Assembly: GCA_964016885.1 (NCBI GenBank)
Contig: OZ024740.1
Coordinates: 192,696,001 to 192,760,000 of the forward strand
Direction of reading: 5' to 3'
Length of the DNA: 64,000 nucleotides
Source of the DNA: Eledone cirrhosa
Lineage: Eukaryota
The position numbers and the translations under genes are program-made. Under the pieces are notes generated by a model. It did no database searches. It had not been told where the DNA came from and saw nothing but the letters and a program-made list of their open reading frames with translations. Below, one piece after another: positions 1 through 64,000 of this stretch (positions are counted from its first letter, which is position 1; each line of letters starts with the position of its first letter).

Positions 1-779
1 GTACGTATGCGCGCATATATATGTGAGTGTGTGTGTGTGTGTATATATATGTATGTCTATGTATGTATATATTTGTATATGTATATATATATATTATTTA
101 TTATTATAATATAATTTATGTGTATATGTATATGTGTGAAAATGTGTATATATATATATATATATATAAATATATATGTGTATGTGTGTCTTTGTGTGTG
201 TGTATATATATGTATATATGTGTGTATGTATGTGTTTGTATGTGTGTTTATGGTTGTATGTGTGTGTGGGTATATATATATATGTATGTATATATATATA
301 TATATATATGTGTATATGTATCTCTATTTATGTGTGTATATATGTATATGTATATACCTTTTTCTTTGTATGTCTGAGGTGTGAGAGTGTAGTGGTGTTT
401 GTATGTATATACGCATATATGGATGCGTATGTATTTGTATATATGCGTATATGTAAGTGCGTATGTGTGTGTGAATATATATCTATGTCTATGTATGAGT
501 ATGTATGTGTGTGTATGTATGTGTGTGTGTATGTATGTATGTGTGTATGTGTGTATATATTTGTGTATATATATGTATGTATGTGTATGTATGTATGTAT
601 ATATGTATGTATATGTATATATATATGTATATATATATATATATATATTTATTATATATGTATGTGTGTGTATGTGTGTATTATATATCTTTATATATGT
701 GTATGTGTATGTATGTGTAGGTGTGTGTGTGTGACTATATATGTATGTGTGTATATGTGTATGTATGTATATGTATGTG

Positions 780-852
<73 letters not shown>

Positions 853-1319
853 GTGTAGATATATCTCTATTTATATGTGTATATGTGTATATGTATATAC
901 CTTTTTCTTTGTATGTCTGAGTTGTGTGAGAGTGTAGTGGTGTTTGTATGTATATACGCATATATGGATGCGTATGTATTTGTATATATGCGTATATGTA
1001 AGTGCGTATGTGTGTGTGAATATATATCTATGTCTATGTATGAGTTTGTATGTGTGTGTATGTATGTGTGTGTGTATGTATGTATGTGTGTATGTGTGTA
1101 TGTATATGTGTGTATATATATGTATGTATGTGTATGTATGTATGTATATATGTATGTATATGTATATATATGTATATATATATATATATATATTTATTAT
1201 ATATGTGTGTGTGTGTATGTGTGTATATATATCTTTATATATGTGTATGTGTATGTATGTGTAGGTGTGTGTGTGTGAATATATATGTATGTGTGTATAT
1301 GTGTATGTATGTGTATGTA

Positions 1320-1409
<90 letters not shown>

Positions 1410-1569
1410 TGTATGTATGTGTGTGTGTGTGTGTGTGTATGTGTGTATATATATGTATTTATGTATATATATATATTTATATATGGATATGTATGTGTAT
1501 GTGTGTATATATATGAGTGTATTTTTATATATATATATATGTATGTAGATGTGACTGTATATATATGTG

Positions 1570-1605
<36 letters not shown>

Positions 1606-1609
1606 TATA

Positions 1610-1655
<46 letters not shown>

Positions 1656-1682
1656 CGTGTATGTGTATATGTGTGTTATAAA

Positions 1683-1722
<40 letters not shown>

Positions 1723-2142
1723 TATGTGTTTATGTATGTATGTGTCTATGTATTTATATGTGTATATGTATGTGTCTCTATATGTATGCGGCTGTGTATG
1801 TGTATGTGTATTTATATGGTATGTGTATGTATATGTATGTATATGTATGTGTTTATATATATGTGTATGTATATGTATGAATATGTATGTGTGTGTATGC
1901 GTGTGTATTTATTTATATGTCTATATGTATGTATATCGATGTATACTTTATATTTTGCTTGTTTGTATATATATATATATGTGTGTGTATGTATATGTGC
2001 GTGTATATATATATATGTGTGTGTATATATGTGTGTGTATATATGTGTATATATGTGTGTATATATATATGTATGTGTGTATATATGTGTATATATATAT
2101 GTATATGTTTATATATGTGTGTGTGTGTGTGTTGTATGTATA

Positions 2143-2172
<30 letters not shown>
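1..2172. repeat. Compound (TA)n/(TG)n/(TATG)n microsatellite field containing a ~545-bp tandem duplication
   Basis: Low-complexity sequence throughout. The unique anchor 'tatatacctttttctttgtatgtctgag..gtgagagtgtagtggtgtttg' occurs at ~351 and ~894, and ORF starts are offset by 545 (399/944, 505/1050). Confidence 0.95.
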
Positions 2173-2173
<1 letters not shown>

Positions 2174-2779
2174 TTTCTTGATATATTTCTTTTTTCTTCT
2201 TTCTTTTTCTTTTCTTTTTATTTCTAAGTTTATAGATACATCTATAAATAAGCAGTCTGCCGAAACCGTTGAATACTGACCTCTCCCCCCCTCCCACCTA
2301 ATTTCTGTATCTTGATCTAAATGTGTGTGGCAGTGTTTATGTGCGTGCATTAATGTCCATATGCTTATGATAATACTATATGCACATATATATGTGTGTG
2401 GGGGTGTGTGTGTGTATGTATGTTCGAAGTTATGTGTATGTTTATGCATATACGCGCGTGTGTGTGTGAGTGTACGAATATGTGTGAGTATGTGAATGTG
2501 TGTATACATTTATTTCATATTTATGTGTCTATACGCATTTTATCTGTGGATTATAAACTTACAGAGACATTAGCCTTGAATTTTTGTATTTGCATACATC
2601 TTTTTGGCATGCGTATGCATGTGAGCATATATCTTTATATAAATATGTGTACGAAGTTAATTACATGTATATACACACACCAAACTGCATAAAATGTTTT
2701 GTATTTTCATTGGTCAATTTGAACTCTGTTCCCAAACGGACCTGAAATTTTGAATTGTTGTTATTATCAATAAATATAT

Positions 2780-2934
2780 TTCATTATTTCTGAAGACGGC
2801 ATATATGTGTGTTTGGTATGTATATTTAATCTTGATAGTTTGTATAATTTTGTATAATTTTGTACATAGATCTGTTGAATATGCATGCCAATTCTAACAC
2901 ATATATATCCTAGAAACGATCGTTAAATAATGAA
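2780..2934 (+). ncRNA. Type I hammerhead ribozyme motif with long stem II insertion
   Basis: Stem I TTCATTATTT (2780-89) pairs with AAATAATGAA (2925-34). Core CTGAAGA at 2790-96 and GAAAC at 2913-17. Palindromic stem III AACGATCGTT, cleavage triplet GTT. Stem II arms ggcatatatgtgt / acacatatatatcc are imperfect. Confidence 0.75.
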
Positions 2935-2988
2935 CTTTTTTTGTTTAATATAAGGAACTGTTTCATTGTTTTATTCATTATTTTTTAA

Positions 2989-3478
<490 letters not shown>

Positions 3479-3597
3479 ATAGTAAACGGAATAGAAAATG
3501 CTGACAAATTGTTCACAGTTGAAAAATGGTTTAATTAGGAATAAAAGAGTATTAGTGATTGTATGGGTTAGTATTCAGTTGTGGTTTTAAGTTTTTA

Positions 3598-3640
3598 AGT
3601 GTTTACCGGTTGCGCATTCCTAAATGCTTTTCAAAAATAA
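3598..3640 (-). ncRNA. Degenerate hammerhead motif in the PLE 3' tail
   Basis: Minus strand reads TTGAAAA GCATT-tagg-AATGC GCAAC CG GTA. Stem II is perfect, the core is the U3-A8 variant, GAAA is mutated to GCAA, and stem I is weak. Confidence 0.5.
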
Positions 3641-3701
3641 TTTTGAGATAGCGTGTCCGTGTTGTTTGCTCTGATCTGATTAGTTTTGGGAATTCTACCT
3701 G

Positions 3702-3947
3702 TTTATATGTTAAAAAGGTGGCTCCAGCTTTACTTTGGTGTTGCAAAAATTCTTGTGGTCAAAACAATGTTGATTGGTCGGTAGAGGTCATGTGAATGTA
3801 AAAAATTGATTTTGCGCCAAGACTGTTTTTATGTTAAAAAAGTGGCTCCAGCGCTACTTGGTGTTTGCAAAAATTATTGTGGTCAAAACAATTTTGATTG
3901 GTCGGTAGAGGTCATGTGAATAAAAAATTGGTTTTACGCCAAGATTG
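3702..3947. repeat. Two-copy ~122-bp tandem repeat in the PLE 3' UTR
   Basis: 'atgttaaaaa..gtggctccagc..tgcaaaaatt..tgtggtcaaaacaat..tgattggtcggtagaggtcatgtgaat' occurs twice. Confidence 0.9.
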
Positions 3948-3969
3948 AGAAATGACTCTTTCAGAACAA

Positions 3970-4051
<82 letters not shown>

Positions 4052-4499
4052 TAGTAGTAGTTGTAAGGTGTTCGATGTTGTGATAATGGTTAGCAGGGAT
4101 GTATGTCAAATGTTTATTAAGTTAAGTGTGTGTGTGTGTGTGTGTATAGCAGAGTAATTCGTGGTAGCAGGGATGGTCAGTAAGAATGTTTCGGCTTTTG
4201 TCTTATACGGAGAAGTGCGTGTGTGTGTGTGTGTGTATAAGTCTCTTTGTATGTTAATGTACGCGTGTGTATGTGTGTGTGTATCTTTGTGTGTATAGTT
4301 GTGTGTGTGTGTGTGTGTGGGTGGAGCAGTATTTTTTCCCCCTGGTAAAATGGTGTACATTATTCGATTTTTTCAGTAAAATCGGTTCTCTTAATCATCA
4401 ACAATCTTAACAATAAAAGGTGTGAAATGATATTCACTATATATATATATACACATACATATATTCACTACATATATATATATATATACACATATATAC

Positions 4500-4530
<31 letters not shown>

Positions 4531-4655
4531 CACATATATTTTTTGTGTTGCACCATAGAGCATGTGTGTTTACGTATGTCATTGTGTTTATATGTGGGTA
4601 GGGATGTGTGCTGATGTAGGTATGTATGTTGACGTGAGTATGTTGTTGGTTCGTC

Positions 4656-5198
4656 TTAGGGAGAAGTGTTTAGACGGGGTCCGTATTTGTTAATGAAGTA
4701 AGATTCCTTGGTGATGCGCTGGGTGTGGGTGGCATTATCTTTAAATTTGTAGATGGGAAAGATTCTGAAGTTGGGATGATTTTGGGCGGCACAGGTATCA
4801 ATGTGTTCACTCAGTGGTATTTTCCTGTATTCCCGTATTTTAATTTGGGATCTATGGACAGTCATGCGTTGGCGGAGGCTGTTTTTGCTCTGGCCTATGT
4901 ATTGTTCTCGACAACCTGAGCAAGTTAATACATATATTAGATTTTCCGATGCACATGTGAAATTGTGTTTTACTATAAAACGCTGTCCATCTTTGAAATA
5001 GAATTCCGAACCCTCTATTAGGTTGATGCAAATGCCACAGTTGGGTCTATCGCATTTTTTTACTGTGGGTTTCGTTGTTGTGGTTGGCAGTACTTTGGCA
5101 TGTGTTAGGATGTTTTTCATTGACTTGGATTGTCTTTTGCTCTTTATGGTATCGTGTGTTCGTAGACTTTGGTTCATTCTATGGTCCTTTTTAAACAC
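4656..5198 (-). pseudogene. PLE GIY-YIG endonuclease domain
   Basis: NFTCASENLIYVLTCSGCREQYIGQSKNSLRQRMTVH...KESYFINKY, preceded by a Cys-rich linker. Confidence 0.9.
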
Positions 5199-6905
5199 AG
5201 GGATGTTCTGGAGGATGGTGTCAAAGGCCTCATTGTTGAGGGGGTTGTGTGTGGAGATGTATGGAAGAGTTTTAGCTTCGGTTGATTTACTTTAGGGTGT
5301 CTAAGGTCCTGGGTACTGAGTTTTAGGGCACGTTGGATTCCATTGTCAATTAGTGATGCAGGGTAGTCCCTGCATATGAGTGTGTCCTTTAGTTCTTGTA
5401 GACGTAAGTAGCAGATGTTTTTATTGGAGACTATTGTACAGATTCTCTTGGCTAAGTTGTAGGGAATATTAATTTTAACGTGTCTAGGGTGGCAAGAGTT
5501 GAAGGGGAGATATTGCTTGGAGCCTGTGGGCTTGTAGTATATGTCTGTTTCTATTTTTTTGTTATGGATCTTAATGAGGATGTCGAGGAAGGGGAGTTGT
5601 TGATGGCTGTATTCCATCGTGAAGTTAATATTCGTGTTGAGCCCATTTATAAGGGTGTGAAATTCTTTAAGTTTTTCGATGTTTTCGTGCCAAAGGATGA
5701 AGCAGTCATCTAGATATCGCTTCCAGTTCCTTTCAATGTGTAAGTGGAGGGTGTTTCCAAATTTGTTTAGGACTTTAGTGTAGAGGGTGATTTCCAGGTA
5801 TCCCATGACTAGGTTGGCATAAGTGGGGGCTGTTTTCGTTCCCATAGCGGTCCCAGATTTCTGCCTGTAGGATTTTTTATTGAAAACGAAGTAATTGTTC
5901 TCCAAGATAAATTTGAGTCCCTCTATCACGAATTCTTTTTTGATGCGTTGTGGGAGTTCATTGTGGAAATTATCCAACCAGAATTGGATAGCTTCTATTC
6001 CTAGGTTGTGGGGATGTTGGAGTATAGGTTGACTACATCGAACGTCACTAGTAGGGTTTGTTCAGAAAGTGGCATATTAGGGAGGTGATTGAGCATATCT
6101 AGGTCGTCCCTTATATAGCTTTTGATGTGCTTGAAGAAGGGTTTGAGAAGGGTATCAATGAAGTTGCTAAGATGGTGCGTTTCGCAAGCGGGGCCTGCTA
6201 TTATAGGTCTTAATTTGAGATCATTGGGTGAGGGGACATTGATGACTATGTCTGTGGCTTCCTTGCATGCCTTACTTATTGATTCGCTTTTATGTACTTT
6301 AGGGATACCGTAGAAAAGGCTGGATTTACTTGTGAAGTCTGTGATGAAGCTGAATTCCTTGTTAGTGAGTCCTTCTTTTTATTGGTTGATTAGAGTTTTC
6401 AGGTTTCTCCTAATTTTCTGTTGATTGTAGTGTTCAGCCTTTTCGTAGTATGTTTCGTTTTCCAAAGTGGAGAGCGCTAAGTTGATATAGAATTCTGTCT
6501 CCATTAGGACTACTGTACTCCCTTTATCAGCCTCTTTAATTGTAATGGTTCTGTCGGTTTTTAATCTATTTAATTCTTCCCATTCTTTCTTGTTGAGGTT
6601 TGTCTTGTGTTTTTGTCTGTGCAAGTGTTGGTAAGGGAAGTTTGTGATGTGTTCACAGAAATCGTCCAGGATATTATTTCTACCTTTTGAAGGGGTGTAA
6701 TTGCTTCTATTTTTGACTAATGATTCATCCTCATTGTACTGGTCGAATAGTTGTTCACTAAGTCGTAACTTTCTACAGAAGTCTGTGATGTCTTCCTTCA
6801 TTTCATAGTAGTTAGGACGTAGTGGGTCGGTGTGAATTTAAGACCTTTTCAGAGTAAGTTGATAAAGTTGGGTGTTGGTTCTGCACTAGTAAGATTGATA
6901 ATTTT
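5174..6905 (-). pseudogene. PLE reverse transcriptase (broken by frameshifts and stops)
   Basis: ORFs 5174-5977 and 6379-6801 plus intervening motifs, including the YLDD catalytic motif. Confidence 0.9.
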
Positions 6906-7765
6906 TATTACTATCGGTTTCTCCTCCCTGTCTTGTGTTATTTTGGTTGCCTGTATCTGTGTGCTGTGTCTAAAAAATGGTTGGGGTAGAGGGGTTGTCT
7001 GCTGATGTTAAGTGGTCTCCTGTGTTTGTTATATTCCTTGTTGTTGTAAAATGTGGTTCGGGTTGGTGGTTGTAGATTGGATGGGGTGTTCCTGTACTGC
7101 CAGTATGGGTGTGTGTTTCTATGTGCCATGTTGTATTGTGGTGTTATAAGTGGCCTACGTTGTTGGTTGTATCGTGTGGTGTGGGTTTGTTGTGTATTGT
7201 GGAAGCGAGAGTTGAGAAAATGGTAATTACCTTGCTGTCCCCTTGAAGCTGGGAAGTGGTTACATCTATCATGGCGGTGGTATGTTTTCCCTATGTTTGA
7301 CGATGAGGCATCCGCGTAGTAGTTGAGTGATTTGGTATGGTGTCTCCTTGAAGGGGGAAAGTTGTAAATGACATTCTGGGGGAGATGATTTCTTGGGTTT
7401 TTGTTCCTTCTTATGGTAGCGAGGTTGGGAAGTTCATTTTCGGTTTGGTGCTTCCTTCTTCGTTTGTTAGAAGCTTCGGGGTTTGAGAAGTTGTTGTGTG
7501 GTTCAGTTATGGGTTTTCCTATTTTTATGAACGGGTTATTGGAGGTGTAATCTGTTTGAAAAGTCGATTCATAGTGTAATATATATATATACATATATAT
7601 ATATACACATACACATATACGCTAAATATAAATTATATCTTTAAAGAATTAGCTTTTAACGAATTTCTTTTTCTTTCAACCAATGACCTTCACCCATCCC
7701 ACTCTCCACCCTCTCCTACCACCAGAAAAGATATAAGTACGACCATATTTATTTACTTGGACAGT

Positions 7766-7820
7766 CAAATTCCTGATGATTTCTCAAGAATGAAACAGTT
7801 CTAGTCTTGTAGAATCTCAT
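7766..7820 (+). ncRNA. Hammerhead-like motif (degenerate stem I) directly before (TA)n
   Basis: CTGATGA (7773-79), t-TTCT-ca-AGAA-t, GAAAC agttcta GTC. Confidence 0.45.
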
Positions 7821-7821
7821 C

Positions 7822-7886
<65 letters not shown>

Positions 7887-9091
7887 CTCTGATAATACAT
7901 TTACATTGTGTGGAGGATTAATTTGTTTTTCCTTTTACATTATATTTACAAAACTTGAGTAAATTATCCGATTTCTTTCACGAAAAGCTATACGACACCT
8001 CTACATTATTAGAATAATGAAATCGAATGTCTCTTTCAGTTTTCTTAGTCATAATTCTCGTCACATATGATTACAGTTTAAATATATTTGAAAGTTTTAA
8101 AGGAATGATAGTGAATTCTTATATTGTGAAAATATATAAATATTCATAGATATACGTGCATACACATCCCTTCATAGAATTATGTAAAGGTTTCATGGTG
8201 CACACATTCCCTCACATTAATATGCGTATCTTACTTGTGTCTTCATCTCCCCGTTTCTATAGGTTATATACATTGTAACGTGTGAAAAGAATATACCTCA
8301 TAGCAAGATTCCTGTTCTGCATGTAGTATAAAATCTTCCTGTCAATACATACAATTGTGTCTGTCATATTTAACAAACATGTTAGTTAAGGCTGAAAGAA
8401 ACATGCTTAATTTTTAAATATATATATATTTTTAAAATAAATTCACGTCTGAATAAAATATTGAATATATTTTGTTTCACAATATGTCCACCCGACAATG
8501 TATTTAAAACAACATATTTTCGTAGCGTGTTTATTAAGCATACAAACGAGACACTCTTACAAATCTCTACATGTAGAATAATTCGTTACAAACAAAAGAA
8601 AGACTTCCAATCACTAACCAACACGTAATCTTGTATTGTTATATACACATGCATAGATTGCAACAGAAAACAATAGTTCATCTGAGTATACTTTACTAAC
8701 ATTCTTATCCGTCCGTTTATAAATTAATATGGTTTGTAAAGATGAAATGAGAATGCAGCTATTGGCGGTTTCGTGGTAGATGGATCAATAGACGGCTACA
8801 AGAGCGAGCAGAATCATTGTATTGGTACGCAGATACTATCGAAACCATCATGGACGATATTGTTGATATACAGGAATATGTTGAATCTTCAAGCAAACTA
8901 CAATGCCCCCTTACACAAGCGAGTATTGTAGTTCGTTTGAAAACAGTATGATTTCTTCACCCTTCTTTTCGCAAAGGGATTTATCCCGAAATATTAAGCA
9001 CTTAAACCTTCAAGGTAATATTGCAATATCTTTGATATGGTAGTTTTAAATATCAATATCTTTTTTGCATTGCTGGAGCCCTTAAAACACT

Positions 9092-9361
<270 letters not shown>

Positions 9362-9711
9362 CCTTGAATCTCAGTCATTGATGTTGGTTAACTGGAAAGT
9401 CCGTTGGATTGAATATCAAGCCACTACCTGCAGCCTCAGATATTCAGGACGTATCGGAGGGTTCTTGCCGTTCCAAGCAAGCATGCCTTTTGAAGCGTTC
9501 CAAAAAGCGTGAAGGGGCCGATTTTCTTTAACCATCCCTGGAAACCTTTGGAGATAGTCCCCAGTGCGCCTATGACAATCGGGATCACTTTGACTTCATG
9601 GCAGTTCCAAATCCTTTTCACCTCCCACTTTAGGTCCTGGTATCGGTTAATTTTCTCCCTCTCCTTCTCTTGCACTCTCGTGTCGAACGGGCAGGCCACA
9701 TCCACAATCAG
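9362..9711 (-). mobile_element. 5'-truncated R4/Dong-like non-LTR retrotransposon (restriction-like endonuclease C-terminus + 3' UTR)
   Basis: IVDVACPFD...EKEREKINRYQDL...VIPIVIGALG...LQKACLLGTARTLR. Flanked on both sides by (ATT)n. Confidence 0.85.
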
Positions 9712-9724
9712 ATTATTATTATTA

Positions 9725-9765
<41 letters not shown>

Positions 9766-10029
9766 ATTATTCATAACGCAACATAGTTGCTTGTAATCTT
9801 AAGTTTCAAAACTTTTCCTTACTTTGATCATGAAGTTATCTCATGGATCAAACAACACTCCGTGATGACCTCCCGGAGAGTTGTTACGCTTCACGCAAGA
9901 AATTATATGGCAGACGTTATTGGATATGAGATCGCGTAAGGGCAAAGGTGGTAAAGTAAGTTAGGTAATAATTGAGCTATTCAAGGTGAGTAACCCTTAA
10001 CTATACAAACATATGTACCTATCTCACCT

Positions 10030-10800
10030 TCGCCCCTAAGGTTGACTGCAAAACGTCCTAACCTCACGCCCTTGGCTTTCCACCAACCAACTCACATTCT
10101 CTTTTCTTAGCACCCGACCACCTTGCCCCTCATGAGGGCGGTCCTCAAACATTTCCCGGCATTCGATCATCCCCCTCCCTACCATTTCCCGAACCTTTGC
10201 CCTACCATCGCTCCCTTCTCTCAAGCGCACTCCCAAACTCCGAAATCTAGTTCACAGCTCCCTACCTCCCACCAATTCATCTCCCTATCCCTCCACAGCA
10301 CCCGACTCCACTGCCACACTTGCATCATCACCACCACCACATTGCGTTGGTCCAACGACCAATCCTTCTCAGTGCCGGAATCCTTTCGCTACACCTCCTC
10401 CAGCCTTATATTCGTGCTCTGTTACACGCTATGCCGAGCTGTCTATATCAGACAGACTAAGTTTCGACTGGCGAACCGGTTCACTGAGCACCTCCGGCTC
10501 AGCAACTGGTCACCCGAAATTGCCACTACAACAGACACTCCACCAAGAGCCTTAATGTCTGTGGCCTTATCGCGTGTTCTGGACTCCCTGACACACTCCT
10601 GCACTATTATTTTCTCCAGAAATTGTCTTAGTTCCCCGCACTCTTTCTTTAGTCTTACTCATCGTATCCCTACACACCAACACACACTCAACCACTTCAC
10701 CACCCTACCCGCACACACCAAAATAATGAAATGTCTGGTATTTATGGCTTCATTTGTCACTATCAGTTCAACCTTGTGTGTTTTCCTTGTTTATTGAATT
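10030..10800 (+). mobile_element. Decayed PLE 3' fragment (GIY-YIG)
   Basis: FRYTSSSLIFVLCYTLCRAVYIRQTKFRLANRFTEHLR matches the PLE GIY-YIG pattern FxCxSxNxIYxxxCxxCxxxYIGxTxRxLxxRFxEH. Confidence 0.7.
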
Positions 10801-13659
10801 CTATCAGTGTAAACATTTCTAAAATATCTTATGAGGCAGTTAAATTATACATACGTATATAGTTTATTTTAGATAATGTCTATGGTAAAGCATTACTAAT
10901 ATAAAACATAGTTTGAGAGTAAATAGATGCTGGAAATACTCGGACAACATGAACTTATAGATGTTATAAACAAATATCATAAAACTATCGCGACGCATAT
11001 ATAAAATTTTCATACAAAATTTCAGTTGAGTATTTTATAATCATTGCTGTACTGATATACGTTTCAGATATTTCATAAAATATAACAAACCAATGGGAAG
11101 AAAGATGGCAGTGAAGCATATATAACTGAATTCATTGAAAAACTCATGTACACGAAAACTTCATATAGCATCAACTAATTAATATAATACGACAATCTAA
11201 TACATTTTTTCATGTGGCACAAGTGCTTTATATATGTGAATGTGACCTGCGGCATTGAACAAGTAGTTATTTAATAAAGACATCAACCTCTTCGCAATTT
11301 ATAAAAAATATATATATATAGAAAATCTGAAAATATAGAAACTAACTATATATATTTTTTTTTTGTCTTTCACGGTGAATTCTATATTCCGCTTCGTTCC
11401 AAGTCATTTTTTTAATGGTCGCCTAAATAAATATAACAATTGGTTTAATTGTTGGAATATACAGCCTTTGAATATGTATTTTCGTTCATCTATAATTCAT
11501 CACACTAACAATATAGTTTACATTTTAAACAGCCTCTTAGTTTAATCTTAAGAGCTTGATTCCTGAAATTTTAATCAAAAGCATCTGCTTTATTTTCGCA
11601 GAATAATTCCAACTGGGATAACAGTAGTTGCAATGAATAAATTGCTCAATTAACTGTTTAAGGTTTTAGCTGCTGTATTTCCTTATATGAATACTAAATA
11701 TTAAATATTCTATAGTGATGTATTTAATCGTATCAACAGAAAATTCCCTATCTGATTCCTTTTTAAACATTGGCTCGATTTGCATTTTATCGCTCAATAA
11801 TGTCAGGCAAATCTCATTTATGTAAATACTTAAGCGAGGAAATTAGAGTTTCTCAGTTCGAAAATGTTTGATAGAATATAAATAAAATCATACAAGGTTA
11901 TTTCGAACAAATAATTTAAACCAAACGAAAGCTAATAATATATTTCAGGACATAATATATAGAAAGAAATGAAAATCAAATTTCCGTACAACATACGCTG
12001 ACTAGATAATTAAGTATGATGTTAATTTTTAAATCAATCGTGAATTTAATTCCAAGATTTATAAAGACATGTAAATTTACTTGCAATTGTTTATCTACAT
12101 CGTGCTGTCTTTTTGTTCTTCTAAGCTCTGTAAACGATGTTTATTCCTGAAAATCTCATACAAGACAGATTCATCTGATTTGTATTAATATCTCGTTGGG
12201 CAACTATTTATATATATATATTTTTTTTTTTTCTTTTTCTAGTTCAATTTACTCACGGCACACCAATTCATCTAGAAGACTTTACAAAGTAGCTCTTCCT
12301 GCTAGAAATTGCAGCCAGACACCTCCCATTCGTATACCTGACGTCATTAAAATGCTGATGGCCACACCGGATTTCACCGCAGCTTCGCTTTTTAGGGTTA
12401 ATCTGGAGTTAAGTGCCATTATCAAGTTTCAATGAAATTATTGAATTTTCTACTTGCCAAGATTACAGCACCAGAAATAAATAGTTTTGGTCACATGTTG
12501 CTTCATAATGATAGTAGCTATTTTCTATCAATGGCAGATGAAATTTCAGGAAAATTGAAGTGAGAATATTCCTTGAGGCCCTGTACTAAAAGCCATTGCG
12601 AAGGAACAATTATTAGACATTTTTATAATATGTAATTGAAAGATAGCATACAAAATAATTTTATGTAAAATCTATTACATTATACATGACAAATTTCCTA
12701 TTTAAACGACAATAAAATCATATGTGATATAATTTAACATTGAATAGTCTTAAAATCCAATATTCCTTCTAGTTTCAGGTTAATTGAATTAAACTAAGCT
12801 GACGCAATTTCAGGAATTATCGAACCCAATATCAATTTGAACGAAACCAATAAGAAGTCCCAAGTGATATAACTCAATGATTATTTTATGTAATAACAAG
12901 TATGAAGCTAAAAACTTTGATGTTAAAACCTATAGGACCATGATTATTATTGAATTCAAGTTACGTAGATTTGAATGAAATTGTGCTCGCGTATGATGGA
13001 TATGTGTAGCCATCACAAGTTTTGGTAGTTTTAATGCAATAATTACAATACAAAATGTTAGCAGCAATTTTTGTATACCAGTTTTAGAGATTGACAAATT
13101 AAAAGTCTCATAACTGCAGCCAACCATGTAGGCTTTAGTTCTTTAGTTGGATTCTACCTAATTATTCTATTTACCCTCAAGTTAACTAAATCCATGCCAT
13201 ATTTAAACATCTTACTTCATTGAACATAATACTGCCGTGTTATTGCAAACTTTCCCCCAGTCCTGTAAAATATAATATACGAGTAGCATAAGGATTGGAA
13301 TCGACCAGCCTGAATGTTATTCCATTATTGAGAAAGTATCTAAAAGGTTCCCAATTGTATGTTACATGCTGCTGCTCTACCACAATTTGATGCGTTTAAG
13401 TGGATAGCAGCCAACCATCCTATAGAAAAGGGCTAAATATGTAGATGATATAATACGTGTTCCTGATACCTAAAAGGATATATGATAGGATGCTGCACCC
13501 ATGATCAAAGACTAATGCAACTAACTCCACTGATTTACAGTCCCGTCTCCCTCGTGGACTATGAAATATGGAATTGGGTGTATTGACGATAATCAATATT
13601 TGTAACATGAATACAATATCCCGACGTTGGAGTAAGAGGGTGTAGTTCATTACATCTAC

Positions 13660-13800
13660 CTCGAGACAGGATTGGTACTTCAATTATTCGACGCAGGGAG
13701 GGTGGAAAGTAAACCTGACCGCAGCGGAATTTGAACTTAAATTATAAAGATCTGAACGAAATAGAACGAATAATATTTTACGACGTTCTAACGATTTTGT
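13660..13800 (-). mobile_element. Diverged copy of the abundant SINE
   Basis: 'ggtactt..ttattcgac..gaaagtaaacctgaccgcagcggaatttgaact' is the reverse complement of the SINE core. Similar diverged copies lie at ~18340-18460(+), ~19330-19510(+) and ~46660-46760(-). Confidence 0.65.
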
Positions 13801-15731
13801 AAATATTATAGTCCAAACAACAACAACAACGCAAAAACAAGATATTGAGCAACGTAAAACAATATTAAGATTGAATTACAAATTATACTGAAGAAGAAAT
13901 GGTGAATGGTGAGAAATACCAATCTATGGACAACAGCTACTCTGGGTAGAGAAGGAGAAAACATTAGCGCAAAAGTTATTATGTAATATCAGAAACAGAA
14001 ATACTGCCCTGTTGCATGATAGCAACGTCTGGCCTAAATACTTCTAAAAATAACATAATAAAACAGATCCAAATTTCAATATCAGTGTTTTGTTTTTTAA
14101 GTCTCTGCGCATCCATCCTAATATCATGTTTGGAATCGGGATCGGAAATGGATTCTACTTCGAGATATGTCTCATTGTGCAATATTACTCAAACGTTATG
14201 TACATTTATACAAAGTAACAGTATTTAGTATGATGGTGCTTGTTGCACATTATATCTATATTTAATGTGTTAGTCTCTGAATATCCAATGGAAAACAACC
14301 AATATATTGCATAAAAATGTAACATATTTAGTGATATTTTTCTTAAGAACAATCGCGTTGGCATTGAAATTAAAAACAAGTGTCACTGAAATATTTGAAC
14401 GTTTCTTTTTTTATGCAAATGATGTTGTGCGATTCCTTAAGTCATCATTGTTGAATTGTAAAGTGTAGCAAACTAATTTATGTTTATCACATTCAAGTGG
14501 AAGAATAGCATTCATCCAATATTTGAATCTTGACAGTCGGATAACATCTTATATAAACGATTGTAAATTGTGAAGATCGGTTAAATAATGAGGTCGTATT
14601 GACTTTCGGAAATCTATCTACTGATTTGTTTCTTACTTTGACAGGCTACCATAATTGTCTCACTTAATGAAGTAGATATTCAGTAACAAGTTAAATAGAT
14701 TTTCTGAAACCATAACACATTAGCTTCTAATTGTAATTCTCTGGAAAAGTCTATCCGTATAAAATGTTGAATAAAACATTGAAGAATCGTGGAACATTTA
14801 AGCTTTAATAGAGTAATGGTTGTCGAATCCAGGTATTGTTCTCCCTGCCAGGTAAGATGATGCCAAGCATAATTCGCTCCATTTTATGTTAGGCACTGCA
14901 AAATTCCCTGTAGTGGTGGGGTTGAGTGCCCATGTCTTAATTTTATAAACCATCACTAGCAGAACATATTCATTTAACAGTTTTCGTTTGGTTTCGATAG
15001 TTGACTTGGGGCATTTAATGACGTTATAAACTTTTTCAAAAGCCGGACAACTAAATACAAACCATCCTTTGACCTGTGGAAGTACGACACCATCACTTAC
15101 TTACAATAATGGTCTTCTTTCTAGATAGTATTTAAATTTACAATAACTGGTTAACGATATAATTGAGACCATTAAGAAGTGTAAACATAGATGAGCTGGT
15201 CACATATTTCGTCTCAACGACAACAAGGGGACAACTAGAGCGACTGAGTGAACACAAAGTAAAGGAAAAGTACTAAAGGCCAGTAAAAGTCAAAATGGCG
15301 TGATACCGTTGCTCCACATTACCAGAGATAGGAATCTGTGGAGGTCAGTTAGAGAGATGTTCCTCCAACAGGAGTGAGAACGCTCTGGATTTTGAGTTTT
15401 GGAGTGCAATAGGCATATTGGTCTTATAATAATTAAAATAGCCTGATACAAATTGTTGAAAATTTCTTTATTTCTTCATAATATGTTTTTTCATGTTCAT
15501 CCTAAATATGATAAAATTAAATTGAAACCATTTTCTCATTTGGAAAATGTAGCAATTCTCAATAAGTTTAGTTTTGTAGGTGATAGGATTTCGGCTTCGG
15601 AATTACATAGTAAATAGATATTTAAAAAATTATTTTTGACGTGTCCTTTATCTCTCACACATTTACTATTATTTTGTAAAAGCCAACTTATAAACGCCAT
15701 CTGCAACTCTTTACCGTTATACTCTGATTGT

Positions 15732-15828
<97 letters not shown>

Positions 15829-18609
15829 ATTAATGAGAAGAAAATTAAATCGTGGGATTACAAAATATAAAGAGCGTGGGATTATATAAAATTGTATTCA
15901 GCATCTGGTGTTTTTCTTGGCTGAAACAAACATGACTCTAGCTAACTTTGGGAAAGGTAACAGAAATTTCCTCTGTTCACAATAATACAAAAATGCTACT
16001 TAATTTAACGTTGATAATGTAGCTGTATATGAAAACCACTGCAAAGTCCAATCAAACAACAAAGAATCTTATGTCTCTTTCACTTTTTGACTCTATTTCT
16101 TTCTGTGGCCCCTTCTCTTTCTCTCTTTCCGCCTTTCCAATTGTATATATACTCATGTGAAATGTTTAGTGTTTTGCTATATTCAATTCAGCCCCCTCAT
16201 GTCACTCGTCAATATTCCTCACGTACCACATTTCTGTCCTACCCTATATACGGCACTAACCATTAATATAGGCACTCTGGATTTAACTCCTTGCGATCCT
16301 CATCAGTTTACGCGGGGTGATAACGGCACCATTCGCCCAAATCATGGAGGTTCTGTGATGAATACATGGCTTACTCCTTTCTCCAAATCAAGCTACTAAA
16401 AAAGAACATATTTTGTTTATCATAATAATTACCATATCTGGCAATAGACTTTATCCTGATATTAGATGTTTAGTAGTTTAGCCTCAGGGGGACATGATTT
16501 AGCAAACATATCACCAAAGGCTTTCCCATTGGGATGAGTCTTTTTTCAGAAATAGTATATGTAGGATTATACCATGTCATATATAATGCGATTGTATAGA
16601 ATCTCGAACTTATTCTCTTTGCAGTTCATTAAACGTACAATATACATTGTTGTCAACAACAGAATAGCTAAAGTTTATGGAAATTGAATTCCTTGTTAAT
16701 GTCATTTGTCACTTATTAAGTGGCTTCGAGATCTAGTTGTATGCCATTAAAATCATTTAGTTTTGATAAATATTTGTTTCTGAAGTTGAGTAAGTCTTTA
16801 TTAAGTAATAAACAGCGTAATTGTTGAAGCAATTATTTTTTGCACACATAGCTATGGGCAGTTATGCAACATTGTATTTTTTTTTAAATCTTTATCTATT
16901 TGTAATTTCCTTCTCTCAAAATACAGTCTCCGCGTTTTCACTTCATAGCCAATAATTAAATTATGCTTATTGTCTACCAATAACACATTTATAAGACGTG
17001 AGTTACTAGTTTAATAGTATTTGAATGACAAAAATAATTTGATATCAAATTTTCATGACATGTTAGTGGAGTGGAGAAATTGAGAAAACTAGCCTCCTTT
17101 GAAAATAACGATTTTATTTTTGATCACTTGAGAAATAACTTAGACCTCTTATAGTAATTGAATAATACACAGAAATGTAGAAAGTTGTTGAAATGAATTA
17201 AAAGTGGTTTGTGGTATATCGCTTGTTACTGCTTGTTTATTATTGAAGTGACTCTAATGCAATAACAGGAACATAACAATAGTAGCTATACGAAGTGCAT
17301 AGAAGTGCTATTATTCTATATTGTTTCGTACGTTTTGTGAAGATATCACACCTGTATTCATGGTAAACCACTTTGAAACCTCATTGGTAAGAAACCTTCT
17401 TTTTGGACACTGAAATATTCTACAACTCAGCAACGTCCATTCATGATTAAATAATTTCATTTATATCAGCCGTAGTATACAGCCATAGGTGATATGGACA
17501 ACATAATATATGCAATATTTAGTGTGCATTTGATTAATATATGGCAGTTAGCTTTAAGTATCTATAAAACGAGAGACCTCATTCAAGCAACTAGAAACCG
17601 CGACCGAATTAACCTCAAATCTCACAATTTTTACGGGAGAGACACGTTGAAGAATGTAATCTTAGAAACACAATAATGTGTCTATAACTCGTGCCATATC
17701 ATTGATATACCTTCAAATAAATTTCAAATCAACCGACACTTTACTTCTAGCTTACACATTCCTATATTTCTGATGAGGAAAAATATATCAGATATTTGAA
17801 GAAAAATATGGTGATTCATTTTACATATTACATAATTTTGTCCATTTTAAAAATGTATCTGATCTGAATAAATCAATAATAAATGGCATTTCCATTACAG
17901 AAATATTGATTTTACTCCCTTGTTCTTGTCGCGAATTACTTGTAATAGAAACCTTTCATCTATATTTGGAATCTACGAGGTAGTTCAGAGATTGTGAGAT
18001 TAAATTAATAATGCATCACTAAAGCACTAGGAATAAAGCTCTAACTAGACCCTCTATTCAATAAATACAACTATTAGAAAAGTTCTTTAGTTAGTTGCAG
18101 TAGCTTTGAAATAATATTGAAGAGTACCAACGCTCACGGAAGTGTGTGCAGTTGGTTTAATAATATAGCGGTGAATTTCTGTAATAATTGTACCATTATA
18201 TTCAAAGAAATTTGAGTTACTGCTGCTGTATTAATTAGAGACATTTCGTTGATGCAGAATACTACTACTGCTGCTAATATCTCAATATGTCGATCACCGA
18301 CTATATCATTTTCAATAATATCACCTTTTAGGAAGGGCGTAATAGTAGAATCGATAGAGCGACAGTCAACATCCCAGCCCTTTACGTTTGGAGAGACACT
18401 TTGCCTTTCATCCTATTTAAGTTGAAAATAAATTAAGTGTTGTTAAACTAGAAGTCGATTACATCAAATATATACGGTGGAGTCACACATATGTAATACA
18501 GTGAGTTTAAAAGCTTTGATTCGCTGATAGTGTTTTTGCAATTAGCCGAGAATATCTCCCTCTATTTTCAAATTGAAACCAATGCACGGACGATATCATT
18601 GACTTAAAA

Positions 18610-18870
18610 CTTAGATGCTGCCGCATCTTGAGACGCATGAGGCAGCCAAACTGCTCCAATGACCACGGTCATTTACATTTACCAATACATCCTTCCAACT
18701 TTTGTTGATGGGTTTCATGTCTCTGTCGATTATCTGCCACCAGTTCATCTTGGAACGAAGGTTCACCTCTTTCCATAGGGATACCAATACAGAACCTGAT
18801 TAGCATGGCGCTCCTTTGAGAGTCGTGTAACGTGTACCAACCAACCAAGTCACCGCTTGCACATGATGTA
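18610..18870 (-). mobile_element. Decayed RTE-like LINE 3' end
   Basis: Minus translation ...VHVTRLSKERHANQVLYWYPYGKR... resembles the RTE C-terminal 'WxGHVxR...xLxWxPxGKRxxGRP' pattern. Confidence 0.55.
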
Positions 18871-19659
18871 TGACACATTGACAGAACCTAAGAAATTAAT
18901 GAAAGTTTTGGGAAAAGCGAAACCGAAGTAGAGACGTAGATTTGTGTTAATAATCGATAAAATGTCCGACATGAGGCAATTTGACAAGACACTTAGAAAG
19001 GCGAATAGAATGCACGCTGTTATGTTATCTAGCCTTCTGTAGTCAGATTCAACATTGTCTTTTATCATTTCTTGATTGATAAATAACAACAAAATAAATA
19101 AAGACTGGATCCTCTAAGCTTCTATATCGCTTCCCCACCCCTTCTCTCTCTATTTCTCTCGCTCTCTCTCTATCACTGCCCCCCTCCTCTCTCTGAAAGA
19201 ATGCGGTTGCATTCAGACCAAGACGCGGTTTATCTTTACGGCTCAATCAAACACAGATAATTTCCTATACTCATCCTCAAAATGTTTAATTGTATATGAG
19301 TAAGACATCGATATAATTGCCTTATATGAGCTGTTGAGAGCAGAATCGATGCATCAATGGATAAAATGTCCTATTGGTTCAAATCCTGCTGGTAGCCTCT
19401 TTGCCATTCATCTTTTATGGATCAATAAAATTAATACCAAGCAGGCCATCTGCATATGAATGTGAATAGTTACTTATAAATGCACTCTAATTGTGGGAAC
19501 TTGTGCTTTAGGTAACATTTAATATAATTGCTTTGCTAACAAGAACAAATGCAAGGACGTCTATTGCAACCTTTAAGAAGGTGGGTGCAGAAGGAATATC
19601 ACAAGGGGCTTCCTTCGAAACGCTCCACTCTTTGTTTTGTACACTTTGCTGACATACTC

Positions 19660-19754
<95 letters not shown>

Positions 19755-19932
19755 GTATAGGATTATCCTGGATGCAGTAATGGTTAATTACGACTCTGGA
19801 TAGAGTTGACGTACGGTGAGAGGTTACTCAACGAATTATGGAAGAATAGTTGAAGAAACTCAGTTCCTGATCCTTCTGTATTCCGGAGTGTAGATATCAG
19901 GTAGACATCATAAAAAGGTAATTTATTCTGTG

Positions 19933-20045
19933 TGCTTACAAATGTTTCCACGGTGGTTATACAGCCTAGTTAGGGCTATGTGCAAATTTATAACTATTTG
20001 CAAAACTCAATTATCAAATGCTGCGACCACTGTATCATCAGAGCA
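19933..20045 (-). ncRNA. Hammerhead motif with long stem II insertion (inverted pLTR copy)
   Basis: Minus strand reads TGCT CTGATGA TACAGTGGT...ACCACCGTG GAAAC attt GTA AGCA. The core is intact. Confidence 0.7.
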
Positions 20046-23000
20046 GAATGGTTAAAATGTAAAATGTAAATACCCTTAAGTGAGGTTATTGAGGAAGATA
20101 GAGTAGAAAAGGAAGAGAGAAAAGAAGGGGAGAGGGAGAGAGAGAGAGAGAGAAAGAGAGAGAGATTCAGGGGTTGGAGAAATGGGAGAGAGTGGTTTGT
20201 AGATGTCTTAATCAAAATGTTGTGGTAGGGGTTTTATTATACTGGTTACTATTAAAGCAACCACCTTAAGCGATGCGTTGATAGTCAAGGTTGGAATTAT
20301 TTATTGCCACCGATGGCAGGTTCATAGATGTGGAGAGGGAGGGATGTGGACCTAGGGCGAGAGAGAAAAGGGGGGGAATGGAGAGAGAGGGAGAGATGGA
20401 GAGGGGACAGACGAGAGCTATTGGATGGGTGTACATTGAATTCATAGTAGTAGGCTACAAATTGCATTAAGTTTCCATTTATAGTGATAAGCAGGGTATT
20501 GTCTTGTAGTGTGGGCGAAGAGAAAGTGGTTAGCTAAAACGCAATGTTATAGTTACGGGTTCAAATGTTAAGTTATTTTATAGTGAGAGAATTTAGCCTT
20601 CAGTTTGTGGTTGCAGTATAATGATCGTTCGATTCTATCATTTAGTAATTTATTTTTGGATTTTAAGATGTAAAAGAGTTCACGGTTACATAACCTACAG
20701 TACTTCAATCCACCCCGATATGCATTAGCGCTGGAAAGTATATCACATTTCAAGATGAACTGTTGGTTGCGTTCACGGAGTTGCCTGGTCTTGTTGGCGA
20801 GCGTGGTCACAAAACGGTGATTACCCACCCACAAACCCCCATCTCGATGCTTTTGAACTAGACTTAATGAATACGACCATGAATATTAAGTGTATCAAAC
20901 ATAGAAGTAATGAGCTGCAGAGCAACATGAAAGCACTACTCCGAAGACTGCAAAAATACCAATGGAATTGTTGTGAAAACTGACAAGACCTCTAACGTGT
21001 ATAACATGGATATCGATACATACAACAGCTTCATACGCAAATAACTACACAAGAAATATAGAAAAACAAGTGAAACTACGCTAACAAATATTAACAACGA
21101 GGCATACAAGGTGGTGAAGAATCTCAAGATAGACGATAAAACCGAGCCGATTATACCCGCAACCCCACCTTTAACCTGAAGGACCATAAGGTAAATGCTG
21201 ACTCTAACCCTAAGATTAGACTTATATGCCCTTCTAAATCACACATATGAAAAATTAGCAAACACATGCTTGACAGAGTAATAACTCAATTGAAAAAGAA
21301 AATAGAAATTAAATTATGGGGCAACGCTAGCGAAGCAATTCGGTGGTTTAATAACGTTAAGAACAAGAATAAATCTTAGTTTATATAATTTGACAGACGA
21401 ATACTACTCTTCAATCTCACCCGGTACTTTACGTAAGGCCCTATCGTTTGCTAAAGTAAATTCCGACCTAACGGAGGACGAAATTAATATTATTCTAGAG
21501 ACTAGAAAAGCTATTATCAAGTTTGATAACTGCTACTGGGAACGTAAGGACAGACCCACAAACTTCGACATTACCATGGGCTCCAATGACTCAGCGGAGG
21601 TCACCGATTTTGTGGGAATTTACATAGCACACATACTACATGGTAAATTTAGTAATCTACAGAGGGAAATATATAGAGATGACGCGCTTTTATTAGTTAA
21701 TAACTTATATAACCAAAATCTTGAAATGCTACGAAAAAATATTAGATAATCTTTTAGTGAACTGGGTCTAAAAATAACGTACGAATACAATCTTAAAGTA
21801 GCACATTTTCTAGACGTAACACTTAATTTAAATACCGGACTGATACGACCCTTCCACAAGATAAATGAGAACCTTACTTATATCAATTTTAACTCAAACC
21901 ACCCACTTTCCATGATCAAATCGGTACCCGGTAATATTTCTCTTAGAATCTCTCGCCTATCGTCTGACTCTAAGATTTTCAGTGAACATGCTGAATGCAT
22001 TAAGGAATGCCTACCACCTGGATACAATAGAATACATTGATAAGAATCTCCATAACACACATAGTTCTACACGAAATCAAAGAATACGGAACCGGGGTTC
22101 TGAAATACAAGGGCAGTACCACCAGACATACTAATCATTGAAAATCATCACCAAACGTTGAAGAATGTATATCAGGTATAATCCCATTTTTAATGCTTCG
22201 ATTAGTACAAAACTATCTCTTTCATTCTTTAAGTTAATCAACAAGCATTTCCCTAGTTCCCATAAATACAGTAACATTCTGAACTCTAAAACTATTAAAC
22301 TATCATACTCCACGGCACCGAACCTTGAAGCATACATAAAAAAACTTAACTTAAAGCAATTAAACAACACTACAAAACAAAATATTTTAATAACAGATGA
22401 GAATAACGTAATATCGGCCTCCCAACCATTAAATCGTAGACGGGTATTACACAAGCCATATGTACTGCTATCCCAACCTATCCCCGCTACCCACAACAAA
22501 AACTGTAACTGCCACCTACCTGAAAGATGTCCATTGAAGAATAAATGACTAAAGTCCAGCATTGTTTACCAATGCACAGTTGAATCGAACGACCAGAAAT
22601 GGTATTGCATCGGGTCTACCACTACCTCTTTATATCTCGCTGGTATCATCATCGATCCTCAATTAAACATCCTGATCACCGTTTTGTGACCACGCTCGCC
22701 AACAAGACCTGGCAACTCCGTGAACGCAACCAACAGTTCATCTTGAAATGGGATATACTTTCCAGCGCTAATGCATATCGGGGTGGATTGACGTACTGTA
22801 GGTTATGTAACCGTGAACTCTTTTACATCTTAAAATCCAAAAATAAATTACTAAATGATAGAATCGAACGATCATTATACTGCAACCACAAACTGAAGGC
22901 TAAATTCTCTCACTATAAAATAACTTAACATTTGAACCCGTAATTATAACATTGCTTTCTAGCTAACCACTTTCTCTTCTCCCACACTACAAGACAATAC

Positions 23001-23326
23001 CCTGCTTATCACTATAAATGGAAACTTAGTGCAATTTGTAGCCTACTACTATGAACTCAATGTACACCCATCTCATAGCTTTCGTCTGTCCCCTCTCTAT
23101 CTCTCCCTCTCTATCTCCATTCCCCCCTCTCTCTCTCGCCCTAGGTCCACCTCCCTCCCTCTCCACATCTATGAAACCTCCCTCTGTGGCAATAAATAAT
23201 TCCAACCTTGACTATCAATGCATCGCTTAAGGTGGTCGCTTTTAGAGTAACCAGTATAATAAAACCCCTACCACAACATTTTGATTAAGATATCTACAAA
23301 CCACTCTCTTTCATTTCTCCAACCCC

Positions 23327-23390
<64 letters not shown>

Positions 23391-23474
23391 CGCTTCTTTT
23401 CTCTCTTCCTTTTCTACTCTATCTTCCCCAATAACCTCACTTAAGGGTATTTACATTTTACATTTTAACCACTC

Positions 23475-23586
23475 TGCTCTGATGATACAGTGGTCGCCGC
23501 CTTTGATAATTGAGTTTTGCAAATAGTTATAAATTTGCACATAGCATAGCTAGGCTGTATTACCACCGTGGCAACACGTGTAAGCA
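23475..23586 (+). ncRNA. Hammerhead motif with long stem II insertion (3' pLTR copy)
   Basis: TGCT CTGATGA TACAGTGGT...ACCACCGTG GCAAC ACGT GTA AGCA. Stem III is the palindrome ACACGTGT; GAAA is mutated to GCAA. Confidence 0.7.
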
Positions 23587-23632
23587 CACAGAATAAATTA
23601 CCTTTTTATGATGTCTAGCTGTTATTATTTTT

Positions 23633-23703
<71 letters not shown>

Positions 23704-23723
23704 TATACATATATATATATATA

Positions 23724-23825
<102 letters not shown>

Positions 23826-24619
23826 AAATTATAAACGATTTTTCCTTAACCGAACCCTGTTTCCGTATAGTAGGAATTTTGTCCAATCACAGGCTAAATG
23901 ATCATTGCGAGAGAAGAGTACGGTAGAATCACGAGCTTCTCATTTCGTACATCTGGCTTACAAAGTAATTCACGATTTCTATTTACAGAAATTATATTAT
24001 ACCAAACGCTAAACATATATTTTAACATAAGGTTTTCTGATTTCCTTATATCTGTACCGTATTTATTATGTAGAGTAATGCAATCGCACTAAACATCTTG
24101 AAGTAATGTCACCTATTTGTTAAGCATGACTTGGTAACATGCCTCAAATGGTAAATCGATGTAAATAATATAAATCTAACATTATATTATCATCCTCTCC
24201 ACAAACACATTTCAAATATGTTATGGCACCAATGAATATATAATTAGGCATCTACTGAGATCTGGAAAGAAATTAATTATATAATCTCGTAACTCTAGTG
24301 CATACTAAATAATTACAATACAATAATGCATATAGAATTTATTTACACAGCCATGTATTGTATTCAGCCCCAAGGTATATATTCACATGTGCATTCATAA
24401 TCATCTTATTACTACTTACTATTTAAAACGTAACATTGTATTATTTATCATAGATTCCTTGTCGAATAATTAAGGAATACTTATCAAGAGAGATTACAAA
24501 CATAGTAATTCTATGATAGAGAGCTCAGAAACATCATGCCAACTAATTCTTGCCTATAAATAACATTGTAAAACAATTTTCTGTTATACCGTGTATGACG
24601 TTTTACTATCGAGACGCAC

Positions 24620-25291
24620 TGGCCGATATTATAAAAAGTAGACTCGATACTGCTTGGTTACCATCACACTTGTATCACGACAGAAAAGGTGGTAGGTGCC
24701 AGGATGTAACACTTTTCTACTTCTAGGGTAGCACGTTACTCGTTTGTGTGAAATGAGTCATGACCTCCCCCCATGCTGATTGTGTCGTCTTAGACATGAG
24801 CCAGGAAGCTGTTGTTTTCAACGCAACAAAACGGCAAATGTATATTTACACCAGTCACTTTTGATATCTCCAGCGTTTTCAAACAGCGAGATGATGTGCT
24901 CATGATTGAGGGAAGAATACAGTGCGGTACACTGGCTGATGCTGCAGATTTCGCCCCCAGTTCTTGAAATCAACACGTATGACATCAGGGCCGTGGGTGT
25001 AGATGATATATGGTCTTCATTAGTATGTGGAGAGGTAGTTTTCTTTGAGGAGGGTCTACGTGTATAGATTTGTTTTAACAAAACAATTGAAAAAAAAAAC
25101 AACTGGCAAGAGATTCAGGGGTAGACCCCGAGTAAGATGGTTGGATAACACCCATAAGCTAGGCTTGTATATGTTGGGGATCCAGAGAGATCAGCTGGAG
25201 ACAGTTGCTTCTGACAGGACATCCTGGATGTGTTGTTGGAAATTTCTTCGCCCCACGACCCACTCAGAATAAGTGGGCGAAGAAGAAGAAA
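24620..25291 (+). mobile_element. RTE-like LINE 3' end with (GAA)n tail
   Basis: GKRFRGRPRVRWLDN...ASDRTSW, ending in gaagaagaagaa. The 5' boundary is approximate. Confidence 0.7.
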
Positions 25292-26481
25292 TCAAATAAC
25301 GTTACAGTGATTTTCTAATGTGGTGCAGTTCGAAGGATCTTTAACTGTCACCAGAAATTAAATAATATTTACGAAAAGTAAAACATGCAATAGAGTTTTG
25401 GTTTGTAATGCATACTGGTTGCAATGGTAATAATGTAAGATTTTTAAATGCATGTTTTATACCAGCAAAATCATGTGTTGTTTTCTTCAATATAAACTCA
25501 TTTTAAAGGCATAGTAACTTTTGATCACCTAAGAATTATGATTTTCAACTGATAGAAAGTTTCTTTACATGTTAGAGTATATGAATTTCCTTGGAACGTT
25601 ACAATTTGGAAGATATAAGAGAAGTGAAAACCTAATAAATTTCTCAATAGAATCGAAGTGAGAAGAGAGTCGGATACGTGCCTTATGGATTATACATCCC
25701 ACTGTGACTTGCATCGGCGTAAAATATATTAATGTCACTCTGCTCAGCAGGAAATTAAGAACTAATAGTAAATGCTTGTGTGTGATCCACAGAGGCTAGA
25801 TCATAGGGAGGCATTAATATGCATGACGAATTTGGGACAGAATTCGGAACTAAACTAATTTTAATTCTATAGATGAACAGAAAACTATTTTCACTTTTTT
25901 TTTAAAATTGGATGGGATGAAATATTATTAAAATCAATTAAATTTATAATTATTGCATTTTTCTTTTGATTTAAAATATAAGGTTATAATGAAAGAAAGG
26001 ACGAACTAGTATGAGAATAAATTAAAAAAGTATAATAATGGAGCGAACCCGAAAAGCAGGGTTTTAATTGAAATTCTTCAATATGTTGCTATAATATCTA
26101 AGCGGAAATAGAATTCTGGAATACTAGAAATATTGGTAATTTCAGCCAAATATACCGCAACATGACAATATCAACTAAAAATAGCAGTTTAATGGATTTA
26201 TATTGAAGTTACTAAAATATAATGGATGGTCTCTTCCCCTACTAGTGGCTTTTGGTTATCATTTGATTCAAAGAAATATATTTCCCTCAATTACTCTAAA
26301 ATGAATATAATTATGAATTCTATTTTCGAATATGAGATCTAATGCTACGTCGAGATGGTGAACATTATGGAATCCCCGTCTTTGTTGTCCACATTTCATA
26401 CAATAAATATCTCCACAGATAATGTAAGATAGAATTCAAATATGTAGCAACAATAATTTCAAGATATCTTCCAAGATTTTC

Positions 26482-26860
26482 AGCGCAGTAGATTGGCAGA
26501 ATTGGTTGACAGTCGTATAAAATGAAGGTCAATGCGTTATTTGCTCTGGCTGTTTACAATCTGAGTTCAAATCCAGCTAGGTTGAGCTTTGCCTTTCGTC
26601 GTCACGCTGTCGATAAAATATATACTGTGATTGAATTTATCACGTTCGTCTTCCAGCAATGTTGTTTTTGAGCCTCAATTAGAAATCAATAATATTGACG
26701 GTGTATTGGTAGAGCATCAGGTAAAATGCCATTACTGTATTTGTTCTGGCTCTTTACATTCTGAGTACAAATTCTGCAGAAGTCAACTTTCATCATTTCC
26801 GGTTCAATGAATTAAAATGTCAGTTACGACCCGAAGTCAATGTAGTCAACTTTCCACCCT
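26482..26860 (+). mobile_element. Two tandem diverged SINE copies
   Basis: 'ggcagaatt...ctgagttcaaatcc...tttgcctttc...gtcgataaaat' followed by a second 'ctgagtacaaattctgcagaagtcaactt'. Confidence 0.7.
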
Positions 26861-27069
26861 CCTTTATTATTGTTTCATTTTCTTTTTTTAGTTATTCTTT
26901 TAGCTTGTGCATAAAGAAAAATTATTTGTTTAGATCATAACTGTTTCAGTGATATATTATCACTTACCTTTAAAGAAAAATGCATAAATGTATGTGCACA
27001 TGAATATAAAGTACATAGATAATAGACTAAATTTTAATCACATTAGCGATCATTTGCGATATACGTCTG

Positions 27070-27115
27070 ACGACTGAAGAAGGCAATGACTTCTATTGTG
27101 GAAAGACCTGTCTAC
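27070..27115 (+). ncRNA. Degenerate hammerhead-like motif
   Basis: CTGAAGA ag-GCAAT-gacttct-ATTGT-g GAAA gacct GTC. Stems I and III have decayed. Confidence 0.35.
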
Positions 27116-27859
27116 ATATTTTTGAACAATAAATAACTTTTAGGGATATATATTTGTTTGCATCTGTTGCAAATTTCAACAAAAGCAGACAGCATAATGT
27201 CAAATTTATATCTGAGTATATCTTGTAAGGCATCTATTTGTAAAAATGATCTAACTGTTTCTCAGAATTTCGTAAAAAGAGATGTATAGAATGATTAGTA
27301 AGCGTATTCAGTATTCAGAGAAATGTATTTATTTCGCAAGTTGGAACACTTAATGTAATGTAAATGTAGATCTTGCAATTACATAAAGGGTTATTCTTTC
27401 AAACAGATTGCTCAGCCAGCTACATCATAATATAATTTTTGGTTTAAATGTTGTAATCGAATCCTCAATATTTCAATTCGTTTTAATATAATTGGACTGT
27501 ATCTAAGTGAGAACAGTTATCTTACATTATGTTAGGGCATCTTCAAGGTTTTCTTTTTTTAATATATGTATTTAACTATTGAATTTCTCAGATCAAATTC
27601 TTGGAAGCAAATGTTTTGTTCTATATATGAATACATTTTAATGTAGTTTAATGGCAGACATGATTGGGAAATCCTGCGATATAAGTCTATATTCCAGTTA
27701 TACATATTAGAGTCGTCAGAACGGGGGTTTAAATGTTATGGTAAATTTGTCATTTGACCACACCCTGACGACAAATCTCGCCTAGATCAACATTGGCTTC
27801 TTTTCCTTTGGCGTCAAGCGCTTATTCAGTAATGGGATCGATTCTCTCATCACTTTTTT

Positions 27860-27992
27860 GTTAGCCCAGCTCTTTGATATGGACTGGCGTTTTGTCCAGG
27901 GGGAAGTCTTATATTATCAGTTGAATAACACCACGGAAATCGGGATAAGCACCCGTAAGATGAGTCTGCCTGCTCAATACAGACTTTAGACT
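27860..27992 (+). mobile_element. Old SINE 3' portion (different family)
   Basis: 'atggactggcg..gtccaggggg..cacggaaatcgggataagc..cagacttta' resembles conserved invertebrate SINE cores. Family not established. Confidence 0.45.
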
Positions 27993-28412
27993 TCACACAT
28001 CATGACTTTCTTCTTCTGTGGAGGAAATCAGCTCGGTTTACCAGACTTGAGTTGATGAAGACGTGTTGCGTGTCAGTTTGGTGCTTTACGAATATATCTG
28101 AAAAGAATAGCGTTTTCCTTTCTTTTCCGTCACATTACTTTAACAATAAAAAATAATCAAAGGAAAAACCTCGCAATCGAAATTTGCTCTCGGCCTAAAA
28201 TAAGATAGCAGCAAATTTCTGAAACACAGAAAATACCGACTAACAAAGATTCAAACAGGACAATCAGATTGGTTGACAAATGTATAAACCATTATTATGG
28301 ATTTATATAGATTTATACACCGGTAATATGTCTGAGAATCTAACAAGATATTTCTATGATGGTGCGGCTTAGAACCCTCAAAAGATGAGTATTGACGTAT
28401 CATTTACGGTAG

Positions 28413-28471
<59 letters not shown>

Positions 28472-29114
28472 CAAGAAAGAAGAATAACATGGTTGGCTGT
28501 ACAATAAGGGCTGTATTCACAGTGCTGATAATTGTTTCGTTGATCTGGTAGGTCTAGTGTTCGCTAATCGCTTGATGTTGCGTCAATCGATCTCCAATAC
28601 TTTGTTTACAACCAGTAGCGCGTGGATATGAGGATAATACGCAAGGCATGGCTTTTATAGAAGAGTGGTGTTAGACCAGAACAATAACATCAGGAACAAA
28701 ATATCTAGATGGTGAATAATTAAAACAATAACATCAATACAAGTAAGAATATAATGATAAAACAAGCATGGTAAACAAACAGAGATGATGCAGATGTATG
28801 AAGTGACATGCGAAATCTACCATAGGGTACATCAGTGGTAGTAGTCAAGGGATGAATTAACATAGATGAAGGGATAAATAATAAAATGTACTTAGAGTCA
28901 GATTTTGGAATCTACACTTTAAGTGCAATTATGAGAGATCTAAAACGGAGATTGCTTTATGGTTTGACAGATAAGCGCTTGTGTTAGGTATTTTCTCCTG
29001 TTGTATCAACTTAGTGAGATTGATGGAGAGATTTATGGTTCCTTGGTAGCTGGTATTAAGTGAAATTGTGGATTCAGTATGTTAAGATTTAGGTGGTTTA
29101 TTCTAAATATGCAC

Positions 29115-29355
29115 CAGGTCGGGGGATTAGCAGTATCAGTAGAGCACGGGACAACATACTTCGCGGCATAGAGTTACGGCCCTTCATGTTCAAAGTTCAG
29201 GTCCCGGTGAGGTTAGCTTTGAGGTTAGCTTTGAGTTTCATCCTTTCGTGGTCGATAAAATAAAGTACCAGTAAGTACTGGGATCGATTTAATCGACTTT
29301 CCCTTCCTCTTCAAATTGTTGGCCTTGTGCCTATAGTAGAAACAATTATTATTAT
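29115..29355 (+). mobile_element. Abundant SINE
   Basis: 'gcagtatcagtagagcacggg...tttcatcctttcgtggtcgataaaataaagtaccagtaagtactggg...ggccttgtgcctatagtagaaacaattattatt'. Confidence 0.8.
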
Positions 29356-30405
29356 TGTTATCCTTCTATATACAACATATCTATAATCACATCATCCAAT
29401 CTGTGTTTTCTGTTTTAATACGGTACAGTGATTTGAGAGAAGTTGGTTGCTATTTCTAGCAGGTTGAACGAATAACCACATAGAGGCTCTCTTGTTTGGC
29501 TCAAGTCTGCATCTAGTATTTTCACTAAGTAATTCTATCTATAGGGTTTATATGAAGACATTTATGTGTTAGTGCTACTACTGATAATAAATACATATAT
29601 GTTATGTAACTTTCTCACCCCGTTCCTCCAATCTTTTCATTTTTCCAGCATTACGATGCAAAATTTCGGAAGTTCCTCGCTTGCACAACCTGGAGCTGGA
29701 CTATTATCTGTATCAACAAACCAGATGGCAGTACCTGTATCACAAGCTGGATACGTGAATGCTAGTTCTCACACAGCCTACCTCTGAACCATAAACTTCT
29801 AAAAACACCTTTCAGCCTCCCTACATCTACACCACCAAGATAGGACAGGAATGTCTACAAACATTTACCAATTATCTTGTCAGCCCATAAATTTGGGATT
29901 GCTTGTCAGCCCATAAATCAATCTCATCTTTGCTGTTGTTTATTGTTTCGGACCACACAATTATATCTACATAGCTCATACTAGCACCCAGGATCTCTAA
30001 CAGATGAACTTAATTCTAAGTACATTATCTTATTACTCTTACACTCCTTTGAAACTCTTATTTTCTACTTATTATTATCATCTCAATGTACCCTATCCCT
30101 GATGTTATTCATCATGTTCTCTATCTATTTATCATGCAGGTTTTATTGGTGATGTTATTGTCTTAATTATACGCTTTTTTTAATCGATGTTGCGAAAACA
30201 AAACCCCCATGATTCAAACTAGCAATCCCAAGATTTAGAATAAACCACCTAAACCTTAACATATTGTATCCACAAATTCACAAAATCATATGATTCCAGT
30301 TCGTCAGTGAAATAACAACCCAACCAGGAATTGGGTATATCAGAGTATTGACGAAGTTGTACACCTCAACAACATATGTACTTGTCTATACCACACTAAT
30401 TCGGT

Positions 30406-30458
30406 CTGCTTGAAGAGGTCACAGCCAAAGATGGCTGTCACCGAAATATATATAGCAG
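30406..30458 (+). ncRNA. Minimal type I hammerhead (U3.G8 variant)
   Basis: CTGC TTGAAGA GGTcACAGCCA-aaga-TGGCTGTcACC GAAA T-ATAT-A TA GCAG. All three stems pair. Confidence 0.75.
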
Positions 30459-30651
30459 TAATAAACGAAGCTAAATTTTGAACATTTGACTCATTTATTT
30501 TATTTTATTTTATATATATATATATATATATAGTATATATATATGTATATAATATATATATATATATATACATGTATATATATATATATATATATGTATA
30601 TAATATATATATATATATATACATGTATATATATATATATATATGTATATA

Positions 30652-30719
<68 letters not shown>

Positions 30720-31036
30720 TTTCCTTATGCATATTAACAGCTGAGAAGCCTAATTTGCATATCGAGTGAGTTAATCGGCCGGGCGCACCGAAAATGATAA
30801 AACACACCGGGCATTATAATAAATGTTCGGTGAATCCATACGTACATATATATATGTGTGTGCATGTATGTATTTATATATACATACTACTGTACGTCTG
30901 TATACATATATGTATGTACGTATACATACTTTATTTAAGTAACAGCCGTACTAAGTGTGAGACATGAAATTTCGTTTAATTTTTCCGTTTATATATATAT
31001 ATACATGAATATATATCTGTCTCTCTCTCTATATAT

Positions 31037-31084
<48 letters not shown>

Positions 31085-31088
<4 letters not shown>

Positions 31089-31310
31089 ATAATAATAAAT
31101 TTGAAGACTAAAATCCAAAGAGGGCTCGATAAGGATAAATATATATGAAATATATAAGAACCGTAGAGCAAATATTTATTATAATAACAGATTAAAGTTG
31201 AAGCAAAGAATCGCTGAATTCACCCTTAACGGGATCTTCAGATGATCCCATTAAGGGTGAAAGCCGCGATTCTTTGCTTCAACTTTAATCTGTTATTTTA
31301 ATAAATATAT
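31085..31310. repeat. Truncated copy of the PLE tail at 38990-39150, folded back on itself (palindrome 31172-31308)
   Basis: 31085-31240 closely matches 38990-39148. Arms of ~65 bp are centred on gatcttca/gatgatc. Confidence 0.85.
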
Positions 31311-31510
31311 ATATATATATTATTTTATATTTTATTGGTTTCAGTAAATACAATGCGGCAATCCCGCGAATGTGTTCATCCCGCTTCTTATTTGCTGATG
31401 CCTGGTATGTATTTTTCTATCGTTTCTCTTTGGAACTGCTCCTAAAACACAGACGCAAATCTAAATAGAAGCAAGGACTCACACATACACACATATATGT
31501 ATGTCTGTAT

Positions 31511-31544
<34 letters not shown>

Positions 31545-32879
31545 TGTGTACAACATACTCCTGTAGCCTGTAGTTCTGGAGCTCGCAGATTCAGAGACAA
31601 ATGTTTAATTTTCCATTATCTTATAGTTTTGGTTATACTTATATATCAACTTACACTTTTCCTCAGACACTGGATACATTCACCAGGCAGAGGGACTTAC
31701 CAACATTTTACACTAAGTCGTATTTTTGTATTTGATAGTTATTTATGCCTATAGTCAATATAATAATTTCTGGACTTTTAATCTTAGTTGTATTGTTAAT
31801 CTCCCCCAGTGGCATAGAAGAATATACACGTTATACATGAAGAAATAATATTATTGGAATCATTGATGCTTCAGATGCTTGCGATATTTAAAGTTATTTC
31901 ATTACATATCTGAATTTAAAATACCAGTTTTTATGGCATTCGCGTGTTCGTGTAACTGAGTGAGGAGAAACACAAATATATATTTTCCTCAATATGCGGC
32001 CTCCATATTTATCATATCTTCTCTGGAGAATAAAGTGGGTAAACATATGTATCTTTTTAATATATATACATATAACATTTTTTGGCTTCCTTTATTTGAT
32101 TGTGTCTTAGTAATTATATATTAAATTGTTGTTGCTCTGAATGACTATATTCATCATTATAGAACTTTCTACTAGAGCCTTACATGAAGCAATTTCATTG
32201 TCATATTTTAGATATTTACACCTATAATCAATCTCACAATATCAACATGAGTTGTTTAAGTATGTGCCATCGATTTAAGCTGAAACTACAAAACGAATAT
32301 TCACAAAACCATTATATTATTATTCATCCCCTCACAAGTAACGTTCATATTGCTTTTATTTTGCAATATAGCACTACAATATTTTCAAATAAAATGTTTA
32401 AATATATTTCAGTATTTCCATCAAATTAGTTGACCATTCTGTTTTAAAATTATGGAAAGAGGGTAAGAATGAGAAGCACCCATGAAGAGAGAGCACGACC
32501 CTGTAGATAATGATATATGCATATATAGATAGATAGAGATATACACAGATACACAGATATGTAGATACATATATACATAGATGCATATATACATACAACA
32601 GTGCGAGGTAGGTGAGTGATGTATTTATATTGATGTGTTTGTTTGGTGTCTTTACAGTTTTCTTTCTTCTAAAATGTCCATAAAATAGAATATGAAACTG
32701 TTTCTGTGACCACCATTGTCCAATTAAAAATTATACTTGTTGTCCAAAATGTTCAGCAGTGAAATTGTCTATGAGAAGGGTAAGTTTCAGTTCAGTAATG
32801 GTTTAACCACCTCATATAGCCGATTGTAGCGTTGTTAATGAAATTGGGTGGCGAACAAAAGTTGGATGGTCTTCCACAC

Positions 32880-33990
32880 CATAGTAATGTCAGATTTGCG
32901 GGCTGTTTTCAAATAAAAATGCGAAGGTACAAAAAATGTAACAAACCAAAAATGACCAAATTTGTTTATTGACCATGACTTTTGAAGGAATATATGTTTC
33001 AGCAAATCAAGGAGCTCACGTGATATTATACTTCCCTCAATGCTTGTTCTAATTGTATATACGACACGCCATCTGTCTTACAGATGAATGGTGATGTAAG
33101 CTGTATATTTGAAAAGTATGCAGTTTTACATATCTAGGTGTGTTTATAGGAATTCCTATGTACAATTATCCAGCATTCAATAGAACATTACTGGTATATG
33201 CATCTGTGACTAAAACCTCCAGCCAGCCATCGGTCCTGAATCACTGGTGTAGCCGTAAGATCACCGTCCTGATACTGCACGTGTCTTTGACATTTTAATA
33301 TCTGTTGTAGGCTATCACTCTCCACGTTTGAAAACAACTAATTACTTCCAGAAAAAGAAAAAAGAAACTGAGAAAGGGATCGACTACTCTGCTGAGCCGG
33401 AACATTATTTATCAACATTGAAACATTTACACAGGAGTAAGTAATTGAAAGAATTTGAAGCCTTCGTGATGCAGTTCGTTGCAAGAAACCAGTTTTGTAT
33501 ACATCGCCCAGGCTAACCCATTTCAACTGATCAAATGTCTCTTGACAAAGAAAGGCATGTTATTCGTCAGGTTTTCCGGTATGGTTTCTTCTTAATATTT
33601 AGTTGTTTCCAAAATGACGATGCAACTAAAAATCTCATGGACAGTGACGATGGGCTAAGAGCCATTCGGGGAGATATCTACGCTAAATATGTGAAGTACC
33701 AGGTAACACTCATGAGGGAATTAATACCTGGAAGCGAGCAAGTGCGTAATTTTTTTCCAGACTAAGGTCGGATATCATTTCAACGAACTACGCGTATATA
33801 TTGGGGCTGGCGTGAGGCATTTTTATCTTTCAATGCGTTATGTTGAATGACACTACCAGTATGTAATTTTTTTTTTATTCATTATGAGAATGTTATGCTT
33901 AATTTTGAACTGTAGCGCTCCGAATTCCATAAGTGTAGTAGAGTTTCTACTACGTGGTGCCATCTTCAAAATCGGAACTGTCAGGTATTG
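32880..33990 (-). mobile_element. Possible very old Tc1/mariner transposase remnant
   Basis: Minus translation QYQDGDLTATPVIQDRWLAGGFSHRCI resembles 'FQQDGAxAHT...WLxxxFxxRxI'. Heavily decayed. Confidence 0.3.
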
Positions 33991-34049
33991 TTCAATTACT
34001 TAACAGTGGTCGAAAGTATCATCGGAGTGATAGGAGGTCAATGCTCCCT

Positions 34050-35010
34050 GATTTTAAATTCCTCAGCGGTTAAAGTATGCCATTTATTATAATTGTTTCC
34101 ACGTATGCTGTATCAGCATGTTACTTGTTTTATTTATATTCTTATTTGTTGAGCTTCCATGTTGTTCGCTTTGTTTTATGTGGAATTCTATAAAGAATTG
34201 AAGTTTTATCGACTAATGTAATCCTATCTAGTTACGTTTTTATTGTACTATATAGAAATGCTTTGTGATGTTTCCTTGCAAGTGCTGGTTAACCGATTGG
34301 AAAGAGAGGTGATTTATGAACGATGTAACCAATTTGGTCATAACGTTTGAACATTTTATGTCTGCATTGGGATTTTTATATCGCATTGGTCACTTGCACT
34401 ACGTTCTGCGAATTAGCTCTCTGTGGTTACGGGTTAATGAGGAGGGTTTTTTCGGTATGTTTGAAGAACATTCTAATTATGAGTTTGAGTTTCTGATTCA
34501 TGCATATTGTATTTTGGTTTATGAGTGTTTTTTAATGCCGTGTTCACCCACTTTATATCCGTTTTGTTCTTGTGGTATACATCATATGCTGATTATATAT
34601 TCTTTTTGGTGCTGAATCTGTTGTTCCAGGATAGCTAAGTCTAATAATCTTATATTATTCTATCTATGTATTGTGATACACGTTATTATCTAATGTTTTA
34701 TTCACACACGAAATTCTTTATTTAAATCATCCTTAATGGATGAGAATTTAAATGGTAGTCTAATTACAGTTTGGACTACATGTGCGTTGTACCTGTGGGG
34801 TGATATCTAAGTGCTAGTATAGGTCTTTGTTTTTGTGTTTAGTTTCAACAAATAGTATAATTGTTATTCCTAATTCTTATATTTACGTCCAAGAATGTGG
34901 GGTTATATATTGAGGATTGATTATGCATTTGTGTTGATGGATTTTACTTTAAGGCCAATGACTATGATCAGACGCTATTTCAACCCAAATCGTATAGCTG
35001 CTGAAAAGCT
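34050..35010 (-). mobile_element. Heavily decayed PLE remnant
   Basis: Traces of LDIT, (Y)HLNSHP and TNAIxKxQC in the expected order on the minus strand. Confidence 0.35.
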
Positions 35011-35419
35011 ACTGAATAAACAATATTTCAATACTGGGAACATCGCTCTATACTGCTACCATATATCTGTTGTATACAGTTGCCCAGCTTCTATTTGTAT
35101 GCCCATTTGAAGAATTCCACCCATTTCCTTTTTTCCCACCATTTATCTCTTCCCCTCACTCTTAATTTCTACCCCCCCCCACGCACACAGTCTACCCGGG
35201 GATTCTCAGCATGTCATTCAGACCCATTTGCTCCCTAAACCAGCTTCCACTGTAGCCCCATTGAGCCTCATCACTCACGCCGCTTCTGGACATGTCTGAG
35301 ACATCTCCCTCCACGCTACAGGAGGTCGCGCAATGTCGGTCCTGTATCACGCGTAATAGGTAGAACAGAAGGATGTGTTCCAACTGTAACAATTTCTTCA
35401 GTCTTTCTTGCGTCAACCT

Positions 35420-37510
35420 TATCCGCTATTCAGCGGAATACCTGCATCTGTGGCGATGTTCACGGTGCTTAATTCCCTCAAGAACACAGGTTGATCCGGA
35501 GGCATGTCTGGAGACAGACGGGACAGAATGAGGTCCTAAATTGGCTCTCCTCGGACGAGGTCTTAGTAGTGATCTCCCGCCTAAATCATCATATGGATCC
35601 CCAGGGCTGCCCACACTTTCGTGGCCGAAGCGCTAGCGACATCTATCGATCAGGCGATCAACACCAACAACCGGAAAGAATAGAAGGAACTATTCAGTTT
35701 TTTGTCGATCATACTTTGGATCCCTACGACGGGAAGGGCTCAGTCCTCTCCTTGACTTCGAGACACAGAAGCAACGTCACTTCCATCAAACACTCCCTTC
35801 ACCAATCAATTTCTCGCTTTTCCCATGCCAACTCCAGGCACACAGTGTAATTTCGACTGTGCAAAACGGCACCTTGGCCGAGTTAATCGAAAATTAATCG
35901 AAGATGACTTTTACGCTGCGGTGCGTCAGCTGCCGAGCGATACTAGTCCTCGGCACGCGAAAGGTCCTGGCCACTCTCCGTCTGAAGCGATGGCATCCAT
36001 CAGCAGACATCAGGCAATTTCAGATCCTACACTGTATAACTGCGTTGTCTGCATCCGACGTGGAATTGACAGCAGCCTGGGATCCTTCCCAAGCTGCATG
36101 ACAGCCAGAGTGGATGGTCTGCAACCCGCCTACCACAGAGACATAATCTCGCTCCCATCCATGACACTCACACCAAAATGCTTCTTCGTGCCGACCTACC
36201 CGGCCCTGCCCGTTCTCTCTTCTCAGACAAATTAACGACATTGAAAAATAATGAAAGTGGCATTCGGCCCATTGCAGTGGGCAACGTCTTTAGGCGACTT
36301 GTGACAAAGGTAGCCTGCAGGTGAGTGGTAAAAAACCTGTGCTAGTTATTCAGCATGTCGAACAAGACGTGGGAGTTTAAGTGTGGATGTGAGGCGGCAG
36401 CTCATGTGGCCAGACATTTCATATAGTACACGCCTCCTGCATCAGCTCACCTCCTAGTGAAGCTGAACATGTGTAACGCCTTCAACAGCGTTAGATATGA
36501 TCACGTTTTAGAGACGTGTCTAAGATGTGATTCATCCCCCACCACCATACACACGTACATATCTTATCAAACGCCCAGCACTCTCATGGCTGCTAAAAAA
36601 CGGGTCAACTTCACCACAGGTGTCAAGCAAAGGAACCCACGACCACTTTTTTCGCGGTAGCTGTTGATGACATCAACCACTCAGTCAGCTTACCCTTCAA
36701 GTTCTGGTACATGGACCACGCTAATCTGGCAAGTTTGGTTGGCCTGTTGCTGATGACCTTCGGCGAGTCATCCCTGGCCTCCCTATTCTCTCCAAGCCAT
36801 AAGTGTGAGCCTGGTGATCTAGAATACAGTCTAGATGAGGTTAACGGATAGATTACGTCTCATTAACGTGGACCCGGCACTCTTCCTCCTGAAGAACTGA
36901 TTCGCTCTACCAAAATTCCTTTTCCTGTTATGCAGTGCACCTTGTCACCATATAGCAAATCGACTCCTCGAACTCGTTTGCCACCATCCGATGCTGTGCG
37001 GAACTCATCTGCAATGTTTGCTACGACCGCGCCGGCTGGCAACTGGCGCAGCTCCCTGTGAGATTCGCAGACCTTGGCCTCCGATCCACTCTGGACTTGA
37101 CTAAGCCAATCTATCCTTCCACAATTTCCTCCACGCCCGCTTACATCAACGAGATCATCCAACAGACGACAGAACCTGAAGTGGCCCGATAATGGGAGTC
37201 AGCTCTGGCTGATTGGACCAATGATGGCCTTGCTGTCCTGAAGTGTATCGATATCCAACGTAACTGGGACGACATCAAATGCAAGTCCGCCTTCATGCGA
37301 ATCGAGTCTTCCTCGGAAAAACACAAGCTCACCTGCCTATGCTCCGCCTCGAAACCTAACAATGGTGCTTAGCTCCATTTAGAGCCTTTCTCGTCAACCG
37401 TTAATCTTCTTTATAAGGAGTGCACTAGCACTGGAGTTGCATACTTTATAGTTCTCCGTCTGTGCAAGCCACAAAGCAGGTGAAGGAGTAATCGACAATT
37501 TCCGTCAGCA
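35420..37510 (+). mobile_element. Decayed CRE-like non-LTR retrotransposon (RT)
   Basis: SGIRPIAVGNVFRRLVTKVAC (~36256), VKLNMCNAFNSVRYD, TGVKQRNP (compare GVQQGDP) and FWYMD (compare WYLDD). GC-rich island with many stops and frameshifts. Confidence 0.75.
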
Positions 37511-37765
37511 CATATTATCGTGACGCCTTAGTACTAGTCGGCTCCATTTTGCGCTGTTCGGAACAGTACCGACTTCGTTTATTCGATGATATAATAAGAA
37601 ATGATTGAAGAAATTGAACGATAGAATGTGAAACGACGAAGGAACGTGGCAAGGAGGTCCCATAGAATACTGTCTCACATCAGTGTGTATGTATGTAAGG
37701 ACATGTACATACACATGTATGTATCTATGTACAAAACAAGAACATGTACATATACACACGCACAA

Positions 37766-37824
<59 letters not shown>

Positions 37825-37981
37825 TTGGTGCTCTGAAATAGCGATATATATATGAATGTATATATAGTGTATTTTGCAATACACTGTATGCTTATTTAAA
37901 AGCATTTCGAAGACCTTACGCTATTGTCTTAGAGTAGTGACAGTCTCACTTACTTTAAATTTTCAGCAAACGGGGGAGATA

Positions 37982-38026
37982 AGCTGACAGAGCTCTGTTT
38001 CGTACTTTTTGGTACTTATCAAAGCT
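37982..38026 (-). ncRNA. Minimal hammerhead, U3-A8 variant
   Basis: Minus strand reads AGCT TTGATAA GTAC-caaaaa-GTAC GAAAC AGAGCTCT GTC AGCT. Confidence 0.8.
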
Positions 38027-38306
38027 AAGTACTCCACCTCTTTGCTGAAAATCATGAATGTTTGATTCTTATAGAATTCTAGTCATAACCAGGAACTGAT
38101 TATACAGAGCGGTTACCGGTCAAGCAGAGATTGAAAATTAGAATTGGTGCCTGAAATAGCTATATATATATATATGAATGTATATATAGTGTATTTTGCA
38201 ATACACTGTATGCTTAATTAAAAGCATTTCGAAGACCTTACGCTATTGTTTTAGAGTAGTGACCGTCTCACTTACTTTACATTTTCAGCAAACAGGTGGG
38301 GTATTT

Positions 38307-38351
38307 AGCTTTGATAAGTACTAAACAGTACGAAACAGAGCTCTGTCAACT
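38307..38351 (+). ncRNA. Minimal hammerhead, U3-A8 variant
   Basis: AGCT TTGATAA GTAC-taaaca-GTAC GAAAC AGAGCTCT GTC AACT, with one stem I mismatch. Confidence 0.75.
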
Positions 38352-38989
38352 TTATCTCCCCTGTTTGTTGAACATTTAAAAACAGGATTCTAGATAAAGT
38401 TGGCCGTTCATGCGCAACCTCATCGACGAGGGGAACAATACATGTTAGAATGGTGAGAGGGATACAATAGAGATCATTTCTTAACTATCAGATCACGTTC
38501 AGACACCCGGGTAAACAATCTTCCACGAAGTTCGCAGTCCACATATGGCCACACAGAGACGCATGCTTGGACTACTCCATTCAAAGAATATTCTGACGAA
38601 ATCAGGGCCATATGGAAATGGGAATTTGTACGGCATCTTAATTTTTATTGACGTACTCAGCACTTCCTACTTTTCATTAATATGCTAAATTTTACCTATC
38701 GTATATTTTTTCTATCGTGTGTATTTTTTTATGTGTGTTCCATATGTATTTTTATATGGTTTATTTCACGTTAATACCTTATCTCATCCTACTCAATGTA
38801 TATATGTGTGTGTGGGCATCTGCGTGCGTGTGTACGTGTGCATATACACATATGTATGAAAGGGTATATATGTGTATATATGGGTGTGTGTATGTATGGA
38901 TGTCTACAAACGCGTGTATGGGTGAGTACACATACACCTATGTGTGTATGTACACATATGTGTGCGTATAAGTGTATATATATATATAT

Positions 38990-41050
38990 ATAGTAATAAT
39001 AATAAATTTGAAGACTAAAATCCAAAGAGGGCTCGATAAGGATAAATATATATCAGATATATAAGAACCCTAGAGCAAATATTTATTAAAATAACACATT
39101 AAATATTAAGCAAAAATCGCTGCTTTCACCGTTAACGGGATCTTCTGAAACTAAAAAAGTATATCTCTGAACTCAGAAGTAAATCTTTCAAAAAACGTTG
39201 CAACCGACGGAAGACAGGAAGATGATACTTTGGTTCGTGGAAACGTTACCTGGCAAAGAACGAAAAAAAACGAAGAAAATACGTCATTATATGTTGCGAT
39301 GTTAACTATGCCTTTCATCCTTATGGGTTCGATAAAATAAAGTACCAGTAATGTACTGCGTTGTGCCAAAAGTAGAAACAATTATTTGTTGCGGGAAAAA
39401 CAATTATACGCAAAGACAAAACCACGTTTATGGTATAAATGAAGTCGTAGACTGATATTCTATTAGGTGGTTTCATGGAGACGTTCTCTGGCAATGAGCG
39501 GGAAAAACGAAGATAATATGTCATTACGTGGTGCGTTGAGAACAATTACACGCAAAGATAAAACCACGTAAATTGTATATTACGTCAAACAAAACACAGA
39601 GTACACATATAAACACATCCTACTTACGTACGAACCCACATACACACGCAGACGCAAAACTCACGTATAGACATAACCAAATGCACATGTATCAGTATAT
39701 ATAATATATACGCCATAACATATACAAGCAAATATACGTACGAGAGAGTATACGTACCTTCACAAAACATACAGGTAATATATACTTACCTATACAAATA
39801 ACTAATGGTGTAAACATAACATATACTTAGCTACCACATCAAGACGTACAATATCCGCGTATAGTTCGTACTATCCGTAAGGCTAAAATGTCGTGCTGTA
39901 ATACAAGAAGGTTTTGTGCAATTTATGTTTACAAGCCGAAATTGCCTCAGATGTTTTGTTTAAGATGTCTTTGGTGTAGAGTATTTCCAAGGCTTCAGCG
40001 GCGCAGAGGTTACAAGGTCTTTTATTTCCGTTATACGATCTAGCCCAAACTAGGATCTCCCAGTGTAAATTATATTGGGTGTGGCTGTCTTTTAGACTCC
40101 AGATATAAGCTGAAAGAGACGTCATATTCCTTATTAAAGGGTTAAGAAATGAATGGGTATGCATGTAAAAACGCTGCTTGAATCTATTGGCGGTTAACCT
40201 TATGTAGGCCCGATGGGACGTGGGTGTTTCAACCTTACATTTATAGACAATGTTGCTAGAGAGGCATTTCCCGGATAGGTGGCAGTCAACCCGATTCATA
40301 CAATTACAGTTAGTACAAGCTACAGGGTTGCACGTGTTCCTACGGCTAGGTAATTTAGCTAAATTTGAAGCAGTCAAGTTATGTGCAAGGTTATGAGTCG
40401 TAGAGTAAGAAATTTTAATGGTATTTCTATTAAAAATGTTACTATATTTATGTGCTGGGGGGGGGGATGCTTCATAATAAGTGAGATAGAGATCTTAGTA
40501 ATGGTGTGGCCACCTCCATATTATATGGTGGGTTATACCATATAATGCGTCGGCATCTGTTTTCCCTAGGTCTATTCTCGTACTATGTATATGATACCTT
40601 ATCGACAAATCCGCTCCGGGCAAGGGCTTCATTGTAATATGTGGTATGGTCGTTGAAAATATGCTCGTTTGTAGATAGACGGGAAAGCCTCAAAGAAGCG
40701 TTTCTTACCAGGTTCTTGGTTATGCTGGCAGGATGGTTAGAATGCTTACTTATGTAATTAAGCGTATCATTCGGCTTTCTATACGGGTGGTGCAAGCCAT
40801 TCGACAAATTGAGGATAACGTCGAGGTAATTAACGACCGAGAGGTTGGACTCAACCTGTATGGAGAGATTGAAGCCTTTAAAGAAGGCTGTGCGTTCTTT
40901 TCTAAACCTGTCGCATGCACCTGGGCCGCACTTTGTCATGGTCAAAAGACCGACATCACGGTACAGACCACCGCCCACGTTGGGGAATTCTTCCTTGATA
41001 GAGAAAAGAAGGAAAAGGCCGATGAGATCAGTAACCTCCGCACATACTCA
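38990..41050 (-). mobile_element. 5'-truncated Penelope-like element (Naiad-like): RT C-terminus, GIY-YIG and 3' UTR
   Basis: GGLYRDVGL, VNYLDVILNL, PYRKPN, YISKHSNHP; CNCMNRVDCHLSGKCLSSNIVYKC...AYIRLT..FKQRF..H...CNLCAAE...CKHK. The tail has an HHR-like motif at ~39105-39150 and ends in (TA)n. Confidence 0.9.
39302..39386 (+). mobile_element. Truncated SINE inserted into a tandem repeat of the PLE 3' UTR
   Basis: SINE 3' half flanked by tgttgcg (39292-98 and 39387-93). The uninterrupted repeat unit lies at ~39467-39586. Confidence 0.75.
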
Positions 41051-41325
41051 CGTCGAATGGGGTACTATTATATTTTTCAATCCAAATAGGGTCGTCCAAT
41101 ATTAATCAAAAGTACCACATGAAAATCTACACTGTAGACTCTACAGTTTTTAAGCCAAGAAAGGAACATACCACTTTAACTTTAACACAGCTACTGAGCA
41201 GCCACGAGCAACGCCGGGCTTTACTGCTTACATATATATATGTTTTGGTTGCCATGATAGACTTATTTGTGTTTACGACAAATTTTAACCAATTCTCTTG
41301 ACAACTACAATCTTCCCATATAAGG

Positions 41326-41433
41326 AAGTACCCCCTTGAAAAGTACGGCTATTTATTCACCAAGCTAAAAATTCTAATTCAGTCCAGAAATAGCCGTCGA
41401 AACGGCTTGAGCTCCGCCGTCGGTGTCATACTT
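41326..41433 (+). ncRNA. Hammerhead motif, U3-A8 variant, directly before (TA)n
   Basis: aagta..cc TTGAAAA G(t)ACGGCTATTT...AAATAGCCGTC GAAA CGGC-ttgagctcc-GCCG TC gg..tactt. Confidence 0.75.
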
Positions 41434-41436
41434 TTT

Positions 41437-41494
<58 letters not shown>

Positions 41495-41502
41495 TATATA
41501 TA

Positions 41503-41780
41503 TTGTTTTACTTGAGGAGGGTCATGTTGTTGTAATCATATTGCCAGAATTAATAACTGAACACACTCACTGTTTGGTTGATTTTCGCTTCTGTATCTTT
41601 TGTATCTCCACAGTTAATTTATTTGGTCCTCAATGTTTATCATTGACTGAATAACGGTAAAAAATACAGATATAATATAGATATAAACACATATATATAG
41701 TCTAACAAACTTCTTTCGTTGAATATCTGCAACATCATCAGTGGTTCAATTAAGTTGCTCCTGTTGTATTGTATGTCATG
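41503..41780 (-). mobile_element. PLE-type 3' tail with hammerhead motif (41703-41745); paralog at ~61985-62450
   Basis: Minus strand reads ACCA CTGATGA t GTTG-cagatatt-CAAC GAAAG. Aligns with 61985-62450 and ends at (TA)n. Confidence 0.65.
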
Positions 41781-42275
41781 AATGATACAAAAATCAAGCA
41801 TATGTCTTGTCTCTAAAAACAGCTGAAGATAGAATTCAGAGAACAAAATCGAGCCTTAATCATTATAAGAAAGTAGTGATTGAAATATATTCATACACAC
41901 ATATTAAAACATAGAACTAGAGACATATCAAAACATAGAACTAGATTCAATCTACACTGAAAGTAAGCTTATATAATTCGTTGAGTATCTTATTAAATTT
42001 AATAAAACATGTAAAACAAAATACCTGATAACGATATGTGTGAGTGGGTGTGTGTGTAACTGTAGGTATATCTTATGCAAATGTGTACGTATGTATAGGT
42101 ATGTGAGCGTGAATATGCTTGTGGCTGTGTGATTGTACGCCTATGTATCAATTCGCGTGTGTATAGGTGTGTAAGTTTGTATCTATATTTGTGTGTGTCG
42201 TTATGTATATGTATATAGTTATGTAGTTATGTATATGTATGTGTGTGTTTACAGACATGTGTATATGTGCGTCTG

Positions 42276-42388
<113 letters not shown>

Positions 42389-42526
42389 TTAGGTGTGTTG
42401 TTTCACCATAGAACAGAACTAGTCATTCCGTATGGTCTATCTCGATGTAATATTATGGAGAGCACTCGACGTTATGCAACTGACCCGTCTTCGTTTGTAT
42501 TGTTGTGGTGTAAGTACGGAGTTAAT

Positions 42527-42853
42527 TATTATAAAATAACAGGAGGCTGGACTGGTGTAATTCCTTAAAAGGTTTATTATACTATGATAATTTCAGTGAC
42601 CGTGTTCAGTATGATATCGGTGACATCATCAGGTATCAAGGGCGGCCGACCGGGTTAGAATCTGCTAAATGTTCGGCCGCCCTCATGTCTTTGATTTTCA
42701 GCCCCATGGATTTTGTCTATTATATTCCTTTGTTATATTTCGAATACCTGATGATGTCATCGGATTCATACTGAACCTGGTCACTGAAATGATCATAGTA
42801 TAATAAACCTTTTAAGGAATTTCACAAGTCCAGCCTCCTGTTATTTTATAATA
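42527..42853. mobile_element. ~327-bp fold-back element whose ~110-bp inverted arms each contain a hammerhead
   Basis: 42527-42636 is approximately the reverse complement of 42744-42853. Right arm reads ATAC CTGATGA ...GAAA T-GATC-A TA GTAT. The spacer holds a GC hairpin agggcggccga/tcggccgccct. Confidence 0.85.
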
Positions 42854-43331
42854 TATATATATATATATATATAAATACATATATGTGTGTGTGGATGTGT
42901 ATATGTGTGTATATGTATGTATGCATGTATAAGGGGGGTGTACACGTGTACTAGCGTGGGAGTACGTGTCTGTGGGCGCCTGCCTGTGTGTGTATGTGTG
43001 CCTGCATCTGTTTGTATATATGGATGTAGGCAATGGAGTGTATATGTATGCTTTTATGTGTGTCTATATCTGCATACATGTGTGTATATATACATGTATG
43101 GACATATATTTGTATACATATATGTGCGTGTGTGCGAGTATATGTTTATACATGTACGTGCGTGTATGTATGTACGCATGCATATATGTGTCTGTGAATG
43201 AGCGGACTTGAACTATGGCAGATAATTTTACACGCCTCCGCCCGCCTACTAGTAGTTTGCTCACCAAATTCGAGTGACGGATGCATCCAGTGGTAACATT
43301 GGACTGGTCAAGGGACGAAATCAAGCCTAAA

Positions 43332-43386
<55 letters not shown>

Positions 43387-43553
43387 TCACATATGCCATT
43401 ATTATTTTCCAAACCCTTAGATTTTCAACATATGATGGATCTTTTATTCCTAAATATTCGTTAATAACCACCTTCTGATATTTTTGAGGGCCACTGTTAT
43501 TCACTTCACTAGAAGTGAAAATCACCTACACATGCATGCGGCCATATATATAT

Positions 43554-43646
<93 letters not shown>

Positions 43647-45486
43647 TGTTTGCGTGTATGTGCGTGTTTGTTTGTGTGTGTGTGTGTTCGTGTATGTATG
43701 TGTGTGGGTGTGCGTGTGTGTCTCTGCGTGCGTAAGAGAGTGCACATGTACATATATACATATATATATGTCCGTGCCTGTGCCTGCACATTGCTCATAC
43801 CGTAGCGAATCGATGAAAATATGTTGATTATATTAGTTGCAGACTTGACAAAATAAATACTGGGATCACTTTGATCAACAAAAATCTTGCAAAGCTATGA
43901 CCTATTTTGGCCATATCCTACTTCCTTGACCTAGAAAATAAAAACCGAATTCATATAGCTAAATATGTTTTGTTTCAAATACAAATTTGATATCCCATTT
44001 TTCTTATAAAGAAATAATATCCATGTCTTCAATACCACTGGGAATAGAGAGAAAATATAGATGGCAATTTCTATGAACCTCTTAAGTACAGTTGATCACT
44101 GTTCCTTTTCTACGATGGATGCAATCTAGATACAACCTGCTATCAGCTCTCATTGTAACATCTTTTCGTAGAGATTTATTAATATGCTGACGTGTTTATA
44201 CTTGTATCTCTATGCCTGTAAATTATTATGTTGTTTCATTAAAATTCCTTTTGTTAATTTTATCATTGAAATATTATGTGCTGTTTATACGGTTTTACCG
44301 TGTTTAGACCTGACTCCGCACACCAATGATCAAAAACGTTCAAATGGTACTGATCCTGTTACTTCTTTATTCCCTACTGTAACATTTCTTATTAACGACA
44401 GTATGGAATAATTCAGATATTTTCCTTAGTATGTTCAGTAGTGTGAGTAACTACATAGGGGCACCGAAATCTCTGGCAATGTACTATCCATCTTAGCTAT
44501 CTGTATTCCAATGTATATCCGTTTTTTTAGCACCATTTGCTTTTTCTTGCACATCAATGAATTCTAGTTCAGTAGAACATTGAACCATCTGAGATTTGTA
44601 AATCGATCGCTTTGAAATAACGGTTATCAAATTTAAACTAGTTAATCCTCTGTGACTTATGGTGCATAGAACTATAGATTAATCGATCCGACAATGTGAA
44701 ATATAAAATAATTATTAATTTGCTACATTAAGGAGATTCGCTCAAATTAATAGTTTCCTGTAAGATTTGATGAATAACAGGTAATAATACGTTCAATCAA
44801 TGGGGTAAATGTGATAACACGAATACACACGCACTCACATACAGAGACATACACTTATTTATATATAGGAGATAGAGAACTTGACAGACGAAGAAACAAA
44901 CCCATACACAATAACACTCACATACATACATGCCTTCCTTTTAGTGAGGCAACTACAGGAGAAATTCGTAGATGCTAGAACAATCCCGACTATATACAAA
45001 TGGTCTCAAATCCTGTAGATTATGCAATAACACAGTATCCACAATAGAAAATTGTGGATACTGAATAATCTCAATAACTATAAAAAATTGCTTAATTATT
45101 CTCGCAATGTTCTCAACTACGTTTTAGAGAATTGACCTCTGTAATATTGTTTAATATTTCCCACAAAAATCATTCTTAATTTATAGTTTTCTTGCCCCCC
45201 TCATAACTATTAGCTTGTTAGGTTTTGCTTGTTTTTTTCCGGAAAAATGTCTCCTTTAGATCATTTAGATAATGATCTCCCCTACTTTGGGGTTCTGTTC
45301 TTTTTCCTTATTGTTCTTTAGTTCCGTTCTGAATAAACATTTTCCGATTCATTTTTATCGGCAGAGGTAGAACAAGTAATTCCCCAGGACTAACGAAACA
45401 TACGGACCTGATATGGCGCCTTAACATTTAATCTCACCCTCCGGCATCAGTTGTTCTATACCTTGGATATATTCATAAACCTATTA

Positions 45487-45543
<57 letters not shown>

Positions 45544-45546
<3 letters not shown>

Positions 45547-45682
45547 TAGCTCCACAACAGTTAGTTCACCATACTGAGGACAAATATTTCACCTTATTCG
45601 GATCCTCAGCTCGATCAAATGAATCCGAATGAGTTGATACATTTGTTCGAGGCATGGTTAACTAACTGTTGTGAAAGTACTT
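45544..45682. repeat. Imperfect ~60-bp-arm hairpin between two (TA)n tracts
   Basis: aagta..cacaacagttagtt.accat..acaaat..attcggat versus atccgaat..atttgt..atggt.aactaactgttgtg..tactt. Confidence 0.75.
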
Positions 45683-45746
45683 CTAAGAAACTCGTCCCTT
45701 GGACTCAGTGCTCTACTACTACGGATGTAACCCACCAGTTCTATAC

Positions 45747-45800
<54 letters not shown>

Positions 45801-46189
45801 CAATACTACACAATGCAATACAATACTATATATTACAGTATAAATTAATATGGTTGTATACGATCGGAAAATATATACGATATGCTTATGTATAATAATC
45901 ATACACGTGCCTCGTGATATTTCTAACTTGTGATTATGTCACTGCTATCTTAGTAACCTTTATTGGTCACATTTACTCACTCGGTACTCTGCTACTAAGC
46001 AACAACTTATATGACATTTTTCGCATGAAACCTTTCCTGGGGATGCTCGTATACATACAGTACAAACTAAGTTTAATTAATAGTAGCACTAACAAATCAT
46101 TACTCATAATACAAGTGATGTATATGAAAGGATATACGATATGTTTATGTGTAATAAACATCCACGAATTAATTCAAGAGCACTGTTAA

Positions 46190-46580
46190 ACTAAGTTTGG
46201 ATCAAGGCAGGGGTATCTACACTGGATAAATCAAGAGGCCATGTGTTGCGAATGGGTTTTAACATCATGTTCCAGCAAATTTGGAAGGAATAGGTTTTGG
46301 AGAATTTGGTCTGTGTGGAATGGAAAGAAGTTGGGGGAGGAGTGGGAACCAGTCAGTTTGTAGATTAAGTATGTAGCGAAGATGTGGAGAGTGTGGTCGA
46401 CAGAGTGAGGGATATCAACTAATTGAACGGAAGAAAATTTGGGGTGAAAATAATTATGGATATAACGACCATAATGCACCGGGTCTAGTGTGTTGGACGA
46501 AGAACATTGCCTCAATGTAGCAATGAAGATATTGACGTAATCCGGGCCGATTCTGATTCTCATAGCTACCACAGTAGCCG
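46190..46580 (-). mobile_element. Decayed PLE RT fragment
   Basis: VAMRIRIGPDYVNIF...YGRYIHN matches the pattern GVAMGxxxGPxYANIF...YxRYIDD. Confidence 0.55.
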
Positions 46581-49454
46581 GTTGGTAATATAATAACTTA
46601 ATTTACACGAGCGTACTATTATTAAGTCGCCCCCTCAGAATTCCACGATAATTCAACGTATCCATTCAGTTCAGTTCTTGCTCGGTGCCTTATTTTATCG
46701 ATGTAGAAATGTTGAAGTATAAATTTGAACTCCACAAGATTTCAATCTCAGATCACACAATGTCCGCCGTCTGAGGTTTTATGGTAAATGAGTAATAAAT
46801 GCTCTAAGAACCAGAAATCACATTTAAATCCTCTTGGCAATCATAAATGCATCTTATATATAATTGAGTATATGGCATATCCTATTTGAGGGTACAAAAG
46901 AGTGTGTATCTGATATGTAGAATATATGTAATATAGACGAGACAATCATAAAGCCTAGATAGGCAACATACAGAAAATTAGAAATAGCTCAGAAAGGTAA
47001 AGTAAAGCTGGTTTCAAAGAACAAATAGATTGGTTGAAGAACAAAGGTAGTGATAAAGTGGATGAGCTAATCTTCCATATGAATGACGAGGAAGATAAAG
47101 AAAATTATAGGATCGAAGAGGTTTAGTGTAAATATAGTAATCTGAGTAATATTAATGGAATAATTAGCTTCATTTCATAGTTATTATAATGGACTATTCA
47201 TTTATTTTGTATATAGAAGGCAATTGTAATGTTATTTGGCTTTTAACAAACGTTGCATATACATGACGTTTAAAACTAAGAGGGCTCCTACTTTGTACAG
47301 CATTATTTGCTTATGATTATTTATACACATTTGCCTTTCGTTCAGAAAAAATTTGAACGACTCTTTTTTTTTCTTTTCAACAAACACGCACATAATTTTA
47401 CTTCCCATGTGTAGACAGACTCTTGTACTGACATATTGATTGAAACGCAAACAAATGCAGACATGTATTGAATTTATCAGACAAAATGAAAGCATTATTT
47501 ACATCTCGATTCTCTGTACTTTTATACAGAATCAGTTTTATGATATCTTGCCCTAACATACTTTACTTTCCAGTAGAAAGAAAAAAGAGAAAGCAGTTAT
47601 TAACATAATGTTAGATTTCTATACAAACTATTCTGTCAATTATTTTACTTTCATTTTCTTCAGTTTTTCTCTCTTTTTTTTTTCTTTCTACATCGTCACA
47701 CCTGGTCGGAATAAATGGATTTCTTATAGATGCGTCTCCTTCTGGATAGTGTAACCTTCAAATATCCGTCTATCTAGTCAGGATAACATACAATCTAAGA
47801 CATATTATCAAACACCAGTAGACCATCTGCAGTCCAATTCAAATCATTATGATCTTTGTATTGCTGGTCCTTTGAGTAGAGCCAGCTTTAGTAAACCTAA
47901 ATAGGAATTGGAATACGATTACATATTCGGCTACACATCTTGTGTTCTTTTAAAAGGATTACCAAAGTACAACATGCTACCATTTCATTCCCATCACATC
48001 ATCTGTATAACTTATTTTCCTGTACTTGCCATCAAGGAAAGTACCATAAAATTGCTAACTAGTTTTACTTTTTTCCCTACATTAGAAAGGAATATATTTT
48101 CTCGCAATTGGGAAAATGTTGCTGGTTATTGATGTATTCAGCTGTCATACTTTAAACAAAATATTACGTCCTGTCCAGAAAATAACGCATATGCAAAACG
48201 AAATATACTTCAGATTATTTATATTAACATTACAACTATCCCAACATCTGAATAACAAAACCAAAATCAAGCATTAGTGTTAAATCTAATAATAGGAAAC
48301 AAATCCTTCCTAGTTTCGGATATTAATATATGAATTATGTCAGATATCAACTCTCAAATTTCTACTGATAGAGGAATAATTTCTACTGATCGCTGAATTT
48401 TCTTTTACGAAATAAGAATACATAATTGGTTTCGCAAACACAAAATCTCGAATTTGTTAAGAACACTCCTTCGTTCGTATTCTTTTAAAGGCACATTCAA
48501 ATTGAAGAGAAATAGGAATTATGAAATTATATAATATTGCATTAAAGTCTTGTTCATTATCAAGGAAATATGAAACCTCACAGCCAGGAAGGGTTAAATG
48601 ATATAATTTCTTTGCGGAGTGATAACTTAGGCAATATTCGTGAATCATCTCATTCATACGACGCAACAACAGAAACGCCCATATGAATACAAAGCCCTGT
48701 TATTATTTAAATTAATCTTTGGAGACATGAACTCAGGAATTTTAATCAAACATGCGATATTTTAAACGTGGTATTGATTCAAAACTACAACAATCTTATG
48801 ATGCCGCTTATTGGAGGTAAGTTACGTTAAGAATATTGAGATATTGATATACAATCTTATTTTATACTTTCCAAATCTGATAGCATTTCATGTATAATAT
48901 ATAGAATTGCAAAGGCAAATACACATAACAGCTACATTTCATATCAAAGTAACCTTATGATTTTATTTGCTTCATTCATCTACATAGAAATTAATTAATT
49001 TAACAATATTATACAAAAATATTTTTGCATTATAAACAGAAAACTAAAAGATATGACTTAGAAACATTTGTTTTTGCACATTAAAACAATAGCATGGTCA
49101 ACAGAAATACAATTTAATCATATTAGAATTTTAATCAATAACTGACTTTGTAAAGTATAACATTCATATTAATATACATACTATATATATATATAAAGAT
49201 ATAAAGGAAACATATTTATGTTAAGGAAGAAAAGGCAAGACCAGAAGACAATATATATTGCACTAACTTGTATGTTATGTTATATACGCATATATGTATG
49301 CATATATTTTATGAGTATGCACATGTGTTTACATTTATGTATGGTTGCATATGAAGACAACTTTTCTTTTAAATGTTTACTATTAAATACATGACTTTGC
49401 CCCAACCCAATTATTTTATTCAGGTGTGTTTCGTATTTCATTATTACCTGGATT

Positions 49455-49880
49455 GGAAAATTCAGTAGATATTCAGACAACATGATTTACGGCATAGAGT
49501 TTATGTCTATTTACGTTCTGTGTTCAAATCCCGCCGAGGTCATTTTGCCTTTCAGGCTTACGGGGTCGATGAAAGGAAGTACCAGTAATGCATTGGGTTC
49601 GATCTAATCGACTTTCCTCTCCCCAAAACTATTGAGCTTGTGCCTAAAGTAGAACTAATTATTACATGGATTCGCAAATTCAGTAGATATTCGGACAAGC
49701 TTTTTGGTGGTATTTTTTCCGAGCATTTGCGTTCTGAGATCGAATCCCACTGACGACACCTTTGAATTTTATCATCTCATGGTTGCTAAAAATATGTATC
49801 AATACAGTACTGGGATTGATTCAATCCCCTTTGCTCTCCCGCTAAATTGCTGGCTTATGTCGAAATCTAAAAAATATTGT
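49455..49880 (+). mobile_element. Two tandem SINE copies
   Basis: 'aaattcagtagatattc.gacaa' opens both units. Core 'ttacgttctgtgttcaaatcccgccgaggtca...ggggtcgatgaaa...agtaccagt'. Confidence 0.8.
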
Positions 49881-51299
49881 TTATCATTTACCTTCTGTTA
49901 GTGACACGAAATATCTCGTGTTTTGTTGGTCATTTAATATAACCGAGAACATGTGCATGTTGATCAGGTTGTATCTCATCCATTATCTCTTGGCAAACTG
50001 GAATACCTTTTACAGGTTTCTTTCATCAAGCAGACAATCGTTATTCTACGGTGTCTGATGATAATGTGTTACTAGTTTTGTGATATCTGCCTGTTACGCT
50101 ACATTTAGCGAACAATACTGCGTCTTTGATTAACATTATAATTTGATGGACTAATTGATATGGTGGTAGCCATAGGTGTGTGTGTGTAATACGTTTGTTT
50201 CCCTTGAATGGTATTTTGAGAAAATGTCTTCTGCTATAGCCTCTGATTCAGTAACCAGATCTGCACAGAAGCCTTTCAGTTGACATGTATTCCTTCTTGG
50301 GTAGACATAACCCGATGCCTTTTTTCACTCTTTTTAACAACGCCACTTAGCAATTGTCAGTTTGCAGGCACGCATTTGAGTTCTGATCTTCTGAGCGGAC
50401 GTCACTTTCTGTCCCTTCAAAGGACACACTATTTCGCCTTACTCTAAGCCACTAATCCATAGCTGAAGCATATAGAGAGTTAATCTTACAACGGAGTGGC
50501 GTTCCGTCCATGATAGTTTCTCGTAATTTCAGACACTTAAAACCGCATGAAACCAGAAAATATCTATTGTGACGAAACCACGACGAGTGTAAACGTGCAT
50601 GTCCTACACAATCATCTGCACTTCCCTGAAAGTGGACTCTAGGTATCAAGGTAGGTGGATCCCCAACAGGATGGCTGACTACTGCTGATGTCTGCAAAGA
50701 GACTGTCGCGATGCAAGTTATTCACGCAAAGTAGCAGCAAAGAGGAAGTTCATTCATTGATAGCTGAAACTTCAGTGTGACAGAAATATCTATCCTTGTA
50801 TGTGCAATTACATTTTTTGTGTAATATATTTTTTTTTAAAATAAAAGTATTTGGTTTGTGTTAGTTTCATATTTCAGTATTGCATTTAATGGTGAAATTG
50901 ATATTTGTTTTGTGTAAAATTAATTCTCGTTTAACAAACAAAGAAACAAACTAACGCGATAGACAATTTATGTGGGCATTTCTGAACACAGTACTATCAA
51001 ATTAGACAGGAATAATTGTAAAAAGCAAGACAACTAAAAAGTGCTTCAAAAATGTTCACAAGGTCTGTTCGATTCTGGTATTTTTATGGCTAAATAATTA
51101 AACCGCAACACACGCATACATATATGAAGCGGGTATTAGAAATACAGATAATATACCTTCTAATAGGCTGAGCATACATCTAAAGAATGAGACCTTCCAA
51201 AATATATTATATAATGCAAAACAAAAACAGAAAAAGATCAGTATATAAGACAACAATCTCATATTTGTTTATACTTTTAAAATAAAGAACATTGATCCA

Positions 51300-51800
51300 A
51301 ACCCTTTTCCATGGTCTCCTAGATACGTTGGGTGGATGGAAGGAATATTTTGATATTCTTAAAGGAGAGACCCGGTTTCAATGCGTGAAACAGAGTTCTA
51401 AGTTGAAGTTTTAGTTGGCTCATCGCAATATAGATGTTCTGGTTTAATGCAGTTTTAATTGTCAGGAATTACAATAAACTCTCCTGGACGGGACGCCACC
51501 CCTTTGCATCACTAACTCTCCTGGTGCTTCCAGTATGCATATTTTCAAAATAAGTGGGTTCGTGGTTTGAAGTAAGGCAAAATGATGTGCCATTTTGCAC
51601 AACCTGCAATCCAATTTCCAGCACTCGGCTGGCTCAAAATTGGTTCACAAGGCATGCACAAGTTCTTCATAATTTACCGCCTTCCTATTTCCCGGGAAAT
51701 CAGAAACCACCGCATAAAAAGGATTCCACGCTTCTTTTTCAACGCCAGACAAGATCACCATAACCGCTTGTCCTGCAATAACAACTTAATCCGTAGCCCC
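51300..51800 (-). mobile_element. Decayed DNA-transposase C-terminus (CMC/Chapaev3-like)
   Basis: LSGVEKEAWNPFYAVVSDFPGNRKAVNYEELV...KLDCRL...YFEN...ETMEK resembles 'EKxAWxSFxxVVxxFLGNxKAxNYxELV...LGCxMS...RFHQDIxxMExRY'. The superfamily label is from memory. Confidence 0.55.
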
Positions 51801-53006
51801 ACCTTTCTCCCTATACAAAGCTAACAACGTTCTGCTTAAGTATTGGAAACAGTTACCATTCTTGTCAAAAGCTAACACAAACTGCTTCATCAGCCTACGC
51901 CTATTGAATGCTGACGTAATACCTTGCTAGGATGAACCAGCGGCCTGTTTAAAACATGTTTCTTTCCTCGATTGTACCAAAGACACAATATAGGAAGGAT
52001 ACCTGGTATAACCCTCTTGAAGACTAAGAAGCAATCCAGTCGTTTCAGGTACTCACATATGATCCAATAGTACTCTTCACACCACATAGTTTCACACATA
52101 TTTTCATACAGCCTTAGATTTTGTTTAGCATCACAGAATGTCCAAATTTACCGTGACAATTTCAGAATTACAACATTGAGAGTGTATTCAAAATACCAAT
52201 TGTCATATGAAATATTTAAAGTGTCAACAAAACATGTCCCACCTGGTTTGCAATATTAGTCACACTAAATCACACTCGGTGTGGGCGTATCTGCATATAA
52301 ATACAGAAAATTCCACAAATATGTGACACCTTAAGGACCACAAATATATGTTGTTTCTTAATATTTAATTGTATAGAGGACATTTCTGTTATCATCTTAA
52401 CATTTAAAACTTTACATGACATTCGAAAACTATGTTTTCAAAGTTATGTCAAGCTCCATACATGGGGTTTCATTTGATGAATCCAAATCCACCCTTAGAA
52501 ATTGTAACAGAGCCGGATACGTTGAAAAATGGACATATGTGTTTATGAGAAATTTTGACGCGATAGAGCAAGATAGATTTCATTTTTTAAATTCCCCCCC
52601 CCCCCCCCCAAAAAAAATACTAGGAAACATGTCTCCCACACCAGGTATCGGAATTCATGTTCTGTGATGTAATCAAAACATTCCTGACATAATAAACCCA
52701 ATGAGCTCTTCATTACAAAAAACATTAAGATGTTAGATGCGGGTTAGTTCGTAGCTATTATTAGAAGATCAAGTGACGCCAGGTGTTGTCGTTCACTTGG
52801 TATATTTAATTCAGGAAATACATTGGCTATATGAAGACGTAGTGATTTGGTGTTGTGGAAATGTTTGACTTTATGTGTATTTTTAATATAAACACAGACA
52901 AACGGACTGACGGAGAGGAGCGCAGACAAGCAGCTGGATAGATGTGTTAGTAGGTGGGTGATTGATGGATAGATAGATTGGTAGACGGACGGATGGACAG
53001 ACAGAC

Positions 53007-53037
<31 letters not shown>

Positions 53038-53038
<1 letters not shown>

Positions 53039-54059
53039 TTTTCTTTATTTGCCACAGGGGCGTACAAAAATGGGACATTACAAGACGTGACGGCAGGGGT
53101 TCTACAGAAAATCTTTAACAATGATAAATAACAATAAACTATATCAAAATAAAACAATTGAAATCCCCATTAGGGGGGGGGGGTAATACTACTGCGGGGT
53201 TGTTTTACACCCAGTGGATAGAACAACCTTCAACACCAGGAGCACCTTTTGTAGGTGTTCCCGTCTTCCCTCTGTTTATCTTCTTCAACCTACAGGTTTA
53301 TATACAGAGAAGGTCCATTCACCCGGGTCATTTTCGCCACATTCACCCACCGTTCACCGAATTTACTTGGGTGTAGCACCTCTTCTGAAGTGGTACTTAA
53401 AGAAGGGGATGAGTTGTTGTCCGGAGAGAAGGGTGCTTGCCCTCAGTCCTTTTAACCTCGTCCACCTTATTACCTCTTTCGCCATAGCCACCAGACAGAG
53501 GAAGACCGTCTCTCATTCATTCTTAAATGAAGGCGGCGGGGTGATCCTCACGATGGACTCGGCTGACAACTAGGTGCGTCCTACGCGTGACAGTAGCTGT
53601 TCGACATAATTCCAGAGGTCGGTCACCCCTGGGCACTGAACAAGTGCGTGCAGAACGGTTTCGATGTCCTGCTCGCATCTTGGACAGGTCATTTTGGCAG
53701 GATCTTTGCCAGGGCGTCCGTACGTGTAGATTTTGTCTCGAACTGTTAGAGCTCCTCGGTAGCACTGCTATGCCAGAGACCTCTGGAAGTTATCCATAGG
53801 CCCTGGAGGGAAAGTCCTCCCGAACAGACTGGTCAGTTCTTCTTCCTCGATGCCTAGAGTTTCCCAGAGAACGTCGTCGCACTTATCTTCCATTAATCCC
53901 CTATAGAATGTCGAAGTAGAGTCTCCGCTGATTGCCGTTTTCGCTTGGTAGAGGGATGTGAGCGCCGGAAGAAACTCAAGGTCCCAGGGCCCATTTTCGG
54001 TCTTTGCTTGATCCAGGACTGCAGCTCTGTTAGTGAGACGAGCTGTGGAAGAGTTGTGG

Positions 54060-54061
<2 letters not shown>
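53038..54061 (-). mobile_element. 5'-truncated Tx1/L1-like LINE (C-terminal zinc knuckle + 3' UTR) inside (GATA)n
   Basis: ...NFQRSLA*QCYRGALTVRDKI...CPRCEQDIETVLHALVQCPGVTDLW. (GATA)n at 53007-53037 and 54062-54093. Confidence 0.8.
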
Positions 54062-54094
<33 letters not shown>

Positions 54095-54479
54095 AGATAT
54101 ACATTTATTAATGTTAAACGTTATTGAAACTACCTTACTGAAAACATTCAACAGATATTAATGTGATGGAGCCTGAATGCAATGAAGTAAGAATAAGGTA
54201 TTTTGACTAAAGAAATATTAGATTATTCATATAATTATTCTGAAAACAAATATTTAATATAATATATTACAAGCACACAACAATACTAGCATCAAATATC
54301 TCACAATATCTGTTTGACCTATATATTTGGACGCACATATTATTTTACAATGAGAGCATTGGAGAGGCAGAAATAAGTGTAGACCAATTCCATGCAATAT
54401 TTCGTTACATCGATACATGTGTCTAAATCAATTAAATGTGTGATATCAATTAAATAGATCTAAAACAAAAAAATGTCAT

Positions 54480-54718
54480 ATCTGTCCCGGGGACTCCGAG
54501 GCGTTAAGCGACTGAGATTACAAGAGACTCCACTAGAAATGACGGCAGTCCATCGTAGGGTTAAATCCACAACGATTGCTTGTACTCATTTGCAGCTGAG
54601 TATCCTGCAGTGACGGGAAATGAAGTATTTTGCTCAAGAACACAATACAGTCAAAGAATTGAACCCACGATATCGTGACCTTGAGTCCACCACACCTACC
54701 ACTAGCCCACGCACCATC
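54480..54718 (-). mobile_element. tRNA-derived SINE (second family)
   Basis: Minus 5' end 'ggtgcgtgggctagtggtagg...gtgggttcaattc' carries A/B-box-like motifs, followed by 'gtgttcttgagcaaaatacttca'. Confidence 0.65.
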
Positions 54719-55655
54719 ATAACTAAATAGATATTAATAATAGATATTTGGACAAATCTCTGACTTTGTACAAGAGGTATTTGTTTAATATATGCTATTT
54801 CTCGAAATCACATAGTAAAACATTGAGAGTTTAATATTACTAGTATTTCATACATAATAGAACATAATTTAAAGTCTACTGGGTTCAATAAAGATATCCA
54901 CATTAAATTATATATGCATGTATATGAGCGTATTAAAAGAAAATATAGCAAACTACTGATATGTGTATGAAGATATCCAAACAAATACAATAAGTATCAC
55001 AGAATCTACAACAGATTTAGCAACACATATAATTCTCATCGAATAAACAATAATTTGTTAATTATCATTTTCTTTTGATATATATATATAACGAGAGAGA
55101 GAGTGAGAGATAAGGAAGAGAGAGTGTTTGTGTGTGTGCGAGAGAGAGTGAGAGAGAGAGAGAGTGTTTGTGTGTGTGAGAGAGAGAGAGAGAAAGTGTG
55201 TGTGTCTGTGTGTGTGAGAGAGAGAGAGAGAGATAGTGTTGTGTATTTATGAGTTACAGCAACATTGTTTCACTGCTAACGTCTCTATTTTGTTAATCGC
55301 TTTACGTTTTCCATTCTTTTTCAGATAAAAAGATCAAAATATTTGCATCACCAGACATTGATAAAAAGGATGTTATTTTAATGCTGTTCCTAAACATTAA
55401 TAGTTATTAAGTCATTAACAAGAAAATGTCGCTAATAAACGGGGTTTCCTCTTTTTAAAAATTAGAGGAAGAAAATATTTGATTACATGTATTCTTAGAA
55501 CAAAATTGAAACTCTGCTTGATTAATAACAAATATTTTCTCTTCTTCAATGGAAATTAATTCACTAAGAACCGTATCAAATTCGCATGGTTAAACACTAG
55601 CAAGCTAATTTATTTAGCGAAGATCAAACATTATTCTCTGCTGGAATATTTCAAT

Positions 55656-56231
55656 ATGGATAGGATACAAGAAATCGTAAAGACAGAGGAAAGTGCAAAT
55701 TCTGAAACTGAAATTCTAATGCTATGTGATATTGATGAGGACGAATGGAAATATTCTACTAATATGGATAGAATACAAACTTTTTCGAATGGAGGTTTGT
55801 CTAATTCAGAATCTGTTACGCAGGAAACAAATTCAAATACATTGGATAAAACTGGCGGTAAAAATATACCATCAAAGAAGCAACGCCGATTTGGTATTTT
55901 TCACACTAAGAACAGAGATGAAAGAGACTATGTGAGTACTATAAATGAACCTGTAGATATCGAACAAATATCAGAACAAAATGATGTTGTCAGAAAAAAG
56001 AGTTGGCTATTATTTAGATCGATGGGTAATATTCCCAATCCTGAGGTCTTTAAATGCAGGCGCTTTCATTTTCGCAGAAACGCAATATGTGACCCTTTTA
56101 ACTTGCTGATGCCTCAAAAACAGAGAGAATTGACGGAAAGGGCGGCGCAAAAAAGGAAAGGCTCCGTTTTCAGAAGAATGAAGATTTTCTTACAAGTTCA
56201 ATTAGGTATCGACGGAGAAGAAGATTTATGA
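55656..56231 (+). CDS. Hypothetical 191-aa lineage-specific protein (single coding exon)
   Basis: The only long non-repetitive, non-TE ORF, with ATG in an A at -3 context. Candidate acceptor ttccattcttttttcag ends at ~55325 and AATAAA lies at ~56399. Acidic N-half, basic C-half with RRNAIC and RKGS. Confidence 0.55.
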   Translation: MDRIQEIVKTEESANSETEILMLCDIDEDEWKYSTNMDRIQTFSNGGLSNSESVTQETNSNTLDKTGGKNIPSKKQRRFGIFHTKNRDERDYVSTINEPVDIEQISEQNDVVRKKSWLLFRSMGNIPNPEVFKCRRFHFRRNAICDPFNLLMPQKQRELTERAAQKRKGSVFRRMKIFLQVQLGIDGEEDL

Positions 56232-57208
56232 AGGAACACCAACATTTTCATTGCAGCAACACATAACATACGGTTGGTTGGGGATTTATCTGAAGATTCG
56301 GAATATCAAATGTTATCTCATATGTTGATCTGATACATTTGATCGGGTTATTAAAAACTGGGTAATCCAAATTGATGATCCTCATTAATTCAACAAAGAA
56401 TAAAATTATCTCTGACCGTGAGATATTCTGTGCTGAATTCAGAAGTTGCTAATCAACTAAAAGGATTACAACATAAAAGAGTATCTGTATTTGTCAAACA
56501 ACACATATGTTAAAAATCATTTGTCTGAGACGCATCAAAATTATTTATTTTTTGTAAAAATTCAGGAATTATTGAAAATTATCTTCAGTAATGGTCAATG
56601 ATTTGCAAAATATGTCTAACATTCTACATACTGGTTTCTACTATATTTTTAACATTCGTTTACACATTCCCAAAAGAAATTATCTTTGAAAAAAGTAAAA
56701 GCTAAACAAAAGATGATTTTGTATTCCTTCTTACAATGCACCAATGGGAGAATATTAACTTGGTATTTATTTGCATGAAATCTTCCACAAATCTCGTCCT
56801 GTCAACTAAAAAGAAAAAGGATAAATTTCACATGTCTAAACGAAAGTGTAGTTATTTTCCAAATATATCAAGGTATGTTTTCTAGGCATACTAATTTTTT
56901 TAAATTTTAGTAACAATTTAGATATACATGAAATGTATCTTCAGAAACTTTCCACGTCCTGGAAAATATGTCTAATTTTAAATCATGAACTAGATTTAGT
57001 TATTTATATCAAATACATTAATAAGAATCATTGATTGTAAATATTAACCCGTATTAATTCGGCGCATCCTGTGGGAATCTACCAGGTTCCAAGATTTTGT
57101 GGGTTATCCATTTATTTATTTCTCTTAGAAATCTAGCCAATTATTCCAAATTGCGTACAGTGAATTTGTAATTTACAATATAAGAAATAATTTCTGGCGT
57201 AATATAAT

Positions 57209-57389
57209 TGTTTCTAATTTAGGCAGAAAGCCAGCAATTACACAGTGCATTACTGGTACTTTATTTTATCGACCCCGTAAGGATGAAAGGCAAAGTTAAC
57301 CTCGGCGGGATTTGAACTCAGAATGGAAAGGGCCGTAACTCTAAGCTGCAAAGCATGGCGTCAGACCCTCTACGGATACTGCTAATTCA
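57209..57389 (-). mobile_element. SINE with 15-bp target-site duplication
   Basis: CTGGCGTAATATAAT at 57194-57208 and 57390-57404. Confidence 0.9.
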
Positions 57390-57509
57390 CTGGCGTAATA
57401 TAATAAAAGCTAATTATGATAATTTTAATGATATAGCCTGGAAATAAATGCCCTAGATGTTTTTACCAAATTTATTATATCAGGCACACACGTCCAAATA
57501 CAGTTGTAC

Positions 57510-57745
57510 TGAGGTATGTACGACCAAATCAAAACTATGCATATCATACTCAGCAGATCAATACCAGGCATTGACTGTGCTGGTCACCATTAAAACCACT
57601 GACGTCCACGGTCTCAAGCCTGCCATCTGCTTCCATCAAATACGGACATCTGTACCACATCTGAATAAAGACCTCCGCAGGTTGTTCACTGGTTGTTCTT
57701 GGTGACAAGTCTTTTGCCATCATCTTATCCACAGGATGCTGTCCA
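57510..57745 (-). mobile_element. Possible decayed RTE-like 3' end
   Basis: GC-richer patch resembling RTE tails ('..atggcaggcttgagaccgtggacgtcagtgg..'). Weak. Confidence 0.35.
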
Positions 57746-57965
57746 ACAAAGAATGTAGAGTTTATCCTCTCAGATTTGTCTTTTGTTTTTCCCAATTGAT
57801 TTTCATTGTATTCATTTTTGTTATTTCTATTATGAATATATTTGTATTTGTTTCCTCAATAAAATTACTTACAGTTTTCTTCTATTCAATCTATGCTATT
57901 GTAATTACAACTAGTAAAAATACATTATTTGTCACTGAATGTATGTACAACAGTTTTATTTCCAG

Positions 57966-58440
57966 ATAAAGAGAGATCAATTTACTTCCTAAGCAGCTTT
58001 TTCCTAAAGCACTACAAATATTCTTTAAATATAACCAATTAAACAACTGGTATCAATAACATTATATTCCACAACTTTACGCACGATTTGTGTTTCTAAT
58101 TACAAATATACAAATATACAAAATGCAATATATTCTTTCTTGTTTAACTTTTTCGGAATTATTTTCAATGTGTTTATTCCACTTTTAACATCTGCTGTAT
58201 GTAAAGTAATACAAAAACGTAAATGGAAGGTACAAAACTCCAATGTGCAGTTTACATTTATCAAACAAAAGTCAGTAAACAAAAATGCTCATCCGATACT
58301 AACCTACGTATTATCAAATATCTATGACTCGTTTATAATTTAAATACATAAAGATTGCTCGGTCTTTACTTTAATATGTGTATCATGCGATTTATTTAAA
58401 AGATACGTATGATACTATAAAGTGGGTTTCTACTGTAATT
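57966..58440 (+). pseudogene. Decayed coding segment, paralog 1 (unidentified protein)
   Basis: Aligns to 59936-60380 with synonymous-type differences in the plus frame: PILTYVLSNIYDSFII versus PTLNYVLTNIYTSFII. Confidence 0.45.
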
Positions 58441-59935
58441 GTTTGTTTTCGAATTGCCAACAGAATTTACATTTTAATGAAAAGAAAAGAGACACTGCGC
58501 ATGCAACAAATACTGGCCAAACCTCCATAAAATAATTCCGTATTACTTTAATTAAGAATTTATTTCTAGTGTCAACACAAACATGGTGATTGCAGAGTAA
58601 CGTTATTTTTCCAAATACGTTTAAACTATTTTAAGAGAAATATTGGTTATTTTACTTATTTTAGTGCATGAAAACTATCTCATGAAATGGTCAATGTTCT
58701 GTAAATTATGTCGTATGCAAAATAATGAATTTCAAATTATTATTAAATTTATATTCTCTAATAAAATATTGTAATTGCAACTATTAACTTACAATATAAA
58801 TTGGATCATAATTATAATAAATCTTACGCCCGAAGAACGTTGGTGAGGTAGAATATTATCGCTTTGTTTCATTCCTTTACAAAGAAAGATTATTTGTAAA
58901 GCTGGGTTGTTAGTCTAATAATATTTCTACACAATTATTAACTAGACATTTCTGTAATTAATTTTAATTGTTATTAAAATTAATTCTTGTTGCAATATAG
59001 GTAAACGTGAATGTAAACTAAGTTAATGATCCCACGTAAAGTATATATTTCCTATACTACATTTTTCAGCAGCTATATATACAGCAGATAAATCTGAATA
59101 ATGTTAAAATAAACAGCTACAACTGAAGCAAAACTATTCTCATCATTCTCAAATGTTAATTAAGTTTTCTAACATCCATCTACTCTATTGTGTTATGAGG
59201 TTACGGTTTCAACGCTCGGTGCTTACAACTATAGTATTGTTTATTCTAAATGAGCACACCACGCCAGTGAAGATAATGATTTCAGATCAAAGTAGAAATA
59301 ACGATCTCAAATCGAGCACCTATCATTTCTATATGAGAATAGCGACTTCATAAGAACCCATGTCGAATAAACCTACATAACTTAATCAGCAAATAATATA
59401 TGATGTAGTCAGAAAGTTTTTATAAGTTGATGTATAAAATATTATTAGTAAAACGAGTCACAGACTTTTCCTCGGTTGCGTGGCTTCTGAAGTCGTAAAA
59501 CGAATGCAATGTTTTATGCAAAATGTGGCATAAAATCTATCTGTCGTATGCAGCGTTGATCGCAGCCATTTGTTACATATGATCGATCGGTGTCATTGCT
59601 GTACGTGGCAATAAGATATGTGTGAAGCTATTATAGAACTTATAATTAATCAAGCAAATTCAAATGATGTTACAAAGTTTCATCAGAAATCTATTGAGTT
59701 TTGTGGAATTTCTTCCCCATCGGTAATCATTTCAACGTTTTCTATTAGTCTACAAACATATCCTAGTTAAATTATTTCATGTCAATCTCATTTTGAAATC
59801 GCTATTCTTGGTTTGAAGTCGTAATGTCTCATTTTGAAATCCTTAACATCACGTTAGACTGCTATATGCTCACTTGTAATTTCAAGTAGTAAGGAATAAT
59901 TGGTCATGTAACTTAAATGAAACGTATATTTCCAG

Positions 59936-60380
59936 ATCTACGCATCGTTTCATAAGCAGCTTTTTCTTAAAGCACAACCATTCTTCTTTAAATATAACCT
60001 ATTTAACAATTATTTATCAATAATCCCCAACATGTTTTCATTTTTGTTTCTAATTACAAATATACAAAATCCAATAGAGATTTGTTCTCTCATTTCATTT
60101 ATTCGAAATTATCTTCAATGAATTTATTCCATATCAAACATCTGCTGTGATTACATTAGTACAAAAAGGCAAATTGAATTTATATAATACCCATTTGTAA
60201 TTTATATTCTCTAAGATAAAACCGAGAATAAAATAATTCCAACCTTAAACTATGTATTAACAAATATTTACACGTCATTTATAATTGACTCAAAGATGGG
60301 TTCATGTATTTCTCAATGTGTATGTTTGCTTAGAAAGATATGCGGATGGCACTGAAACATTGGTGGTTTCTACAGTACTT
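59936..60380 (+). pseudogene. Decayed coding segment, paralog 2 (unidentified protein)
   Basis: KQLFLKA..FFKYN..FLITNIQ..IIFNEFIPYQTSAV..QK is shared with paralog 1. Both follow 'tatttccag'. Confidence 0.45.
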
Positions 60381-61888
60381 TTGCAGGGCAATAGAAAATG
60401 TATTTAAAAGCAGAAATAAGGAGAAAAAATCGCATTCATTTATATTCTTCTAACAATTTCCAAAGGGAAAACCTGAATATGGCTTCAGTCATTGACAAAT
60501 ATAGTAGCAAATCCTCACTTAAATCACGTCGTATTCTCTTAATTACAGATTTCTAAATGAAGCTACAGTATAGGCGTGCTTAATCAACTACTTATATGAA
60601 TAAGAGCAATACTAACGATTGCGAATGACTATTTCAGCAAATTATTTTAAGATATTCATAATTACATATTATCAATGTAAACCGTACAAGATAATATGTA
60701 ATCTTGATTTTGGTTTAATGTTATAAAGTCGATATAAAAAGAAAATCACACGACTAAAAAGAAAGTGCACGTGACCCTAACATTACTAGAATGCTGCTAA
60801 CATTTTACACAATTTCTCAACTGAAAATATAATTATCAATGTACAGTATAATCGGAAATATAGCATTTTTTTTATATACTGTTGGGCCAAAGAATATTAA
60901 CAATTATTGTATTTGATAGCTAGACTAATCGTGCTGCCAATGTTATTATATTATGTTTAGCCCAGTTCCGTTTTGTTCAAGTTCTCCTTGTGTATTAAGC
61001 GCGCTTGTCGAAACTTTCTCATTTAATTTTCGGAAACAAGATACCTAGAGCTCCCCATGAAACACATATTTACAAAATTCAGAGTCAGCTTTAAATTAAA
61101 AGATATACATGAAACTGTTCATGACTTGTGTCCATCACGTCTATTATTTCCAGATGGTAAATTTCAAGCGCTACATCACCAACTGATGAATAATTGGCTG
61201 TGATTTTTCTTCATTCGAGCCGCTTGAAAGATTATTTAGGCGTTCGATCATAATTTGGTTTGATGGTATCATTTGGGTATTATTTCAGTTATTTTTAAAA
61301 ACTGACACATTTCTTTGCACTCTAAGAACTTTGATTTGACGCATATCTGTTAAACTTCTTATCGGTAACATGGCTTCTATTTTCTAGATTCACATGTGCG
61401 AACAAAGAAAATCGTAATTTTCTTTTCATCCTTAATCAATACTCATGAGAAAGCTACCTGTCACCAATTACCCCACTCCATAATGTTCAAAGGGGCTACC
61501 ACGAGAGTCTTCTTCAACTGTAGTACAATATTATAGATCGTATCACTTAAACAGGCGATGAGTCATGTATATTAAAACTACTATGAATGCTTTCACCTTA
61601 TCTTCCTCATCACCAGAATCTCCATTGAATTTGTTACCTTTATTTTGGGAGAAACTGAATACTGGCCAAACGATTCTAACGACGTTTTCTGTCTGCTCTG
61701 AATAAAAGATTTCCATATTTCTCGTTTCCGATTGAAACATTAAGTTGTGACAGACGTCAAATTACGATTATTTTGCCTGTTAAAGCTTTCATATTTTCAC
61801 TTTCGTTGCTGTTATCACTTGTTGCCCACGTCTACGGTGATTGACATGTATTATGATCAAAGCTGCTCCCTAGACACTCTGAACCTTT

Positions 61889-61932
<44 letters not shown>

Positions 61933-61984
61933 TTATTTATTTTGCAAGGTTTTTGATATGAAATCGTGTGTCGAAACTAATATT

Positions 61985-62450
61985 GCTATACTTGGGGAGG
62001 GGCATATTGTTGAAATAATATTGCCTGAAATAATTGTTTCTACTTTAGGCACAAGGCCAGCAATTACCCAGTGCATTACTGGTACTTTATTGTATCGACC
62101 CCGTAAGAATGAAAGGCAAAGTCAACCTCGGCGGGATTTGAACTCAGATCGTAAAGGGACGTAACTATGCTGGAAAGCTTGGCGTCCGACCCTCCACCGA
62201 TACTGCCAATTCACCGCCCTTATTTCCTGAAATAATAACAGAACACGCTCGCTGTTTGGGTGGTTTCCGCTTCTGTATCTTTTATATTTCCATAGTTAAT
62301 TTATTTGGCACTCAATGTTTATCATTGATTGACAAACGGTTAAAATTATAAATATAAATATACATATAGAGTCTATCAAAGTTCTTTCGTTGCACATCTG
62401 CAACATCCTCAGTGGTACTATTATGTTCCCTCCTATTCTATTGTATTGTA
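61985..62450 (-). mobile_element. PLE-type 3' tail with hammerhead motif (62375-62415), interrupted by a SINE
   Basis: Minus strand reads ACCA CTGAGGA t GTTGCA-gatg-TGCAAC GAAAG aa CTT tgat. Paralog of 41503-41780. Confidence 0.65.
62035..62220 (-). mobile_element. SINE with ~16-bp target-site duplication
   Basis: tattgcctgaaataat (62019-34) and tatttcctgaaataat (62221-36). Highly similar to the 57209 SINE. Confidence 0.9.
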
Positions 62451-62695
62451 ATGTCTACGCCATTTTTATTTTATTTATTTATTTATTTATTCTTGTCTCC
62501 TGCGCATGCGTTTGCGTTTGTGTATAATGGTTGGTGTGTGTGTTCGCGTTTGAGTGTGTTGTTGTTTTTGTATTCTATCTTTGTTTACTAGTGTCTGTTT
62601 ATATGTGTTTGTTGTTATGGTATATGTGTATATATGTATTTATTTATTTATTTATTTATATTTCCCTTAAGTCAGTATTGTTTGTTTGGGTATGG

Positions 62696-63185
62696 TTGTT
62701 GTTATTACATTCATTTTTTTCTGTTTAAGTTCATTTTTCGTATAGTACTGAACAGGTTTTATTTTTGTCCTTTTAGTTCCCCCCAGTGTTGATCTATTCT
62801 TTCTCTTATTCTTCGAGCTGTCTCACCTATGTATGTCATCGTAATGTTTCTGAAAGTACCCTCTGTACGTCTTATGCTATAGACTACATTTCTAGTTTTA
62901 CAGTTTATCTGGGGGTTCAATTTATATATAATACATTTCTTAGTACAGTGGGTTTCTTAAAGGGGTAAAGTATAGACCAACACTGGGGGGAAATAAAAGA
63001 CAAAAAAACAGTTCAGTACTATACGAACACACCAGTCAAAGATATGACGGTAATATAGACAACATAGAAATTAAAATAATATCTAAACATAGAAATGATT
63101 CAACAGGGAAGCAAATGAGAGAAGCAACTGAGATAGAGATAAGAAGACTAAAGTTAAACAGAAAACATGAATAGAATAACAACGT
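62696..63185. repeat. Nested imperfect inverted repeats
   Basis: 62737-62802 is approximately the reverse complement of 62967-63027, and 62696-62731 of 63151-63183. Confidence 0.7.
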
Positions 63186-63607
63186 GGTTTTTCTCACAGA
63201 TGTGAAAAAAACCACAGACCCTCCATTTCAACTCTACTTATTAAAATCAGAACTGTGAGACCGGTAAAGGAATCAAATAAATATATATATATTTTTTAAA
63301 TAAGACTCCAGTTGCATTTTCGGTTTCATCTTTTTTTCTTTATACATTCACTCGTGTAGGACACCTCGATTATTTTTCATTTTGTAAAAAGATACCCACT
63401 TTCTAATATATATATATATATATATATATGTGTATATATATATCTATATATATATATATATATATACATACAATAGGATTTCACTTCAAGCATAGCTTTA
63501 TATAAATTGTATAGAAATTTCGTATTTCCAAAGAGACACGGTTTTAGGAAGCCGTAGTTATGCAAACACCAGGGCTAACTCCGCCTGGTGGTATCCAGTG
63601 GGACAAC

Positions 63608-63647
63608 CGTATATGCATTTCAGGCCTGACTGGCCTTCTTCAGTACG
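63608..63647 (-). ncRNA. Minimal type I hammerhead, intact core
   Basis: Minus strand reads CGTA CTGAAGA AGGCC-agtca-GGCCT GAAA TGCA TA TACG. Confidence 0.9.
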
Positions 63648-63927
63648 TTACCCACACCGTTTGCGACTGGTGGACTTGAAAACAGTCGAGAATATATAGT
63701 TTGCTCGTCTGTGTAAATGAGGTGATTAACCTCATTTGCATAGGAATCTGCATATGTTGGCTCAATTTATAATAGAAAAGAAATAGGATTTCGCTTCCAG
63801 TATAACTTTATACAAATAAGTATAGAAATTTCGTATTTCTAAAGAAACACAGTTTAAGAAGCCGTAGCTATGCAAACACAGGGGCTAACACCCTCTGGTG
63901 GTGTCTATCAGAAGCAAGGGGGACAAC

Positions 63928-63967
63928 CGTCTATGCATTTCAGGCTTGACTGGCCTTCTTCAGGACG
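63928..63967 (-). ncRNA. Minimal type I hammerhead, intact core
   Basis: Minus strand reads CGTC CTGAAGA AGGC-cagtcaa-GCCT GAAA TGCA TA GACG. Confidence 0.9.
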
Positions 63968-64000
63968 TTCCCTCCAACCGCTTGCGTCTGCTGGGCTTGA

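Follow-up and report, generated by a model that had tools for sequence, protein, structure and literature searches.

Head-to-head copies of an abundant hammerhead retrozyme in Eledone cirrhosa, probably formed by Penelope-like insertion at (TA)n tracts

A 64,000-nucleotide stretch of the Eledone cirrhosa genome (contig OZ024740.1, positions 192,696,001 to 192,760,000; hereafter the window) contains a hammerhead retrozyme copy with truncated arms arranged head-to-head, and we consider it probable that this arrangement arose when a Penelope-like element (PLE) cut a (TA)n tract and both DNA ends primed reverse transcription (RT) on the same RNA. Several components are seen directly: the repeat unit, the hammerhead motif on one polarity, the head-to-head arms, the outer ends at unit positions u1 and u26, the (TA)n flanks, and the shared variants. 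Neither retrozymes nor inverted PLE insertions are new, and the orientation switch for which the locus was originally flagged is absent. On its sequence features, we assign the unit to a new family of a known kind, the retrozymes, with the known PLE-type insertion geometry.

Organization of the locus

The features of the locus are listed in Table 1, with unit positions u1–u319 corresponding to window positions 37819–38137. Several elements of the original prediction are confirmed by self-alignment. First, the two tandem copies are 319 bp apart and collinear over 161 nt at 93%. Secondly, the inverted segment is real, with 37954–38052 recurring reverse-complemented at 38281–38380 (100 nt, 90%, E 7e-33; another alignment gives 72 nt at 92%). 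Thirdly, the two hammerheads, which lie on opposite strands 280 nt apart, have the coordinates originally assigned to them; because the hammerhead is on the minus strand of the unit, it appears on the plus strand in the inverted piece. The string of hairpins described in the collinear part is also present in the sequence, with the qualification that AAGAC/GTCTT depends on a C at 37928 where nearly all other copies have T. The circular monomer of the unit folds well, with a z of about -5.3.

The further claim, that a hammerhead cassette had been flipped inside the second unit between short inverted repeats, does not fit the boundaries of the inverted piece. Arm 2 spans the whole left stem arm, and it ends in ...ACATTTAAA, which is the left arm reverse-complemented and not the right arm. 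A flip by exchange between the repeats should also be followed by the terminal 85 nt of the unit, and these are absent, with unrelated unique DNA beginning at 38381. The "inverted repeats" are the extended stem I of the ribozyme, used here as a 14-nt microhomology: the junction pairs the left stem arm, in arm 1, against the right stem arm, in arm 2, and because the two stem arms are complementary the ribozyme appears to be flipped between inverted repeats.

That the junction is an assembly artefact we regard as next to impossible. Independent contigs fail to bridge the inner head-to-head junction (none among the short-read contigs of three runs from one sample), but the identical junction is present at other loci with different flanks, the arms are 7–10% diverged from one another, and the right boundary of arm 2 is bridged in two of the three runs from that sample, by contigs 38343–38774 and 38351–38774. 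A genome search for the right flank found no empty-site copy.

Table 1. Features of the retrozyme locus in the window.
Feature	Position	Strand	Basis or remark
(TA)n microsatellite, likely insertion target	37768..37818		88/98 tail-type ends in the family adjoin (TA)3+
25-nt tail (u1-25), between two inferred RT start sites	37819..37843	-	outer ends at u1 or u26
Complete 319-bp retrozyme unit, RNA sense = minus strand	37819..38137	-	3,187 exact 28-mer matches
Extended stem I around hammerhead	37960..38051	-	arms 37960-37971 and 38041-38051; fold and variation in 32 copies
Type I hammerhead, U3-A8 core, GUC triplet	37982..38026	-	predicted cleavage 37986/37985; motif scan, Rfam HH9
Second unit, 5'-truncated (u1 to about u155), arm 1 end	38138..38295	-	93% match to unit 1 over 161 nt
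Head-to-head junction	38282..38295		14-nt overlap that fits both arms
Arm 2, an inverted and unusually short fragment (u234 to u136)	38281..38380	+	100 nt, 90% to 37954-38052
Arm 2 hammerhead	38307-38351	+	cleavage predicted between 38347 and 38348; stem I has one broken pair
Unique flank, unit not resumed	38381..38476		self match and one weak 74% match from query 70; contigs

The hammerhead ribozyme

The ribozyme has the defining parts of a type I hammerhead, with the YUGANRA, GAAA and NUH core elements in a three-way junction and stem I open. The core reads U3-U-G-A-U-A8-A, stems II and III have 4 bp each, the loop of stem III is the palindrome AGCU, and the triplet is GUC. Stem I is extended past an internal loop by 13 bp, and it is the arms of this extension that had been described as inverted repeats. 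In all, 97.6% of the cells of these 13 outer pairs are paired over 32 copies from two subfamilies, with A-U/G-U/G-C variation. The Rfam HH9 model matches the minus strand with 24.5 bits (E 0.0011), short of its gathering score of 52, and at gathering scores Rfam has no match anywhere in the window. On the plus strand of the unit, neither a motif scan nor an Rfam scan to E 10 detected a ribozyme of the known classes.

Among the scan-matched copies, 134 of 137 have U3-A8 and 133 have C17. The 3-8 pair covaries in 32 aligned copies (C3-G8 in 16, U3-A8 in 16); these copies are related, so the covariation reflects few events rather than 32, and is essentially one event between two subfamilies. An Rfam scan of a C3-G8 sister copy detected no hammerhead even at E 10. 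Compensatory variants occur in stem II (GTAC/GTAC, GCAC/GTGC and GCAT/ATGC) and likewise in stem III, in other subfamilies. Two features speak against activity: the predicted minimum-energy folds of the two window copies are non-catalytic alternatives, more stable than the active fold by 3.5 and 7.6 kcal/mol, and copy 2 has a broken stem I pair. In the reading favoured here, tandem transcripts would self-cleave and likely circularise. The C3-G8 sister subfamily (loci L211–L240) has 83 exact matches and likewise contains the head-to-head and tail architecture; L236–L240 are apparently copies of one locus inside a segmental repeat of ~44 kb.

Family size and arrangement of units

The unit is a non-coding tandem repeat within the 170–400-bp range of non-LTR retrozymes, with one type I hammerhead and dispersed copies; one 28-mer from it has 3,187 exact matches in the 3.0-Gb genome. 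The normal arrangement, in which the left arm is followed by the cassette, has 614 matches genome-wide, and the left arm followed by the inverted cassette has 14, 12 of them real (a duplicated pair accounts for two of the 14). For the reciprocal junction, which a true flip requires, neither of two patterns has a match genome-wide. Two candidate true flips, L033 and L039, were rejected as one-base insertions in normal units. Both arms extend to u1/u26 in 8 of the 12 real matches to the window-type junction, so the short arm in the window is an exception, and its outer start at u136 is atypical for the family.

Orientation was scored in two samples, both from contig C1 only and not selected for inversion. 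Sample 1 comprises the 79 loci behind the first 100 of the 614 matches to the normal arrangement. Sample 2 comprises 60 regions behind the first 100 of the 3,187 28-mer matches, of which 59 were counted; L204, which duplicates L060, was removed, as was a leading piece of L148 35 nt long, and each region contributed only its longest block to the count. Sample 2 leaves out 11 further loci, ten of which are in sample 1; the eleventh, L008, which is head-to-head, is in neither count. A single convergent (+ -) switch is present in 85 of the 138 loci (45/79 in sample 1 and 40/59 in sample 2), and the + - + order, that of a cassette flipped within a unit, in none.

These counts bear on the idea of a cassette that inverts between short repeats, giving a family with two orientation states in which either RNA polarity could self-cleave in an ambisense, viroid-like manner. 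The pair of opposite-strand hammerheads and the recurrence of the left junction in the genome would suit it, yet we consider it highly improbable: no reciprocal junction accompanies the 12 real inverted and 614 normal ones, no sampled locus has the + - + order, the unit is not resumed after the inverted piece, the ribozyme is on one polarity only, and the repeats form an RNA stem whose variation tolerates G-U pairs. The other original proposal, a one-off hairpin-guided accident, fares better in part, in that the stem arms do provide microhomology and the exact geometry in the window is incidental, but the event is neither a one-off nor a simple fold-back, head-to-head joining being the usual form of insertion in this family (85 of 138 loci).

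Other arrangements were seen as well. L060/L204, L116, L188 and L175 contain tandem arrays of 15–25 units and higher-order repeats with internal deletions, which read as a retrozyme turning into a satellite. An older relative at L144:956–1239, about 80% to u26–137, is again an inverted pair with a tail remnant. At L025:150–950, on the minus strand, there is a second tandem repeat, unrelated to the first, with a unit of ~299 bp that contains a type I hammerhead with a U3-A8 core; fragments of this repeat adjoin several other retrozyme loci. A loose motif scan gave at least six more hammerhead-like families, of both the minimal PLE type and the canonical type (at L005, L016, L020, L058, L098, L150, L156, L157, L178, L188, L221, L235 and L250), with the motifs of L150 and L178 being opposite-strand pairs.

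Ends, breakpoints and junctions

The outer ends of the head-to-head loci are strongly constrained. In 59 of 85 loci one side ends at u1 and the other at u26, so that the ends occupy two fixed sites, separated by 25 nt, within (TA)n, and a non-standard outer end is present in only 17 of 85. Ends at u1 adjoin (TA)3+ in 88 of 98 cases against a background of 11%; the corresponding count for u26 is confounded because u26–36 is itself AT-rich. The family has these features of a PLE-passenger insertion: an inverted truncated copy placed head-to-head (85/138), a tail at one end (59/85), and a microsatellite target (88/98). The inner breakpoints are scattered over the entire unit. They cluster at u149–158, within the outer stem, where 20 of the 170 ends fall against an expectation of 5.3, and this we read as RT stalling in the extended stem I; ends at u159–170, as a class, are not significantly enriched (8 of 170, 6.4 expected).

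Opposite arms of a locus share rare variant sites (129/692, 18.6%, in 67 pairs), as do tandem units (80/634, 12.6%, in 69 pairs), against 664/40,914 (1.6%) for different loci, and arm-arm divergence (5.3%) is close to unit-unit divergence (5.5%). Later gene conversion could be a partial source of the shared variants. They would also be found if a single cDNA, or an antisense template, folded at a hairpin and copied itself into an inverted arm, as has already been proposed for Penelope in the available text of PMC3846280. Such self-priming would fit the nesting of one arm within the other in 76 of 85 loci, a pattern that does not discriminate between the models, and the location of some junctions on palindromes, with the window junction on the stem arms and several others symmetric at other palindromes. 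We nevertheless think it unlikely. In 9 of 85 loci each arm contains 15 nt or more missing from the other, and in the eight clean cases (L047 is complex) neither arm can be a fold-back copy of the other; in three of the eight the two arms still share rare variants. Among the 17 loci with both arms shorter than one unit and with standard ends, eight are non-nested, five nested and four equal, as judged by eye. Most junctions are asymmetric, and fold-back alone leaves unexplained the combination of one tail end and one u26 end in the 59 loci.

Microhomology is not generally enriched at the junctions, with overlaps of at least 2 nt at 13 of 45 against 18.6% expected, and inserted bases are present at 21 of 45; together these indicate end joining, and the inserted bases also speak against fold-back. 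Overlap counts from a lenient aligner, for which there was no matched null, were excluded from this result. The 14-nt overlap in the window is the longest in the strict junction count.

The short arm 2 in the window reflects either internal priming at u136 or later loss of its outer part. In L1-style twin priming the second DNA end primes internally, and a version restricted to the window locus would have that end prime near u136 and copy u136–234 with no later trimming. Arm 2 begins 20 nt from the end of arm 1, the flank has about 4 nt (TAAA) in common with the template at that point, and there are a few similar loci (L002, L007 and L106); set against these are the extension of both arms to u1/u26 at most window-type junctions and the small number of loci with a non-standard outer end, and we judge this explanation improbable.

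As to the template, passage through the cleavage site two or more times is seen in 42 of 223 arms and requires a circle or an uncleaved multimer. Both arms end exactly at the predicted cleavage site, a 4-nt palindrome, in five loci with different flanks, whereas no locus has both ends at a second, control 4-nt palindrome some 20 nt distant, and two have them at a 12-nt palindrome; with small numbers and two controls, this is suggestive of cleaved RNA as a template.

Penelope-like elements and a proposed mechanism of insertion

The locus has a broken PLE 560 bp to its right (window 38939–41108, with ORF pieces at 39874–41099 on the minus strand). Its family has 69,603 candidates, with open frames near 713 aa elsewhere, and encodes an RT with a C-terminal GIY-YIG; its RWR, DKT and CxCx5C motifs match the description of the Hydra clade. 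Members adjoin (TA)n, and inverted truncated copies are present in three of nine long loci. Pfam gave no match for eight nearby ORFs or for a 705-aa PLE frame, and no consistent hammerhead was found in this family. No sequence common to the unit and an autonomous PLE was found in 15 + 9 loci of one PLE family, nor any autonomous PLE related to the unit in 62 arm flanks; because the family has no sequence in common with the unit, its role as mobiliser of the retrozyme is a guess. Other PLE families in the genome are represented by fragments 33–57% identical. Further PLE fragments in the window are located at 20559–22937, which is a second PLE (33–37% identical), and at 31030–31320. RT-like frames without a Pfam match occupy 35470–37400 on the plus strand, which we take, from their motifs, to be a decayed non-LTR retrotransposon.

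We propose that a PLE enzyme would cut a (TA)n tract, and that a PLE RT/GIY-YIG protein acting in trans on the self-cleaved and probably circularised transcripts would prime at two sites separated by 25 nt, with one site serving each DNA end. Each RT may cover a variable distance, continuing past the cleavage site on circles or uncleaved multimers, falling off the 5' end of cleaved linear RNA, and often stalling at u149–158, and the unfinished cDNA 3' ends would be end-joined to give head-to-head arms. At the window locus, synthesis of arm 1 would have halted within the left arm of the stem, and that of arm 2 within the right one. We hold more tentatively the specific version in which a PLE pair primes RT at both cut (TA)n ends, with sites 25 nt apart, on one circle of the ribozyme RNA (sometimes on cleaved linear RNA) and the cDNAs are joined head-to-head; this would imply cleavage by a U3-A8 hammerhead in vivo, and would make the unit a minimal substrate, 320 nt long, for a Hydra-clade PLE with which it has no detectable sequence in common.

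The family is a short and very abundant retrozyme with the full PLE insertion signature, such that rival insertion models can be counted against one another, and it provides a handle on how PLE inverted structures form. An RNA of 320 nt with predicted start sites is also suited to a direct test in vitro. If the one-circle version is correct, the retrozyme copies preserve the Penelope insertion reaction as a fossil record.

Comparison with known systems

Ambisense viroid-like circular RNAs are small and self-paired and contain a hammerhead. The unit described here resembles them in being small and self-paired, with a hammerhead and a likely circular RNA, but differs in having the ribozyme on one polarity, the opposite-strand copies being genomic by-products.

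The closer likeness is to the animal non-LTR retrozymes, as the available text of PMC7229834 and bioRxiv 10.64898/2026.07.22.740005 describes them: tandem units of 170–400 bp that are non-coding and low in GC, each with a single type I hammerhead, a self-paired monomer, and thousands of dispersed copies from monomers to multimers, with PLEs co-occurring. The unit differs from these in its U3-A8 core and 13-bp stem I extension, and the head-to-head architecture, tail and fixed start sites were not found in the text of either source. Non-LTR retrozymes have been proposed as non-autonomous PLE derivatives, with mobilisation by PLEs argued from co-occurrence and pLTR similarity, in the portion of bioRxiv 10.64898/2026.07.22.740005 available to us; Xenopus retrozyme families have pLTR homology to an autonomous PLE, whereas none was found for the unit here. 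A literature search, which took in few subscription papers and no supplements, found no account of head-to-head retrozyme architecture or of counts between rival models.

U3-A8 is a known natural hammerhead variant, and opposite-strand hammerhead pairs 100–700 bp apart were reported in 2014 (PMC4209133, in the text available). The unit shares U3-A8 covariation, a palindromic loop III and opposite-strand pairs with the PLE hammerheads of that report, but has full stems II and III rather than the minimal form.

For PLEs themselves, the accessible text of PMC8557442 and PMC3846280 describes partial tandems with an adjacent inverted 5'-truncated copy, a tail at one end, and a bias to (TA)n. Purified PLE extends both target strands in vitro, with two RNA start sites bounding the tail, according to the text of PMC11167929, and the origin of the head-to-head structures is stated to be open in the parts available of PMC8557442 and PMC11167929. 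As far as these three sources are available, the retrozyme insertions are like those of EN+ PLEs in the inverted truncated copy, the one-end tail, the (TA)n target and the two RT starts; they differ in that the unit has no ORF, the tail is 25 nt rather than 30–40, and the template is a short repeat unit that is read through more than once.
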